Below, piece by piece: positions 1-64,000 of a stretch of 64,000 nt of DNA. Made by a program: the position numbers and the translations under genes. Origin of the DNA: Dehalococcoidia bacterium (GTDB lineage Bacteria; Chloroflexota; Dehalococcoidia; Lucifugimonadales; QGNO01); NCBI GenBank assembly GCA_965248955.1, contig OZ252212.1, forward strand, positions 66,668 through 130,667, given 5' to 3'. A model generated the notes under the pieces. The model had not been told where the DNA came from and did not search any database. It saw only the letters and a list, made by a program, of their open reading frames with translations. Within the stretch, counting starts at the first letter, position 1. Every line of letters starts with the position of its first letter.

Positions 1-194
1 TTCACCAGGGGATGGGCTTCCAAGTGTTGCCAGACGGCGTTTCGCACGGCGCCGGAGCCTTTACCATGGACAATGCGTACCCTAAGGAGATTGGCTATGA
101 ACGCCTGGTCCAGATACTTGTCCAGCCTGTTCACGGCTTCTTGTACAGGCAGATGGCGTAGGTGAAGTTGGGAAGGGACAGATGAGAATGACAT
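1..194 (-). CDS. Smr domain protein (partial; runs off the window edge)
   Basis: Minus-strand ATG at 192-194. My translation MSFSSVPSQLHLRHLPVQEAVNRLDKYLDQAFIANLLRVRIVHGKGSGAVRNAVWQHLEAHPLV carries the Smr core (LxLHG-like ... IVHGKGSG). Confidence 0.6.
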   Translation of the reverse strand, partial: MSFSSVPSQLHLRHLPVQEAVNRLDKYLDQAFIANLLRVRIVHGKGSGAVRNAVWQHLEAHPLV

Positions 195-267
195 AGGCAA
201 GCGCGCTGACTTATTCCAAAAGTGATCCAAGGAAATGGTGGAGGCTTGCGCTACTCTGACCTATGCG

Positions 268-711
268 TCAGGCCAGCGACGCTTCTACGCTGAGTTCGAC
301 GTTGCCCTGCATGGCGCCCGAGATGGGACAGCCGTTCTTGGCGTCCTCCGCTGCCTGCCGGAACTCGTCCTCACTCATGTCCGGCACTTCGCCGACGACG
401 TTGAGCGCGCTGGAGGCGACTTTGGCGCCGCCCTGGAATAACTCGAATGTCACGGTGGCTTCGGCCTCGAGCCTGGTAGCAACCTTGCCGTCGCGTCCCA
501 GCCGAGCCGATAGCGCCATGCAGAAGCAGCTTGCGTGCGCCGCCGCGACCAGCTCTTCGGGGCTCGTGTTGGGGCCCGCGGCCTCGTCGCTGCGCGCTTT
601 CCAGGAGACGGGAAGCTCGTTGTACGCGCCTGACGACGATGCGGTGACTGTCCCGGTTCCGGATGCCAGGTCGCCGCTCCAAACGGCGTGCGCGGATCTG
701 GTAATTGCCAT
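268..711 (-). CDS. osmC: OsmC/Ohr family peroxiredoxin
   Basis: 147-aa ORF with a typical OsmC pattern (AVWSGDL..GTG, two Cys in HASCFCMAL and NGCPIS). AAGGAGG SD lies just upstream of the ATG. Confidence 0.85.
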   Translation of the reverse strand: MAITRSAHAVWSGDLASGTGTVTASSSGAYNELPVSWKARSDEAAGPNTSPEELVAAAHASCFCMALSARLGRDGKVATRLEAEATVTFELFQGGAKVASSALNVVGEVPDMSEDEFRQAAEDAKNGCPISGAMQGNVELSVEASLA

Positions 712-1211
712 GACTCCTCCTTGGGGATGGTTCCAAAGAATGTGGCCGCTCGTGGTGCGGCCGGCGTCAAGTATAAGTGGGGGCGCGCCGGCGGGTCAAC
801 GGTGGGGGGTTCTCCCTGATCTTCCATCGGCTATAATGGGTGTCCTGCGGTTGTGCATGCCATTAGGAGGAGTAGCATTGTGCTAAGCACGGTGATCTCG
901 GAGCCGTTGAGACGCTTTCTGTTGGAATGGGGAAACCTAGCGCCTTCTGTACCCAAGGCATAGGAAACTATCACCAAGAAAAAGGCCACGGACTTGAATG
1001 GTGCCCCATGACTGGTCTCGGACACCGACAGTCTCACAGGACATTGCAGCTATCCGTCAACGTCACGAACACCCGAACCCGCGGGGAAGGGTAATGGCCC
1101 CGGCGTCCTGGTCCTTGTATCCACAGAAGAGGCAAGGGTAGGGGATGGAAGGAGCCTGCCAATGGATCAGGCTCATCCTCATGATAACTCAATCGCTTCG
1201 ACTTGCTCACG

Positions 1212-2996
1212 TTAGGTGACTCTTCTTGGGCTTTCCTTCCACGTCACCGCCTGCTCCAGCATCTCAAAGGCATTGCTGCGAGTTACGCCGCTTTCGGAAC
1301 CCAGCATCTGACTAAGCTCCGTCACCCTGGCCTCATCGGTTAGAGTCTGCACCGAGGTCACGGTTCTATCATGTGAGGCAAGTTTTACAACCTTGGCATG
1401 AAGGTCTGCGTAGCACGCTATCTGCGGGAGATGGGTTACGCATAGCACTTGGTGATTCTTGGACAGACCCCATAGTTTCTGGCCCAAGACACCCCCGACT
1501 CGACCTCCTACACCTGCATCCACCTCGTCGAACACCAGGATTGGAATCCGGTCGGCGGTAGACAGGATAGTCTTTATGGCAAGCATCAGCCTGGCAGCTT
1601 CTCCACCGGAGGCGATCCTGGCCATGGGACGTGGCGGGTCGCCTAGGTTAAGCGAGACCAAGAATTCCACGGAGTCTATACCTGTGCCGTCAAAGGAGAA
1701 GTACCTGACACCTTCTCCATCTGAAGACGTGGGGTGTGGGCCGGATTCGCCGGTCTCAACTGGCACGCCGTCCTCCGAGTCTGATCGACGGATATCCACA
1801 TGCACCTCTGCGTGTGCCAAGGCCAGCTCGGCGACCTCCTCCTCGATGGCATTAGATAGGCGCTTGGCGACATGTCGTCTGGCCTCGGAGAGCTGACCTG
1901 TCAGTCTGCCGACCTGCCCGCGAAGCTCAACCTCTCGGGACTTCAGCTCCTCCGTGCGCTCTTCGCTCCGATACAGCTGCTCCAAGTCCTTGGAGGCCCT
2001 CTCACCGAAAGCCAAGATTTCCTCGATCGTGCTGCCATACTTCCTCTTGAGACCCCTGATCAAGTCCAGACGCTCCTCAAGCTCCTGAAAACTGTCCGGG
2101 TTGTACTCCATGCTGTCACGATAGCTGCGGAGTGTACGCGCCAATTCGTCTACCTGGTGAGTCAAGGCATCCAGCGACGCAAGGTCCTGGCTCAACGAGG
2201 GGTCCAATTGCTCCAGTTGGGCGATGTCCCGGGCCACCTGTCCTATGAGGTCTATGACTGATTCTTGCCGGTCGAAGCCGTCGTATAGTACTCGATAAGC
2301 GTGGTCGGACAGTGCGATAATTCGTTCCGCGTTGGCGGCCCGGTCACGCTCAAGCGACAGGTCTTCATCTTCAGCCGGGCGAAGATTGGCAGCGCCGATC
2401 TCTGCTACCTGATACTTCAGAAAATCCATTCTTTGAGCAAAATCCTGCTCTTCCTTCCGAAGCCGGTCTAGCTCCCTGCGCACCTCCAATAGCTGGCGGA
2501 CCTGCTTCGCTACCTGGGTCCGGAGTTGCCATAGCCCACCATACCTGTCCAGTATGTCCATGTGCTCGCGTACACGGAATAGGGATAAGTGCTGATTTTG
2601 GCCGTGGATGTCTACCAAATGTTCGGCCAGGGTGTTCAACAGTCGGAGAGGTACGATTCGCCCATTTACACGGCACGTATTACGTCCATCCAGGTTGACT
2701 TCGCGGGCGAGAATTATCTCCTCTTCGCCACTGTCAATTTCGTATTCATCCAGAGCAGCTTTGATTTTCTGAGCGATATCTCCGTTGAGCAGGAAGATTC
2801 CCTCTACCCTGGACTGGCGTGCCCCGGAGCGCACCATACCACCGTCGGCGCGTCCCCCCAGGAGAAGGCTCAGTGCATCCACGATGATAGACTTGCCGGC
2901 CCCGGTCTCCCCTGTCAGCACGTTAAAGCCGGGCGCCAACTCCATTTCAATCTGCTCTATAGTGGCAAAGTTGGTGACACTAAGAAGTCTGAGCAT
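1212..2996 (-). CDS. recN: DNA repair protein RecN
   Basis: 594 aa. N-terminal MLRLLSVTNFATIE..LTGETGAGKSIIVDAL Walker A, long coiled-coil middle, C-terminal ASGGEAARLMLAIK signature and ILVFDEVDAGVGG Walker B. Confidence 0.95.
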   Translation of the reverse strand: MLRLLSVTNFATIEQIEMELAPGFNVLTGETGAGKSIIVDALSLLLGGRADGGMVRSGARQSRVEGIFLLNGDIAQKIKAALDEYEIDSGEEEIILAREVNLDGRNTCRVNGRIVPLRLLNTLAEHLVDIHGQNQHLSLFRVREHMDILDRYGGLWQLRTQVAKQVRQLLEVRRELDRLRKEEQDFAQRMDFLKYQVAEIGAANLRPAEDEDLSLERDRAANAERIIALSDHAYRVLYDGFDRQESVIDLIGQVARDIAQLEQLDPSLSQDLASLDALTHQVDELARTLRSYRDSMEYNPDSFQELEERLDLIRGLKRKYGSTIEEILAFGERASKDLEQLYRSEERTEELKSREVELRGQVGRLTGQLSEARRHVAKRLSNAIEEEVAELALAHAEVHVDIRRSDSEDGVPVETGESGPHPTSSDGEGVRYFSFDGTGIDSVEFLVSLNLGDPPRPMARIASGGEAARLMLAIKTILSTADRIPILVFDEVDAGVGGRVGGVLGQKLWGLSKNHQVLCVTHLPQIACYADLHAKVVKLASHDRTVTSVQTLTDEARVTELSQMLGSESGVTRSNAFEMLEQAVTWKESPRRVT

Positions 2997-3060
2997 GGCA
3001 ATATCCGCACAAACCCTGACTGTCAGGCACAGTTTTTAGGTCCACATCTTTGCACTGGCG

Positions 3061-3681
3061 CTACACCTGGGAAAGCTCCCGGAACAGTTGATGCCAAGTC
3101 TCCGCAGGCTCTACTCCGTAACCTTCACGGAACACTATTACTCCATTCCTATCTACGGCTACCTTGGTGGACTGCTGCACAACATTGTACTGCGGAAGCA
3201 TGGCAGCCGGCGCCTTGGCCACAGGCCAGGAGTGGTCCTGTCCATCTCTGTACCTGACCAAGTCACTCAGTTCTTCTGTCGGATCAATGCCCAGGGCGTA
3301 GAAATCCACGGAGTCCTGGTATTCAGGGTAAACATCCTTTAGCAACCGTAACTCGGTGCGGCAAGTCGGTCACCAGGTGGTGAAGAAGAAGAGGACTACG
3401 GGGCGTCTCTGTTCTGTCAACTCGTCCAACTGGATGGGCTGGCCCGTGGACACCTCGGCCAAGGTGAAGTCAGGCGCCAGGTTGCCAACCCGGTTTCCCG
3501 TTGCGGAGGTTGGAGTTTCCGCTGCAACAGGTACGGTAACGTTCGGAGTTGGCGTATCTGTAGGCTCGACTGTAGTAGAGGTAGTGCCCACTCCGCTAGT
3601 GCAAGCTAGGTTGAACAACAAAAGAAGGGCCCCAAGGGCAACAGATAGCTTTTTAATTGCGGGGAAAAACATAGACGCCAT
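3061..3681 (-). CDS. TlpA/ResA-like thioredoxin-fold thiol:disulfide oxidoreductase lipoprotein, predicted selenoprotein (Sec at TGA 3370-3372)
   Basis: ORFs 3370..3867 and 3061..3345 share one frame (807 nt) and are separated only by TGA. Read-through gives ..PVVLFFFTTW-U-PTC-RTELRLLKDVYPEY.., the WCxxC redox motif with U in place of the first Cys. Likely start is ATG 3679-3681 (MASMFFPAIKKLSVALGALLLLFNLAC, signal peptide plus lipobox). SECIS-like hairpin downstream and selA nearby. Confidence 0.75.
3342..3359 (-). promoter_or_regulatory. SECIS-like recoding hairpin downstream of the in-frame UGA
   Basis: mRNA GCACCG-AGUUA-CGG(U)UGC forms a 6-bp stem with one bulged U and a GU-containing apical loop. 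It starts 11 nt 3' of the UGA at 3370-3372. Confidence 0.5.
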
Positions 3682-3898
3682 TATATCAGTTAAAATACAT
3701 AGGCAAGCTGAGTACTTTCTTCCCAATTGGCCAGTTTTTTGTAGCCTGCCGAGAGGATGCAGAGCATGGGACTCCCCAGATAGTTGTATCATCCGTTTAG
3801 CCAGATCGACAAGCTGTTGCCGGTCTGGCAGGAACGCATTGTAACCTTCAGTGAAAATGGGACACATGCGGTAAAAGCGATAAAAAAGGAGCCTGCGG

Positions 3899-4408
3899 AT
3901 GACACCTGAAATCAGGAGCGGAGAACTCCGGGTCAGATCTGCGAGAGAATGTGACCTTGCAGTGCTGACCGCCGCTCTTGAGCCAGGGGTTGGTGCGGCG
4001 CAGGTCAGCCGACGGCTTGAGGAAAGTCGACTCGGGTATCGCGAGATGCTTGTGGCCGAACTGAACGGACAGGCTGTGGGAACGGTCAGCGTGGGGGGAG
4101 TCGACTTTCAGAGACCGGGCTCATTACGTCTGTTCGCGCTCGACGTTGGAGAGTCCTACCGGAATCGTGGCATAGGAACGGCTCTGGTGAAGGCTGTCGA
4201 GGCTATGGCCGCCGATCGAGGCTTCAACAAAGTCAATCTGGAAGTTGCTATCGACAACGAGAACGCGATCTGGCTGTACGAGCGGCTGGGGTTTCGACGA
4301 CATGGAGACCCCGTAATGGACCGTTGGCAGCAGCAGCATGACGATGGGAGCAGTCAGATGATCGAGGTGCCATCATGGGTGATGACCAAGAAGTTGCAAA
4401 GACCATAG
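3899..4408 (+). CDS. GNAT family N-acetyltransferase
   Basis: 169 aa. Acetyl-CoA binding motif YRNRGIGTALV and a C-terminal NENAIWLYERLGF segment. AAGGAG SD 7 nt upstream. Confidence 0.8.
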   Translation: MTPEIRSGELRVRSARECDLAVLTAALEPGVGAAQVSRRLEESRLGYREMLVAELNGQAVGTVSVGGVDFQRPGSLRLFALDVGESYRNRGIGTALVKAVEAMAADRGFNKVNLEVAIDNENAIWLYERLGFRRHGDPVMDRWQQQHDDGSSQMIEVPSWVMTKKLQRP

Positions 4409-4595
4409 GGAGAGACCCAGCAGCGCTCTCCAGGAAGATCTCTGAGGCTGGCGGCCGGTAGCCCAGCGGGGTGTAGTGCGTGACTTAGTTATAGGTCTCT
4501 CGCAGCTGATCGCATGGATACTTGTGGTGGCACGACAAGGCTTGTCATTCGTCCGCGCTCGAAGGTGATCCCCATTGATGAACCCGCGCTTCCTC

Positions 4596-5270
4596 TCAAC
4601 CTAGGACAATGTGCCGCACCTCTGTGACGAAGTCGATAACGTGATCTGGAGGTTGGAGATCGACTGGATACTCTCTACCTCGCCGTATCCAGGCGGCCTT
4701 CATTCCAAAGCGCTTGGCTCCATCGATGTCGGCTAGAGGATTGTCTCCGATGAACATGATCTGCCCGGGACTCGTGAGTCCAGTCGCTTTCAGGGCATCG
4801 TGGAATATCCTCGGGTCAGGCTTGGCATAGCCAGCCTCTTCGGAAACAATAATGAATAGGGCGAGTTGATCCAAGCCCGCCGCCCGACATTTGCTGTGCT
4901 GGTTCCTTGATCCGTTTGTGACGATGCCCCACGGCACCTGTTGGTCGTTGAGATAGGTAAGGAATTGATTAACTTCCATGTCCGGCTGGACTTGTCGATC
5001 CATCGAGGAGCGGTACCATTCTGTCAGAGACTTCATGTCTAGACCTGCCTCTGGCCACTCGTTGAGCCAACGCGTAAGCATCTCTTCCCTATTGGAATAG
5101 CCGTAGGCGTCCCACCGAACCATCATCGCCACCGCATCGTCACGATTGACGAACGTCTTGGCACACAGATGCTCTTCGTAGAAGTTGCCAGCAACCCTTA
5201 GGAAAGTAGCCTGCCTATCGAGCAGGGTATCATCCAAGTCGAATACCAACCCGTCGACGACGGTGTCCAA
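4596..5270 (-). CDS. HAD family hydrolase
   Basis: 224 aa. HAD motif I FDLDDTLLD, motif II VTNG, motif IV FIGDNPLADIDGA. TTG start preceded by a GGAGG SD. Confidence 0.8.
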   Translation of the reverse strand: MDTVVDGLVFDLDDTLLDRQATFLRVAGNFYEEHLCAKTFVNRDDAVAMMVRWDAYGYSNREEMLTRWLNEWPEAGLDMKSLTEWYRSSMDRQVQPDMEVNQFLTYLNDQQVPWGIVTNGSRNQHSKCRAAGLDQLALFIIVSEEAGYAKPDPRIFHDALKATGLTSPGQIMFIGDNPLADIDGAKRFGMKAAWIRRGREYPVDLQPPDHVIDFVTEVRHIVLG

Positions 5271-5383
5271 AGCTTTTCCTCCGATTCCAGCAAGTGGCAG
5301 ATATTGGGGCAGAGTAGCACACCCCGTTACTACGGAACCTACAGGCTAGAGTCAAATTCAAACTGGCTACAAGGCCTTCCTCT

Positions 5384-6742
5384 TCATACCATTCCCGCCG
5401 CCAGCCTTACCGCCTTTACCAGTGCGTCCTCTTCCTCTGCCATTATGGTGCGGAGGTCCAGCACGAGCTTGTCGTCTTCAATGCGGCCAATTACAGGCGG
5501 GTCGGCTTGGCGGAGAGCGTCCGCCATTGCATCCGGGTTGCTGTCGAGCGCAACAAGCCAGGTGGGCAGGGTTTCACCGGGAAGGCTGCCCCCGCCGATG
5601 GTCGAGCGCCCCGGAGCAATGGAGGCTATGGGGCCAATGGCTCTCTGCAACGCCAGGGCACGCTCCTTCAGATGGGACTCTGAGGCGGAGATCATACGCC
5701 AGATGGGGATCTCCGTGACGGCTTCGTCTTTCAGGTAGTGCAGAAGTGTAGCGGCCAGTGCGGATAAGCTGAGCTTGTCTATTCGCACGGCGCGGGCCAG
5801 CGGATGTGCAGACAGCTTTTGCACAAGGTCCTTGTTGCCGGCGATTATGCCGGCCTGCGGCCCGCCGAGGAGTTTATCGCCGGAGAAGAAGGACAGCCCG
5901 CATCCTGCAGAGATGCTCTCTTGGACGGTGGGTTCATGGGCCAGGCCAAACCGGGACGCATCCAGCAAGCAGCCGGAACCGAGGTCGTGGAGGACGGGCA
6001 GATTGCGCTCTCTGCCCAGGGCTGCCAGCTCGGTGATCTCCGCCGAGTGTGTGAAGCCCGTAATGCGGAAGTTGCTGGCATGCACCTTGAGAATGGCGCC
6101 GGTTTCTTCACCAATGGCGGACTCGTAGTCGGAGACGTAGCTGCGGTTGGTGGCGCCGACTTCGACAAGTCGTGCTCCGCTCTGGGCAAGGACTTCTGGA
6201 ATGCGGAAGCCACCGCCTATTTCTACGGCTTCACCACGAGACACTACAACTTCTTTGTCCCGTGCCAGGGCAGCAAGGCCAAGCATAACCGCAGAGGCGT
6301 TGTTGTTCACTACCAGTGCCGCCTCTGCTCCGCTGACCTGGGTTATTAGTGAATTGACATGGGCCTGCCTTGATCCGCGCTGCCCCCGGTAGAGTTCGAA
6401 CTCCAGGTCGGAGTAGCCACTAGCTGCGTCGTTCATGGCCTGAAGAGCCGGTTTGCTCAGGGGAGCGCGGCCCAGGTTGGTGTGCAGGACGACTCCGGTG
6501 GCGTTGATGACTCGCCGGGGGCCGGTTGTCCATTGCCGGGATGCTTCCATGCACACGCTTTCCACTATCTGGGCAAGGTCTGGAACGGGGTCACCGCCTG
6601 AAATCGAGTAGCGGATCCCGTCCAGATGGTGACGTATCATGGTGACGACGGCTTCATGGGAGTAGGTTGCAACCAGTTGCTGCACCGGCTCTTGCTGTAA
6701 GACGGCGTCAATGCTAGGGAGGCTACGTAATCGGCTGACCAA
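5384..6742 (-). CDS. selA: L-seryl-tRNA(Sec) selenium transferase SelA
   Basis: 452 aa. Long colinear matches to E. coli SelA as I recall it: INATGVVLHTNLGRA, VVNNNA.AV, EVVVSRGE.VEIGG.FRIP, FSGDKLLGGPQAGII (PLP-Lys region). Confidence 0.93.
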   Translation of the reverse strand: MVSRLRSLPSIDAVLQQEPVQQLVATYSHEAVVTMIRHHLDGIRYSISGGDPVPDLAQIVESVCMEASRQWTTGPRRVINATGVVLHTNLGRAPLSKPALQAMNDAASGYSDLEFELYRGQRGSRQAHVNSLITQVSGAEAALVVNNNASAVMLGLAALARDKEVVVSRGEAVEIGGGFRIPEVLAQSGARLVEVGATNRSYVSDYESAIGEETGAILKVHASNFRITGFTHSAEITELAALGRERNLPVLHDLGSGCLLDASRFGLAHEPTVQESISAGCGLSFFSGDKLLGGPQAGIIAGNKDLVQKLSAHPLARAVRIDKLSLSALAATLLHYLKDEAVTEIPIWRMISASESHLKERALALQRAIGPIASIAPGRSTIGGGSLPGETLPTWLVALDSNPDAMADALRQADPPVIGRIEDDKLVLDLRTIMAEEEDALVKAVRLAAGMV

Positions 6743-6949
6743 ACGGGCCTCTCAAAGGGAGGATGCGGGAATTGTAGCATAGGAGGATACGGGGGCCGCT
6801 CGGCCAAGGATGGTGTCCGGCGTACATGGGCCGCCTGGTTGTAGCCTCTTTCAGCCTGATGGCAGTCTACCGGGTGATTTGTTCCAAACGTTATGTCTAG
6901 TACAAGGCTAGATTCGGACCACTTTTTTGCAAATATGGGAAAACAAATC

Positions 6950-7500
6950 CGATCCTTCGACAAGCTCAGGACAAGATATCGTAGTTGCATGGCTGGTTTT
7001 CGTAGCGGCTGCGGGTAGGCGGTTTTGAAAGGCATGTTGGACATGGAGAGAGGATAGCGCGAGACGTCGGGCATGGGGAAGGAGGGAGTGGCAGGGCTTC
7101 GAGTGCGGGGTGAGCGGCTGTGGGGGCCACACCCCGCCCCTGGATGCCCGTCGTCTCGGGCATGACGATAGGGGGCAGGCGTCGCGGGCATGACGGTAGG
7201 GGGCTAGTGGGGAAGGGGGCTGTTGCTTGCGCATTGGCCTGGGATTCTTCGCTGTGCTGAGCATGGCTACCCCCCCACAGCCAGATTGCTTCGCTACGCT
7301 CGCAATGACGAAAGGGGTGTGACTGGCTCGGGGCACTGTCGTTTCCGTGGAGACGGGAACCTACTCCCGCCCCTGGATGCCCGTCGTCACGGGCATGACG
7401 GTAGGGTGCTGCCCTGGATGCCCGTTCCCCGATCGGGGTCGGGGACAGGCTCCGCATCAAGTGCGGGGCAGGCTCCACGGGCATGACGATAGAGGCCCGT
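6950..7500. repeat. Cluster of short palindromic intergenic repeat units (REP/MITE-like)
   Basis: CGGGCATGACGRTAG occurs 4 times (7157, 7185, 7390, 7478). CCGCCCCTGGATGCCCGTCGTC occurs twice (7134, 7367). Also the hairpin CCGCATCAAGTGCGGGGCAGGCTC (7452-7475) and the GATTGCTTCGCTACGCTCGCAATGACG and TTCGACAAGCTCAGGACAAG units. ORFs here translate into repeat-derived low-complexity sequence. Confidence 0.65.
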
Positions 7501-7575
7501 GGCAAACGGGGGCTTGGCGTCGAGGCCTTGATTTCCCTATTCAGCCCAGGCGCTGTGGTAAAATGTGGCTCTGCT

Positions 7576-8940
7576 ATGACGAAACCTAACTTCAAGAACC
7601 GCACGCTGTGGACGGGCGACAACCTGGATGTCATGCGCGGCCTCAACTCAGAGTCCGTGGACCTGATCTACCTGGACCCGTCGTTCAACTCCAACCGGGA
7701 CTACTCCGCGCCCATCGGGTCGGAGGCGGCGGGCGCGGCCTTCAAAGACACCTGGACGCTCTCCGACGTAGACCTTGCATGGCACGGGGAGATAGCGGAG
7801 GCTAACCCTGCCCTCTACCGCGTGATAGATGCGGCAAGAGAGGCACACGGCAAGGGGATGAAGTCATACCTGATAATGATGGCCGTCCGTCTGCTGGAGA
7901 CGAAGCGGATACTGAAGCCGACGGGCTCCATCTATCTCCATTGCGATCCAACAGCAAGCCACTACTTGAAGTTGGTCATGGATTCGATCTATGAGAAAGA
8001 TAACTTCAGGAATGAGATTGTTTGGCGTCGTTCTCACCCGAAAGGGCTGGCTTTCACGCGCTTTGCTCAGAATCACGACTTAATCTTGGTTTATAGTCGC
8101 AATGGTGCTACTACATGGAATCAAATGTATGTTTCCAATCCTAACGCCTTGAAGCAATACAACTTGATAGAACCTGAGACTGGGCGTAGATACCAACTGA
8201 CAAGCCTGCTGAATCCCAATCCTAATCGCCCTAACCCGACTTATGAATTCAAGTGCTACAAGGGTATGGCGTTGGACGAGAGAACGAATGGAGCAGGCAG
8301 ACCGGGACGGCCTAATTGTTGTCCCGCGCGGAGGAAAAGGTATACCGCGATTAAAGCGATACCTCGATGAACAGGAAGGCATCCCGATAAGCGATACATG
8401 GGATGACATTCCAGTAGCCTTGGGGAAAGAGCGAACCGGCACCCCACTCAAAAGCCTCTTGCGCTGCTGGAGCGCATCATCAAGGCCTCTTCCAACGAAG
8501 GCGACGTGGTGTTGGACCCGTTCTGCGGCTGCGCCACCGCCTTGATAGCCGCCGAGAAGCTGGAGCGTCAGTGGATAGGAATAGACCTGTCGCCGGTGGC
8601 TAGGATGCTAGTGCAGCGTCGTATGGCAAAAGAGCTTGGCTTTGACAGCCTTGGCGTCATCTACCGCGACGACGTGCCCATGCGGACTGACCAGGGGAAG
8701 CTACCCCATTACAGGACGCACAAGCACACGCTGTTTGGGAAGCAAGAAGGGCACTGTGCGGGGTGCAGGCACGATTTCCCGTTTCGCAACTTCACCGTTG
8801 ACCACATCGTGTCGCAGTCCAAGGGCGGCACCGACCATATCGACAACCTTCAATTGCTATGCAACGCCTGCAACTCGATGAAGGGAACTAAGACGCAAGA
8901 GGAGTTCTTGGCCGTGCTGAGGCGGGAGGGGATTAGGTAG
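7576..8940 (+). pseudogene. Beta-class (N6-A/N4-C) DNA methyltransferase fused to a C-terminal HNH endonuclease domain; two frameshifts
   Basis: Frame 1: MTKPNFKNRTLWTGDNLDVM..VDLIYLDPSFNS (motif IV variant DPSF). Homology moves to frame 2 at about 8263 (RVWRWTRERMEQADRDGLIV..PRLKRYLDE) and back to frame 1 at about 8441 (PTQKPLALLERIIKASSNEGDVVLDPFCGCATA, motif I). C-terminus HCAGCRH..FTVDHIVSQSKGGTDHIDNLQLLCNACNSMKG is an HNH domain. Confidence 0.7.
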
Positions 8941-9102
8941 GTGCGTTCTGCTCATTCAGAGATTCTTGGAGTAAATCTCCTTGGTTAAGTGTGTGGATTG
9001 CGGATATCTGTCCTGGCACTCGCCTATTAAGGTCGAGTTCTTCGATCCCGACCGGCTAGAGCGCAACAATCAGATACTGCGGCAACGCCGCCGGGCAGGG
9101 CG

Positions 9103-9411
9103 ATGAACTGCGTGGTCATCGAATCCGGTGCCCTAGTCACTATCCTGGTAGCGGCGGTGTCGAGTCTATTGACCTTCTTTGCAACCTGGTACTTTTCTCG
9201 AAGCCGCTACGTCGTGCAGGCCGCACCTACGACTCCGTTTGATGTTCACCTGGAAAGAGACCGGCAGGCAGAACGCCGCAAGTCGAGGGGCCGCGTTGTG
9301 AACAACATCGTTGGTATGGCCATGGTCCTAGCAATGGTGCTGATGGCTCTAGCGATCGCTCTAGCCATGGTAATCGTTACGATTAGTCGGTACACAACGT
9401 GGTTGAGCTAA
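9103..9411 (+). CDS. Hypothetical small membrane protein (two predicted TM helices)
   Basis: 102-aa ORF with hydrophobic N- and C-terminal segments (LVTILVAAVSSLLTFFATWYF; IVGMAMVLAMVLMALAIALAMVIV). No clear SD and no recognisable family. Confidence 0.35.
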   Translation: MNCVVIESGALVTILVAAVSSLLTFFATWYFSRSRYVVQAAPTTPFDVHLERDRQAERRKSRGRVVNNIVGMAMVLAMVLMALAIALAMVIVTISRYTTWLS

Positions 9412-9573
9412 ATCAGGCCCCAAAAACGCGGCCCTGCTCTCAGGCACGAGCTGGTAGGCAGATTCATCAAAATTAGCTTTATTTTGCACTCCCCTAGACG
9501 GTGGGTTTCCTTGACCCTACGTGAAGCCGATTGCTACAATGGCCTTTACGTTTTCGCCAGGGACGGGGGGAGA

Positions 9574-10179
9574 ATGATAACGATAGGCCTGAGCGGCGGC
9601 ATTGGTTCAGGCAAGACAGAGGCAAGCCGCATCCTCCAGGAGATGGGTGCGGAAGTCATCAGTGCCGACCAGGTGGGCCATCAGGCATATGAACCCCACA
9701 CCGATGCTTGGAAACAGGTTCTTGAAACCTTTGGCGATGATATCCTGCAGCCAGACGGCCAGATAGACCGCAAAAAGCTTGGAGCAATCGTCTTTTCCAA
9801 TCCCGAAGACATGGCCAAGCTGAACGCCATTATGCATCCCAGGATGCACACTATGATGGAGAAGCATCTCAGGGAGCTGAAGGCCAAAGGCGCCCAGGTT
9901 GCCGTCCTGGAAGCAGCTATCCTGATCGAGGCCGGCTGGGTATCTCTAGTAGACGAGGTGTGGATGCTGGAGGTACCTGAAGAGGTGGCGGTGAAGCGTA
10001 TTCACCAGAGGAACGGGCTGGCTGAAGAGGAGATCAGAAAACGTCTGAGGTCTCAGTTGACGAACGAAGAGAGAGCCAGATACGCCGGCGAGGTCATAGA
10101 GAATACAGGCGATCTCGAGGCTTTGAGGATTCGCCTCAAAGAGCTCTGGTACAGCCGATTGCAAGGGAGGCATAGTTGA
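9574..10179 (+). CDS. coaE: Dephospho-CoA kinase
   Basis: [17 protein letters not shown]-loop at the N-terminus, typical CoaE length from ATG 9574. The ORF-track start at 9484 adds a non-homologous extension. Confidence 0.88.
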
Positions 10180-11069
10180 CATTAGCAAAAGGGACAAGGA
10201 GCGTTTACAGGGAGTTCCTCATAGAGGAATACGTGGTGGAAAAGGAACCGTACTACGTCTCCGTATCAGATGAGATAGAGCTTTTTGAAGCTGCCTACGA
10301 ATCCAAGATTCCCGTGCTGCTGAAGGGGCCAACGGGGTGCGGCAAGACTCGATTCATAGAGCATATGGCTTGGCGTCTGGGCCGTCCCCTTACCGCCGTG
10401 AAGGGCAACAAAGGACGGGGGAATGAAAACGGCGCCATACCGCTGGTAACCATAGCGTGCCATGAGGACCTGACCGCCAGCGACCTGGTGGGCAGATACC
10501 TTCTGGAAGGCGAGGAGACAAAGTGGATAGACGGTCCCCTGACCAGGGCGGTGAAAGCAGGGGGCATCTGCTACCTGGATGAGATAGTTGAGGCACGTAA
10601 AGACACCACTGTGCTGATTCATCCTCTCACCGACCACAGGCGTTTTCTACCCATCGAGAAGCGCGGCCAAATACTAGAAGCTGCGGACGGCTTCTTGCTC
10701 TGCATTTCATACAACCCCGGTTATCAGAGCGCTTTGAAAGACTTGAAACACAGCACCAGACAAAGATTCGTCTCTCTGGAGTTCGACTATCCGAACAAGG
10801 AAGTTGAAGCCCAGGTTGTGCAACATGAGAGCGGAGTATCGCCTGAGGTGGCGGTTGCTCTGGCCAAGCTGGGGGAAAAGGTGCGCAACCTCAAGGAACA
10901 TGGCCTGCAAGAAGGCGCCAGCACCCGGCTGTTGATTTACGCCGGCAAGCTCATCAACCAGGGCATAACGCCGAGAAGGGCCTGCCAGATTGCGGTGGTC
11001 TGGGGCGTGACCGACGACGCAGAAGTCCAGGAGAGCATTGAAGAGGTTGTCAGTTCCATCTTCGAATAG
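10176..11069 (+). CDS. CbbQ/NirQ/NorQ/GpvN-family MoxR-type AAA+ ATPase
   Basis: 297 aa. [21 protein letters not shown] Walker [66 protein letters not shown] start overlaps the coaE stop (TTGA) and has a GGGAGG SD. Confidence 0.88.
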
Positions 11070-11670
11070 ACTAGCGGAGACCACGACTCGCCCGGTCAAC
11101 AGGGAGCTTGAACGGGTGCGCTGCGCGCTGTCCAGCGGAGAGGCGCGGAAGATATCGGAGCCGGGTCTAAGGAGTTCAGCAGTACTCCTGCTTCTGTATT
11201 GCAAGGATGGCGAATACACGGTTCTGTTCAACAAACGGACTCACAAAGTCGAGTTCAACAAGGGCGAGATATGCTTCCCTGGCGGCGGTATGGATGAGGG
11301 GGACGCCGGTTTTTTGGAAACGGCGCTCAGGGAAACCCAGGAGGAGATGGGGATAAGCCCGGCGTCGGTTACGGTGCTGGGAGAGCTTGATGAGACAACC
11401 ACGCGAGCGGGATTCGTAATCAGACCGTTCGTGGCAACAATTCCCTATCCGTACGAGTTTAGACCAAGCGAAGATGAGGTTGCGGAGGTGTTGGAGGTGC
11501 CGGTGTCGTTGTTGCTGGACACGCGAAATGTAGAGGATGCGCGCTGGGCGCACTCCAAGGTCTATTCCTATGGGGAGCATAAGATCTTTGGAGCCACTGC
11601 CCGGATACTGGAGCAATTCCTGGATGCGGTGGGTGACCTAGGGTTGGCTGGGGAGGTAGAGACCGGATGA
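11038..11670 (+). CDS. NUDIX hydrolase, CoA pyrophosphatase-type
   Basis: Nudix box [25 protein letters not shown]. Upstream [19 protein letters not shown] matches the spacing of the CoA-type motif R[ST]x3(R)x3Gx3FPGG. Start is uncertain: TTG 11038 overlaps the upstream gene; GTG 11116 is an alternative. Confidence 0.8.
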
Positions 11671-14600
11671 CTTCGCAGCTGCAGCAAATGGAAGAGGAAC
11701 TGTCGCGCTTCCAGCCTTCGGTGCGAGAAGAGTTCCGCCGTGCCGTTGACGTAATATCGCCGGACCTCACGGAGACGGAGTTGCTGAACTGGGCGCAGCA
11801 CGGACTGGACATAGCTCAGCAGAGCGTACGGTCTTGGGAGACTGCCTCCGAGTATTACCGGGCAACTCCTCAAGTGAAGCCGTATTTGGACTCATCCCAG
11901 CTCTCCGATTGGGGAAGAAGCGGCGCCGCTCTCTGCCTGGACTCTCCCACCTTGGGGACTGCGTTCTTCAGGGCCAGCTCTAGGAGCGCCGGGAGATTGA
12001 AGCCGGCATATGTTCCAGAATGGGCAAATCTTGGCCGGGGATTGTACAGAGGGACCTGGAAGTCGGGGGCCTTGGCCGCTAAGTTCTTTGAAGTCAGCTC
12101 TGAAATGCTTGAACACATGACATTCCAGGAGTTAGGCAAATTTGCGCAACTTATAAATTCACTTTCGCAGAAGTCGACAGAAGTGGCGGCGGACTGCCTT
12201 GTCCTGGGACAGCAGGTGCTGCCGCAATTCGGCGATGGCATGATGTCGTTGATCAACCTGTCACAGGTTGTAGCTGAAAGCAACTGGCGGGAAGTGAAGA
12301 GTAGCTTCGAATCGGCCTCCAAGATAGTGACGCCTCTGCACGAGAGCCATCGTGGCCGCTTCTTGGACATATCGGCTGCGATGGTACGCGGCGGGATATC
12401 CAACATCAGCCTGTTCATCAATGAAACGGTTGTGCCAATGTCGCGGATAGACGGCGCCGGGCAGAGCCAACTGCTGGGCATGGCGGAAGTGCTTTTGCCC
12501 ATATCCCACGACGCTGTGGCAGCCTTTCTAAAGAGCGCCCCCGAACTGCTGGAAAGGATAAACCAGGATCAGCTGAGGGCGTGGTTCGATAGGGGCGTGA
12601 CCATTCTTAGTGAGAACCCTGATGGGGGGCTGGCCTACTTCAAAGTCGAGTCCAATACCTCGGAGGCAGTGCTGGAGAGCTTGTCCACGGCAATAGAGCT
12701 AAGCAAGGTCCAAGGGCTGCTGGGCATGTATTGCCGGGCCCTGGCCGGGGCGGGAGTGGAGATTGCTCCCGCCAGGGAGCTCCTATCCAAGAGGATAGGG
12801 TGGGTCTCAGAGGACCACGCAACCACGGAAGGAAGCGTAGTCTACCTGCCCGGCGAAATGGACAAGTACGACACCAAAGAGAAGAACTTTTCCCTGTTCA
12901 AGGTTGTGTGTACACACCAGGCAGCTCACATAGAGTTCGGCAGCTTTGATTTTCTTTTCGATAGGCCGTCGTTGCTGTTTGCCGATAGCCGCTTGGAAAG
13001 AGCCGAGCAGACAAGTGGTAAGGAAGCCCCCCCTCCAATGCAACAGCCGCTGCTTGGCGAGAATTCGGGCAGGGTTGAGCGAGCGTTTCTTACCGATATG
13101 GAACGGTTCTTCAACTTATTCGACAATCGCCGTTTGGCCTTGGACATATTCACCGTGGTGGAGGATGGCAGGCTTGACCACAGAATCCGCAGCGAGTATC
13201 CGGGGATTGCCCCGGCTTACACCCATGTCCAGCAAGACGCTCTCTTGGATAGGCCGGAAATAGAGGAGATGCCGCTGCAAGAAGCTATGGTGGAGTTCCT
13301 GGTGCGGCTGAGCTTGCAGCAGAGCAAAGGCCTGCCGGCACCAAAGCAGTACCTGGACCACGCCAAGGCAACGGCAAAGATTTTCAAACGGCTCCTTGTC
13401 AAGAATGCTTCCGTGGAGGACTCCACGGAGGCAACCATACGCATATACGACCTCATTGTGGAGATGCCGAACGTGGAGCTCCCTGAAGAAGAGTGGACTG
13501 AGCTTGACGTAGAAGACGATGAGATGACGGACGAGGAGTTGGGAAGCATCCTGGAGGAAATCCAAGGCTCCGACGAAGTTTCCCTACCCAGCGATATACA
13601 GACAGGGACGGAGGAAGAGTACGATTCGCCGTCTCAGGTGGACTATCGCGGCGACTTCAAACCTGAGCTAAGCCAGCTGCTGTCCGCGTTGCGAATGCAA
13701 CAGGGACAAACACAAGGACAGGAAGGAGTCTCGAACCTATCCAAAGAAGAGTTGGAGCAGCTGCTGGCCAACAGCGCGGAGCTGGATATGGTGGAGAGCT
13801 CCGAGGAGGCCTCTCCTGAGCAGCTGGGCACATTGATTCAGAACATAGTGCAGGAGATAGGGAGCGGACAAACCTCCGATTCAGGGAAAGGCCAGGGAAT
13901 GATTCCGCACGTGGATGAAGAGGGGTATCCCATTGAGATTGGGGAGCCGCAGACCTACCTGTACGACGAATGGGACTTCCGCGCCGATGATTACAAGCCG
14001 CGATGGTGCGTGGTGCGCGAGAAGTGGGTGCCGGAGGGAGATTCCCAGTTCTTTGTGGATACCCTGCGTACTCATTCGAGCCTGGCGAGCCGGATCCGGC
14101 GGCAGTTTGAGATGCTGGCTCCGGAGGTATACCGCAAGACCAAGCACTTACCGGATGGTGAAGACTTTGATCTGGATGCGGTCATAGAGTCGATCATAGA
14201 CAAATGGGCGGGGGAGTCGCCATCCGACAAGGTGCACTGGCGACGCAACAAGGTGGAGAGGGACGTCTCCGTGGTTTTCCTGCTGGACATGAGCGCATCT
14301 ACAGCGGAGTCGATAGACGATACAAGGCGGGACAGCTGGGATGCGCCGGACGATCCGGTGGAATATATGGCCTGGCTGCGCAGCAGGCGGGTCGAGGGTC
14401 ACAAACGCAGCTACAAGCGGATAATAGACCTTGAGAAAGAGGGTCTGGTGCTGCTGATCAACGCCTTGGAGACAATAGGGGACGTGTACGGCATATACGG
14501 CTTCTCCGGCTATGGGCGGGAGAACGTTGAATTCTATACCATTAAGGACATAGACGAAAAACTATCAGAGCGGGTCAAGAAGAGAATCGACCGTATTACA

Positions 14601-14942
14601 CCGCTGCACGCCACGCGCATGGGACCCGCTATAAGGCACGCCGTGACCAAGCTGGATAAGCAGGACTCCCGCACCAAACTGCTGTTTCTGATCAGCGACG
14701 GCCGGCCGCAGGACAGGGGATATAGCCGCGAGGGCGTGGAAAAGGAGTACGCGGTACACGATACCAAGATGGCGCTGACGGAGGCTAGGAGAAAGAACAT
14801 CACGCCGTTTTGCTTGACCGTAGACAAGGCTGGGCACGATTACCTGGCGACTATGTGCCAGGACATGGGCTACGAGGTGCTGGCCGACATCAATGCGTTG
14901 CCGGCTCGACTGCCCACGCTATATCGAAAGCTGACGGTGTAA
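11667..14942 (+). CDS. CbbO/NorD-like protein with C-terminal von Willebrand factor A domain
   Basis: 1091 aa. C-terminal VWA with MIDAS-like VVFLLDMSASTAES and ..LLFLISDGRPQD. Central YLPGEM..HQAAHIEFGSFDF segment and a long acidic linker as in CbbO/NorD. Follows a CbbQ-type ATPase. Confidence 0.8.
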   Translation: MTSQLQQMEEELSRFQPSVREEFRRAVDVISPDLTETELLNWAQHGLDIAQQSVRSWETASEYYRATPQVKPYLDSSQLSDWGRSGAALCLDSPTLGTAFFRASSRSAGRLKPAYVPEWANLGRGLYRGTWKSGALAAKFFEVSSEMLEHMTFQELGKFAQLINSLSQKSTEVAADCLVLGQQVLPQFGDGMMSLINLSQVVAESNWREVKSSFESASKIVTPLHESHRGRFLDISAAMVRGGISNISLFINETVVPMSRIDGAGQSQLLGMAEVLLPISHDAVAAFLKSAPELLERINQDQLRAWFDRGVTILSENPDGGLAYFKVESNTSEAVLESLSTAIELSKVQGLLGMYCRALAGAGVEIAPARELLSKRIGWVSEDHATTEGSVVYLPGEMDKYDTKEKNFSLFKVVCTHQAAHIEFGSFDFLFDRPSLLFADSRLERAEQTSGKEAPPPMQQPLLGENSGRVERAFLTDMERFFNLFDNRRLALDIFTVVEDGRLDHRIRSEYPGIAPAYTHVQQDALLDRPEIEEMPLQEAMVEFLVRLSLQQSKGLPAPKQYLDHAKATAKIFKRLLVKNASVEDSTEATIRIYDLIVEMPNVELPEEEWTELDVEDDEMTDEELGSILEEIQGSDEVSLPSDIQTGTEEEYDSPSQVDYRGDFKPELSQLLSALRMQQGQTQGQEGVSNLSKEELEQLLANSAELDMVESSEEASPEQLGTLIQNIVQEIGSGQTSDSGKGQGMIPHVDEEGYPIEIGEPQTYLYDEWDFRADDYKPRWCVVREKWVPEGDSQFFVDTLRTHSSLASRIRRQFEMLAPEVYRKTKHLPDGEDFDLDAVIESIIDKWAGESPSDKVHWRRNKVERDVSVVFLLDMSASTAESIDDTRRDSWDAPDDPVEYMAWLRSRRVEGHKRSYKRIIDLEKEGLVLLINALETIGDVYGIYGFSGYGRENVEFYTIKDIDEKLSERVKKRIDRITPLHATRMGPAIRHAVTKLDKQDSRTKLLFLISDGRPQDRGYSREGVEKEYAVHDTKMALTEARRKNITPFCLTVDKAGHDYLATMCQDMGYEVLADINALPARLPTLYRKLTV

Positions 14943-14965
14943 GGATAAGAGGCAGCCGTCCCCGG

Positions 14966-16204
14966 TTATGCTTGGTCGCCGGTTATGGTGTTCCTTAGAT
15001 TGAGCAGGGCCATGATAACGGCACGGTTCTTGACCAGAGACCGGCTGGTGGAAGGGAAGCGGTGGTAGGCGGCCTCCATTCCCCTGGAACGGGCTATCCC
15101 TATGTAGACGGTGCCCGGCGGCTTGTCTTCCAGTGGATCGGGTCCGGCTACGCCCGTAATGCCTAGGCCGTAGTCGGCGCCAAGTTTGAGCCGGACCGCC
15201 TCGGCCATGGCCTCGGCCACTTGGGCGCTAACCGCGCCGTACTCTTCGATGAGGCTTGCGGGTACGCCGCTAGCGATTTTCAGTTCATCGGTGTAGGAGA
15301 CTACGCCCCCCTTGAAATACCCGGAACTGCCGGCGACGTTGGTAATGGAGTCGGCAAGCAGGCCGCCGGTACAGGACTCCATGGTAGCGAGGGTGAGGCC
15401 GTGGCGCCTCAACAACTCGCCGACGCTGTTTTCCGCGGTCTCCTCGTCGATTCCCCAGATGCTGTCTGTGAAGATATGGCGCAACCGGTTCTCCACGGAG
15501 AGGAGCAGCTTGTTGGCCTCCGCGTGATCGGGACCGCGTGAGATGATGCGCAGGTGTATGCCGTCCGGCTTGGCATAGACTCCAACGTATGGATTTTCGC
15601 TGGACAGAACGGGGGCAGCCATTTCGTCGACTGCGCCTTCGGAGAGACCGATGGTCTTGAGGGTCTTGGTAAGCACCACGTTCCCTTCTATCCTGCGGCG
15701 CAGCTTGGGAGCCACCTCCCGCTCCCAGATGTCCTTGAGCTCACGGGGAGGGCCTGGCATGGCAACGATGACCCTGCCGGCTTTTTCGGCCCACCAACCC
15801 GGCGCCGTGCCCATACGGTTGGGAATAGCTCTGGCGGATGGGATGAGCCAAGCCTGCTTGATGTTGCTGGCCGGCATTTCACTGCCGCGAGACCTGAATA
15901 TGCCATTGAGATGCTCCAACTGCTGCGAGTCTACGTAAGTCTCTTCAGCGAAGACCTCGGCTATAGCTTCACGGGTAACGTCGTCCTTGGTGGGGCCAAG
16001 GCCGCCGGTAGTGAACGTGAATGGAGTTCTTTGCCAGGAGCGCCGCAGGACTTCCACGTAACGCTCAGGATCGTCGCCGACCAGGGTTGCCTGACGTACT
16101 TCCAAGCCGAACTGGGGCAACTGTGACGCCAGCCATGAGGAGTTAGTGTCCTGGATCTCTCCCATGAGCAACTCTGTTCCACTGGCAATGATTTCAGCAT
16201 ACAA
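14966..16204 (-). CDS. cinA: CinA family protein (MoCF-binding domain plus nicotinamide-nucleotide amidohydrolase PncC domain)
   Basis: 412 aa. MYAEIIASGTELLMGEIQDTNSSWLA N-terminus, TGGLGPTKDDVT, C-terminal ESCTGGLLA..GITGVAGP. Confidence 0.9.
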   Translation of the reverse strand: MYAEIIASGTELLMGEIQDTNSSWLASQLPQFGLEVRQATLVGDDPERYVEVLRRSWQRTPFTFTTGGLGPTKDDVTREAIAEVFAEETYVDSQQLEHLNGIFRSRGSEMPASNIKQAWLIPSARAIPNRMGTAPGWWAEKAGRVIVAMPGPPRELKDIWEREVAPKLRRRIEGNVVLTKTLKTIGLSEGAVDEMAAPVLSSENPYVGVYAKPDGIHLRIISRGPDHAEANKLLLSVENRLRHIFTDSIWGIDEETAENSVGELLRRHGLTLATMESCTGGLLADSITNVAGSSGYFKGGVVSYTDELKIASGVPASLIEEYGAVSAQVAEAMAEAVRLKLGADYGLGITGVAGPDPLEDKPPGTVYIGIARSRGMEAAYHRFPSTSRSLVKNRAVIMALLNLRNTITGDQA

Positions 16205-16243
16205 CAGGGGCGTTACCTCTCACTAGAACTCTAGGAAAGGGAG

Positions 16244-16933
16244 TCATGTGGTGACTAAACCATCCTTCATGCGCAAGACACGGGAGCAGGCAGCCGCTAC
16301 CTCTTCATCATGGGTGACGAGGATGATGGTCTGGCCTCGATCTCTGTTGAAACTGCGCAGCAGGTGCAGGACCTCGGCGCTACTTGCCGAGTCGAGGTTG
16401 CCGGTCGGCTCATCGGCTAGCAACAATGACGGTCTATTGATCAGGGCGCGTGCCAGGGCGACACGCTGTTGTTCGCCTCCGGACAGTTCAGTAGGGCGGT
16501 GACCCGCCCTCCCGCTGAGATTGACCCAACCAAGGGCCTCCAAGGCGGCAGCCCCCGCCTTTTTCCTGGGCGCCCCGGCATACTCTGCAGCCAAGGCGAC
16601 GTTCTCGCTGGCGCTTAGTGTGGGAACCAAATTGAACGCCTGGAAAACAAAGCCCATTTTCTCAGCGCGAATCCGAGTACGTTCACGGTCTGACAGAGCA
16701 GTGACGTCGACGTTATCCAAGCTGAGGGTTGGCCTTGGATCAGAATCGGAGTCGGGGTGGTGAAGCAACCCCAGGATGTGCATGAGGGTGCTTTTTCCAC
16801 ATCCTGAGGGCCCCATAATGGCGACCATCTCACTGGCCTCTATGGAGACATGGGCTTCACGAAGCGCCTGAACGGTATTCTGACGTCCCAGCCGATAAGT
16901 CTTGTGTAGATTCTTGGCTTCAATTAGTGCCAC
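16244..16933 (-). CDS. ABC transporter ATP-binding protein (MacB/LolD/FtsE-like)
   Basis: GPSGCGKSTL Walker A, LSGGEQQRVALARAL signature, LLLADEPTGNLD Walker B. Probable GTG start at 16933 with a GGGAAG SD, 12 nt after the permease stop; the ORF-track start 16993 overlaps the permease. Confidence 0.88.
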   Translation of the reverse strand: MALIEAKNLHKTYRLGRQNTVQALREAHVSIEASEMVAIMGPSGCGKSTLMHILGLLHHPDSDSDPRPTLSLDNVDVTALSDRERTRIRAEKMGFVFQAFNLVPTLSASENVALAAEYAGAPRKKAGAAALEALGWVNLSGRAGHRPTELSGGEQQRVALARALINRPSLLLADEPTGNLDSASSAEVLHLLRSFNRDRGQTIILVTHDEEVAAACSRVLRMKDGLVTT

Positions 16934-16944
16934 GGCTAACTTCC

Positions 16945-18120
16945 CTATTCGTATCTCAGTGCTTCGACGGGGTCGAGTCTTGCCGCATTCCATGCCGGCA
17001 CCAGCCCGGCAAGCATGCCGAGGACGGTAGCAAAGGCAAGGGCAAAGATGGCGGTGCCAAGGGTGAGTTGGAAAAGGACGGTGCCGGATGCCCGGCCCAG
17101 CTCATTGGCAACGAATACAACAATGCTGCCAAGGATGAGACCTATGGTTCCACCGATGAGGCCAATCAGGCCAGCTTCCAGAACCAGTTCGCGGGTGATC
17201 CTTGCCCTGGAGGCACCGATGGCACGCTTTATTCCTATCTCCCTAGTCCGCTCTGCGACGCTCATTGCCATTGTGTTGATCACGGAAAGGCCGCCCACGG
17301 CCAAGCTGATCAGTGCCACGCCCAGGATGATGGCGTTGAAGATGGCGATTGCCGACCCTATCTGCTCGTCGAAGTCTTCCCCAGTCTGTGCACGGATATG
17401 CTCTATTTCTTGCTCAATAGTCTCTGCTAGGACAGCAATGTCGATCCCGTCCTTGGGATAGACCACAACCTGAGAGGCGAGGTTGCCGGCTCCAAGTCCT
17501 TGGCGCGCCACAATAGGGGCGTCTTCGGCGAGGAGGCGTTGCGCAGCGGCAAGCGGCATTACCACGGTGGTGTCAGGAGCAGTGAGGGTAGGTTCCAGCA
17601 CTCCGATGACGTCGAACTCACTTCCCCGTATAGTCATCTTGTCGCCGGGGCCTTTGCCGTATTTGCGAGTGAGGTCAGAGCCCAATACAACCACGTCGCG
17701 ACCCTCATCGTCCGGGGTGATGAGGCGGCCCCTTGCAGCACTTAGTTGGAACTTTTCGCGGCCCTGGTCCGCTCCGGCCACTGCACCGCTGATCAGATCT
17801 GGGATTCCAAACGCTGCGGCAGAGTTGTCCGGATCCACGAGGAGAATCACCTCTGGGACCGTCACAGCTACTCCTGGGATATCCAATATTTCGGTGGCGA
17901 CGCTAATCGGCATGGGTGTGAACCCAAAGCCAAAGGAGGGGTTTGTGGCGTCATTAACGATTATCTTGTCCTGGTAGTAGGTGCTGCCGCCCTCTACCAG
18001 GGCCCCAATTTTGTTGGCCATGGAACTCATCACGACGAGAGCCCATATACCAATGGTTATGCCTACGACTGTTAGACTTGTGCGCAGCTTGCGGCGAGCC
18101 AGGTTGCGTATTAGCCTCAA
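16945..18120 (-). CDS. ABC transporter permease, FtsX/MacB family
   Basis: 391 aa. N-terminal TM, large extracytoplasmic domain, C-terminal FtsX-type four-helix region (ERTREIGIKRAIGASR). Immediately upstream of the ATPase. Confidence 0.85.
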   Translation of the reverse strand: MRLIRNLARRKLRTSLTVVGITIGIWALVVMSSMANKIGALVEGGSTYYQDKIIVNDATNPSFGFGFTPMPISVATEILDIPGVAVTVPEVILLVDPDNSAAAFGIPDLISGAVAGADQGREKFQLSAARGRLITPDDEGRDVVVLGSDLTRKYGKGPGDKMTIRGSEFDVIGVLEPTLTAPDTTVVMPLAAAQRLLAEDAPIVARQGLGAGNLASQVVVYPKDGIDIAVLAETIEQEIEHIRAQTGEDFDEQIGSAIAIFNAIILGVALISLAVGGLSVINTMAMSVAERTREIGIKRAIGASRARITRELVLEAGLIGLIGGTIGLILGSIVVFVANELGRASGTVLFQLTLGTAIFALAFATVLGMLAGLVPAWNAARLDPVEALRYE

Positions 18121-18210
18121 TACTCCTCCCCAGGTGAGTATGCAAGGATCATATCATATGTGCCTGCCGCGCTGGAAGGTGAGTTGGCGGATCCTAGAAG
18201 TGTATGGAAG

Positions 18211-19320
18211 CTACGGCCCCTCCATTGCCTTCAGGCGCTGTTTCATCTGATCCAGCAGGGGTGTTGCCGACGGGTCTACGCCGTAGAGTGCAGCCAGGTA
18301 GTAGCTCACGAAGTCTCCGATGAATGTGGTGCTGAGGATCTGGGCCAGGGGCGACTTCCCAACTGCCTCCACCTGGTAGTTGGGCAAGGAGTGACGGTCG
18401 AGCAGCTCCCGGGTCAGGCGGTAGCGCGGGGAGACGCGGGGATGGAGGAGGTCGGAGTGCAGAAGGACGACGGCAATGCCACTGGGTGCCAGGCCGGTAT
18501 TCACGAAGCTCTGAATGGAGTTGTGGTTGACTTCAGGTATCTCCTCAGCGAAGGCCCAGGCTTTGCTGTTTTCGTTGAGGAGCACCTTCCAACGTCGCGC
18601 CACCCCGGAGAGGAGGCCGGCTCCGTAAACCACAACGAGTCTGTTGAACAGGTTCACCGCAAGCTGCTTGGCCGGGTTTTGGGACGTTGGAACGTTGGAG
18701 GTAAGGGACGAGCGCAGCTCTCTGAGCACAAGGCCGGCCTCCTCCATGTCCGCCGATCTATCCTGAAGCAGACCAAGCCGGCAGAGGACGGCCATGGGCG
18801 CGGCGAAAGTGTATCCCAAGGCGGCCCTGGGCTCTCCGTCGAACCGTATAGCAAGGATGGGGACGCCATCCTTGCTCGCCTGGCGGCCCAGCTCGCCACC
18901 GCTTGTGATGACGACTACCTTGGCACCGACGTTTCTTGCCTGCCGGTACATGGATAGGGTCTCCTGAGTGTTGCCGGAGTGGCTGGAGACGATGGTGAGA
19001 GTATCGGCGCCTATCCAGCCCGGCAAGCTATAGTCTCGAATCACCGAAAGCGGTGCAGTCTTCTCCTGGCTGATCAGGCTAGCGAGAATATCGCCGCCGA
19101 TGGCAGAGCCGCCGACACCGAGTATAGCCACCGACCGGCTATCGGCGTAGAAGCCGGGCAGTTCTAGGGCTTTGGCTTCTCGCCAAGCCTGTTCGCATTG
19201 GTCGGGCAGCCCGGCGATTCTGTCGTGCAAGCCGGATGGATCAAGGCGTGCATAGCTGGCCGGGTCATCGATGGAAATAGCGGTTTCGGTTCTAGCGTCC
19301 ATGATTTCGATAGTAGTCAA
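18211..19320 (-). CDS. Bifunctional phosphoglucose/phosphomannose isomerase (SIS domain)
   Basis: 369 aa. ILGVGGSAIGGDIL and IVSSHSGNTQET SIS motifs, with length and architecture of the PGI/PMI family. Confidence 0.8.
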   Translation of the reverse strand: MTTIEIMDARTETAISIDDPASYARLDPSGLHDRIAGLPDQCEQAWREAKALELPGFYADSRSVAILGVGGSAIGGDILASLISQEKTAPLSVIRDYSLPGWIGADTLTIVSSHSGNTQETLSMYRQARNVGAKVVVITSGGELGRQASKDGVPILAIRFDGEPRAALGYTFAAPMAVLCRLGLLQDRSADMEEAGLVLRELRSSLTSNVPTSQNPAKQLAVNLFNRLVVVYGAGLLSGVARRWKVLLNENSKAWAFAEEIPEVNHNSIQSFVNTGLAPSGIAVVLLHSDLLHPRVSPRYRLTRELLDRHSLPNYQVEAVGKSPLAQILSTTFIGDFVSYYLAALYGVDPSATPLLDQMKQRLKAMEGP

Positions 19321-20224
19321 CGGTGAGCTTCAGCCCCGCCGCCAGGTCCACCCGGGGAGACCATCCAAGCAGATGTTCCGCCTTCCGGTTGTCCAGGGAA
19401 ATTTTGAATACGTCGCCCTCACGCGGCTCTTTATGAACAGGCCGCTCCTTGTAACCGGTCGCTTCCGCCAGCATGGCAAAAACCGCGTTTATGGTTGTAC
19501 CGTAGCCTGCACCTATGTTGTATTCTTCGTTGGTCTCTTGCTCAAGAGCCTTCAGGTTGGCCTCCACTACGTCTCCAACGTAGACAAAGTCCCGTTCCTG
19601 TTCGCCGCTGCCAAAGATGGTCACTTCTTTATTCTCCAGCATCAGCTGAGTAAAAATAGCGATGACGCCGGCCTCACCGTAGGGGTCTTGGCGGGGGCCA
19701 TAGACGTTGCTGGGGCGCAATATAGTGTACTTGAACCCCGCCGATGCTCCATAGGCATGTACGTAGCTCTCCGCGGCGTGCTTACTGGCGCCATAAGGAG
19801 AGACAGGTCTGACGGCGTGGGTCTCCGAGCAGGGAAGCTGACTTGGATTGCCGTAAAGGGCGCCGCCCGTTGAACTGTACACGAATCTGTGCACTCCAAA
19901 TCTGCCGCACATCCGGAGCAGGTTCAGCGTGCCCATTACGTTTACTCTGGCGTCTTCCTCCGGGTCAGCAACGGACCTGGCCACGCTTGCTTGTGCGGCG
20001 AGGTGAAACACAACCTGGGGTTTTTCCTGCCGGAAGACGTCGGCTAGCTCGGCGGCCCCTATGTCCAACTGATGGAAGGAGACCTTGGGGTTCAGATGCC
20101 TCCTGCGCCCGCTGCTGAGGTCGTCCACCACTGCTACGTGGAGACCCTGTTCAAGCAAACGGTCGGCGAGGTGAGAGCCAACGAAGCCCGCGCCACCCGT
20201 AACAAGGACGCTGCTGTAGCTCAC
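19292..20224 (-). CDS. NAD-dependent epimerase/dehydratase (GalE-like SDR)
   Basis: 310 aa. VLVTGGAGFVGSHL Rossmann motif and YGASKHAAE catalytic YxxxK. Confidence 0.85.
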   Translation of the reverse strand: MSYSSVLVTGGAGFVGSHLADRLLEQGLHVAVVDDLSSGRRRHLNPKVSFHQLDIGAAELADVFRQEKPQVVFHLAAQASVARSVADPEEDARVNVMGTLNLLRMCGRFGVHRFVYSSTGGALYGNPSQLPCSETHAVRPVSPYGASKHAAESYVHAYGASAGFKYTILRPSNVYGPRQDPYGEAGVIAIFTQLMLENKEVTIFGSGEQERDFVYVGDVVEANLKALEQETNEEYNIGAGYGTTINAVFAMLAEATGYKERPVHKEPREGDVFKISLDNRKAEHLLGWSPRVDLAAGLKLTVDYYRNHGR

Positions 20225-20922
20225 AACCGGTTCCCAGGGGTAATCAGGATGGCTTCTTCAGCTTCTCGCAGGTCCTTGTGGTTGTCCACGGCCTTCCAGA
20301 ATGACCTAGAGCAATAGGCAAATAGCTTGCCCTCATCTGCCAGGCGGGGGAAAGTCGTCGTTTCATGGTCGCCCAGGTCAGGCAATTCTGACCTGATTGC
20401 CGTTTCCAGGAGATAGATGCCAGCGTTGATCCACAACGGCAGCTCTCCCTTTTCTCTGAATGCCGTGATTCGGTTGGAGCCTTCTATCTCCACTACGCCG
20501 TAAGCGCTAGGGTAGGGGGTTAGCATGACGGTGGCCAGGGCGCCAGTGTCTCTGTGCGGTTCTATCATCAGCCTCAAGTCTTCGTTGGTGAGTATGTCCC
20601 CATTACAGGCCAGAACCGTCGACTCGGAATCCGGAACGCAGGTCAGGCCCTGTTTTAGGGCTCCTCCTCTTCCAAGGGGCGCTTCTTCCACGGAGTATTG
20701 GATGTTGACCCCCAGCCGGGAGCCGTCACCGAAATAGTCTCTTATGCTCTCCCACCTGTATCCGCAGAGGATTATGAAATCGGTAATGCCTAGTTCCTTA
20801 TGTTTAGTTACCTGATGCCAGAGAATGGGCTTGCCGTTGACCTCTACCATGGGCTTGGCCACGGTATCGGTCAGCGGCCGTAACCGCTCGCCCTTTCCAC
20901 CGGCAAGGATGAGTGCATACAT
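20221..20922 (-). CDS. Sugar-phosphate nucleotidyltransferase
   Basis: MYALILAGGKGERLRPLTDTVAKPMV N-terminus (GxGxRL motif) from ATG 20922. The longer ORF-track start at 21027 runs into a palindromic repeat element. Confidence 0.85.
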   Translation of the reverse strand: MYALILAGGKGERLRPLTDTVAKPMVEVNGKPILWHQVTKHKELGITDFIILCGYRWESIRDYFGDGSRLGVNIQYSVEEAPLGRGGALKQGLTCVPDSESTVLACNGDILTNEDLRLMIEPHRDTGALATVMLTPYPSAYGVVEIEGSNRITAFREKGELPLWINAGIYLLETAIRSELPDLGDHETTTFPRLADEGKLFAYCSRSFWKAVDNHKDLREAEEAILITPGNRL

Positions 20923-21022
20923 GCTGAGAACATCATATTCCGTGAAGTCATAAGGCTTCAAGGGGGTGTATACGGGCATACGAGCAGGCGGGCATCCATG
21001 GGGGGTGCGTCCCACACATCCC

Positions 21023-21130
21023 GTCATTCTGAGGCCGAACAGACTGAAGAATCTCCAGCGCCACTTTAGCCAACGCAGAGATTCTTCGCCGGAGGTTGGC
21101 GAGGTGTTAGACCGCTCGGCTCAGAATGAC
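21023..21130. repeat. Nested inverted-repeat (MITE/REP-like) element
   Basis: Outer arms GTCATTCTGAGGCCGAAC (21023-21040) and GCTCGGCTCAGAATGAC (21114-21130). Inner arms GAAGAATCTC (21047-21056) and GAGATTCTTC (21078-21087). Confidence 0.55.
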
Positions 21131-21190
21131 AGGGGCAGGCGCTTTTCGCCCGATGTTTCGTAACATGAGAGGAAACAATGGAGAATGCAA

Positions 21191-21219
21191 TTGCCGTGGT
21201 TAACCAAGTGTGTTATATT
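21191..21219 (+). promoter_or_regulatory. Candidate sigma-70-type promoter for rpsO-pnp
   Basis: TTGCCG - 17 nt - TATATT, about 45 nt upstream of the rpsO start. Confidence 0.3.
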
Positions 21220-21261
21220 CGCTGATGACAAGAATAGAGAAGGTGAAAGTAAATAGAGCGG

Positions 21262-21528
21262 ATGCTAGGAACGGAAAGTAAGCAAGCCATCTTCAAGGGA
21301 TTCGGCGGACACGAAAAGGACACAGGGTCAACGGAAGTTCAGGTAGCTCTACTCACAGAGCGTATCAATGAGTTGACGGGCCACCTGAGGTCTCATCATA
21401 AGGACTACCAGTGCAGACGTGGTCTTATGAGGCTGGTGGGTCGTAGGCGTCAGTTGCTGTCATACCTCAGCCGCGAAGACGTGGGACGTTACGCAAATAT
21501 CCTAGCAAGATTAGGACTACGCCGGTAG
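21262..21528 (+). CDS. rpsO: 30S ribosomal protein S15
   Basis: 88 aa. DTGSTEVQVALLTERINELTGHLRSHHKDYQCRRGLMRLVGRRRQLLSYL..ARLGLRR is canonical S15. Confidence 0.96.
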   Translation: MLGTESKQAIFKGFGGHEKDTGSTEVQVALLTERINELTGHLRSHHKDYQCRRGLMRLVGRRRQLLSYLSREDVGRYANILARLGLRR

Positions 21529-21560
21529 CACCCCTTCCCCAAGGGGTGTTTTCGCTTTTC
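21529..21560 (+). terminator. Rho-independent terminator/attenuator between rpsO and pnp
   Basis: CACCCCTT-cccc-AAGGGGTG stem-loop followed by TTTTCGCTTTTC, starting right after the rpsO stop. Confidence 0.7.
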
Positions 21561-21597
21561 CTGGGCGCCTGCTCCGGATACAAAGGAGTCTTTTTCC

Positions 21598-23880
21598 ATG
21601 GTTGAAACTTTTTCACGTGAAATTGGTGGACGTACGCTTATTGTTGAGATTGGGAGATATGCAGAACAGGCCAACGGGGCCGCTCTGATCCGGTACGGGG
21701 ACTCCATAGTCCTCTGTACCGTGAATAGCGCCCAAGCAAGGGAAGGCATAGATTTCTTCCCCCTGACCGTAGACTACGAGGAAAGGCTGTACGCGGCGGG
21801 CAAGATTCCCGGAAGCTTCTTTCGCAGGGAAGGCCGGCCCACGCAAGACGCCATCCTGGCGGCCCGGTTGACGGATCGCTCAATACGACCGCTGTTCCCC
21901 AAGGATTTCCGCAGCGAAGTACAGGTCATCAATACCGTACTGTCGGTGGACCACGAGAACCCTCCCGAAACGCTTTCCATAATAGGAGCGTCCATTGTGC
22001 TGACCATGTCGGACATTCCGTTCGAGGGCCCCATAGGGGCTTGTCGGCTGGGATATATGGACGGAGAGTTCCTGGTCAGCCCCACCTACAAGCAGATAAG
22101 CGGTGGAGGCCTTGACCTCGTGGTAGCAGGGACCAGGGATGCCGTGATCATGGTGGAGGCGGGAGCCGGTGAGGTATCTGAAGAGCAGCTCTTGGAGGCC
22201 ATGGCCCTGGGGCAGGAGGTCAACCTGGAGCTGGTGTCGCTTCAAGAGGAGATCGCCCAAAGGGTGGGCAAGCAGAAAGTCCACTACATTCCGCTCCTCC
22301 AACCCTCCCTTGATCTGCAGTCGGAGGTGGATTCCATGCTGCAGGGACGGGTGAAGGATTTGTTCGACGAAGGGGCGGCAAAGGGAGAGAGGAACGCTGC
22401 ACTGGACGAGTTGAAGCAGGAGGCCGTGGAGCGCTTCGAAGAGGAGCATGGCGCAGGCCTTGTATCGGAAGCGTTCGAAAGGCTCCTGAAGAAAACAATG
22501 CGCAACAACGTTATACACGAAGGCAGACGCCCCGATGGGCGCCGGCCTGAGGAGATACGGCCGATCAGCACGGAAGTGGGAGTGCTGCCCAGGACTCACG
22601 GTACGGGCATGTTCAAACGTGGCCAGACTCAAGTCCTTTCCATAGCCACTCTGGGCTCCCTGAGCATGACGCAGAACTTGGACACCCTGAGCCCGGATGA
22701 GACCAAGCGGTACATGCATCACTACAACTTCCCGCCGTACTCCGTGGGAGAGGTGCGACGCATGGGCGGCGCGGGCCGGCGCGAGATAGGACACGGCGCA
22801 CTCGCCGAGAGGGCGCTTCTTCCCGTGATCCCGGACGAGGCGGAATTCCCCTATACCATCAGGGTGGTGTCGGAAGTGGTGAGCTCCAACGGAAGCACGT
22901 CCATGGCCAGCGTTTGTGGAAGCACTCTGGCGCTCATGGATGCCGGCGTTCCCATAAAGAAGCCAGTGGCCGGCGTGGCCATGGGCCTCATCATGGGCGA
23001 GACCGGGGAATACGCCGTGCTCACGGATATCCAGGGCATTGAAGACTTCCAGGGAGACATGGACTTCAAGGTTGCCGGAACGGACGACGGCGTGACGGCG
23101 CTCCAGATGGACGTCAAGGTGAAGGGGATCAACTTTGAAATAATGAGCAAAGCGCTGGAGCAGGCGCGCCAAGGACGTCTGTTCATTCTGGACAAGATGA
23201 GGGAAACAATGCCCGGGGTGAGACAGGAGCTCAGCCCGTATGCTCCTCGTATGCATAAGATGTCGATCCCTGTGGAAAAGATAGGCGCGGTCATTGGCCC
23301 AGGGGGCAGGACTATAAAGGCTATAATCCAGGAAACCAAGGCCACTATAGACATAGAGAACGACGGCACGGTGACCATAGGTTCCACCAGTGAAGAGTCC
23401 GCCAAGGCGGCCATAGAGGCGTTGCAAGGACTGATCCGAGAGCCGGAAATAGGCGAGATCTACACGGGGAAGGTGACCAGGCTCATGGAATTTGGCGCTT
23501 TCGTGGAGATCATGCCTGGCAAAGAAGGCCTGGTGCACATCAGCCAGCTGGCCGAGCATCGCGTGGAAAGGGTTGAGGACGAGGTAACGGTGGGCGACGA
23601 AATAACCGTTATGCTGGTGGAGGTGGACAGGATGGGAAGGATCAACCTCTCCCGTCGCGCCGTCTATGCCGACGGCGCAGGCTCTGAGCAAGGAGAAGAG
23701 AGGCCAAACGGAGCGGAAGGCCGTTCCGACGGCGATAGCTCCCAGCGCGGCGACAACGGCCGCGACGGTTATGGCGCACGGCGAGGGGGTTACTCCCAGC
23801 GCGGCGGCGGCAGAGGGCCAGGTGGCGGGCGTGGACCAAGGCCGGGCGGCGGCCAGAGTCGCGGACCAAGACGCTACTAG
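21598..23880 (+). CDS. pnp: Polyribonucleotide nucleotidyltransferase (PNPase) with Arg/Gly-rich C-terminal tail
   Basis: 760 aa. Two RNase PH domains (FFRREGRPT.., REIGHGALAERAL), KH (IGAVIGPGGRTIK), S1 (GEIYTGKVTRLMEFGAFVEI..GLVHISQLA), then a roughly 70-aa RGG-type tail. Confidence 0.97.
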   Translation: MVETFSREIGGRTLIVEIGRYAEQANGAALIRYGDSIVLCTVNSAQAREGIDFFPLTVDYEERLYAAGKIPGSFFRREGRPTQDAILAARLTDRSIRPLFPKDFRSEVQVINTVLSVDHENPPETLSIIGASIVLTMSDIPFEGPIGACRLGYMDGEFLVSPTYKQISGGGLDLVVAGTRDAVIMVEAGAGEVSEEQLLEAMALGQEVNLELVSLQEEIAQRVGKQKVHYIPLLQPSLDLQSEVDSMLQGRVKDLFDEGAAKGERNAALDELKQEAVERFEEEHGAGLVSEAFERLLKKTMRNNVIHEGRRPDGRRPEEIRPISTEVGVLPRTHGTGMFKRGQTQVLSIATLGSLSMTQNLDTLSPDETKRYMHHYNFPPYSVGEVRRMGGAGRREIGHGALAERALLPVIPDEAEFPYTIRVVSEVVSSNGSTSMASVCGSTLALMDAGVPIKKPVAGVAMGLIMGETGEYAVLTDIQGIEDFQGDMDFKVAGTDDGVTALQMDVKVKGINFEIMSKALEQARQGRLFILDKMRETMPGVRQELSPYAPRMHKMSIPVEKIGAVIGPGGRTIKAIIQETKATIDIENDGTVTIGSTSEESAKAAIEALQGLIREPEIGEIYTGKVTRLMEFGAFVEIMPGKEGLVHISQLAEHRVERVEDEVTVGDEITVMLVEVDRMGRINLSRRAVYADGAGSEQGEERPNGAEGRSDGDSSQRGDNGRDGYGARRGGYSQRGGGRGPGGGRGPRPGGGQSRGPRRY

Positions 23881-23893
23881 TGAGGTTTGAGGA

Positions 23894-24685
23894 GTGGCGC
23901 TGCGAGTAGTAGTGCATGGAGCGCTGGGACGGATGGGCCAGCAGGTGCTGGCTGCTCTCTGCGCGGACGGGGAAGTCGAGCCGACGGGCGGCGTTGACCT
24001 CGGTACGGGCATGGATACCATTGACTTGCCGGACGGCTTGGGCACAATCCCCTATGCAAACAGCACAGCGGACCTGCTTGCACGCGTGCAAGCAGACGTC
24101 CTCATCGACTTCTCATTAGCCACGGCAAGCGTGGAGGCGGCGCGCATGGCTGCTGAAAGGGGGGTCCACGTGGTCGTTGGAACCTCCGGCATGGGCGACC
24201 GGGAGTTGGAAGTGCTGAGAGAGCTGAGTCTCCGTAATGAAGTCGGTGTATTGGTGGTGCCGAACTTTGCCCTTGGAGCAGTGGTACTGACGCATCTGGC
24301 CAGGATTGCCGCCCGCTTCTTTGAATACGCCGATATCCACGAGTCCCACCACGAAGCCAAGATCGACGCTCCGTCAGCGACGGCGCTGGCCCTGGCAAGG
24401 GCAATTGCCGACAACAAGAGTTTCAAGCACCCCGACCCGGAAAAGGAGCCGCTGCCCGGCACTAGGGGCGGAGATTACAACGGAGTATCGATACACAGTA
24501 CGCGGATGCCGGGGCGCTTGGCCCATCACGAGGTGGTCTTCGGGGCGCTGGGGCAAACGCTGAGCCTCAGGCATGATTCCATAAGCCGTGAGTCGTTCAT
24601 GCCCGCCGTGCTGCTGGCGGTGAAAGAAGTTGCCAAACACCGCAGGTTTGAAGTAGGCCTCGAAGGTATCCTGGGTCTTTCCTAA
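23894..24685 (+). CDS. dapB: 4-hydroxy-tetrahydrodipicolinate reductase
   Basis: 263 aa, GTG start. VVVHGALGRMGQ NAD(P) motif and ESHHEAKIDAPSATA (E-HH-K-DAPSGTA signature). Confidence 0.93.
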   Translation: MALRVVVHGALGRMGQQVLAALCADGEVEPTGGVDLGTGMDTIDLPDGLGTIPYANSTADLLARVQADVLIDFSLATASVEAARMAAERGVHVVVGTSGMGDRELEVLRELSLRNEVGVLVVPNFALGAVVLTHLARIAARFFEYADIHESHHEAKIDAPSATALALARAIADNKSFKHPDPEKEPLPGTRGGDYNGVSIHSTRMPGRLAHHEVVFGALGQTLSLRHDSISRESFMPAVLLAVKEVAKHRRFEVGLEGILGLS

Positions 24686-24750
24686 GCAACATTTGTCCAC
24701 CATAGACGGGGATATGGTAAAATTGCTCTATTCTTCGGGGAAGGTGTGAG

Positions 24751-25653
24751 ATGGCTGAGATCGGAAGACTCCTCACAGCAATGGTAACCCCCTTCGATGA
24801 TGAAGGGCGTGTGGATTACGAACAGGCTAAGCGCCTTGCCGTGGCCCTGGTGGAGTCAGGGAGCGACGGTGTTGTGGTAGTGGGCACCACAGGTGAGTCC
24901 CCCATATTGAGCAGGGAGGAGCAGTGTCGCATGTTCGCCGAGGTGAGCAGTGCGCTGAAGGGCAGGGGGGCTGTGGTGGCAGGCGCGGGGAGCAACAACA
25001 CTCACGAGGCGGTGGAGTACACCAAAGACGCTGAAGATGCGGGTGCTGACGCAGTTTTGCACGTGGTCCCCTACTACAACAAGCCCACCCAGGAAGGGTT
25101 GTATCAACACTTCAGGACAATTGCGGAGAACACTCATCTGCCTGTCATTCTATACAACGTGCCCAGCCGCACTATCACCAACCTTACGGCGGATACAACG
25201 CTGAGGTTGAGCCAAATAGACAACGTTCTGGGCGTCAAAGAGGCCAGTGCGGATTTCGCGCAGATTGCCACGATCATCGACAGGGCACCGGAAAGGTTCA
25301 ATGTATGGAGCGGCAACGATGCCGATACGTTCCACATCATGTGCCTGGGAGGGTACGGCGTAGTCAGCGTTGCATCCCACCTGGTGGGTCTGCAGATCAA
25401 GGCGATGATGCAGATGCTCTTGGATGGGAGCGTTAACGGCGCCGCACTGGAACACCGCAGGCTGTTGCCGCTGTTCAAGGGGCTGTTTGTGGTCTCCAAC
25501 CCAATTCCGGTGAAATACGCCACCAACTACGCCGGCTTCAACGTGGGCAAGCCACGCCTGCCTTTGACTGAACCGGATGAGAAGACGGCCGCCTTTCTCA
25601 GTGACCTTGTCAGCAAGTACCAGGTGGACTTGCCGGTTGGATCGCCTGCCTAG
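24751..25653 (+). CDS. dapA: 4-hydroxy-tetrahydrodipicolinate synthase
   Basis: 300 aa. VTPFDDEGRVD, VVVGTTGES, PYYNKPTQEG, ILYNVPSRT, GVKEAS (catalytic Lys). Confidence 0.95.
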   Translation: MAEIGRLLTAMVTPFDDEGRVDYEQAKRLAVALVESGSDGVVVVGTTGESPILSREEQCRMFAEVSSALKGRGAVVAGAGSNNTHEAVEYTKDAEDAGADAVLHVVPYYNKPTQEGLYQHFRTIAENTHLPVILYNVPSRTITNLTADTTLRLSQIDNVLGVKEASADFAQIATIIDRAPERFNVWSGNDADTFHIMCLGGYGVVSVASHLVGLQIKAMMQMLLDGSVNGAALEHRRLLPLFKGLFVVSNPIPVKYATNYAGFNVGKPRLPLTEPDEKTAAFLSDLVSKYQVDLPVGSPA

Positions 25654-25656
25654 GAA

Positions 25657-26247
25657 TCAACCGGTTTTAGGCGCTAGGAAGCAGGTGCTAATGTGGTCGT
25701 TGACCATGCCTACGGCCTGCATGAAGGCGTAGCAAATGGTGGGGCCAACGAATCTGAAGCCACGTTTCTTCAGATCTCTCGACATTGCCTGCGACTGCGG
25801 CGTCACGGCTGGCATGTTTTCAAACGTTATCTCACCTGGTCGGCGATCGCCTTCTTTAGGGGTGAACCGGCAGATGAACTTGTCGAATGAATCGAACTCC
25901 TCTTGTACGTCGAGGAACCGTTGTGCGTTGCATATGAAAGCATCAATTTTGAGTCTATTCCGTACAATTCCCTCATCGGCAAGGAGACGCTTCTTATCCG
26001 TGTCCGTGTATGCGGCGATTTTCACAGCGTCAAAGTTGTCAAAGGCGGTCCGGTAGTTTCCCCTTTTGTTCAGTATGGTTTGCCAGGAAAGGCCCGCCTG
26101 GGCTCCTTCAAGACAGAGGAACTCAAAGAGTAGTCTGTCATCATGAACGGGAACTCCCCACTCCTCGTCGTGATAGCGCATCATTAGAGGGTCATCGGGC
26201 CCTCCAAAGCAACGGGTCTTATGCTCAGAAGAGGTGCTCATGGTCAC
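25657..26247 (-). CDS. tag: DNA-3-methyladenine glycosylase I
   Basis: 196 aa. YHDEEWGVPVHDDRLLFEFLCLEGAQAGLSWQTILNKR and FVGPTICYAFMQAVGMVNDH are typical Tag motifs. Confidence 0.9.
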   Translation of the reverse strand: MTMSTSSEHKTRCFGGPDDPLMMRYHDEEWGVPVHDDRLLFEFLCLEGAQAGLSWQTILNKRGNYRTAFDNFDAVKIAAYTDTDKKRLLADEGIVRNRLKIDAFICNAQRFLDVQEEFDSFDKFICRFTPKEGDRRPGEITFENMPAVTPQSQAMSRDLKKRGFRFVGPTICYAFMQAVGMVNDHISTCFLAPKTG

Positions 26248-26720
26248 CCCAAGCTGGATATTTCCCTTATCAGATTCGCCATTTCTATGGCGGCAAGAGC
26301 GGCGTCATAGCCTCGGTTGCCTTCCTTGCCGCCGGCCCTGGCCATCGCCTGCTCTTCGTTATCCGTGGTGAGGACGCAGAAGATGGTAGGCACACCCGTC
26401 TCGCGCGATACGCTGGCTATGCCGTGAGCGGCTTCCCGGGCGATGTACAGATGGTGATCCGTTTCGTGCCTGATGACGACGCCCAGACAAAGGATGGCGT
26501 CGAATTGACTGGTGTCGGTCAAGTTCTGTGCGACAACGGGGATCTCAAAGGAACCTGGCACCCATGCCACGGTTATGTCCTGTTCCCGGACGCCGTGCGA
26601 GGATAAACCGTTCAACGCGCCCTCCAGCAGCTTGGAGGTGACCGTTTCATTGAAGCGGGACACGACAATGGCTATCTGAAGGCCGTTGCCGTTGTGGCTG
26701 CCCTTGATCTCCCGGACCAT
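26244..26720 (-). CDS. ribH: 6,7-dimethyl-8-ribityllumazine synthase
   Basis: 158 aa. IAIVVSRFNE..T..LL.GA, VPGSFEIPV, GVVIRHETDH (GxxIRGxTxH-like). Confidence 0.93.
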   Translation of the reverse strand: MVREIKGSHNGNGLQIAIVVSRFNETVTSKLLEGALNGLSSHGVREQDITVAWVPGSFEIPVVAQNLTDTSQFDAILCLGVVIRHETDHHLYIAREAAHGIASVSRETGVPTIFCVLTTDNEEQAMARAGGKEGNRGYDAALAAIEMANLIREISSLG

Positions 26721-26722
26721 GG

Positions 26723-27967
26723 CTACTGATCCTGAGTGACGGGCTGCTGGGTCTCAGGCTCCGTAAGCTCAGTTTGTAAGAGATGATCCAGCTTGGTGAG
26801 CTTGGTGTGCAGGTATTGCTTGTTCACGTCGTTGGGGGGTATCTGGATGGGAACGCGCTCCACAATGTTCAGTCCGTAGCCGTCCAGGCCAACTACTTTC
26901 TTGGGGTTGTTGGTGAGAAGACGAATATTGCGAATGCCGAGTTCCACCAGAATCTGAGCGCCGATGCCGTACCAGCGCAGGTCGGGAGGAAAGCCCAGCT
27001 TCTCATTGGCTTCCACCGTGTCCAGTCCGGTGTCCTGCAGCTGGTAAGCACGCAGCTTGTTGTGCAGCCCTATGCCCCGGCCTTCTTGACGCATATAGAG
27101 AAGGACACCGCGGCCGTCCTCTTGGATCATCTCCAGCGATTTGCGAACCTGCTCGCCGCAGTCGCAGCGAAGGCTGCCAAAGGTGTCGCCGGTAAGGCAC
27201 TGGCTGTGCACTCTGACCAGTACGGGCTCTTCCGAGGCGACGGTGCCCTTGATAAGAGCAACGTGCTCTTCCACGTCGATAGCGCTTTTGTATGCTATAG
27301 CAGTGAATTCCCCGTATAAAGTAGGGAGCTTGGTCTCAGTGATACGCATAATCAGGGTTTCGTGCTGCTTGCGATAGGCCACCAGCTGGGCAATACTGAT
27401 TATCTTGATGCCGTGTTCTTGTGAGAACTCTTCCAGATCGCTGAGGCGGGCCATGGCGCCGTCCTGCTTCATGACCTCGCAGATGACGCCCGCGGGGTAA
27501 AGCCCGGCCATCTTGACCAGGTCTACAATACCCTCAGTCTGCCCGGCTCGGACGAGGACGCCTCCTTCGGCATAGCGGAGTGGGAATAGATGACCTGGAC
27601 GGGCCAAGTCGGAGGGCTTGGTATTGGGGTCAAGGAGCGCTTTCACCGTTGCGGCGCGGTCGCCTGCGGATATGCCGGTGGTGGTGCCTCCGACGGCATC
27701 GACGGAAACAGTGAACGCGGTGCTGAGTCGAGCCGTATTCTCTCCCACCATGAGGTCGATGCCCAGGCTAGCCAGCCTTTCGCCAATAATGGGCATGCAG
27801 ATGAGACCGCGTCCGTGGTTGGCCATGAACGCAATGGCCTCCGGAGTGGCAAACTCGGCGGCTACGGCTAGGTCGCCTTCATTCTCGCGGTCTTCGTCAT
27901 CCACAATGATGACGAACTTTCCTTGCCGTATGTCTTCGACCGCTTCTTCAACGGTGCAGAAAGGCAT
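26723..27967 (-). CDS. ribBA: Bifunctional 3,4-dihydroxy-2-butanone-4-phosphate synthase / GTP cyclohydrolase II
   Basis: 414 aa. [11 protein letters not shown] (DHBP synthase), [21 protein letters not shown] and [10 protein letters not shown] (GCH II). Confidence 0.95.
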
Positions 27968-28000
27968 CGATGTCCTTGTATTGGTAGCTTCTAGGAGGCT

Positions 28001-28579
28001 CTATTCCGGCTTGACAAACTGCTCTACGTACCGTGCCACAATGTCGGTTTCTAGGTTGACCTGGTCGCCAGTTTGCCTGCCTCCTAGCACGGTGTGGTCA
28101 CGCGTGTATGGTATCACAGATACAGAGAACGAGGAAGAATCGCAATCCACTACTGTGAGGCTGATGCCGTCCACGGCAATGAACCCCTTGCTTACAACGT
28201 AACGCATTACCTGGGGAGGAGCTTGGAATCGCATCACCAGGGAATCACCGTCAGGCTTTACGGATATCACATTCCCCGTTGCTTCCACGTGTCCTTGAAC
28301 GATGTGCCCGCCGATGCGGTCGGAAACTGAAAGGGCGCGCTCCAGGTCAACGGCGTCTCCGGGTTTGAGCAGGCCCAGGTTGGTGCGTCGCAACGTTTCC
28401 GGCGTGACATCCACGGTGAATCGGTTGTCCTCTACGCCCACAGCGGTAAGGCAAGCCCCGTTTATGTTCACGCTGTCGCCAACCCTAATGCCTTCCAGGA
28501 CAGCAGCGGCCTGAATGACCAGGCGGTCCGGTTTTGCCTCTACTACTCTGCCAACTTCCTCTACGATTCCTGCAAACAA
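28001..28579 (-). CDS. ribE: Riboflavin synthase
   Basis: 192 aa. MFAGIVEEVG N-terminus and duplicated lumazine-binding halves (GDSVNINGACLT / GFIAVDGISLT). Confidence 0.9.
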   Translation of the reverse strand: MFAGIVEEVGRVVEAKPDRLVIQAAAVLEGIRVGDSVNINGACLTAVGVEDNRFTVDVTPETLRRTNLGLLKPGDAVDLERALSVSDRIGGHIVQGHVEATGNVISVKPDGDSLVMRFQAPPQVMRYVVSKGFIAVDGISLTVVDCDSSSFSVSVIPYTRDHTVLGGRQTGDQVNLETDIVARYVEQFVKPE

Positions 28580-29730
28580 GCTAGCCCCCTTTGTATATCC
28601 TGTTGCTCACCGCGGTGCGGATAGCCGGTTACTATCAAGTCGGCGCCTGTTGGTTCCACCTCTACGTTGCGTAAGCGGTAGGCCTCAGCCAGGGTGCGGC
28701 TGCCATGACCTCCCACGGCAGGCTTTGCCGCTGCGCCTCCTATTATGACGGGCGCAATGCAGACGGCAACCTTGTCCACAAGGTTCCGGTCGAAGAAGGA
28801 GCCCAGCAATGCTGAACCGCCCTCCACCATAAGGCTGGTGACCTGCCGCTCGCCGAGCAGGCAAAGCAGCGCCCCCAGATCCACACCTCCGTCTTCCGCC
28901 GGCAGAAGCGCGACCTCCGCGCCCAGCGCCCTCATCTCCGAAACCGCGCTTTGGCTTGGATGACTGGCCGCAATGAGAATAGGCCCGGGTTGGCTGAAAA
29001 GCCTGGCCGCCGGGGAGATACGGAGGCGGCTATCCAATATCACGCGAAGGGGTTGCTTGCATAGAGGCACATTGTTCTCATCTCTTGCCGTGAGCAGCGG
29101 ATCATCAGCAAGGACGGTCCCGATACCGACCATTACAGCGTCTGAGGCTGCCCTTGTCTTGTGTGCCCATTGCCGGGACTCACCGGACGAAATCCAGTGC
29201 GAGTCTCCGCCGCGGGCAGCGATTTTGCCATCCAAGCTGGCGGCAAACTTTGCCGTGACAAACGGCGTTCCATTGGTGACGTACTTGAAGTACGCTTCGT
29301 TGAGCCTACGGCTGAGGTCTTCACCCTGACCGGTGTAGACTTTGACGCCCTTTTCCTGGAGCTCCCGCAACCCTTTTCCTGAAACCAGGGGGTTAGGGTC
29401 TATTAGGGAGAAGTGTACCTCCGATATGCCTGCTCTGAGGATGGCTTCCGTGCAGGGCAGTGTACGACCCATATGATGGCAGGGTTCCAGGGTAACGTAC
29501 ATTGTAGAGCATCGGGCTTTTTCTCCTGCCTGGGTCAAGGCCACAATCTCGGCGTGGTCTTGGCCGGCAGGCTGGGTGAAGCCCTCACCCACGATCAGAC
29601 CGTCTTGTACAATTACGGCACCAACAGCAGGGTTGGGGCTTGTACTGCCAAGAGCCTGCCGTGCCAGTTCCATGGCACGGTGCATATAGGGGGACGGCCT
29701 ATTCCTCGCGTTCGCCGCTGTCTGAGGCAT
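28561..29730 (-). CDS. ribD: Bifunctional diaminohydroxyphosphoribosylaminopyrimidine deaminase / 5-amino-6-(5-phosphoribosylamino)uracil reductase
   Basis: 389 aa. PNPAVGAVIV, HAEIVAL, LEPCHHMGRTLPC (deaminase zinc site), C-terminal reductase domain. The start could be a few codons downstream (ATG 29685). Confidence 0.92.
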   Translation of the reverse strand: MPQTAANARNRPSPYMHRAMELARQALGSTSPNPAVGAVIVQDGLIVGEGFTQPAGQDHAEIVALTQAGEKARCSTMYVTLEPCHHMGRTLPCTEAILRAGISEVHFSLIDPNPLVSGKGLRELQEKGVKVYTGQGEDLSRRLNEAYFKYVTNGTPFVTAKFAASLDGKIAARGGDSHWISSGESRQWAHKTRAASDAVMVGIGTVLADDPLLTARDENNVPLCKQPLRVILDSRLRISPAARLFSQPGPILIAASHPSQSAVSEMRALGAEVALLPAEDGGVDLGALLCLLGERQVTSLMVEGGSALLGSFFDRNLVDKVAVCIAPVIIGGAAAKPAVGGHGSRTLAEAYRLRNVEVEPTGADLIVTGYPHRGEQQDIQRGLACLQES

Positions 29731-30286
29731 AGTTCAAGTAGTACCGGCTTGGCGTAGGTTCATCTTGCCCCCTGTATTTGCTGCCTATCTTGGCAGATCC
29801 GTAGGGGTTCTCCGCAGGGGTAGTCAACCGCATGAAGGATATCTGGGAGACTTTCATTCTGGCGTAGAGATTGATTGGCAGGTTGGCCAGGTTGCTCAGC
29901 TCCAGCGTGAGATTCCCCTCCCAACCGGGGTCTACGAAGCCTGCTGTGGAGTGCACCACAAGACCAAGACGTCCCAGGGAGCTCTTTCCATCTAAACGTC
30001 CCACGATACTATTGGAAAGGCATATCGATTCAAGCGTAACTCCCAGAGCGAACTCGCCGGGATGCAAAACAAAGGGGTTGGCTTCGTCTATCTCTACGAG
30101 CTCCGTGAGTTGCTCCATGGGCTCCCTGACATCGATGACCTGAAGCCTGTGACTGCGGAACACTCTCAGCTTTTGTCCCAGGCGCAGATCCACGGACGCC
30201 GGCTGAATAGACGATTCGTCCAGGGGGTCTATGATTATGTGACCGCCGGCTATCTCTTCTCTGATGGTTCTGTCACTGAGTACCAA
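29699..30286 (-). CDS. dcd: dCTP deaminase
   Basis: 195 aa. MVLSDRTIRE, QPASVDLRLG, SSLGRLGLVVH.TAGFVDPGWEG.LTLEL. Confidence 0.92.
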   Translation of the reverse strand: MVLSDRTIREEIAGGHIIIDPLDESSIQPASVDLRLGQKLRVFRSHRLQVIDVREPMEQLTELVEIDEANPFVLHPGEFALGVTLESICLSNSIVGRLDGKSSLGRLGLVVHSTAGFVDPGWEGNLTLELSNLANLPINLYARMKVSQISFMRLTTPAENPYGSAKIGSKYRGQDEPTPSRYYLNYASDSGEREE

Positions 30287-30481
30287 TTTTGCCTGCTGTA
30301 GGGAACAGATAACATTTTACCCATGCGATATAATGACCGCAATACAGGGGTGTTGGGTTTTGGCCGAGTTGAGGAGGGCAGGGGGTTCCAGACACTTTGC
30401 AACGTAGCTACGTTAGTAGTGGTAGATTGTTCCGTTTAATTCGACTCGTGCTAGAATAAGAAGCTGGCTGGAACTAAAGAT

Positions 30482-31057
30482 ATGCGCAAAACGCTCCGCG
30501 AAATCTTACAAACGGTCCTGCTGACGTTGATACTCTTCGCCGGACTGCAAGGCACCATACAAAATGTTCGTGTCGATGGATTTAGCATGAGGCCTACGCT
30601 GGATGAGAACCAGTATCTACTGGTCAACAAGCTGGCCTATTCACAAATCAGTTTAGCCAATCTATCCAGGTACATCCCCTTCTTTGATTTGGGTGGTGAA
30701 GAGTCGTCGTATCTGTTCGATCCTCCGCAGAGAGGAGATGTCGTAGTCTTCCGGTTCCCCATAGACCCGTCCCGGGACTTTGTGAAGCGAGTAATTGCGG
30801 TTCCGGGTGATTCCGTGGAGATCAGAGATGGGAATGTCTTGGTCAACGGCATAGCATTGAGAGAACCGTACATCTTGGAAGCCCCACGGGATATCAGTAT
30901 GAGTGAGAAAGTCATGGGGTCTGAGGAGTACTTTGTACTGGGCGACAACAGGCTGCAAAGCAACGATTCAAAGAACTGGGGCCCGGTGCCCCTGGAGAAC
31001 ATTATTGGGAAGGTCTGGGTATCCTACTGGCCGCTGTCGGAGATAGAGGCATTCTAG
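30482..31057 (+). CDS. lepB: Signal peptidase I
   Basis: 191 aa. N-terminal TM, catalytic GFSMRPTL (Ser) and FVKRVIAVPGD (Lys), GDNRLQSNDSKNWGPVP. Confidence 0.9.
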   Translation: MRKTLREILQTVLLTLILFAGLQGTIQNVRVDGFSMRPTLDENQYLLVNKLAYSQISLANLSRYIPFFDLGGEESSYLFDPPQRGDVVVFRFPIDPSRDFVKRVIAVPGDSVEIRDGNVLVNGIALREPYILEAPRDISMSEKVMGSEEYFVLGDNRLQSNDSKNWGPVPLENIIGKVWVSYWPLSEIEAF

Positions 31058-31248
31058 GGGGCCGATCTATGAATGGCTGCCTCCTCTCCATCTTACGATT
31101 CCGCTTCATCGCTTAGCAGTCTCTCCACGTACCGTTCTTCCGTCCTTGCCCATCCCATCCTGCTCAGGCCGCACAGAATCAGGTGGTGTCGTAGTGGGAT
31201 TACTGCGCAGGACCTCTCCTTAATACATGTATGGCGCGTGTATCAGTT

Positions 31249-31276
31249 TTGCGTGGCGTCAGTATGCTGGTACAAT
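31249..31276 (+). promoter_or_regulatory. Candidate promoter for tRNA-Lys
   Basis: TTGCGT - 16 nt - TACAAT, ending 14 nt before the tRNA 5' end. Confidence 0.35.
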
Positions 31277-31290
31277 TCAACTGCCTTTAT

Positions 31291-31367
31291 GGGCCGTTAG
31301 CTCAGCCAGGCAGAGCAGCGGACTTTTAATCCGCGTGTCCAGGGTTCGAATCCCTGACGGCCCACCA
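31291..31367 (+). tRNA. tRNA-Lys (anticodon UUU), CCA encoded
   Basis: Hand-folded cloverleaf. Acceptor GGGCCGT/ACGGCCC, D arm GCTC..GAGC, anticodon arm GCGGA-CTTTTAA-TCCGC, T arm CAGGG-TTCGAAT-CCCTG, discriminator A plus CCA. 77 nt. Confidence 0.9.
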
Positions 31368-31449
31368 GCACCGGTAACGCAATCTACATCCTCATGGACT
31401 GCTTCCCCGCGGTTCAATGCTGCAATGGCAGATTCGCTGGCGTACGGTT

Positions 31450-31690
31450 TACCCGGCTAAAGAGACAATCTTTGAGCGGCTCATGACGCTGTTGCGGGTA
31501 AGCAACGGGAACATCATGCAAAATGCTGGTAGCAGCGATGATCTTCTTCCGCCAGCCCGCTCTTGAAGTCCAGGCGCGTCGAGGCCCGCGCAACCGCGAG
31601 GTCAATGGGCCACATGCGCAGCTGGCCCAGGACGCGGACAACTTCGCGCGGAGACCATTGAGTACTAGCGCGACCCGACAGAGCATCTCG
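31450..31690 (-). pseudogene. Decayed PIN-domain (VapC-like) toxin remnant, frameshifted and 5'-truncated
   Basis: One frame gives ..EVVRVLGQLRMWPIDLAVARASTRLDFKSGLAEED. The adjacent frame continues (K)IIAATSILHDVPVAYPQQRHEPL, resembling the VapC C-terminal D-x-IIAATA..H...L.T pattern. The upstream part is overlain by higA. Confidence 0.4.
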
Positions 31691-31703
31691 GTGACTTACA
31701 CCG

Positions 31704-32003
31704 CTACGTTGGACTTGGCGTCGCGAACCTCTCGACTTTGATTTGCTTAGCGCGGGACCGTGCCTGCCAGAGGTCGTAGGCAGTCTGCATACCAAGCCAG
31801 GTCTCCGGTGTAGAACCGAAGGCCTGAGACAGGCGGAGGGACATCTCGACCGATACGCCAGCTCGCTCGTTCACTAGGTCCGACAGTGCCTGACGAGTCA
31901 CTCCCAGACCTTCCGCCGCCCTCGTTACCGTTAAGCCCAACGGCTCAAGACATTCCCATCTCACGATCTCGCCCGGATGGGGAGGATTCCGCATGGGCAT
32001 CAT
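31704..32003 (-). CDS. higA: HigA-family antitoxin (XRE HTH)
   Basis: 99 aa. HPGEIVRWECLEPLGLTVTRAAEGLGVTRQALSDLVNERAGVSVEMSLRLSQAFGSTPETWLGMQ is canonical HigA. Directly downstream of higB. Confidence 0.88.
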   Translation of the reverse strand: MMPMRNPPHPGEIVRWECLEPLGLTVTRAAEGLGVTRQALSDLVNERAGVSVEMSLRLSQAFGSTPETWLGMQTAYDLWQARSRAKQIKVERFATPSPT

Positions 32004-32012
32004 CTCACCTCT

Positions 32013-32291
32013 TCAATGGTAGTCTGTGTAATCGACATCGACAGCATGTCCATCCTCAAACCTGAAGGTCACCCGCCAATTCCCAGACACTGAAACGGCA
32101 TAGTGTCCTTTCAATCCACCGCTCAGCGGATGCAGCCTGAACCCAGGGATGTCCATGTCCCGAGGCGTCCGGCTTTGATCGAGCACGGCAAGGATGCGCG
32201 TCAACTTCCGTGCATGATCCGGGGCCACCCGCTGAGACCCCCGGCCGGTGTAAAGCGACCTGAGCCCCCGGTGCTTGAAGGATAGGATCAC
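32013..32291 (-). CDS. higB: HigB toxin (RelE/ParE superfamily, plasmid maintenance system killer)
   Basis: 92 aa. SFKHRGL..LY.....RV.PDHARKL.RIL..LD......DM.IPGFRLHPLSGGLKGHYAVSVSGNWRVTFRFEDG. Confidence 0.88.
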   Translation of the reverse strand: MILSFKHRGLRSLYTGRGSQRVAPDHARKLTRILAVLDQSRTPRDMDIPGFRLHPLSGGLKGHYAVSVSGNWRVTFRFEDGHAVDVDYTDYH

Positions 32292-32306
32292 ATGAACAGT
32301 CTAGGG

Positions 32307-32341
32307 TGTCGCCTGTCGCCTGTCAATAGTCGGGCGACAGG
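32307..32341. promoter_or_regulatory. Candidate HigA operator upstream of higB
   Basis: 9-bp perfect inverted repeat CCTGTCGCC (32312-32320) / GGCGACAGG (32333-32341), plus a direct TGTCGCC TGTCGCC repeat. It lies 16-50 nt upstream of the higB start. Confidence 0.4.
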
Positions 32342-32354
32342 ATATGATTAGAGA

Positions 32355-32383
32355 TTGAACTCGAGTCTGCAGGAGGCTATAAT
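32355..32383 (+). promoter_or_regulatory. Near-consensus sigma-70 promoter, divergent from higBA
   Basis: TTGAAC - 17 nt - TATAAT (-35 at 32355-32360, -10 at 32378-32383). No convincing CDS for about 520 nt downstream. Confidence 0.35.
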
Positions 32384-32903
32384 CTTACCACCAAATCAAC
32401 GTGGTACTGCGTGCGGTCCTCTTAGGCCCACCAGTCAATTTGGCGGCCGTGGTGTATTGCCGCCTTTCTCATATACCGCACTTTGGCCTGCGCTATTGGC
32501 GCTGAAGGGTTTCGTCGTAAGCATAGAGAGGCCCGAAATGGCAGTTGCCATACTGCGAAAGATCGGGGGCGGGTAGAGTGGATGTCGGTAGATTACGCGA
32601 CGGAGGCTGGAGACAGGCACTGAGCGGATTCGTCAGGGGCGGAGACGACGCAAACAGGCTGGCCCCCCGCCTTCTGGATAGGCGCGAGAATCTCCGTTGC
32701 CACATGATCGGAGGCAGGGACCGGGGATGGGTTCCCGCCCCGTATCGAGTACGGGGCAGGCTCTGCGGGGGAACAACGGAGTTGGGGCGTGCGGTTCATT
32801 TTGCTAGCAGTGACGGTTGTGCAAAGGAACGGACAAGAGCCCGCAGGTAGAGGTTGTGTTGGGATATGCCAGGCGGACACGCAGTGCTGGAGGACTATTG
32901 CTA

Positions 32904-33173
32904 ATGCAGGTGTATTGGCGTGAAGTGAGGAAGGGACAGAGGCTCATCCTGACGATGGATGACGGCGAGGAGCAGGAGGTAGGCGGGGTGAGGGCGACCA
33001 AGAGGGGCTTCGACGCCTTCGCCCAGACCTTCGGCTACAACCCCGGGCGGGCCCAAAAGGGTATGGCGTCCATGGAGGAGGCCAAGGGGTTCGTGGAGGG
33101 CTTTCGGCCCTGGGAACTGCACGGTGCGATGGGCGTGACGGTGGACGACGAAGTGCGCCCGCAGGTCCAGTAG
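32904..33173 (+). CDS. Hypothetical protein (89 aa)
   Basis: ATG 32904 preceded by a GGAGGA SD 9 nt upstream. MQVYWREVRKGQRLILTMDDGEEQEVGG.. has no family I recognise. Confidence 0.4.
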   Translation: MQVYWREVRKGQRLILTMDDGEEQEVGGVRATKRGFDAFAQTFGYNPGRAQKGMASMEEAKGFVEGFRPWELHGAMGVTVDDEVRPQVQ

Positions 33174-33344
33174 TCCGGGCATAATCGGCTTCCCTGGGCG
33201 GAACAGGACCTGAGGGTCGGGGGGCCATGAGATAAAGGGGTGGCGCGATGCGTGTGCTTTCTTTCCCATTCTGGCCGAGACGACGCTATCCTGCTTTTCC
33301 GGGTACTCTCGTGCGTACCACTCGACCTGTCTGAGGAGACGCCA

Positions 33345-36300
33345 TTGACTACGCCCCACCGGGCCGTGTCCTTGCTCTTGCTTACGGCGTTCTTCCTTTG
33401 CGTCTCCGATCCAAGAACGTCCGATGCCACGCCGGTACACAGAGCGGTTCACGGCCTGAGCATAAGCACAGTGGCCAATGGCTCCGTCCTGCCAGCCCCC
33501 GCCACCAATCAGCGCCCACCCAAGCCCGAAGTGACTGACCAGACCACATACGCAGGGGGAACCTTCACCTACACCGTACCGGAGGTCACAGACCCGGATG
33601 GAGACTCGCTCACCTACCAAGCGTTTCTGGGGGCTTGGAACGCGCTGCCGAGATGGATCACGTTCGACTCCGACACTCGAACCTTCACCTTCAAACCGCG
33701 GAATGCCCATATCGGTGAACTGAAGATTCGCGTTAGTGTGTCCGATGGATCGCTTGAAAGCTATGCCGACTTCACGCTGGAGGTGACCGCAACGCCGCCA
33801 AACAGGCCTCCAACAGCGCCAACGCTAACAGATCAGACTGCCACAGAGGACGAATCCTTCACCTACACCGTGCCTGCTTTCACCGACCCGGACGAGGACA
33901 CGCTCACCTACACCGTCGCACAGTCCAACGACAGCTCCCTGCCAGGCTGGCTAAGCTTCAACGCCGGCACTCACACCCTCAGCGGCACGCCAGAGGAGGC
34001 CGACACCCCGGCCACCCTCACCGTCCGGGTCACCGCCAGCGACGGGACGGAATCAACCAGCGCCACATTCACCCTGACGGTGGAGGAGGTTAACGACCCA
34101 CCCATCGCCAGCAACGACTCCGCTACCGTGGCAGAGGGTAGTACGCTGGCCATCAACTCCTCAACTCTGCTATCCAACGACTCAGACCCAGATGACGATA
34201 CCCTGACCATCACCACCGTGAGCAACTCGGCCAACGGTACAGTCTCACTATCCGAGGATACGGCCACAGTCTCCTACACTCACGACGGTTCGGAGACAAC
34301 TTCGGACAGCTTCACTTATACCATCAGCGACGGCTCGGCTATCGACACGGCTACGGTCACCATCACCGTTACACCGGCCAACGACCCACCCGTCGCTAAC
34401 AACGACTCCGCTACCGTGGCAGAGGGTGGTACGCTGACCATCAACTCCTCAACTCTGCTATCCAACGACTCAGACCCAGATGACGATACCCTGACCATCA
34501 CCACCGTGAGCAACTCGGCCAACGGTACAGTCTCACTATCTGAGGATAAGGCCACAGTCTCCTACACTCACAACGGTTCGGAGACAACTTCGGACAGCTT
34601 CACTTATACCATCAGCGACGGCTCGGCTATCGACACGGCTACGGTCACCATCACCGTTACACCAGCCAACGACCCACCCATCGCCAGCAACGACTCAGCT
34701 ACCGTGGCAGAAGGTGGTACGCTGACCATCAACTCCTCAACTCTGCTATCCAACGACTCAGACCCAGATGACGATACGCTGACCATCACCACCGTGAGCA
34801 ACTCGGCCAACGGTACAGTCTCACTATCTGAGGATAAGGCCATAGTCTCCTACACTCACGACGGTTCGGAGACAACTTCGGACAGCTTCACTTATACCAT
34901 CATCGACGGCTCGGCTACCAGCACGGCTACGGTCACCATCACCGTTACACCAGCCAACGACCCACCTGGTGCGCCATCCCTGACGGACCAGACCGCCACT
35001 GCGGGCCAGCCGTTCACCTACCAGGTGCCAGAGGTCATAGACCCGGACAGCGACACCCTCACCTACAACGCGGCCCTGGGCCAGGCCATGAATCCTCTGC
35101 CGCTCTGGCTCACCTTCGACGCGGCCACTCGCACCTTCAGCGGCACGCCCCGCAGGGCACACGTTGCCACCCTCACAATCGTGGTAGAGGTGTCCGACGG
35201 TTCGGCCGAGTCGTCCAGAGCCTCCTTCACGCTGACGGTTGTGCTGCCGCCTAATAGGCCTCCAACAGCGCTCACCCTGACGCCGCAAACCGCAACCGAG
35301 GACCAGCCTTTCAGTTACACAGCGCCGGCTTTCACCGACCCGGACGACGATGCGCTCACCTACACCTCCGCACTCGTCGACGACGACGCACTTCCTGCCT
35401 GGCTTAGCTTCACCCCTAGCTCCCGCACCTTCAGCGGCACGCCTCTGGAATCCGACACGCCGGCCACCCTAACCATACGAGTCACCGCCACGGACGACGG
35501 CGAGCCGCCGGAATCGGCGTCCGCAACCTTCACCCTCACAGTCGAAGAGGTCAACGACCCACCCGAAACGCCATCGCTGACAAACCAGACCGCCACAGAG
35601 GACGAGCCCTTCAGCTACACCTTCGACGCCGTTACCGACCCGGAGGGCGACTCGGTGGCCTATACCGCTATGTTGGACCACGGTGTCGCACTCCCCGGGT
35701 GGCTCAGCTTTGACGATAACGCTCGCACCTTCAGTGGCACTCCGGGCGAGGCCAACGTGCCGGCCACCCTCACCATACGCGTCACCGCTACAGACAGCAG
35801 CACGCCGCAGGCATCAGCCAACGCCACCTTCACCCTCACGGTGAGTGAGCGTAACGACGCGCCCATCGCTGGCAACGACACCGCGACGGTCGCTGAGGGC
35901 GGCACCGTGAGCATCGCCGCCTCAACGCTTCTTGACAATGACTCAGATCCCAACGACGATAACCTTACCATCACAGCCGTGAGCGACGCGGCCAGCGGCT
36001 CGGTCGTCCTCTCGGAGGACGGTAAGACGGTCACCTATACCCACAACGGGTTGGAGACCAGGTCTGGTGGCTTTACCTACACTGTCAGCGACGGCTCGGC
36101 TACGGACACCGCTACGGTCGCCATCGCCGTAACGCCCGTCAACGACCCGCCCGAAACGCCATCGCTGTCGGACCAGACGGCCACGGAGGACGAGTCGTTC
36201 CGCTACACCTTCGCCACCGTCTCCGACCCGGAGAGCGATAGCATCACCTACGGGGCAACACTCGTCGGCGGTAGCACCCTCCCCGGGTGGCTCAGCTTCG

Positions 36301-38132
36301 ATGCCTACACTCGCACGTTCAGCGGCACGCCCCTGGAACCCGACACCCCAGCCACCCTCACCATCCACGTCACCGCCACAGACGACGGCGAGCCGCCGGA
36401 ATCGACGTCCGCAACGTTCACCATCGCGATCCAAGAGGTCAACGACCCGCCTACGGCGCCATCGCTGACAGACCAGACCGCGTTTGTCGACGACCTCTTC
36501 AGCTACACCGTGCCAGAGGCGACCGATCCCGAGGACAGCAGGCTCACCTACGACGCATTTCAGGGCGGGGGCAGCAACCCCCTGCCGCGCTGGCTAAGGT
36601 TCAATAAGAACACCAGAACCTTCAGTGGCACGCCTCTGGAGGCGGACATGGCCACACATGAGATCATGGTCTCTGTCTCCGACGATTTGTACACTAGAAA
36701 TGCCACCTTTCAGCTGTCTGTCGCCCTCCCGGCGAACCGCCCGCCCACGGCGCCCACCTTCCGGCCTCAGACGGCCACCGAGGACCGCTTCTTCTTCTAC
36801 CAGGCGCTGGCCTTCGACGACCCGGACGGCGACACACTCATCCACAATGCTACCCTGTCTGATGGTAGTGCCCTTCCTTCCTGGCTCGACTTCACGGCTG
36901 GTACCAGCGCCCTCATCTTCAGAGGCACGCCCCGAGAGGCCGACACGCCGGACACGCTTACCATACTCGTCACTGCTACAGATGGTACGGAAACGGCTGA
37001 CACCGTCTTCACGCTGAGCGTCGTCGAGGTCAACGACCTACCAACGGCCAACGCCGGGCTCGACCAGACGGTCGGCGAAGGCGAGACGGTAACTCTCGAC
37101 GGCTCCGGCAGCTTCGACCCCGAGGGACTTCCACTGACCTACGCCTGGACACAGACCGGCGGACCCGGTGTCGCCTTGAGCGGTGCGGACACGGCCTCGC
37201 CGGCCTTCACCGCGCCGGATAGGCTGGCCGACGACGCGACCCTCAGGTTTGCCCTAGTGGTGACCGACGCCTCCAACGCCTCAACCGCAGACGATGTGCT
37301 CGTTCTCGTAGAGGCAAGGGCACTGCTGCTCATAATACCCACCCCGCCGCCGACTCCCGTCGTCAACCCATCGCCAACTCCCATCGCCACCCAAGCCGCC
37401 GCACCCAATCGCACGCTGACCTTCGGTTCCGCAGTGGTCGAGAACATGACCTTCAGCGTAGGTCAGCACGTGGAAACGTCGCCGCTGCCCAGTGCCAGGG
37501 GCGGCGATGGCGCTCTCAGATACAGTCTTTCGCCTGTCCTGCCCAGTGGCCTGCGCTTCGATGCTTCGTCTCGCGCCATCACCGGCATTCCCACAAAGGC
37601 CCTGGAGCGCACCCTTTTCACCTACACCGCCACCGACTCCAACGGCGACGGCGCATCGCTGAGATTCAACATCGCCGTGGCGGAGCCCGTAGTGACCGTT
37701 GAGACGGACGGCAAGAGCAAGGTGACGTCACTCTTGCTGTCTGCCATCGGGTACGGCCGGACGCCTGAACCGACGCCGACGCCAATTCCGCCTCCAACGA
37801 TAAATTGGTCCCTAACACCCACACCAACGCCCTCGCCGCGACCAACAGCGACACCCATGCCGCAACCTATGCCCACAGCGACGCCATCACCGAAGCCAAC
37901 AGTGGCACCCACCGCGCAGCCTACGCCCACAGTGACACCATCGCCGTGGCCAACGGCGCCACCCACACCTACGTCAACTCTTGCTACCCCAGTGCCACCG
38001 TCACCCATGGCTGAGGCCGAACCGGGGAACAACAAAGGCATTCCAGCCTGGGTTTGGGTCATCGCTGTGCTGGTGCTGGCCGTCGCCGCGCTAAGCGGAG
38101 CCATCGCTGCAGTCATGCGCCGCCGGAGGTGA
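33345..38132 (+). CDS. Giant cell-surface repeat protein (dystroglycan-type cadherin-like/He_PIG domains, cadherin-like VCBS-type domains, PKD-like domain, Pro/Thr stalk, C-terminal TM anchor)
   Basis: Roughly 1600 aa. About 9 repeats of the pattern DQTATEDE.F.YT.P.FTDPD.D.LTY.A......LP.WLSF....RTFSGTP.E.D.PATLTI.VTA.D. Four repeats NDPP.A.ND.ATVAEGGTL.I..STLL.NDSDPDDD.LTIT.VS....G.V. A PKD-like ANAGLDQTVGEGETVTLDGSGSFDPEG.PLTYAWTQ. C-terminal IPAWVWVIAVLVLAVAALSGAIAAVMRRRR. Probable TTG start at 33345 (GAGGAG SD, signal-like LLLLTAFFLCV); the ORF-track start is 33240. Confidence 0.85.
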   Translation: MTTPHRAVSLLLLTAFFLCVSDPRTSDATPVHRAVHGLSISTVANGSVLPAPATNQRPPKPEVTDQTTYAGGTFTYTVPEVTDPDGDSLTYQAFLGAWNALPRWITFDSDTRTFTFKPRNAHIGELKIRVSVSDGSLESYADFTLEVTATPPNRPPTAPTLTDQTATEDESFTYTVPAFTDPDEDTLTYTVAQSNDSSLPGWLSFNAGTHTLSGTPEEADTPATLTVRVTASDGTESTSATFTLTVEEVNDPPIASNDSATVAEGSTLAINSSTLLSNDSDPDDDTLTITTVSNSANGTVSLSEDTATVSYTHDGSETTSDSFTYTISDGSAIDTATVTITVTPANDPPVANNDSATVAEGGTLTINSSTLLSNDSDPDDDTLTITTVSNSANGTVSLSEDKATVSYTHNGSETTSDSFTYTISDGSAIDTATVTITVTPANDPPIASNDSATVAEGGTLTINSSTLLSNDSDPDDDTLTITTVSNSANGTVSLSEDKAIVSYTHDGSETTSDSFTYTIIDGSATSTATVTITVTPANDPPGAPSLTDQTATAGQPFTYQVPEVIDPDSDTLTYNAALGQAMNPLPLWLTFDAATRTFSGTPRRAHVATLTIVVEVSDGSAESSRASFTLTVVLPPNRPPTALTLTPQTATEDQPFSYTAPAFTDPDDDALTYTSALVDDDALPAWLSFTPSSRTFSGTPLESDTPATLTIRVTATDDGEPPESASATFTLTVEEVNDPPETPSLTNQTATEDEPFSYTFDAVTDPEGDSVAYTAMLDHGVALPGWLSFDDNARTFSGTPGEANVPATLTIRVTATDSSTPQASANATFTLTVSERNDAPIAGNDTATVAEGGTVSIAASTLLDNDSDPNDDNLTITAVSDAASGSVVLSEDGKTVTYTHNGLETRSGGFTYTVSDGSATDTATVAIAVTPVNDPPETPSLSDQTATEDESFRYTFATVSDPESDSITYGATLVGGSTLPGWLSFDAYTRTFSGTPLEPDTPATLTIHVTATDDGEPPESTSATFTIAIQEVNDPPTAPSLTDQTAFVDDLFSYTVPEATDPEDSRLTYDAFQGGGSNPLPRWLRFNKNTRTFSGTPLEADMATHEIMVSVSDDLYTRNATFQLSVALPANRPPTAPTFRPQTATEDRFFFYQALAFDDPDGDTLIHNATLSDGSALPSWLDFTAGTSALIFRGTPREADTPDTLTILVTATDGTETADTVFTLSVVEVNDLPTANAGLDQTVGEGETVTLDGSGSFDPEGLPLTYAWTQTGGPGVALSGADTASPAFTAPDRLADDATLRFALVVTDASNASTADDVLVLVEARALLLIIPTPPPTPVVNPSPTPIATQAAAPNRTLTFGSAVVENMTFSVGQHVETSPLPSARGGDGALRYSLSPVLPSGLRFDASSRAITGIPTKALERTLFTYTATDSNGDGASLRFNIAVAEPVVTVETDGKSKVTSLLLSAIGYGRTPEPTPTPIPPPTINWSLTPTPTPSPRPTATPMPQPMPTATPSPKPTVAPTAQPTPTVTPSPWPTAPPTPTSTLATPVPPSPMAEAEPGNNKGIPAWVWVIAVLVLAVAALSGAIAAVMRRRR
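34092..34955 (+). repeat. Three tandem near-identical 288-bp (96-codon) repeats inside the surface-protein gene
   Basis: Unit starts AACGACCCACCC at 34092, 34380 and 34668 (the next unit would start at 34956), exact 288-bp period. The copies differ at only a handful of positions by eye. A fourth, diverged copy lies at about 35850-36150. Confidence 0.9.
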
Positions 38133-38338
38133 TGGCTACTCGTTTACCAGAGCGTCGATGGTGGCACCGAGGGCGCCGGCGATGCGAGATAGGGCCGCAG
38201 CGGAGCCCGCCTTGCAACGTGCCTACCTTGGCCACCAGTCCATGACGGCGCGCTTGGCAATGAGCGGTAAGAAGGGGGAGCGGCCTCGCCAGGCGCACAG
38301 CGAAAGTTGGATAACGCCAAAGGCCCTGTGCTCTTGGG

Positions 38339-38956
38339 TTACCCCATGCCCAGGCGGTTTCCCTTGTTCTCGAAGAAGTCCAGGTCAATGGCGAAGGCGG
38401 ACGCTACGAGCAGGAGCCTAATCTCCTGGTTCCGTTCAAGGTCGCTGAACTGGATGCTGAAGGTGTCGGCGTCGGTGAAGCCCTCCCTGATAATGCCTCC
38501 CCACTGCTTGACTATGCGCCCCATCTCCTGGCCCTGTGCGCCGTTCAAGGTGAAGGTGTAGCGCCGGAACAGGCTTCCGTTGAGCCCCGCTATCTGCTGT
38601 CCGCCGGAGTCCAGCAGTGCGAACTTGCGCTTGATCATGCCGAACTTCCTGTGCAGCGATCCTATGGGTTCGCCCGATCCGTCCAGCACGTTCAGGTGTG
38701 AGAATAACCAGAAGAAGTTTCTATTGGCGTTCAGGATAGGCTGCCCATCCTTGTCCACGACGTGCAGATTGAGTGGCCGGTGGGAACCCATGAACTGGCG
38801 AGACAGCATCCCGGACTCCTCGTAGCAGAACATGGCCTCTTCGCCCTCCGGTGTCAGGATCCTATACCGGTTGGCTGTCTCGAACCCGGTGAATATCTCC
38901 AGCATCTCTTTGGTCTGCCGGACGACCAATTCCTGGTAGCTGGCAAGATCTATCAC
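38339..38956 (-). CDS. Phospholipid scramblase family protein
   Basis: EIFTGFETANRYRI, RPLNLHVVDKDG.PI, GRIVKQWGGIIREGFTDADTFSIQF and LLLVASAFAIDLDFFE are colinear with the eukaryotic PLSCR core as I recall it. Probable GTG start at 38956 (AGGAGA SD 6 nt upstream); the ORF-track TTG start is 39016. Confidence 0.85.
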   Translation of the reverse strand: MIDLASYQELVVRQTKEMLEIFTGFETANRYRILTPEGEEAMFCYEESGMLSRQFMGSHRPLNLHVVDKDGQPILNANRNFFWLFSHLNVLDGSGEPIGSLHRKFGMIKRKFALLDSGGQQIAGLNGSLFRRYTFTLNGAQGQEMGRIVKQWGGIIREGFTDADTFSIQFSDLERNQEIRLLLVASAFAIDLDFFENKGNRLGMG

Positions 38957-39227
38957 GTGCTTTCTCCTGGTTGCGGTATGGCGGGAATGATACTCCCACT
39001 TGGGAGGCCGTTTCAATAGACGGGACGCTTCGCGCAGCGGGTGGGGGGGGATATAATAAGCCGGTTAGTGCTTATAGAGGAGGTTGCGAATCTGCAACCC
39101 GTAATCGGACGCCGCAACCGAGGCCAATGGAACCATTTGGCTCGATTAGACGTTTATTATAGTGTAGGGCGCTCAACCACAGGGTTGCCGCACCTCCAGC
39201 TAAGCTAATGTAGGGAAGGAAGTGAAA

Positions 39228-40007
39228 ATGAACAAGCTCAAAGTACTGTCGACAATTATCGGGCTGGCCGCCGTCATGCTCATGGTTGCGGCATGCACCG
39301 ACGACAATGATGCACCGCAATCCGCGACCGACGTTTCCCAGGCCGCCGCCGCCTTTTCGGGAGGGATTCAGGGCCAATCCGGCATTTCGGTATCGGGCGA
39401 GGGCTCCATAGACCTCGTGCCCGACCTGGCGCTGCTGAACGTCGGCGTAGAGGCCATGTCGGAGAGCGTTTCGCAGGCCCGGGATGAGGCCTCGCAGGCG
39501 ATGGACGCCATAATCGCCGCAGTCAAGGCCCAGGGACTAGAGGACAGGGACATCCAAACCCGGGCCTTCAACATCTGGCCTCAGTACGAATACCAAAACA
39601 ACGGGAGGAGTACCCTGGTTGGCTATACGGTCAACAGTTCTGCAACGGTGAATATCCGGGACATCGACAACGTGGGCCCCATCATAGACGAGGTGGCCAA
39701 CGCCGGCGGCAACGCCACGAGGATCGACGGCATCCGGTTCACGGTGGAGGATCCCAAGCCGTACATGGCCGCCCTCAGAGAGGCCGCCGTCCAGGACGCC
39801 ATGGCCAAGGCGGAGCATCTGGCAACCCTCGCCGGAGTGGAGTTGGGGACTCTGACGTTCGTTACGGAAAGCAGCGGCGCTCCCGTGGCCAGGGGGGAGG
39901 CAGCCCTTGAGATGATGAACATGGCAGCGGCGGCACCAAGCACTTCCATCAGCGGCGGCGAGCTGCGGCTGTCCATGTACGTTCAGGCGGTCTTCGGCAT
40001 CCGCTAG
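39228..40007 (+). CDS. SIMPL domain (DUF541) lipoprotein
   Basis: Signal peptide plus lipobox MVAAC. GISVSGEGSIDLVPDLALLNVGVEA...ARDEASQAMDAIIAAVKAQGLEDRDIQT is typical of SIMPL / 26-kDa periplasmic immunogenic proteins. Confidence 0.85.
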   Translation: MNKLKVLSTIIGLAAVMLMVAACTDDNDAPQSATDVSQAAAAFSGGIQGQSGISVSGEGSIDLVPDLALLNVGVEAMSESVSQARDEASQAMDAIIAAVKAQGLEDRDIQTRAFNIWPQYEYQNNGRSTLVGYTVNSSATVNIRDIDNVGPIIDEVANAGGNATRIDGIRFTVEDPKPYMAALREAAVQDAMAKAEHLATLAGVELGTLTFVTESSGAPVARGEAALEMMNMAAAAPSTSISGGELRLSMYVQAVFGIR

Positions 40008-40136
40008 AGGGGCGCCGTGGTTGTAGTGGACTCGCTGGCGGCAACGCGGGTGGCGTGAAACTCTGCCCAACCATTACCGGGGCAAGCCAAGTGTCATGTA
40101 TTGAATCAGCTATGCCTCTCTGCTAGGGTCCTTCCT

Positions 40137-41438
40137 ATGAGGTCTGAGAGAGACTTCATTGCCAGGCTGATGAAAGAGGCTCCTGTTCTGCAGGCTCTTG
40201 CTCAGGCGGGGAGATGGACGGGGCCAATAGAAGTTAGCATGGAACAAAGCGGAGGCATTGTCATAGAGCCATTGGATCGAGGGTACAAGATTCTGGTGGT
40301 GGACGACGAGCCGGACCTGGAAACGCTCATCCTACAGCGCATGCGCCGCAGCATACGCTCGGGACAGTACGAGTTCATCTTTGCCCATAACGGGGTGGAG
40401 GCCCTGGATATCTTGGGCCAGGACCATAGCATCGACATGGTGCTGTCTGACATCAACATGCCTCAGATGGATGGACTCACCCTGCTGGAGCAAATACCAA
40501 TGGTGGACCCCAACCTCCGGGCGGTAATCATCTCCGCCTATGGGGACATGAAGAACATCCGAACGGCCATGAACCGGGGCGCCTTCGACTTTATCACCAA
40601 GCCGCTGGACTTCGACGACCTGCGTGTGACCATAGACCGGACTCTGCGCCACCTTGTCGAGTGGCGGGAGGCCGTATCTGCCCGGGACAAGCTGGTAGCG
40701 CTTCAAAACGAGCTTGACGTGGCTAACAAGATGCAGCAGTCCATCCTACCCATGGACTTTCCTGTCAATAGAGACTTGGGAACCTATGGCAACATGGAGC
40801 CGGCGCGGAACGTGGGAGGGGACTTCTTTGACATCATTCGCCTGGAGGACGGCCGCATTGGTCTGGCCATAGCAGACGTTTCCGACAAGGGCGTACCCGC
40901 TGCCCTCTTCATGATGTCCTGCCGCACTCTGCTGAAGGGAGCCGCCATTGGCAGCCATGATCCGGGTGAGGCGCTGGGCATCGTCAACGATCTGATCCAA
41001 GAGCGCAATGACACGGGCATGTTTGTGACGTTGCTCTACGCCGTTTACGATCCGTCCAGCGGAACGCTAACCTACGCCAACGGAGGCCACGACAGTCCTC
41101 TAATTATCCACGCTGATGGGTCGTCAGTCCGTATTCCATCTACGGACGGCATAGCCCTGGGCGTACTGCCGGGCCTTGAGTACAACCAGAACTCGGTGAC
41201 CCTTAACCCCAAGGATACACTGGTCCTCTACACCGACGGTGTTACGGAAGCTATGAATGGCCTGGGTGAGCAGTTTGGCATGGAGCGGTTGACCGAGATC
41301 TTCAAGGATGGCCCACCCATGGATCCCAAGGATGTGGCCCACGCTATTTTTGACGCTGTCAGAGAGTTTGCGAGAGACACCTCCCAGTCCGACGATATCA
41401 CCTGCCTGGTCCTTCACCGAAACGAGGTAACTGATTGA
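40137..41438 (+). CDS. Response-regulator receiver fused to a PP2C (SpoIIE/RsbU-type) serine phosphatase
   Basis: REC: KILVVDDEPDLE..MVLSDINMPQMDG..ISAYGD..GAFDFITKP. PP2C: VGGDFFDI..LAIADVSDKGVPAAL...YTDGVTEA..SDDITCLVL. Confidence 0.88.
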   Translation: MRSERDFIARLMKEAPVLQALAQAGRWTGPIEVSMEQSGGIVIEPLDRGYKILVVDDEPDLETLILQRMRRSIRSGQYEFIFAHNGVEALDILGQDHSIDMVLSDINMPQMDGLTLLEQIPMVDPNLRAVIISAYGDMKNIRTAMNRGAFDFITKPLDFDDLRVTIDRTLRHLVEWREAVSARDKLVALQNELDVANKMQQSILPMDFPVNRDLGTYGNMEPARNVGGDFFDIIRLEDGRIGLAIADVSDKGVPAALFMMSCRTLLKGAAIGSHDPGEALGIVNDLIQERNDTGMFVTLLYAVYDPSSGTLTYANGGHDSPLIIHADGSSVRIPSTDGIALGVLPGLEYNQNSVTLNPKDTLVLYTDGVTEAMNGLGEQFGMERLTEIFKDGPPMDPKDVAHAIFDAVREFARDTSQSDDITCLVLHRNEVTD

Positions 41439-41854
41439 GCGCGACGATATCCCTGAACCTGGCCCCCAGAGTGGAGGAGTTGAAGCGTCTCTACGACGCA
41501 GTGGAGTCCCTGGGAGAGCAGGAGGATTGGCCTGCCAGCCTCATCTTCCAGGTGAACCTGGTGCTGGAAGAGCTGGGCATAAATATCATGAACTATGGGG
41601 AGACAGCCGACGACCAGGAGATCATAGTTTGCCTGACCTCCAAGAATGACGCCCTCACAATCTATGTCTCCGACGCGGGCAAGCCATTCAATCCCCTGAC
41701 GGATGGGCCCGATCCCAACGTGTCGAAGGGACTGGATGAGCGTCCCATAGGGGGCCTCGGAGTTTACCTGGTTCGCACGCTGATGGACGAGCTATCTTAC
41801 CAGCGGGAGGGAGACAGAAATCACTTGACGCTGGTCAAGCACAGGAGTGAATGA
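41435..41854 (+). CDS. RsbW/SpoIIAB-like anti-sigma regulatory factor (Ser protein kinase, HATPase_c fold)
   Basis: 139 aa. N-box LVLEELGINIMNYG, G1 DAGKPFNP, G2 GGLGVYLV. TTG start overlaps the upstream stop (TTGA). Confidence 0.75.
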   Translation: MSATISLNLAPRVEELKRLYDAVESLGEQEDWPASLIFQVNLVLEELGINIMNYGETADDQEIIVCLTSKNDALTIYVSDAGKPFNPLTDGPDPNVSKGLDERPIGGLGVYLVRTLMDELSYQREGDRNHLTLVKHRSE

Positions 41855-43131
41855 TGTCTCGCAGAGGTGTCATGAGGTTCCCCTTACCGCTGGCGGTGCT
41901 GGGGGTCGTAGCCCTGTTGGTAGTTGCCTCTTTGACATTCTGGTTCCTGTTCCAAGCTAATGATGGCACCCCGAGCGTAGTTGGGCCCGGCGACAACTCG
42001 TCGTCGGCAACCCCGGAAGTGCCAGATCCGTCGCCCGGGGTCTCCGACCAGCGGGTGCTCTTCGGCCAGTCGGCGGCCTTCAGCGGCCCTGCCCAAGCAC
42101 TGGGCACAAACATAAGGCTGGGGATAGAGGCAGCCTTCCAGGAGATCAACAACGCGGGCGGCGTCTACGGTAGGCGGTTGGAACTGGTATCGTTCGACGA
42201 CGCCTACGAACCGGAAGCGGCGATCGCCAACACGACCCGCCTGATAGAGGACGAGCGGGTGTTTGCCCTCATTGGCGCGGTGGGTACGCCGACTTCCCGT
42301 TCCGCCACCCCGGTGGCGGCGGAGGCGGGGGTTCCGTACTTGGCCCCCTTTACAGGCGCGGCTTTCCTCAGGGATCCGGAGTGGGACAACATCATCAACC
42401 TGCGCTCCTCCTACAACCAGGAAACGGAAGAAATGGTGGCCCGGCTAACGAAGGACCTGGGCATCACGCGCATCGCCGTGATGTACCAGGACGACTCCTA
42501 TGGACAGGCCGGCTACCGTGGAGCGTCGGCCGCCCTGAACAGTCGCGGCATGGAACCTGTAGCAGTGGGCCGGTATCCCCGAAACACAACAGCGGTCAAG
42601 ATGGGACTGCTGGACCTAATGGACGGCTCGCCTGAGGCGGTGATCATCATCGGCGCCTACAAACCTGTGGCGGCCCTTATCTCATGGGCGCGTCAGTTGG
42701 ACTTTGACCCGGTCTTCATAAACATCTCCTTTGTGGGAAGCAACGCTCTAGCCCAGGAACTGGGAGCCACGGGTACCGGCGTATACGTCACCCAAGTGGT
42801 GCCCTTTCCGGCGGACAGCTCCATACCAGTCGTCGCGGCCTATCAGCGAGCCCTGCAGTCCTACGACCCAACGGCGGAGCCCGGCTTCGTCTCTCTAGAG
42901 GGGTACATGGCCGGGCGCCTGGCAATAGCTGGTGTAGAGGCCTGCGGCCAGGAGGTGGACCGCGAGTGCTTCCTGGACAACATACGGGGCTCGGGCCCCA
43001 TTGACCTGGACGGCTTTATCCTGGAATACAGTGAGATAGACAACCAGGGGTCGGACGAGGTGTTTCTGACGGTCATCGGCCGCGACGGAGCGTACCACTC
43101 CATCGATAGCCTGGAGAACGCCGTACCGTGA
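41851..43131 (+). CDS. Type-1 periplasmic binding protein (Leu/Ile/Val-binding-like ABC substrate-binding fold)
   Basis: 426 aa. N-terminal membrane anchor/signal. FGQSAAFSGPAQALG..GI..AF.EINNAGGVYGRRLELVSFDD.YEP and FALIGAVGTP are typical of the Peripla_BP_6 family. ATGA overlap with the upstream gene. Confidence 0.85.
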   Translation: MMSRRGVMRFPLPLAVLGVVALLVVASLTFWFLFQANDGTPSVVGPGDNSSSATPEVPDPSPGVSDQRVLFGQSAAFSGPAQALGTNIRLGIEAAFQEINNAGGVYGRRLELVSFDDAYEPEAAIANTTRLIEDERVFALIGAVGTPTSRSATPVAAEAGVPYLAPFTGAAFLRDPEWDNIINLRSSYNQETEEMVARLTKDLGITRIAVMYQDDSYGQAGYRGASAALNSRGMEPVAVGRYPRNTTAVKMGLLDLMDGSPEAVIIIGAYKPVAALISWARQLDFDPVFINISFVGSNALAQELGATGTGVYVTQVVPFPADSSIPVVAAYQRALQSYDPTAEPGFVSLEGYMAGRLAIAGVEACGQEVDRECFLDNIRGSGPIDLDGFILEYSEIDNQGSDEVFLTVIGRDGAYHSIDSLENAVP

Positions 43132-45290
43132 TGGGGTTGCTGCGACAGATTCTGGCTCTACGCTTTCGACTCTCCACACAGCTTTACGCCGCCATCTGGA
43201 GCGCTGTGGTGCTGACCGTATTCGCCAGCATCGTAAGCTGGTTCTCCTTCAATCAGGTGGGAACCGCCCAGAGCAGGGTCAACGAAGGAACTCTGCCCGA
43301 GGTGGCGGCGGCCTTTGGCGTGGCCCAGTACAGCGGCACCCTCGTGGCGGCTGCTCCGCAGCTGACCACCGCCTCCACTCCCGCCGAGTTCGCCCAGGTG
43401 TCTGACGGCATCCTTGAGGCCTCCGTCCTGTTCGAAGAGCAATTGGCCATACTCGAGGGCCGGTACGTAAAAGAGGCCAGCTTCCAAAGGGTGCGCGCTC
43501 AAGCCGACAATCTCTCCGCTAACATCAATACCATCAGGGCGGAACGCTCAGAGCTCTTCAGATTGCGTGACAGGCGACAGACGTTGGGCGAAGAGTTGAC
43601 CAACCTAAGGAGGCGGTTGGACGACTTTGTGGGGCCCGCCATCGACGACCAGTTCTTCTATACAGTGACCGGATACCGGGTGCTGGGGGAGCCGCCGGCG
43701 CCTCGTTCTGAGCACTTCTCCGAGTTGGAGCTTACTCGGTACCGAAATCTATCGGAACTGCAGGGGAACGCCAACATTGCCACCGAGCTACTGGCCAACG
43801 CCTTCACGCTGAGAGATGCCTCACAGTTGGAGCCGCTGCGGGAGCGGTTCGAGGCCGCAGTCAGCCGCATGAAGGAGAATCTGTCCTCCATAGAGGAATC
43901 ACCGCTATATGGGGACGTGTCCCCGATATTCGAGGATCTCTTTGCCCTGGGAACAGGGGAGGGGAGCGGCTTCGACATCATCGAGCAGGAGCTGCGGCTC
44001 ACGGGGCGCCAGGAGGAACTGCTCGTAAGCAACCGCGACATAGCCGTCGACCTTGTGGTCGGCATCGATGACCTGGTGAGTACGGCTCAAGCCAGCGCCG
44101 ATGAGGCAATCGCCGCCTCTTCCCGGGCTATTCTGACAGGGCGCACGCTTCTCCTCGGCATCACCGGCATCAGCATCGGTGGCGGCGTCCTCATAGCGTG
44201 GCTCTTTGTGGGCCGATGGCTGCTGCAGCGCCTCAAGATGCTGTCGGTCTGGATGCGGCGTATGGCCGGTGGGGACCTGGAGGCGCAGGTAGATATCGGA
44301 GGACATGATGAGGTGGCGGAGATGGCCGCCGCTCTGGAGGTGTTCCGACGCCACGCCCTGGAGGTGCAGCGTCTAAACCTGGTGGAGGAGCTGGCGGAGG
44401 AGCTTCAGGGAAAGAACGAGCAGTTGGAGTCGGTTTTAGGCGAACTGCAGCGAGCCCAGGATCAAATTGTCATGAGAGAAAAGCTGGCCGCCCTGGGTGA
44501 GCTTACGGCGGGAGTGGCCCACGAGATAAGGAACCCGCTGAACTTCGTCAAGAACTTCTCAGAGCTATCAGTAGAGCTTCTTGGTGAGTTGCAAGAGGTG
44601 TTGCAGGAGAACGAGGCTAGCCTAACGGATGAGCAGCGGGGCCTGGTAGAAGAGATCTCCAGGGATATCTCACAGAACCTGGAGCGCATCTCCCATCACG
44701 GCGAACGGGCCAACCGTATAGTGCAGGACATGCTTAGGATGGGCCGCGGCCCAGGAGAACGGCAGCTAACAAATATCAACAATCTGCTGGAAGAGCACGC
44801 CCGGCTGGCTTACCATAGTGCTCGTGCCACTAATCCTGATTTCAATCTAACCATAGAGCAGGACCTGGATCCCGAGATGGGACAGTTGGAGGTGATTTCC
44901 CAGGACATGGGCCGGGTATTCCTCAACATGGTTAGCAATGCCTGCTATGCCACGCATCAGAAACGCCTAGCCGCCGAGCAGTCCGACGGTAAACCATATT
45001 CACCCACCCTGCGGCTGGCGACGAAGCGAGGCGAGGAGTCGGCGGAGATCCAGATCAGGGACAACGGTACCGGTATTCCGCCCGAGGCTATCGATAAGAT
45101 ATTCAACCCGTTCTTTACCACTAAGCCCACCGACCAGGGCACCGGCCTGGGCCTGTCGATGTGCAACGACATTGTGCGCGGACACGGAGGCTCTATCCGA
45201 GTAGAATCGGAGCCTGGAGAGTACACAAATATGATAATCAGTCTGCCGCTGGAGCATCGGGAGGGAGCAGACACTGAACTACAGCAATGA
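43128..45290 (+). CDS. Sensor histidine kinase (two TM helices, large extracytoplasmic domain, HAMP, HisKA, HATPase_c)
   Basis: 720 aa. HAMP (RRMAGGDLEAQVDIGGHDEVAEMAAALEVF), H-box LTAGVAHEIRNPLNFV, N-box NMVSNACYAT, G-boxes DNGTGI and GTGLGLSM. Confidence 0.9.
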   Translation: MMGLLRQILALRFRLSTQLYAAIWSAVVLTVFASIVSWFSFNQVGTAQSRVNEGTLPEVAAAFGVAQYSGTLVAAAPQLTTASTPAEFAQVSDGILEASVLFEEQLAILEGRYVKEASFQRVRAQADNLSANINTIRAERSELFRLRDRRQTLGEELTNLRRRLDDFVGPAIDDQFFYTVTGYRVLGEPPAPRSEHFSELELTRYRNLSELQGNANIATELLANAFTLRDASQLEPLRERFEAAVSRMKENLSSIEESPLYGDVSPIFEDLFALGTGEGSGFDIIEQELRLTGRQEELLVSNRDIAVDLVVGIDDLVSTAQASADEAIAASSRAILTGRTLLLGITGISIGGGVLIAWLFVGRWLLQRLKMLSVWMRRMAGGDLEAQVDIGGHDEVAEMAAALEVFRRHALEVQRLNLVEELAEELQGKNEQLESVLGELQRAQDQIVMREKLAALGELTAGVAHEIRNPLNFVKNFSELSVELLGELQEVLQENEASLTDEQRGLVEEISRDISQNLERISHHGERANRIVQDMLRMGRGPGERQLTNINNLLEEHARLAYHSARATNPDFNLTIEQDLDPEMGQLEVISQDMGRVFLNMVSNACYATHQKRLAAEQSDGKPYSPTLRLATKRGEESAEIQIRDNGTGIPPEAIDKIFNPFFTTKPTDQGTGLGLSMCNDIVRGHGGSIRVESEPGEYTNMIISLPLEHREGADTELQQ

Positions 45291-45371
45291 GAGAATCGGG
45301 GCAACATAATTGTCGTGGTCGTCACCGCGCCAGAGGGCAAGCTGGGAAACTCTTATAGCTGCTGCGACCAC

Positions 45372-46157
45372 TTATCCGGCGGTGCTCCAATCGCTGGCGG
45401 GGGTAATGAGGCCAAAGCCCACGCCTTGCGGCTCCCCCACAAAGGCTATCCGGCCCACGTCCGCTATGTCTGTCGGCGCTAGGTGCACGGCGCCGCCCAG
45501 AGAGATCACCTTCTCAAAGCTGCCGTCCACGTCATCCACATGGAAGTAGACGCTCCAATGGGAGGGTATGTTCATGGCGCGAACCGCTTCCGGGAAGGCC
45601 ATGGTGCCGGCTAGAGGTATTCCATCCCGCATGTATAGGGTGTATTCGTTGCCATCAGGCATGGTGGCCGTTTCGGACTGAACTCCCAGCAGAGAGGTGT
45701 AGAACTGGATCGCAGCTTGTGGATCCGTAGACAGCAGCTCGCACCACCCTATGGCGCCATGTTCGTTCTGGATACCGGCCCCCTTGTGATTCTTGCCCTG
45801 CCAGAGAAACACCGCGCCGCCGCTGGGATCGCTGACGATGGCCGTTCTGCCAAAGTCGAACACGTCAAACGGAGTAACTAGAGCTGAGCCGCCGCAGCTT
45901 TCCACTCTGCCTGCGACCTCATCCACATTGTCCACGGCGATATGTACGTCCCAATGGGGCGGAATGCCTGCCTCCTTCTGATCCGGCGCCTGGGTGTAAA
46001 TGCCAGCCACATACGAACCGTCCTTGATGGCTATGGAGTAGCTGACTTCGCCGCTCTCATCCATTGGGAAATCCTGGTATGTCCACCCAAACAGATTGGA
46101 GTAGAAGGTCTTAGAGACTTCCTGGGCACCCGACCCCAGGTCTGTCCAACACGCCAT
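45372..46157 (-). CDS. VOC (glyoxalase/bleomycin resistance/dioxygenase) family protein, two-domain
   Basis: 261 aa made of two similar halves, each with FY..LFGW/LLGV ... HW.V...VDDVD......GG. Confidence 0.8.
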   Translation of the reverse strand: MACWTDLGSGAQEVSKTFYSNLFGWTYQDFPMDESGEVSYSIAIKDGSYVAGIYTQAPDQKEAGIPPHWDVHIAVDNVDEVAGRVESCGGSALVTPFDVFDFGRTAIVSDPSGGAVFLWQGKNHKGAGIQNEHGAIGWCELLSTDPQAAIQFYTSLLGVQSETATMPDGNEYTLYMRDGIPLAGTMAFPEAVRAMNIPSHWSVYFHVDDVDGSFEKVISLGGAVHLAPTDIADVGRIAFVGEPQGVGFGLITPASDWSTAG

Positions 46158-46260
46158 GCCCTGTGCATATGACTCTATCTTCGTCAGGTTAATACCTACG
46201 CTTCCTTCTGCTTCTTGGACTCCATTGCGGATTGTATCATAGGGGCACGGTATAGCAGTG

Positions 46261-47088
46261 CTACTCCTCTAGCAATGGCACCGCGCCGAGCAGCGGGGCG
46301 TTTTCAAGTCCCGTCTTGAACACCTTCACCTCATTGGAGACCAGCTCAGATTCCAGCACGGGATAGAAGTAATCGTAGCTGTTGCTCACGCCACCTCCCA
46401 GAATAAATGTATCCATCATGAGACTGGCGTGCAACCAGTTCAGAGTCGGCCCTAGAGATTTGCCTATACGCTCAAAGGCCCTGAGTGCTATCTCGTCACC
46501 ATCTTCAACTTTCCGGTAAAGCGTTTCGCCATCTGCTCCGTACAGGGCGGGGAAGCATAATCCGTCGTGTGACTCGGTGCCGCTCCATTCATTGTAGAAC
46601 TCGACGATCACCGGGTGCGGGCCAAGCATCCCCTCTACAAGGCGGCCATTCTGAACAACACCTACGCCCGTTCCTGAGCCAAGCGACACAGCGACAAAGT
46701 CCTTGTACGTTTGCCCCTCGCCGAATCGCATCACTCCCAGTGCAAACAGGTTGGCATCCGTGGTAATGCGAGTGGGTACGCCTATTTCATTTTCCAGGAG
46801 GAACCCCAAAGGAAAGCGGTGCAGGCTTGGAAACGGGGTGTTTAGGGTGAGCAGCACGCCGTTTTTGAAGTCGCCGTAAGCTGGGAAGCCCACGCCCACA
46901 CCAGCTAGGTCTTCACCCCGGAACGGCTCCAATGCACTGGCTATGTCCTTCAGGACCTGCTCCCGCGTACCGCCGCGGTGGCTGTCCACGGCATAGTAGC
47001 CTAGAACCTCGCCTTCACTAGTGACAAGACCAGCCTTGGTTGAAATTCCGCCTATGTCCAGAGCAAGGTATTTCCTATTAATCTTCAT
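46261..47088 (-). CDS. ROK family sugar kinase
   Basis: MKINRKYLALDIGGISTKAGLV N-terminal ATPase motif from ATG 47088, LGSGTGVGVV, and ROK-like length. The ORF-track start 47262 adds a non-homologous extension. Confidence 0.8.
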   Translation of the reverse strand: MKINRKYLALDIGGISTKAGLVTSEGEVLGYYAVDSHRGGTREQVLKDIASALEPFRGEDLAGVGVGFPAYGDFKNGVLLTLNTPFPSLHRFPLGFLLENEIGVPTRITTDANLFALGVMRFGEGQTYKDFVAVSLGSGTGVGVVQNGRLVEGMLGPHPVIVEFYNEWSGTESHDGLCFPALYGADGETLYRKVEDGDEIALRAFERIGKSLGPTLNWLHASLMMDTFILGGGVSNSYDYFYPVLESELVSNEVKVFKTGLENAPLLGAVPLLEE

Positions 47089-47222
47089 TGGAGCTACATT
47101 TTCGCACATTAGTGGGCTTAGCGTATCACGTCGCTTTACTGATAGGTTACCATCAGGTACAAAGTGCATTACCTGGCAATTTCCAATATCACCGGCGCAT
47201 TCAGATTTGGAGGCGTGTCCAG

Positions 47223-49283
47223 TTGGCAAACTATGCGCTCGCCATAGACGTAGGCGGCACATTCACTGACGTTGTGCTGTCCAACTTGGATACGGGCGAG
47301 TTCCATTTGGTGAAGGCGCCTTCCACGCCCACCGACCCTTCTCTGGGATTCATGGAAGGTCTGCGTAAGGTATTGGACGACTCGGGAATTCATAGTGCCA
47401 GCCTGCGCCGTATCTTCCACGGCACCACTATAGCCACCAATGCTATCCTGGAGGGTAAGGGCACCACCGTAGGCTTGATTGTTTCCGAGGGGTTCAAGTA
47501 TGTCCTGGAAATAGCCAGGCAGGGGATGCCCCGCCTAGCCAGCACTCACGTCTGGGTCAAGCCGGAGCGTCCGGTCCCTCCTGAGCGTATATTTGAAGTG
47601 GCGGAGCGCATAGACTTCACCGGGGAGACCGTTGTTCCCCTGGACGAGGAGGCCGTGCTGAGCTCGGCGCGCCACTTTGCCGGCGCCGGTATAGATTCGA
47701 TAGCCATTTCTTTCGTCCATTCTTATGCGGATAGCACCAACGAACGCCGGGCAAGGGATTTGGTCATGGCGGGCCATCCTCAAGCCCACGTGTCCCTATC
47801 TTCAGAGGTACTTCCAGTATTCAGAGAATACGAGCGCACAATGACCACGGTTCTAAACGCTTACGTCATGCCGCAGGTTAGCCACTACGTCAAGAAATTG
47901 GACGGCGGATTGAAAGAGAGGGGGATAGACGCTCCATTGCTCATCATGAAGTCCAGTGGCGGCGTAATAGGGGCAGAAACGGCTGTACACCAGCCGGTGT
48001 ATACCGCGCTTTCCGGCCCGGCCGCCGGGGTCATGGCGGCACGACACTTTGGACAAATTACGGGCTTCAAAGATGTCATCTCCCTGGATATGGGGGGCAC
48101 CAGTACAGACGTGTCCCTGATATCGGATTACAATGTCACGTCGACCACGGAAGGAAGGCTGGGCGACTGGCCAATGCATCTGCCAATGGTGGATATAGCG
48201 ACCATCGGAGCAGGCGGAGGCAGCATTGCCTGGCTGACCCAATCTGGGAATCTATCGCTGGGGCCGCACAGCGCCGGGGCCAACCCGGGGCCGGTTTGCT
48301 ATGGCCATGGAGGCGCCGAGCCCACACTGACCGATGCCAACCTGGCGCTTGGGCGTATAAACACTAGCATTGCGGGAGGCGCGGTGGCCTTGGATCTCGA
48401 CGCCGCAAGAGACGCCCTTCAGGAGAAGGTAGCCGCGCCGCTGGGTTTGAGCCTGGAGGAAGCGGCCAGCGGAATCACCATGATAGCGAACAACTCCATG
48501 ATGGGCGCCATACGTAACGTGAGCGTCGAGAGGGGCTACGATCCCAGGGAATTCACACTGATAGCGTTTGGCGGGGCAGGTCCAATGCATGCAGTGGGTG
48601 TGGCGCATCTGCTGGGCATCCCCAACGTCGTGGTGCCCAGGAACCCAGGCGTTTCCTCCGCCTACGGCCTACTGGTGGCGGACTTCAAGAACGACTATGC
48701 CCGCACCTTCATCCAAAAGCCTCCCGATTATGACCTGGAAGCCATGGAAAAGGTGTACAGGGAGCTGGAAGAGGAGGCCCTCTACTGGCTGGACCAGGAA
48801 GGTGTGCCACAACAGGGCCGCTCCCTAATGCGCTCCGCGGATATGCGCTACACCCACCAGGGATTTGAAGTGGCCACGGACCTCAAGGGCGGCTCCGTTG
48901 ACAAAAAGTCCATTGAAGGTTTGCTGCACGAATTTCACCGCAGGCACAAGCAGCTATTCGGGTTCTCACTGGACCAGCCGGTGGAGGTAATCACCCTCCG
49001 GGTATCTGCGGTGGGTACGCTGGGGGCTGCCCGGATGCCCCGGCTCACGGGGAAGCCCGTTCCGGCGAAAAAAGCGGTCAAGGAGCAGAGGCCGGTCTTC
49101 TTCCAGGAGCTAGGCACGCCGGTGCTCTGTGATATCTTCAAACGGGGGCTCCTCTCGCCGGACTCCATTGTACAAGGCCCTTCAATCCTGGAGGGCATGG
49201 ATTCCACTGTGGTGATAAACCCCGGTTGGCAGGGACGGATAGATGAATATGGCAACTGTATACTCCAAGCCGTGCCGGGTTGA
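47223..49283 (+). CDS. Hydantoinase/oxoprolinase family protein, A (beta-type) subunit
   Basis: ALAIDVGGTFTDVVL N-terminus, DMGGTSTDVSLI, ATIGAGGGSIAW. Probable TTG start at 47223 with a GGAGG SD 9 nt upstream. Confidence 0.88.
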   Translation: MANYALAIDVGGTFTDVVLSNLDTGEFHLVKAPSTPTDPSLGFMEGLRKVLDDSGIHSASLRRIFHGTTIATNAILEGKGTTVGLIVSEGFKYVLEIARQGMPRLASTHVWVKPERPVPPERIFEVAERIDFTGETVVPLDEEAVLSSARHFAGAGIDSIAISFVHSYADSTNERRARDLVMAGHPQAHVSLSSEVLPVFREYERTMTTVLNAYVMPQVSHYVKKLDGGLKERGIDAPLLIMKSSGGVIGAETAVHQPVYTALSGPAAGVMAARHFGQITGFKDVISLDMGGTSTDVSLISDYNVTSTTEGRLGDWPMHLPMVDIATIGAGGGSIAWLTQSGNLSLGPHSAGANPGPVCYGHGGAEPTLTDANLALGRINTSIAGGAVALDLDAARDALQEKVAAPLGLSLEEAASGITMIANNSMMGAIRNVSVERGYDPREFTLIAFGGAGPMHAVGVAHLLGIPNVVVPRNPGVSSAYGLLVADFKNDYARTFIQKPPDYDLEAMEKVYRELEEEALYWLDQEGVPQQGRSLMRSADMRYTHQGFEVATDLKGGSVDKKSIEGLLHEFHRRHKQLFGFSLDQPVEVITLRVSAVGTLGAARMPRLTGKPVPAKKAVKEQRPVFFQELGTPVLCDIFKRGLLSPDSIVQGPSILEGMDSTVVINPGWQGRIDEYGNCILQAVPG

Positions 49284-49289
49284 TGGCGT

Positions 49290-51110
49290 ATGACAACCTC
49301 CAACACCGTTGATTCCATAACTCGTGAGCTCATCAGGGGCTCATTGAAGGCGTCTCGACAAGAGTGCGAGATCCTCATCGAACGCACGTCCATGTCCGCC
49401 TTCATCCGGGAGAAGAAGGACTACCTGATCAGCTTTTGCGATAGCCGGGGAAAATCGGTCTACGGTACAGACCAGGGCTCCGACCTCATCGACTGCGTAT
49501 GGGACTACTACCCGCAAGAGAGCATGAAACCGGGCGACCTCTACTGGTATAACGATCCCTATATCTCAGACGGCGCAATATCGCACACGCCAGATATGGT
49601 TTTCATAACCCCGGTCTTCATGGATGGAGAATTGGTAGCGTTCTGCTACTCTTGGGCTCATTTCTGGGACCTGGGAGGCAGCCGCCCCGGCAGCATTGGC
49701 CCCGCCAATACCGAGATATTCCACGACGGCACGTTGGTGCCGCCCATCAAAATCGTTGACCAGGGCAGACTGAACGAAGAAGCCTATCGCATCATTCTAA
49801 GAAACTCCCGTTACCCGGATCTCCTGGAGGGGGACACGCAGGCACTGATGTCCGCTGCCGGCCTGGCAGAGCGCCGCATCCTGGAGATGTTCCATCGCTT
49901 CGGCAGAGAAACCATGCTGGCCGCATTCCGTTATTTCCAGGAAGAAACGGGAAGCTTCGTGCGTCGGAAGATGCTCGAGCTTGTCCCTGAAGGTGAGTAC
50001 TCCTTCCGCGATTACATGGATACCGATGGGGTAGGGGAGCAGTGGCATTCGCTCAATGTGAAGCTGACTCGCCAAGGGGAAAAGGTGGTAGCCGACACCA
50101 GCGCCAGTGATGATCAGGTTCCCGGCTCCATCAACTTCATCATGTCGAAGGTCGTGCTCAAGTCGTGGTACGGCCTGTATCTCTCTAGCTTTGATCCATC
50201 CCTGCTCATGAATGAGGGGCTGCTGGCCTGTGTAGATGACGTTGTGATCAGGGACGGCAGCATCTTGCATCCAAAATGGCCCGCCGCATTGGGCTGCCGT
50301 GCGCATACCTTCGGCAAGCTGAAAGACGCCATTGTGGGAACCATTGCCCAGGCTTCCCAGGGACGGGTAATGGCGGCCACCGCCGTTTACGTGATTGCCT
50401 ACTGGCGTATGAAAGACCCAGTCACGGGAGAGTGGATATTGTGCACGGACGGCATTGCCGTAGGGCATGGCGCCAGGCCGTTTGCAGACGGCCTGGATGC
50501 CATCTACAACGTGCACAACCAGAACTACCCCGCCGAGTTCATGGACATGGAATACCCTCTACGCGTAGAAAGATATGCTTTGAATCCGGATTCCGGGGGG
50601 CCTGGTAAATACAGGGGAGGGTGCGGCATTGTCAGGGATGTCAGGCTGCTTGCGCCGGAAGGCACCTTTGGGTTGCGTGTAGAGTGCAATCGCTTTCCCG
50701 CCTGGGGCGTCGCCGGAGGTATGGCGGGCGGTACGTCCAGAGTCGTTATGAATCCAAGCACCCCGCAGGAGAAGGAAGTACGACCGTTTTCCGACGACAA
50801 TAGATGGTACGCGGGAGACATGGTGCGCATCTATAGCGCCGGCGGCGGCGGATGGGGCGACCCGTTGGAACGGGACATAGCCCTGGTAGAGAAGGACGTG
50901 CGAGGTGGTTTCGTTACCCTGGAAGGTGCGCTGCGGAACTATGGAGTGGTCATAGACCCGGTGACATTGAAGGCCGACGTGCCAGGTTCGGAGGCTAAAC
51001 GAAAAGACCTAAGGAGAAGACGAGGCGAGACCAAGATGTTCCATCGCTTCATCTACTTCGACGAGGAACAAGAGGAACGGGAGTGGGTTGAACGCAATAT
51101 GCCGCGCTAG
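49290..51110 (+). CDS. Hydantoinase B/oxoprolinase family protein
   Basis: 606 aa. DSITRELIRGSL..ECE.LIERTSMSAFIRE.KDY, NDPY.SDGAISHTPD, GGPGKYRGGCGIVRD. Confidence 0.9.
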   Translation: MTTSNTVDSITRELIRGSLKASRQECEILIERTSMSAFIREKKDYLISFCDSRGKSVYGTDQGSDLIDCVWDYYPQESMKPGDLYWYNDPYISDGAISHTPDMVFITPVFMDGELVAFCYSWAHFWDLGGSRPGSIGPANTEIFHDGTLVPPIKIVDQGRLNEEAYRIILRNSRYPDLLEGDTQALMSAAGLAERRILEMFHRFGRETMLAAFRYFQEETGSFVRRKMLELVPEGEYSFRDYMDTDGVGEQWHSLNVKLTRQGEKVVADTSASDDQVPGSINFIMSKVVLKSWYGLYLSSFDPSLLMNEGLLACVDDVVIRDGSILHPKWPAALGCRAHTFGKLKDAIVGTIAQASQGRVMAATAVYVIAYWRMKDPVTGEWILCTDGIAVGHGARPFADGLDAIYNVHNQNYPAEFMDMEYPLRVERYALNPDSGGPGKYRGGCGIVRDVRLLAPEGTFGLRVECNRFPAWGVAGGMAGGTSRVVMNPSTPQEKEVRPFSDDNRWYAGDMVRIYSAGGGGWGDPLERDIALVEKDVRGGFVTLEGALRNYGVVIDPVTLKADVPGSEAKRKDLRRRRGETKMFHRFIYFDEEQEEREWVERNMPR

Positions 51111-51119
51111 TCGCTAGCG

Positions 51120-51887
51120 TTAAACCGTCCGCTTTTCAGCCACCACAATCATGCGGCGCGTGTCTATTGAATAGGACTCCCCATCGAAGCCGCCGTAAGC
51201 GTCCACAAAGGCAAGTCCCGCCTTTCGGAGCAGAGCCAGCGTTTCGGTTAATGTGTACAGGCGTATGTGGTGGCCCACCGTCTCTTTGCGGCTGCCGTCA
51301 GGCTTGATGATTGTAAAGGTAACGTGGTTACGGCTGGTGACAAGGTCCAGCTCCCGGTGCTCCAGGTAAAGGCTGCCATCCTCGCTTTGACGCCAGTCGG
51401 ACTGGTCGTAATTGCTGACCACCCATTCACGATTGATCATATCAATCAGAACACGCCCGCCGGGTTTAAGCGCCTCCCTGACGGCCTTCAGCACCTTCAG
51501 GTTCTCCTCGTCCGATTCCAGGTAGCCAAAGGCGCTGAACATGTTGATCACCGCGTCAAAGTGATCTTTGAACGGGATGTCACGCATGTCTTTGCGCAGC
51601 AGGTCAAGATGAACGCCCTGTTCCTTTGCGCTCTGTCCGGCCTGCTCCAGGTATTCCTGGCTGAGGTCCTGGCCGGTAACGTTCAGCCCATGGCTGGCCA
51701 AAAGAACGCTATGCCTGCCATGCCCGCAGCACAGGTCCAGGAGACGGCTATTTGAGGAAAGGCCAAGCGTCCGCTCCACAAATAGCACCTCTTTTTCCGT
51801 GCGTTCCCTGGTGAAGGTGTGGCCATAGGCTTCCTGGTAGTCACCGCCAAAAAAGTCAACGTACCAAGGAGTATTGGAATCGTTCAT
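51120..51887 (-). CDS. Class I SAM-dependent methyltransferase
   Basis: LLDLCCGHGRHSVLLA (motif I) and ALKPGGRVLI. Start chosen at ATG 51887 (MNDSNTPWYVDFF); the ORF-track start 51953 is possible. Confidence 0.8.
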   Translation of the reverse strand: MNDSNTPWYVDFFGGDYQEAYGHTFTRERTEKEVLFVERTLGLSSNSRLLDLCCGHGRHSVLLASHGLNVTGQDLSQEYLEQAGQSAKEQGVHLDLLRKDMRDIPFKDHFDAVINMFSAFGYLESDEENLKVLKAVREALKPGGRVLIDMINREWVVSNYDQSDWRQSEDGSLYLEHRELDLVTSRNHVTFTIIKPDGSRKETVGHHIRLYTLTETLALLRKAGLAFVDAYGGFDGESYSIDTRRMIVVAEKRTV

Positions 51888-52018
51888 ACCACTCTCTAAG
51901 TTCGTGTTGCCAACAATCTTAACAGCCCAGTAAAGCATCTCATCACCTGCCATGGCTGTAGTACAATGGCTTTTACCGTTGCCGGCGAAATCATTACGAG
52001 AACCGGGTAAGGTACCGA

Positions 52019-52783
52019 ATGCTTTCTTTGAAGGGAAAATCAGTCCTAATCATAGGGACTAGGCGGATAGGAGCCGTGGTAACAAGGCGGCTGGCACAGG
52101 AAGGCATCAACTTGGCCATCGCCTATCGAAGGTCTATAGCTGAAGCTCAGCGCTTGCAAAATGAGGTGGCGTCTCAGGTGGAGAAAGCGCTCTTGGTCCA
52201 GGGAGACGTCAATCTCGAAGCGGACGTGCGGCGCATGACAAGCCAGGTTGCGGAGGAGCTGGGAGGCCTATGGTTTGTGATCAACCTAGCCTCCGATTAC
52301 CCAAGGGCATCCTTCGACGCTCTGAATGGAGAGGCTTGGGATGAGGCCATGGCCGGCGCAAAAGGCTCCTACCTGCTGGCCGTATACGGGGCTCGCCGGA
52401 TGATGAACAACACCGGCGATACCAAAGGTCATATACTGATGTTCAGCGACTGGGCAGCAGGGGAGACGCCATATCTGAACTATCTTCCCTATCTGACGGC
52501 CAAGGCATCCATTGGCTTCATGACCAGGGTCTTTGCGGCTGAACTTGCCGGGCATGGCATCCTGGTCAACAGCATTGCACCGGGGCCCACAATGAGGCCA
52601 CCTGAGATCTCTGAAGAAGCGTGGGCCAAGGAAGTTATTGCCAGCACACCCCTGAAGAGAGAATCGGCGGTGGACGAGATCGCTGAGACGATAGTCGCAC
52701 TTCTCAAGAGCGAGACCATAACCGGCGAGACTATCCGCGTCGATGCGGGTAGGCATCTGGCCGGCCCTGGCGTCGAAGGATAG
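52019..52783 (+). CDS. SDR family oxidoreductase, FolM/pteridine-reductase-like
   Basis: 254 aa. VLIIGTRRIGAVV (xGxxRRIG variant seen in FolM/PTR1 as I recall), YLTAKAS catalytic YxxxK, C-terminal DAGRHL. Adjacent to queD/queC/folE. Confidence 0.8.
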   Translation: MLSLKGKSVLIIGTRRIGAVVTRRLAQEGINLAIAYRRSIAEAQRLQNEVASQVEKALLVQGDVNLEADVRRMTSQVAEELGGLWFVINLASDYPRASFDALNGEAWDEAMAGAKGSYLLAVYGARRMMNNTGDTKGHILMFSDWAAGETPYLNYLPYLTAKASIGFMTRVFAAELAGHGILVNSIAPGPTMRPPEISEEAWAKEVIASTPLKRESAVDEIAETIVALLKSETITGETIRVDAGRHLAGPGVEG

Positions 52784-52792
52784 GAGGAAGCT

Positions 52793-53215
52793 GTGCTCCA
52801 CAAGGTGGTGAAGACGATTGATTTTTGCTACGGACACCGGTTGCTGGATTACCAGGGCAAGTGCCGTCATCTCCATGGGCACAACGGCTTGCTGGAGGTG
52901 GAAATAGAGTCGGACTCCCTGGACCACAGGGGTATGGTCATGGATTTCAATGACCTGCGCGGAGTGGTGAAAGATTGGGTTGATAGGAACCTGGACCACA
53001 AGATGCTGCTCCACAAGGATGACCCCGTGGCCGCCCTTCTTTCTGAAATGGGCGAACCGTTTTATCCAATGGATGACAACCCCACTGCGGAGAACATCTT
53101 GAAGCACATATATCGGCAGGTGCGAAAAGAAGGCCTGATGGTTTCAGAGATGCGGTTGTGGGAAACACCCTCAAGCTACGCCAGCTACCGCGAGGAGCAA
53201 GAGTGGAACGAATAG
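52793..53215 (+). CDS. queD: 6-carboxy-5,6,7,8-tetrahydropterin synthase (6-pyruvoyl-tetrahydropterin synthase family)
   Basis: 140 aa. FCYGHRL..YQGKCRHLHGHN zinc/catalytic motif and DHKMLL. Confidence 0.88.
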   Translation: MLHKVVKTIDFCYGHRLLDYQGKCRHLHGHNGLLEVEIESDSLDHRGMVMDFNDLRGVVKDWVDRNLDHKMLLHKDDPVAALLSEMGEPFYPMDDNPTAENILKHIYRQVRKEGLMVSEMRLWETPSSYASYREEQEWNE

Positions 53216-53853
53216 CCGTGCTGGCAAGCGGCGGATTGGACAGCTCCGTCCTACTGGCGGACCTGGCCGGGTCAGCGGAGGTCTTCCCCATCTACGTTAG
53301 GAAAGGCCTGCTCTGGGAGGACGAGGAGGTTCGCTCCTTGAACGCCTTCATTACAGCCTTGCACAGCCCCAACGTACGTGGAGTAACCGAGCTTTGCGTG
53401 CCGGTCGAGAGATTGTACGGAGACCACTGGAGCCTGACCGGCGAAGGCACTCCCGGCGCAGACACAGCGGACGACGCTGTGTTCCTGCCGGGCAGGAACG
53501 TTCTCCTTGTATCGCTTGCCGCCATATGGTGCAGCACTCATGGTGTATCGCAGATTGCATTGGGTTCGCTGGGCGGCAATCCCTTCCCAGATGCCACACC
53601 GGAGTTCTTCAGCAATTTCGCCGGAGTACTTTCGGTTGCATTGGGGCACCGGATCAGTGTGACTGCGCCCTATAGAAGAGCACAAAAGCATACCTTGATT
53701 CGCGACTTCAAGCATTTGCCGTTGCACTTGACCCTGACCTGCATTTCGCCCAGAGACAGGCTTCACTGCGGCGTATGCAACAAGTGCAACGAGCGGCGCA
53801 TGGCCTTCAAACACGCTGAAATAGAGGATATCACTATCTACGCAGGGAACTAG
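53203..53853 (+). CDS. queC: 7-cyano-7-deazaguanine synthase
   Basis: IAVLASGGLDSSVLL PP-loop and a C-terminal Cys cluster C..C..C.KC (TCISPRDRLHCGVCNKCNER). Probable GTG start at 53203 with a GAGGAG SD, overlapping the queD end. Confidence 0.88.
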   Translation: MERIAVLASGGLDSSVLLADLAGSAEVFPIYVRKGLLWEDEEVRSLNAFITALHSPNVRGVTELCVPVERLYGDHWSLTGEGTPGADTADDAVFLPGRNVLLVSLAAIWCSTHGVSQIALGSLGGNPFPDATPEFFSNFAGVLSVALGHRISVTAPYRRAQKHTLIRDFKHLPLHLTLTCISPRDRLHCGVCNKCNERRMAFKHAEIEDITIYAGN

Positions 53854-53862
53854 GCATCGGAG

Positions 53863-54498
53863 GTGAACTTGGACGGGACTTTAGTAAGAACGGAACAGAT
53901 CGAAAAGCTCAAACTCCTCCTCAGGGAGGTGCTCGAGCTATTGGGAGAAGACCCCCAGAGAGAGGGCCTGCATCAGACCCCGGAGCGGTGGGCGCGTTCT
54001 CTGCTGACGTATACCCAGGGTTCGCAGCAGGACCCAGAAGAGCACCTGCGGGTTATCTTTCAGCTAGAGGACGACAACTATCCGGCCGGCTCTGACGACA
54101 TGATCATAGTGGACAAGATAGAGTTCACCTCCACCTGCGAACACCACATAGCACCGTTCAGAGGGATGGTGCACATTGGGTACATACCAGATCCGGAAAG
54201 CAGGGTCGTCACGGGGTTGTCCAAGCTCTCACGGGTCGTGGAGGTGTTTGCCAGGCGGTTACAGGTGCAAGAAAGAATGACCCAGCAAGTGGCCAATGCC
54301 ATCAATCAGCATCTAAAACCGCTGGGCGTAATTGTAGTTGCACAGGCAATTCACTATTGTATGATTCAACGCGGCGTGGAACAGCGTTCCAGCGTGGCCT
54401 TGACAACCGCCCGCCGCGGGACTTTCTTGAGCAATCCATTGCTGGAGGACAAGTTCCAGAATTACCTTCGTCTACGCATGGACACCAGGGAGATGTGA
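53863..54498 (+). CDS. folE: GTP cyclohydrolase I (FolE)
   Basis: 211 aa. TPERWARS, F.STCEHHIAPF.G..HIGYIP, LSKL.RVVEVFARRLQVQERMT.Q. Confidence 0.92.
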   Translation: MNLDGTLVRTEQIEKLKLLLREVLELLGEDPQREGLHQTPERWARSLLTYTQGSQQDPEEHLRVIFQLEDDNYPAGSDDMIIVDKIEFTSTCEHHIAPFRGMVHIGYIPDPESRVVTGLSKLSRVVEVFARRLQVQERMTQQVANAINQHLKPLGVIVVAQAIHYCMIQRGVEQRSSVALTTARRGTFLSNPLLEDKFQNYLRLRMDTREM

Positions 54499-54500
54499 AT

Positions 54501-55583
54501 ATGGACACGGTCAAAAACCTTCTAGAACAGCTAACCAATGCATACGGCCCCTCAGGATTCGAAGGCCCGGTGAGGAGCATTGTACAGAGAGAGTTGGGGC
54601 CCATCTGCAATGACCTGGAAACCGACGGCTTGGGATCGTTGATTTCACGATTGAAGGGCGCCAGCGATAGACCAAGGGTCATGCTTGCCGGACATATGGA
54701 CGAGCTTGGGCTGATGGTCAAATTCATCACCTCCGAAGGCTACGTCAAGTTCCAGACCATTGGCGGGTGGCTTGACCAGTCGCTGATCAACCAGAGGTGG
54801 ACGGTGCTGACCAGAAACGGCCCCGTGCCCGGCGTAACCGGCATAAAGACCGTGCACGTGATGACGCCCGAGGCACGCAGCCGGGTCTTCAAACGCGAGG
54901 AGATGTTCATAGACGTGGGCGCCGCCAGCAAGGAGGACGCGGAGGAGCGGTTGGGCATTCGCCCCGGAGACCCTGTTGCACCTGACAGCAAATTCGTTGC
55001 TCTGAACGGCGGACACCTGTACCTGGCCAAAGCCTGGGACGATCGTGTTGGCGTGGCGGTGATGATAGAGGTGATGCGCCGCCTGAAGAGTGAGCCATCA
55101 TCCAATACCGTATACGGAGTGGCCACGGTTCAAGAAGAGATAGGCCTGCGCGGCGCTCATACCAGCAGCTACCTCATAGAACCGGACGTTGGAATCAGCC
55201 TGGAGTCCGGCGTAGCGGGAGATTATCCAGGCATTACAGAGGAAGAGGCACAGGAGAAGCTGGGCAAGGGGCCGTCGGTCTTCTTACACGACAACTCCAT
55301 GCTGCCCAATCTAAGGCTGCGTGACCTAGTCATAGACGTGGCGGCTGAGAAGAGCATCCCGTTGCAGTTCACCGTTATCAGCGGGTATGGGGAAGATGGC
55401 GCTGAAATGCAACGCACTAGAGGAGGCGCCCCCAGCATCAACATAGCCGTCCCCACGCGATACCTGCACAGCCACAACGGCCTAATCAGCCGCTATGACT
55501 TCGATCAGGCGGTGGAGCTGGTGACGGCGGTAGTGCAGAGGCTAGATGCGGAGACGGTAAGTCAGATCAAGGCATTCGATTAG
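54501..55583 (+). CDS. M42 family metallopeptidase (aminopeptidase/FrvX-like)
   Basis: MDTVKNLLEQLTNAYGPSGFEGPVR, AGHMDELGLMV, AWDDRVG, TVQEEIGLRGA. ATG 54501 lies 3 nt after the folE stop. Confidence 0.88.
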   Translation: MDTVKNLLEQLTNAYGPSGFEGPVRSIVQRELGPICNDLETDGLGSLISRLKGASDRPRVMLAGHMDELGLMVKFITSEGYVKFQTIGGWLDQSLINQRWTVLTRNGPVPGVTGIKTVHVMTPEARSRVFKREEMFIDVGAASKEDAEERLGIRPGDPVAPDSKFVALNGGHLYLAKAWDDRVGVAVMIEVMRRLKSEPSSNTVYGVATVQEEIGLRGAHTSSYLIEPDVGISLESGVAGDYPGITEEEAQEKLGKGPSVFLHDNSMLPNLRLRDLVIDVAAEKSIPLQFTVISGYGEDGAEMQRTRGGAPSINIAVPTRYLHSHNGLISRYDFDQAVELVTAVVQRLDAETVSQIKAFD

Positions 55584-55586
55584 GAG

Positions 55587-56339
55587 ATGGACATGGAAGA
55601 TAGGGTTGTACTCATAACGGGCGCCAGCAGAGGGATAGGCAAAGCCTTGGCTGTGGGCTTTGCCCGTGCTGGGGCCACCGTGGTGGCATCGGCCAGGACA
55701 ACCCGGCCCGGCTCCGGCGTAGCCCAGGGATCCCTGGAAGAGACGGTGAAACAGATCAGGGATTCGGGAGGCAAGGCGCTGCATTTCCCCTGCGACGTTA
55801 CCAGTGAAGAGCAGGTCAAGTCCCTGGTGGATTCGGCCATGGCGGAAGCGGGGCCCATAGACGTGCTGATCAACAACGCAGGCATAGAAGTTACCGGCGC
55901 CATAACGGAGCTTGGTGTGACTGAATTTGAAAACGTTCTCAAAGTAAACGTAGTTGGCCCATTTCTGCTATGCAAATACGTTGTGCCCGGCATGATGGAA
56001 AGATGTGCCGGAAGTATCATCAACGTATCTTCCCGGTCGGCGATATGGGATCAAGAGAATACGCCGGTCTACGGCGCGTCCAAGGCGGCGCTAGACCGGT
56101 TCACACGCAATCTGGCCCTGGATCTGAAGCCGTACAACATAGCGGTCAACTGCCTGGGCCCCGGCCTCGTCGAGTCTGAGATGACGCGCAACTGGGACCC
56201 CTCGCTTGATCTCTGGGGCAGGATGCCTTCTCCGGCGGAAGAGGTAGTGCCCGCCGCTCTCTGGCTGGCCCAACAGGATGCTTCCGGCTTCACCGGCCAA
56301 GTGGTGCACCGCGATGAGTTCCGGCAAACCTGGCCTTAG
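55587..56339 (+). CDS. SDR family oxidoreductase
   Basis: 250 aa. VVLITGASRGIGKA, NNAG, YGASKAAL. Confidence 0.88.
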   Translation: MDMEDRVVLITGASRGIGKALAVGFARAGATVVASARTTRPGSGVAQGSLEETVKQIRDSGGKALHFPCDVTSEEQVKSLVDSAMAEAGPIDVLINNAGIEVTGAITELGVTEFENVLKVNVVGPFLLCKYVVPGMMERCAGSIINVSSRSAIWDQENTPVYGASKAALDRFTRNLALDLKPYNIAVNCLGPGLVESEMTRNWDPSLDLWGRMPSPAEEVVPAALWLAQQDASGFTGQVVHRDEFRQTWP

Positions 56340-57098
56340 CTAGGATACGTGTATCCGTTCCACGCTAACGCCCAGGTCAGGGTCAAGCGTAACCAAGGCG
56401 GCGGTACGCTCCTGGCCCCCGGAAGGCGCTCCACTGTAGAATGCGGATGCATTCCCTTTTGTCACGTCCCTAAAAACATGGGTGTGGCCCAGCGCTATGT
56501 AATCGCAGTCCGCGGCGGCCAGCTCCTCGTGAGTGATGGGGGAGCCTCTGTCGATGAAGCTGACCGAATCTAGCACGATACCATGGCCTATGACCACGTA
56601 CCACCCTCCGTCCGGCCTGGGCTGGATACCGCCCAGCGGGTGGAACTCCGGAACGTGGTTGTAGACCGGACAACCCCAGACGGACAGCGTCAAGTCACTC
56701 AAAGTGACCATTTCGCCGACGGGATACCTGAGGATGTGAACGTTCTCCCGCGATTCGTGGAGGAGGAATGAGTCGGAGGTTAGGAGAGTGTCGTGGTTGC
56801 CGGGTAGGACTATTACGGGACGGTGCAAGCTAGCCAGCGACTCGAACACGTAATGCACCGAGTCCTCGGGAACCGTCGCACTATCGAATAGGTCTCCGGC
56901 TATCAACAGGGCATCCACGGAGAGGTGCCGCCCCGTGTCGAGAACGTTATCGAATCCTTGCAGGGCCTCCCTGGGATAAAGGTCGCTGCCTATGTGGACG
57001 TCCGATGTGTGGAGTAGTCTTATCCGTCTGCGTTCCATTGCTCTTAGGTCGGTGCGCTGCATTCTAGCACGGGTTGGGGTGGAGACGGTTGCAGCCAC
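56340..57098 (-). CDS. Metallophosphoesterase (calcineurin-like, SbcD/Mre11-type fold)
   Basis: LLHTSDVHIG, IAGDLFD, VLPGNHD, GHGI, LGHTH motifs. Start uncertain: GTG 57098 or ATG 57038. Confidence 0.8.
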   Translation of the reverse strand: MAATVSTPTRARMQRTDLRAMERRRIRLLHTSDVHIGSDLYPREALQGFDNVLDTGRHLSVDALLIAGDLFDSATVPEDSVHYVFESLASLHRPVIVLPGNHDTLLTSDSFLLHESRENVHILRYPVGEMVTLSDLTLSVWGCPVYNHVPEFHPLGGIQPRPDGGWYVVIGHGIVLDSVSFIDRGSPITHEELAAADCDYIALGHTHVFRDVTKGNASAFYSGAPSGGQERTAALVTLDPDLGVSVERIHVS

Positions 57099-57101
57099 AC
57101 A

Positions 57102-57983
57102 CTAGAACCTGGTGATGCCTAGGGAGTAGAGGTAGTCCCAGAGGTCTTCCAGGACGCGGCGGCTTTCCTCCGGCCCGAAACCGTCCACGATCCATTCGCG
57201 GCGGCCCCGTCCGTCAACCATGCCGGCGTCGACAAGGCGCTGGATATGGTCGAACTCCATGTCGGGGTGGGGAAGGAGGTTACGCCGCACCACCTTGGAG
57301 ATGGCAGCGATGAGTCCGTATGCGCCCCAGTTGGACACGGCGGCAATGATGGGATGCACGGACGGTGTGGTGGTGGGCGCTTTGCTGGGCAGGTGCGGGC
57401 CGGTGTACTCGGCGAGGTTAGCCAGCCCGATCTCGTTGCCCCAGTCGCCGATACCGATTGTAGCGGTGTGATGGTTGAATAGGTAATCGAGCTTGGCGGT
57501 ACGCTCGGTGACCTCGGCGCCTCCCACGTACTGGTATTTGCCTTCCGCGCTCACGCCTGGTCGCTCCACCGCAACGAGCACGCTGGGCTTGTGCCGTTCC
57601 AGCAGGTCTATAGCAAACTGTTCGCTGGTCCTGTCGTCGGCGATGGGAAATTCGACCACCTCTTCCACGGTAGGCTGGCCTTCAAGGGTGAAGGCGGCGT
57701 AGCGGTCTACAACGTAGGTTACCTTCCAGCCCAGCCTGGTCAGTGCCCTACCCAGAAAATAGGCGCCGGGGGGGCCGTCGCTCTCTGCGGAACCGGTCTC
57801 CGGGGGTGGGAACTGGTGGGGAATGGGGACAAAGAAGCCGGTGAGGATGAAGGCGTGGCCCGGGTGGTCCAGAATCATGAATCTGGCGGCGTCTTCGGCA
57901 AACGTATCGGACATCCGGACCCGGACCCCGGAAATGCCAGTCCACTTGCCCTGGTTGAGGATGATGTCTTCAATAGCGCCCAT
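57102..57983 (-). CDS. DUF4392 / D-glutamate cyclase-like protein
   Basis: SDGPPGA, VAVERPG...GKY, IGIGDWGNEIGL resemble the DUF4392 (D-glutamate cyclase) motifs as I remember them. ATG 57983 has a GGAG SD 6 nt upstream. Confidence 0.6.
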   Translation of the reverse strand: MGAIEDIILNQGKWTGISGVRVRMSDTFAEDAARFMILDHPGHAFILTGFFVPIPHQFPPPETGSAESDGPPGAYFLGRALTRLGWKVTYVVDRYAAFTLEGQPTVEEVVEFPIADDRTSEQFAIDLLERHKPSVLVAVERPGVSAEGKYQYVGGAEVTERTAKLDYLFNHHTATIGIGDWGNEIGLANLAEYTGPHLPSKAPTTTPSVHPIIAAVSNWGAYGLIAAISKVVRRNLLPHPDMEFDHIQRLVDAGMVDGRGRREWIVDGFGPEESRRVLEDLWDYLYSLGITRF

Positions 57984-58277
57984 TGCTTTCTCCGTTAAGC
58001 AGCTTTGCCGCCACATGGCAGGCTATCACAAAACGGTAGGACAGACATGATGTCGCCCAAATGGCCGCATCGTCCGTGATGCCGCACGGGTATGACTGTG
58101 GGGTGGCGGGAAAGACGGTAGGAGGCGGATGCTCTTGTTGCAGGCATGACGGACGGGGTAGCACGCTCAGAGTGAGGCCTATTTGGTCATGTCAGAAGGA
58201 ATGGAGTTTGACTCTATACCTCTCCCCTCATAGAATCGCAGGCGCTAGTAATGAAGCAATGAATAGGGAGGAATCAT

Positions 58278-59729
58278 ATGCGGATTGGAGTTGGCCTAGA
58301 GAAAATACGCACCTACCTTGAGGAGAATAAGGAGCGCCACATTCAGCGCATACAGAGACTTGTGGAGCAGCCAAGTGTATCGGTGGAGGAGCACGGCGTG
58401 AGGGAGTGTGCGGAGCTGCTGGTTGAGATCCATAAAGAGTTTGGCTGTGAGGAAGCCACAGTCGTCGAAACATCGCACCTTCCCGGATTGTGGGCTTACT
58501 ACAACGCTGGCAAGTCCAAGACCATCATTGTGTACGCCAACTTTGACACCAGGCCTGTGCTGCCCCATGAGAAATGGGAAAACCCGCCTTGGAGCGGCGC
58601 TATAACGTCGGCGGGGCCGTACTCCAAGGTGCTGATGGGACGGGGCGCCGCCTCCTATAAGGGCCCCTACGTCGCCTGGCTGAACGCCCTGGAAGCGGTC
58701 AAGGAAGTGGAAGGAGAGCTTCCCTTCAACTTCATGTTCCTCCTGGAGGGCGACGAGATACTGGGCAGCGCCTCTTTCCCCGAAATGTACCAGGAATACC
58801 GCGACCGCCTTGCTACGGCGCAGGCCAGCTTCAGCCCGGGGGCATCGCAGGATGCGCTGGGGCGCGTCACCATGAGCCTCGGCTACAAGGGGCTGATATA
58901 CGCCGACCTGATAGCAAGCGGGGAGAAATGGGGCAGGGGGCCGCAGGCTGCGCCGGGACACGGCATGACCAAGTCGGTGGTGGACAGCCCGGCGTGGCGG
59001 CTGGTGGAAGCGCTGGCCACCCTCACAGAGGACAACGGCAACAAGGTATCCATCCCCGGCTTCTACGACGATCTGACGCCGCCCACAGAGGACGAAAAGA
59101 ACGCAGCGTTTGCCTTTCGTAAGGCTATGGGCAACGGCGCTTGGAACCAGGTGCTGCCGGGAGTGGCGGCGATCAAAGTGCCGGCGGGAGACTTGGACGA
59201 CGAACAGGTCATACTCAACTACTTCTACGGACCGAGCTTCAACATAAACAGCCTGCGCGCCGGCCTCACCGGGCCGGGCACCATGCCGTTCACGCTGCCC
59301 AACGTGGCCGCGGCCCGGTTCGACATTCGTGTGCCGCGGGGCTTCAGCGTGTCGAAGGTGATACAGCAGATCAGGGGGCACCTGGATGCCCATGGCTTTG
59401 CCGACCTGGAACTGGACGTGCTGGCGGCGAACGATTCGTCCCAGACAGGCACGGACACCGACCTGGTGCAGGCAATCGCGGAGGCGTTCCAGGAGATGGA
59501 GGTGCCGCTGGTGATGGCACCTTACAGCGGAGGAGGGGGCCCATGGTCGCTGTACAAAAATGACCTGGGCCTACCCATGATCCGCAGCGTAGGTGTGGGC
59601 GGCGGAGGCAATGCCGGTGCGGCCAACGAGTTCATGGTAATAGACGGCACGGATACGGTGGGAGGCCTGGTGGAATGTGAGCTGTCGCACGTGCATATGC
59701 TGAAGGCATACGCACGGAGGGCAGGATAG
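58278..59729 (+). CDS. M20 family metallopeptidase/dipeptidase
   Basis: 483 aa. IIVYANFDTRP, RGAASYKGP, LLEGDEILGS metal-binding pattern. GGGAGG SD. Confidence 0.85.
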   Translation: MRIGVGLEKIRTYLEENKERHIQRIQRLVEQPSVSVEEHGVRECAELLVEIHKEFGCEEATVVETSHLPGLWAYYNAGKSKTIIVYANFDTRPVLPHEKWENPPWSGAITSAGPYSKVLMGRGAASYKGPYVAWLNALEAVKEVEGELPFNFMFLLEGDEILGSASFPEMYQEYRDRLATAQASFSPGASQDALGRVTMSLGYKGLIYADLIASGEKWGRGPQAAPGHGMTKSVVDSPAWRLVEALATLTEDNGNKVSIPGFYDDLTPPTEDEKNAAFAFRKAMGNGAWNQVLPGVAAIKVPAGDLDDEQVILNYFYGPSFNINSLRAGLTGPGTMPFTLPNVAAARFDIRVPRGFSVSKVIQQIRGHLDAHGFADLELDVLAANDSSQTGTDTDLVQAIAEAFQEMEVPLVMAPYSGGGGPWSLYKNDLGLPMIRSVGVGGGGNAGAANEFMVIDGTDTVGGLVECELSHVHMLKAYARRAG

Positions 59730-59765
59730 GTCTAACCATGGCAATACCGTCTTAAGGAGACTCGC

Positions 59766-61199
59766 ATGGATGATAGGGATTTAGCGTTTACACCCGGGTA
59801 CATGCAACGGGAGATGATAGCAAGCAGGGAGATATCTCCAGTTGAATTGACCGAGGTATATCTAAGGCGCATAGAGGAACTGAACCCCAGGCTGAATGCG
59901 TTTCTCACCGTGGCATCAGAGCAGGCCATGGAGGCGGCGCGCCGAGCCGAGAAGGCCGTGGCGCAGGGAGACGACCTGGGTTCGCTGCACGGGGTAGCGG
60001 TCTCCATAAAGGACCTGGCTTCTACAAGAGGCATCCGCACCACCAGAGGATCACTGATATACGAGGAGCAGGTGCCGGATGAAGACGATATCTTCGTGGA
60101 GAGGCTGCGGCAGGCAGGCGCAATCATCCTGGGCAAGACCAACACCCCTGAGTTCGGCGAAGGCGGCGGCGTCACCGAGAACAGGCTGGGTCCCAACTGC
60201 AACAATCCCTGGAACCCCAAGATGACCAGCGGCGCGTCCAGCGGGGGCGCGGGCGCTTCCGTGGCCGCCGGCCTGAACCCCTTGGCACACGGTTCGGACG
60301 GGGCGGGATCCATTCGCATCCCCAGTGCTTTCTGCGGCGTTTACGGCATCATGGCCACCCAGGGCAGGGTGCCGCGACTGGCGACAGGGTTGATGAGTTG
60401 GAACCCGGTCGACTTCTCAAGGGACGGCCCCATGACCAGAACGGTGCGGGACGCCGCACTTTTTCTCAATGCGGTCTCCGGGCCTCATCCGCGGGCCAAG
60501 CATGGCGCCATGCAGGAAGCGCCGCCGGATTTCACATCAGAACTGGAGAAGGGTGTGAGCGGACTTCGCATTGCCTGGAGCCCAGACCTGGGATCGGTGG
60601 CGTTAGACGCCGAGGTGCGTTCCGTAGTGGAGAAAAGTTTTCACGTGCTGGAAGAACTGGGCGCGGAAGTGAGTGAGGCCAGGTTCCACCTAGAGATAGA
60701 GGCGCTGCACAGTACACTGCGGAATTTGAGAGGGCCAGCGTCCTACCTGGCCAACCACCATCTGCTGGAGGAGTGGGGACACCGGATGATGCCGTACATC
60801 AAGGACGGAATAGAAACAGGGGGCAAGGTGACAGGCGCGGAGTACGCCACGGCACTGGCGGAGTTGGAGAGATTGCGGGCCTACGTGGACGCCTTCTTCA
60901 AAGAGGTGGACTTGCTGGTCACACCGGCGGTATCGGTGACCGCCTTTCCAGGCTCAGAGCGGCCCACGGTGATCAATGGAAAGTCCATAGACCCCATGTC
61001 GGGATGGTACGGCCATAATTACCCGTTCAACATGTCCGGCAACCCAGCGGCCAGCGTGCCCTGCGGGTTCTCCGCCAGCGGCCTGCCCGTAGGGATGCAG
61101 ATAGTGGGCGCCAAAGGAGGAGAGAACTTGGTGCTGAGAGCGTCGGCGGCATTTGAAGAGGCGCGCCCCTGGGCAGATGTAAGGCCTCTCGTGTCCTAG
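59766..61199 (+). CDS. Amidase (amidase-signature family)
   Basis: 477 aa. GVAVSIKD, GKTNTPEFG, SGASSGGAGASVAAGLNPLAHGSDGAGSIRIPSAFCGVYG (AS signature with Ser-cisSer-Lys). Confidence 0.9.
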   Translation: MDDRDLAFTPGYMQREMIASREISPVELTEVYLRRIEELNPRLNAFLTVASEQAMEAARRAEKAVAQGDDLGSLHGVAVSIKDLASTRGIRTTRGSLIYEEQVPDEDDIFVERLRQAGAIILGKTNTPEFGEGGGVTENRLGPNCNNPWNPKMTSGASSGGAGASVAAGLNPLAHGSDGAGSIRIPSAFCGVYGIMATQGRVPRLATGLMSWNPVDFSRDGPMTRTVRDAALFLNAVSGPHPRAKHGAMQEAPPDFTSELEKGVSGLRIAWSPDLGSVALDAEVRSVVEKSFHVLEELGAEVSEARFHLEIEALHSTLRNLRGPASYLANHHLLEEWGHRMMPYIKDGIETGGKVTGAEYATALAELERLRAYVDAFFKEVDLLVTPAVSVTAFPGSERPTVINGKSIDPMSGWYGHNYPFNMSGNPAASVPCGFSASGLPVGMQIVGAKGGENLVLRASAAFEEARPWADVRPLVS

Positions 61200-61241
61200 A
61201 GTCCGCCGATGCTCCCGCGGCCCTGCGCAGTGTAGGTAACC

Positions 61242-62840
61242 ATGCTTGTAATTGGCCTAGATTTTGGCACGCTGTCGGTGCGCGCCCAAGTAGTCGACGC
61301 AGAGACGGGTGCCGTGCTCGCCACTGCTATCGAGTCGTACCAGCATGGAGTTATTGACCGGCGCCTCCCTGAAAATGGAGCTTCGCTGGCGTCGCAGTGG
61401 GCGTTGCAGCACCCCCAAGACTGGCTGGACTCGCTGACTGCTGTGGTCAGAGCGGTGGTCAAGGAAGTAGACGCATCTCTAATCGGCGGCATTGGCATTG
61501 ATACCACTGGCTGCAGTGTGCTACCGGTGAAGAGTGATGGCACGCCATTGTCGTTCCTCCGCCGGTGGAAGGGGCATCCCCATGCCTGGCCCAAGCTGTG
61601 GAAGCACAACTCGGCGCAGGCACAGGCGGACCGCTTTACGGAAGCGGCGATGAAACGCGGCGAGAAGTGGCTAGAGCGATGCGGCGGTGCGGTCTTTCCG
61701 GCGTTCATGCTGCCCAAGGCGCTGGAGCTGTTCGAGGAAGCACCGCTTATATACCAGGAAGCGGACCTATTGGTGGAAGAGAGCGACTGGCTGGCATGGC
61801 AGCTCACCGGAACCTTCCGACGCAACGCTTTCGCCGCTGGATATCTGGCCTACATCCACGGCAAGGATGGGCCTCCGTCCAAGGAGTATCTGGCATCCGT
61901 GGAGCCAGGCCTGGCCAGGTTTTACCAAAGCAAATGCTTAGGAGAGATTGCCGCCCCGGGAACGCCGGCGGGAACACTCAAGCCGTACTGGGCAGAGACG
62001 TTGGGACTCTCTACTAGGGTCAAAGTAGCTGTGCCCACCATAGACGGGCCAGCCGGAGCCTTAGGCGGCGGTATAACTGCCGACGGGGTCATGTACATGG
62101 TGATGGGCACCTCCATAGTACACTTCCTGCTGGCCGAAAAAGAGACGCCCGTTCCGGGGATAGCGGGAGTAGCGGCAGATGCCGTTTTCCCCGGATACTA
62201 CCTTTACGGAGTTCCCCAGGTAGCGGTGGGCGACGCATTCAACTGGTTCACCGAGCAGGTGGGTGTCTCTCACGAGGAATTGACGTCAAGAGCGGCGCGT
62301 CTAGCGCCTGGCGAGAGCGGACTCCTAGCGCTGGACTGGTGGAACGGCGGCCGCAAACCTGAGGTGGACGCCGGCCTTAGCGGCGTCGTCATAGGCTACA
62401 GCCTGCAAACGGCCAACGAAGCGGTGTACCGCGCCCTGGTCGAGTCCACGGCCTTCGGGTCCAGGTATGTCGTCGAGACCTTTCGCAAATCTGGGCTCAC
62501 CGTGTCCGGCCTGCGTGCCGGAGGAGGATTGACGGCCAACCGCATGCTTCTACAGATATACGCGGACGTCATAGGGCTGTCCCTGGAAGTGGCCGCCAGC
62601 GAGCAGCCCAGCACCCTGGGCGCAGCCATGCTGGGAGCGGTGGCAGCGGGCGCTTACAAGTCGGTGCTGGACGCAGCCACGGCGATGGTACCCGCTGCCA
62701 CCTACAAAGTGGAGCCGGTTCCGGAGCACAGAGCCACCTATGACGCGTTGTATCGCGAGTATTTGCGCTTGGTGGAGATGTTCAGTGGCGGAGACTCTCC
62801 ACTGAGGCGGCTGCGAGACCTGCGCCGCCGGATTGGCTAG
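61242..62840 (+). CDS. FGGY-family carbohydrate kinase, ribulokinase-like
   Basis: 532 aa. VIGLDFGTLSVRA N-terminus, IGIDTTGCS, LDWWNGGR, GGGLTANRMLLQIYADV. Architecture parallels E. coli AraB as recalled. Confidence 0.82.
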   Translation: MLVIGLDFGTLSVRAQVVDAETGAVLATAIESYQHGVIDRRLPENGASLASQWALQHPQDWLDSLTAVVRAVVKEVDASLIGGIGIDTTGCSVLPVKSDGTPLSFLRRWKGHPHAWPKLWKHNSAQAQADRFTEAAMKRGEKWLERCGGAVFPAFMLPKALELFEEAPLIYQEADLLVEESDWLAWQLTGTFRRNAFAAGYLAYIHGKDGPPSKEYLASVEPGLARFYQSKCLGEIAAPGTPAGTLKPYWAETLGLSTRVKVAVPTIDGPAGALGGGITADGVMYMVMGTSIVHFLLAEKETPVPGIAGVAADAVFPGYYLYGVPQVAVGDAFNWFTEQVGVSHEELTSRAARLAPGESGLLALDWWNGGRKPEVDAGLSGVVIGYSLQTANEAVYRALVESTAFGSRYVVETFRKSGLTVSGLRAGGGLTANRMLLQIYADVIGLSLEVAASEQPSTLGAAMLGAVAAGAYKSVLDAATAMVPAATYKVEPVPEHRATYDALYREYLRLVEMFSGGDSPLRRLRDLRRRIG

Positions 62841-64000
62841 CTGTCGGCGCTCATAGTCCGCGACGCATCGACTTGCTGGGCAGATGGCCGCTTGGCCGGG
62901 GGTTTGGCCATCAGGATCATGGCCATGGAAATGAAGGACAGTACCCCAAACACCAGCAGCGGCACCTCGTACGTGCCGGTGCGGTCGAACATCCAGGCAG
63001 CGAATATAGGTGCGGCAAAGGTGAACCCGGTGCGGAAGGGCGCCACGGCGCCCTGAATCGAAGCGTAGTACTTCCTGCCGAACAGGTCGGCGCGGAGGGA
63101 TTGGGGCAGTGAAGAAAGTCCGCCCCAGACCAGCGCATACGGAGCGTAGACCAGGGTGAGCACAAAGATGGAGTTGACTTGAGACATAGCTAGCACGGCC
63201 CCGCCAAGCAGGGCGAGCAAAACGGCCATGAGATAACGTTTGTTGAACCAGTCTCCGGCCCAACTGAAAAACAGCCTGCCCGGTGCGCTGAAAATGGCAT
63301 GGATGACAAAGAGAAAGGCGGCCTGGCTGGAGGTGCCACCCATGGACTGCACCAAGGGGAACAGGTTTATGGCTACGGCGCTGGTCACGGCGCCACGCAC
63401 TGAAACGGCGGTGGTGAAGTACCATAGCGTTGGCGTCTTCAATGCCTCCCAGACAGTGTAGTTGATCTCCTCTTCCTCGTCGTTCTTCTTCGCAGCGGCC
63501 TCTTCGCTGGTACGGGGCGCGGGCTGCCGGTTGGGGGTATCGCCGTCTGGGAGCATGCCATATTGCTCAGGCTTGTGCCGCATCAGGGCAGCAACGGGCA
63601 GTCCAATGATGAAGGTGGCTATAGCCATGACGCGGAAGGCCCATCGCCAGCCGTAGGCTTCTATCACTTGATTGATGGGCCAGACCATGAATGCGCCTAC
63701 GCTGAATCCCAGCCACATGAGACCGAAGGCGCGGCCACGCTTGCGGCGCCACCAGTTGGCAACCGCGGTAGATATGGGCATGCTGAACCCCAGGCTTGTG
63801 CCCAATATCACGCCAAGCAGGAACGAAGCGATGAAGGTAGGAAGGTTGGGGGATATGCTGACCAGGAACAGCCCCACGCCCAAGATGGGCACGCCAATGA
63901 ACATCATGGTCCGCGGGCCAAACCTGTCCACAAGGTAGCCTTCGACGGGGCCGATGAAGGCCGTCTCGATGCGGCCAAGGACGATGATGGAGGCAACGAT
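62837..64000 (-). CDS. MFS transporter (partial; N-terminus beyond the window)
   Basis: Multi-TM ORF. The frame stays open upstream of the ORF-track Met to the window edge (..IVASIIVLGRIETAFIGPVEGYLVDRFGPRTMMFIG, the MFS loop 2-3 D-R-x-G-R-like motif). Confidence 0.85.
   Translation of the reverse strand: MVASIIVLGRIETAFIGPVEGYLVDRFGPRTMMFIGVPILGVGLFLVSISPNLPTFIASFLLGVILGTSLGFSMPISTAVANWWRRKRGRAFGLMWLGFSVGAFMVWPINQVIEAYGWRWAFRVMAIATFIIGLPVAALMRHKPEQYGMLPDGDTPNRQPAPRTSEEAAAKKNDEEEEINYTVWEALKTPTLWYFTTAVSVRGAVTSAVAINLFPLVQSMGGTSSQAAFLFVIHAIFSAPGRLFFSWAGDWFNKRYLMAVLLALLGGAVLAMSQVNSIFVLTLVYAPYALVWGGLSSLPQSLRADLFGRKYYASIQGAVAPFRTGFTFAAPIFAAWMFDRTGTYEVPLLVFGVLSFISMAMILMAKPPAKRPSAQQVDASRTMSADS

What the first reader, a model, noticed from the sequence alone, without database searches (positions are those of the whole stretch)
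3061..3681. Split ORF is most likely a selenocysteine-containing TlpA/ResA-type thioredoxin-fold lipoprotein (W-U-P-T-C)
ORFs 3370..3867 and 3061..3345 (minus strand) lie in one frame and are separated only by TGA (3370-3372). Reading through gives NLAPDFTL....PVVLFFFTTW-[TGA]-PTC-RTELRLLKDVYPEY..VDFYALGID... This is a complete TlpA/ResA/DsbE-like domain in which the stop sits exactly on the first Cys of the WCxxC active site. Neither half alone is a complete fold. A hairpin GCACCG-AGUUA-CGG(U)UGC (GU in the loop, one bulged U) begins 11 nt after the UGA, the spacing used by bacterial SECIS elements. selA lies 1.7 kb away on the same strand. The N-terminus from ATG 3681 has a lipoprotein signal (LLLLFNLAC), so the Sec redox centre would be extracytoplasmic. 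Gene callers will truncate or split this gene.
Basis: partly seen in the sequence, partly recalled or inferred. Interest (0 to 1): 0.75.

Follow-up and report, generated by a model that had tools for sequence, protein, structure and literature searches.

The report
Selenocysteine TlpA-like lipoprotein gene, split
The two "ORFs" are one gene for an exported, lipid-anchored thioredoxin-fold redox protein whose active-site cysteine is replaced by selenocysteine, encoded by an in-frame TGA; this kind of selenoprotein is already known, but gene callers split this gene and every close relative in the databases.

Summary
On the minus strand, 3681..3061 is one reading frame, interrupted only by TGA 3372..3370 (W-U-P-T-C).

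- **Fold:** The joined product matches Pfam AhpC-TSA and Redoxin across the TGA. The TGA aligns with the first Cys of WCxxC in ResA.
- **Conservation:** The same in-frame TGA is present in 39 distinct related sequences from Dehalococcoidia/Chloroflexota MAGs and marine metagenomes. More distant homologues have TGT or TGC there.
- **Translation past the TGA:** The downstream half evolves as coding sequence (dN/dS 0.22-0.48).
- **Code:** TGA is an ordinary stop for 12 of 40 long ORFs in the window.
- **SECIS:** The hairpin at 3359..3342 (loop AGUUA, 16 nt between UGA and loop) is conserved across the family. Five of its six base pairs show compensatory changes, with 0 of 500 shuffles reaching the observed values.
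- **Machinery:** An intact selA lies 1.7 kb away, and this synteny holds in five genomes. selB, selC and selD could not be checked.
- **Localisation:** The signal peptide plus Cys27 lipobox is conserved.

This is a new member of a known kind: UxxC Prx-like/TlpA-like selenoproteins have been described since 2005. All the closest database entries are unnamed split fragments. Interest is moderate.

The parts
3061..3681 (-). Complete selenoprotein gene. It has 206 codons including UGA, or 203 from the more conserved ATG at 3672, and ends with stop TAG 3063..3061.
   Evidence: Searches show a single frame. Pfam AhpC-TSA (3.7e-14) and Redoxin (1.5e-11) cover residues 65-185, across the TGA.
3601..3681 (-). 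Signal peptide with a lipobox-like end (LLLLFNLA-C27). The Cys27 codon is at 3603..3601.
   Evidence: The same feature (h-region followed by Cys, e.g. LLLFSIAC, LLFGIAC, ILAAAC, TIVVSAC) is present in nearly all full-length relatives. A few have an uncleaved TM anchor instead.
3499..3600 (-). Thr/Pro-rich low-complexity tether (residues 28-61) between the lipid anchor and the catalytic domain.
   Evidence: The length and sequence vary between relatives, and it is much longer in the paralogues.
3064..3498 (-). TlpA-like thioredoxin-fold domain (residues 62-206) with the redox motif W103-U104-P105-T106-C107.
   Evidence: Pfam. PDB phmmer gives 2ls5 at 2e-13 and ResA 4nmu at 9.5e-9, with CxxC aligned to UxxC.
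3370..3372 (-). In-frame UGA, the selenocysteine codon (residue 104), at the position of the N-terminal nucleophilic Cys of CxxC.
   Evidence: Conserved as TGA in 39 distinct sequences. It is TGT or TGC in more distant homologues.
3361..3363 (-). Codon of the resolving Cys107 (TGC). It lies between the UGA and the first possible restart codon.
   Evidence: TGY is invariant at this position in all Sec and Cys family members inspected.
3342..3359 (-). SECIS hairpin: stem G14-C31, C15-G30, A16-U28 (or A16-U29), C17-G27, C18-G26, G19-C25, with one bulged U. The loop AGUUA is at 3353..3349. Numbering counts the U of UGA as 1.
   Evidence: The sequence is almost invariant in the window's clade. In the wider family the hairpin is GCGCCG-AGUUR-CGGCGC, and 5 of 6 pairs change on both sides.
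5384..6742 (-). selA (L-seryl-tRNA(Sec) selenium transferase, 452 aa), part of the Sec synthesis machinery.
   Evidence: Pfam SelA 2.1e-137. TIGR00474 equivalog scores 562.7 bits against a cut-off of 267.9. The synteny selA-HAD-(GNAT)-gene-recN is conserved in L005, L006, L007, L010 and L012.

Best explanation
Window 3681..3061 (minus strand) is a single gene for a selenoprotein.

**Decoding (inferred mechanism).** When the ribosome reaches UGA 3372..3370, the small mRNA hairpin that starts 10 nt downstream (3359..3342, pentaloop AGUUA with G and U at loop positions 2-3) is bound by the SelB.GTP.Sec-tRNA(Sec) complex. This inserts selenocysteine instead of terminating. Sec-tRNA(Sec) is made by the SelA encoded 1.7 kb away.

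**Product (fold shown, localisation and role inferred).** The product is a pre-lipoprotein that is exported, cleaved and lipid-modified at Cys27. It is held on the outer face of the cytoplasmic membrane by a Thr/Pro-rich tether. Its catalytic part is a TlpA/ResA-like thioredoxin-fold domain in which the exposed attacking Cys of WCxxC is Sec (W-U-P-T-C). Sec104 attacks a substrate disulfide or oxidised sulfur, and Cys107 resolves the intermediate into a selenenylsulfide. The centre is then presumably re-reduced by a CcdA/DsbD-type membrane electron conduit.

**What is shown and what is inferred.**
- Shown: the single reading frame, the conserved UGA, the Sec/Cys pairing with homologues, purifying selection downstream, hairpin covariation, the fold family, selA, and the conserved signal peptide plus Cys.
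- Inferred: actual Sec insertion, lipidation, the direction of the redox reaction, the substrate and the reductant.
For: - **One frame and its fold.** There is one frame with a single TGA. Pfam AhpC-TSA scores 53.2 bits (cut-off 26) and Redoxin 44.8 bits (cut-off 26.6), both spanning the TGA. PDB alignments place the TGA on the first Cys of sWCgvC (2ls5) and tWCkpC (ResA 4nmu).
- **Database relatives are cut at the same place.** All three N-terminal database relatives end in ...TW. All 34 C-terminal relatives but one are 61-96-aa fragments.
- **Recurrence of the TGA.** It is at the same codon in L001-L014 and L016 and in 25 of 28 metagenome loci. TGT or TGC occupies that codon in L015, L017-L024, L087, L094, L095 and in archaeal homologues.
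- **Selection downstream of the TGA.** dN/dS is 0.22-0.48 with dS up to 1.3. Indels come in multiples of three and there are no further stops.
- **Genetic code.** TGA terminates 12 of 40 long ORFs, including selA and the neighbouring HAD gene, so the code is standard.
- **Hairpin covariation, wider family (23 sequences).** 95.7% of cells are paired. Five of six pairs change on both sides: 14-30 GC/CG/GU/UG, 15-29 CG/UA/AU/UG, 16-28 GC/UA, 17-27 CG/UG/UA, 18-26 CG/UA. None of 500 shuffles reaches any of the measures, and slid controls give 19-59% paired.
- **Hairpin covariation, window clade.** 99% of cells are paired, and pair 16-28 occurs as AU, GU, GC and UA.
- **RNA-level constraint.** The compensatory changes alter the encoded residues (CRAELRR, CAAELRQ, CSVELRQ). 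Cys homologues are variable at this stretch (REMNQ, KDLSE, GELQQ). The constraint therefore acts on the RNA.
- **Fit to the published bSECIS model (PMC13188914, read).** The element has a 5-nt loop, G at loop position 2 followed by U, a 6-bp stem and a 16-nt spacing.
- **selA.** It is intact and syntenic in five genomes.
- **Taxon.** Dehalococcoidia MAGs are among the most selenoprotein-rich bacteria known (46 and 49 genes; PMC13326102, read).
Against: - No selB, selD or tRNA-Sec was found in the 64-kb window or in about 1.3 Mb of fetched loci. The rest of the source genome could not be read.
- No Rfam SECIS family matches. This is expected, because bacterial SECIS elements are too diverse for those models.
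- The window's own hairpin is weak. It scores -6.4 kcal/mol alone and -7.4 with a 3-bp lower stem, against the model's -7.5 threshold. A competing local fold is slightly more stable at -8.5, although it is not conserved in the paralogues.
- The -3 lipobox residue is Asn in the window (FNLAC), which is atypical.
- No partner gene such as ccdA/dsbD, cytochrome c biogenesis genes or sco lies nearby to fix the physiological role.
- There are no expression or protein data.
Confidence: 0.9

Rival explanations
1. The gene is a pseudogene, or the TGA is a sequencing or assembly error: an ordinary Cys-containing TlpA-like gene inactivated by a TGC/TGT-to-TGA change.
For: Gene callers split it. The window does contain at least one apparently decayed gene, the frame-shifted methylase at 7483..8940.
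Against: The same TGA occurs in 39 distinct sequences from independent assemblies that are 32-86% identical at protein level. The downstream half is under purifying selection. A structured RNA with compensatory changes follows the TGA.
Confidence: 0.01
2. The UGA is read through without selenocysteine, for example by near-cognate Trp or Cys tRNA or by a lineage-specific suppressor. In this reading the hairpin acts only as a read-through stimulator.
For: selB, selC and selD were not seen. Read-through-stimulating hairpins exist in other systems (general knowledge).
Against: The UGA sits exactly on a catalytic Cys, which is the hallmark Sec/Cys pair. The hairpin matches the SelB-type bSECIS model in loop G-U, spacing and size. 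A dedicated selA is adjacent and conserved. TGA is otherwise a normal stop.
Confidence: 0.04
3. Termination at UGA is the main outcome. The 103-residue lipoprotein fragment, and/or a separately initiated 94-residue C-terminal protein from TTG 3345, are the functional products. Read-through would be only a minor, selenium-dependent by-product.
For: Sec insertion in bacteria competes with RF2, so some truncated product is expected (general knowledge). Both ORFs are called by gene finders.
Against: Neither half is a complete thioredoxin fold. P-x-C and the codons between the UGA and TTG 3345 are conserved at protein level although they lie upstream of any restart codon. The position and type of the apparent downstream start codon are not conserved among relatives: fragments begin at query positions 3 to 13.
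Confidence: 0.05

Closest known systems
"Prx-like thiol:disulfide oxidoreductase" / "Prx-like protein" selenoprotein family (PF00578, UxxC). Described in Sargasso Sea and GOS metagenomes and in Geobacter and Syntrophus genomes (PMC1088965, PMC1794560, PMC2398784, PMC13188914).
   Same: The best Pfam hit is the same (AhpC-TSA, PF00578). [quoted passage not shown] In both, Sec replaces the N-terminal Cys, the SECIS lies inside the coding region directly after the UGA, and the family is abundant in marine metagenomes.
   Different: Direct sequence comparison with the published representatives (for example WP_010940744.1) could not be made here, so membership of the same subfamily is untested. Distinctive features of this family are the conserved lipoprotein signal with a Thr/Pro tether, its occurrence in Dehalococcoidia/Chloroflexota, its frequent tandem arrays, and a family-specific, nearly invariant SECIS (GCGCCG-AGUUR-CGGCGC).
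"Thiol-disulfide isomerase-like protein" selenoprotein family (cd02966 TlpA-like, UxxC), plus the "Thiol:disulfide interchange protein" family (PF13098, UxxC) (PMC1088965, PMC13188914 Table 1).
   Same: Both have a TlpA-like thioredoxin fold, a UxxC motif and a predicted thiol-disulfide redox role.
   Different: In the window protein PF13098 is only a sub-threshold hit (21.1 bits against a cut-off of 27). The cd02966 model is not in the libraries available here, so this could not be tested.
ResA / CcmG(DsbE) / TlpA: Cys-containing extracytoplasmic thiol-disulfide reductases of cytochrome c and cytochrome oxidase maturation.
   Same: The fold is the same, with a W-C-x-x-C type centre. All are membrane-tethered on the outside of the cytoplasmic membrane. 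ResA is the best named PDB match (4nmu, 9.5e-9) and the alignment covers the whole domain.
   Different: The window protein has Sec instead of Cys. NCBIfam scores are far below the family cut-offs: ResA 49 against 170, DsbE 31 against 359, TlpA 16 against 230. No cytochrome c maturation, ccdA or sco genes lie in the neighbourhood. It is therefore not an orthologue, and the substrate is unknown.
E. coli fdhF / Moorella thermoacetica fdhA SECIS elements (the SelB-binding hairpin).
   Same: All are hairpins inside the coding sequence, starting about 10-11 nt after the UGA, with exposed G and U in a small apical loop and an optional bulged U. The comparison rests on general knowledge and on the model in PMC13188914.
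   Different: The hairpin here is shorter (a 6-bp stem with no conserved lower helix). The loop is AGUUR rather than GGUC. In the window clade the bulge is on the 3' arm. The spacing sits at the extreme short end of the 16-37 nt range.

Membership tests
Bacterial selenoprotein gene | In-frame UGA conserved among orthologues and paralogues | tested here: met
   TGA is at the same codon in 39 distinct sequences.
Bacterial selenoprotein gene | The UGA aligns with Cys in homologues (Sec/Cys pair) | tested here: met
   TGT or TGC occupies that codon in L015, L017-L024, L087, L094, L095 and archaeal loci. Full-length proteins P0005, P0006, P0009, P0014, P0024, P0028 and P0177 read WCPxC there, as does the first domain of P0007. 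PDB ResA aligns its Cys to it.
Bacterial selenoprotein gene | Protein-level conservation continues 3' of the UGA in the same frame | tested here: met
   dN/dS is 0.22-0.48 downstream, and indels preserve the frame.
Bacterial selenoprotein gene | bSECIS geometry: apical loop of 3-9 nt, G in the first two loop positions, upper stem of 4-16 bp, 16-37 nt between UGA and loop (PMC13188914 Fig. 2A) | tested here: met
   The loop is AGUUA (5 nt, G at position 2 followed by U), the stem is 6 bp plus one bulge, and the spacing is 16 nt. Covariation is shown.
Bacterial selenoprotein gene | bSECIS stability: MFE at or below -7.5 kcal/mol | tested here: inconclusive
   The window hairpin scores -6.4 alone and -7.4 with a 3-bp lower stem. 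Most relatives score -8 to -12.3.
Bacterial selenoprotein gene | The genome encodes SelA, SelB, tRNA-Sec (selC) and SelD | tested here: inconclusive
   selA is present and intact. selB, selC and selD are absent from the 64-kb window and from the fetched loci.
Bacterial selenoprotein gene | Selenium demonstrated in the protein (75Se labelling or mass spectrometry) | not testable with these tools
   This needs an experiment.
TlpA-like / redoxin thioredoxin-fold superfamily | Significant match to the family profiles over the whole domain, with a CxxC-type centre after beta-1 | tested here: met
   PF00578 scores 53.2 bits (cut-off 26) and PF08534 44.8 bits (cut-off 26.6), covering residues 65-185. 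There are 38 PDB matches, all thioredoxin-fold.
ResA / DsbE(CcmG) / TlpA proper (orthologue level) | Score above the NCBIfam family cut-off | tested here: not met
   ResA scores 49 against 170, DsbE 31.4 against 359 and 29.4 against 123, and TlpA 16.2 against 230.
Peroxiredoxin (Prx/BCP) | PxxxTxxC(U) peroxidatic motif | tested here: not met
   The sequence is VVLFFFTTW-U-PTC. There is no Pro at position -7, and the motif is WUxxC, which is thioredoxin-like.
Bacterial lipoprotein | Signal peptide ending in a lipobox [LVI][ASTVI][GAS]-C | tested here: inconclusive
   The window has F-N-L-A-C, with Asn at -3, which is atypical. Most relatives have canonical F-S-I-A-C, F-G-I-A-C or L-A-A-A-C. Lipidation itself is not testable here.

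The most novel reading that the evidence does not exclude
In Chloroflexota (Dehalococcoidia) this surface-tethered TlpA-like lipoprotein family may be ancestrally and predominantly selenocysteine-containing. On this reading, one homologous minimal SECIS (GCGCCG-AGUUR-CGGCGC) has been preserved while the proteins diverged to about 32% identity. The genes have multiplied into tandem arrays of 2-3 copies. The Cys forms nested in the family (L015/L019-L024 and L017/L018/L022, the latter still carrying a hairpin relic) would be Sec-to-Cys reversions. This is the opposite of the Cys-to-Sec trend reported for thiol oxidoreductases (PMC1794560). The subfamily would be uncatalogued, since every close database entry is an unnamed fragment. 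[quoted passage not shown]
Probability: 0.35. Interest if true: 0.5.

Novelty: new member of a known kind. Interest (0 to 1): 0.4.

Why it matters
- **Annotation.** This gene and all of its close relatives are stored in public protein collections as two unnamed fragments. Both the redox centre and the selenoproteome of these Dehalococcoidia are therefore under-counted. About 50 of the 150 best cluster representatives found with the C-terminal half look like such second halves.
- **SECIS model.** The family offers an unusually clean natural covariation series for a minimal bacterial SECIS: a 6-bp stem, an AGUUR loop and the shortest allowed spacing. This could help refine SECIS models and SelB-binding rules for Chloroflexota.
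- **Biology.** An exported, lipid-anchored UxxC protein implies selenium-dependent redox chemistry at the cell surface. Its substrate is unknown.

Tried and rejected
- **Rfam.** Searches at gathering and permissive thresholds gave no SECIS hit. This is uninformative, because bacterial SECIS elements are not well modelled there.
- **Folding energy.** Single-sequence energy and z-score for the hairpin are not significant (z = -1.2 to -0.2), so I relied on covariation instead.
- **Competing fold.** An alternative fold pairs the UGA region with the 3' arm (-8.5 kcal/mol). I rejected it because it is not conserved in the PK paralogue type.
- **Global TGA reassignment (code 4 or 25).** Rejected, because TGA ends 12 of 40 long ORFs.
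- **Search for selB, selD and tRNA-Sec.**
  - ARAGORN on the window and all loci found 33 tRNAs, none of them Sec.
  - A Pfam scan of about 45 window ORFs found none.
  - tblastn with E. coli SelB and SelD sequences recalled from memory, used only as fishing probes, gave just one weak AIRS-domain hit in L004, probably ThiL.
  - The exhaustive search and structure prediction accept only exact window sequences.
  - Look-ups of the window's SelA and of the paralogue P0156 found no record.
  - The first metagenome alignment was too divergent to give a search pattern.
  - The BSepDB supplement listing family representatives is not held, so identity with a catalogued subfamily could not be checked.
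Full report
**1. Observation**

On the minus strand the sequence reads ...TTC ACC ACC TGG TGA CCG ACT TGC CGC ACC GAG TTA CGG TTG CTA AAG.... The ORFs 3370..3867 and 3061..3345 share one frame and are separated only by TGA 3372..3370. Translating 3681..3061 gives a 206-codon product with a single internal stop, in the context FFFTTW-*-PTCRTELRLLKD.

**2. What the protein is**

- With Cys substituted for the stop, the product matches Pfam AhpC-TSA (3.7e-14, 53.2 bits against a cut-off of 26) and Redoxin (1.5e-11). Both matches cover residues 65-185, so they run across the TGA.
- Against PDB sequences the best matches are thioredoxin-fold thiol-disulfide oxidoreductases: 2ls5 at 2e-13, ResA 4nmu at 9.5e-9, then DsbE/CcmG. 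Their WCxxC aligns exactly on W-[TGA]-P-T-C, and the alignment continues about 80 residues further.
- NCBIfam places it nearest ResA, but far below the family cut-offs: ResA 49 against 170, DsbE 31 against 359, TlpA 16 against 230. It belongs to the TlpA-like/redoxin superfamily and is not an orthologue of those enzymes.
- It lacks the PxxxTxxC peroxiredoxin motif.

**3. Is the TGA real and is it read through?**

- *Database relatives.* A search with the joined protein returned only three relatives, all ending ...F(F/A)TW. In their contigs each is followed, in frame after a TGA, by a 93-aa ORF, and two contigs carry tandem pairs.
- *Genome collection.* A scan of the species-representative genomes found the family in Dehalococcoidia and Chloroflexota MAGs. 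Loci L004-L014 (70-86% identical) and the more distant L016 (49%) have TGA. L015 and L017-L024 (38-49%) and archaeal homologues have TGT or TGC.
- *Metagenomes.* A scan seeded only with C-terminal halves returned 30 loci. Of the 28 that cover the active-site codon, 25 have TGA at this codon, although they are only 32-59% identical in protein and have varied motifs (WUPVC, WUTTC, WUAVC, YUPVC, WULVC, WUGTC, PUGTC, WUMTC). Three have Cys.
- *Selection.* Among four distinct copies, dN/dS downstream of the TGA is 0.22-0.48 at dS up to 1.3. Indels are multiples of three and there are no further stops. The conserved P-x-C lies before any possible restart codon.
- *Genetic code.* TGA is the normal stop of 12 of 40 long ORFs in the window, including selA and the HAD gene next door. 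The genetic code is standard.

These results exclude a pseudogene, a sequencing error and a reassigned code.

**4. The SECIS element**

Positions are numbered with the U of UGA as 1.

- *In the window.* The hairpin is G14-C31, C15-G30, A16-U28 (or U29), C17-G27, C18-G26, G19-C25, with one bulged U and the loop A20-G21-U22-U23-A24.
- *Energy.* On energy alone it is unremarkable: -6.4 kcal/mol, z = -1.2. With a short lower stem it reaches -7.4.
- *Wider family.* The element is GCGCCG-AGUUR-CGGCGC, at -8 to -12 kcal/mol. On 23 distinct sequences, 95.7% of cells pair. Five of six pairs show changes on both sides: 14-30 GC/CG/GU/UG, 15-29 CG/UA/AU/UG, 16-28 GC/UA, 17-27 CG/UG/UA, 18-26 CG/UA. None of 500 shuffles reaches any of the five measures, and slid registers give 19-59% pairing.
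- *Window clade.* On 16 sequences with the one-base bulge, the single variable pair 16-28 occurs as AU, GU, GC and UA.
- *Loop.* AGUUR and the closing G-C pair are invariant. The 39 sequences used were collected with a regex that required GAGTT. However, all 25 TGA-bearing metagenome loci had it before any such filter was applied.
- *RNA-level constraint.* The compensatory changes alter the encoded peptide (CRAELRR, CAAELRQ, CSVELRQ). Cys-containing homologues are free to vary at this stretch (REMNQ, KDLSE, GELQQ). In the window clade the rare Leu codon TTA in the loop is fixed.
- *Fit to the published model.* The geometry fits the published bacterial SECIS consensus: a 3-9-nt loop, G in the first two loop positions usually followed by G or U, a 4-16-bp stem, and 16-37 nt from UGA to loop (PMC13188914). 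It sits at the short extreme of the spacing range.

**5. Sec machinery and taxon**

- selA is full length and scores 562.7 bits on the TIGR00474 equivalog.
- The arrangement selA-HAD-(GNAT)-gene-recN is conserved in five Dehalococcoidia genomes at 88-94% SelA identity.
- No tRNA-Sec, selB or selD lies in the window or in any fetched locus (Pfam scans).
- Independent literature reports Dehalococcoidia MAGs among the ten most selenoprotein-rich bacteria, with 46 and 49 genes (PMC13326102).

**6. Localisation**

The N-terminus is a signal peptide ending in Cys27, followed by a Thr/Pro-rich tether. Nearly all full-length relatives have the same design with more canonical lipoboxes (FSIAC, FGIAC, LAAAC, VSAC). 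A few have an N-terminal TM anchor instead. An extracytoplasmic location is therefore a conserved family trait. Lipidation itself is inferred.

**7. Mechanism proposed**

- SelB-dependent recoding at UGA 3372..3370 is directed by the hairpin at 3359..3342.
- The protein is exported and lipid-anchored.
- The surface-exposed Sec104 acts as the attacking nucleophile of a thioredoxin-type U-x-x-C centre, and Cys107 resolves the intermediate to a selenenylsulfide.
- The centre is re-reduced by an unidentified CcdA/DsbD-type conduit.
- The substrate is unknown. No cytochrome c maturation, sco, msr or ccdA gene is linked in the window or in L001.

**8. Comparison with what is known**

UxxC thioredoxin-fold selenoproteins have been described since 2005-2008 and are listed in current reviews (PMC1088965, PMC1794560, PMC2398784, PMC13188914). 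They include:

- the "Prx-like" family (PF00578);
- the "thiol-disulfide isomerase-like" family (cd02966, TlpA-like);
- the "thiol:disulfide interchange protein" family.

The present gene is a further member of that kind. What is specific to this family:

- a lipoprotein design with a Thr/Pro-rich tether;
- restriction to Chloroflexota;
- tandem arrays of 2-3 paralogues;
- Sec as the predominant state;
- a very uniform minimal SECIS.

All close database entries are unnamed fragments of 61-96 aa or 173-208 aa. About 50 of the 150 best representatives in the exhaustive search are 71-103-aa proteins that begin just after the CxxC site.

A rough, unbootstrapped NJ tree nests two Cys clades within the Sec clade. 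Some Cys forms (L017/L018/L022 and P0177) retain the hairpin or the AEL(F)R peptide. This hints at Sec-to-Cys reversions and is tentative.

**9. Verdict**

I put the confidence that this is a genuine selenoprotein gene at about 0.9. It is a new member of a known kind. Its main value lies in correcting annotation and in the clean SECIS covariation series. Interest is 0.4.

Noticed in passing
window 7067-7500: There are four dispersed copies of a ~44-nt repeat (CCCGCCCCTGGATGCCCGTCGTCNCGGGCATGACGRTAGGGNGC, with a palindromic core ATGCCCG...CGGGCAT) in the region upstream of selA. The spurious long ORFs here encode the repeated peptide PYRHARDDGHPGAG. The syntenic relatives L007 and L010 have two ORFs of 245 and 242 aa directly upstream of selA.
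   Followed up: partly
window 7483-8940 (+): An N6/N4 DNA methylase fused to an HNH endonuclease is broken into three frame-shifted pieces: 7483..8370, 8243..8545 and 8506..8940. It is either a decayed restriction-modification gene or the result of assembly errors, and may lie within an insertion relative to the syntenic genomes.
   Followed up: partly
L001 9684 and 10520; L002 10077 and 10937; L003 1703 and 2551; L008 9543, 10130 and 11014; L009, L011, L013, L014; L097 709, 1498 and 2296: Relatives carry tandem arrays of two or three paralogous Sec-containing copies, each with its own TGA and SECIS. The window has only one copy. A second paralogue (P0156, 85% identical) sits on a contig of the same length (2,006,147 bp) as the one carrying the window's own fragment, so it is probably in the same genome.
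   Followed up: partly
L017 ~325, L018 ~127, L022 ~3150; protein P0177: These Cys-containing family members (WCTTCRAEFR and WCPTCRTELRR) still have a SECIS-like hairpin or peptide; L017, for example, has GAGCCG-AGUUU-CGGCUC. A rough NJ tree nests two Cys clades among the Sec forms. Together this suggests Sec-to-Cys reversions that left fossil SECIS elements.
   Followed up: partly
L047 7157-9232 (Krumholzibacteriia MAG): This is an unrelated secreted multidomain protein of about 690 aa: a repeat-rich N-terminal region, a TlpA-like domain and a C-terminal sorting-type domain. It has an in-frame TGA in FANW-U-PVC and its own downstream hairpin, GGUCCGG-AGUUUU-CGGACC. It is probably another split selenoprotein, in a different phylum.
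   Followed up: partly
protein P0007 (274 aa, from the exhaustive search): A Cys-type domain (TWCPIC) is followed in the same ORF by a second domain that stops at ...FFAATW. This looks like a Cys-plus-Sec tandem-domain fusion cut at the Sec codon.
   Followed up: no
window 33240-38132 (+): A 1630-aa ORF is made of many bacterial Ig, cadherin-like and He_PIG repeats. It is probably a giant surface or adhesion protein.
   Followed up: no
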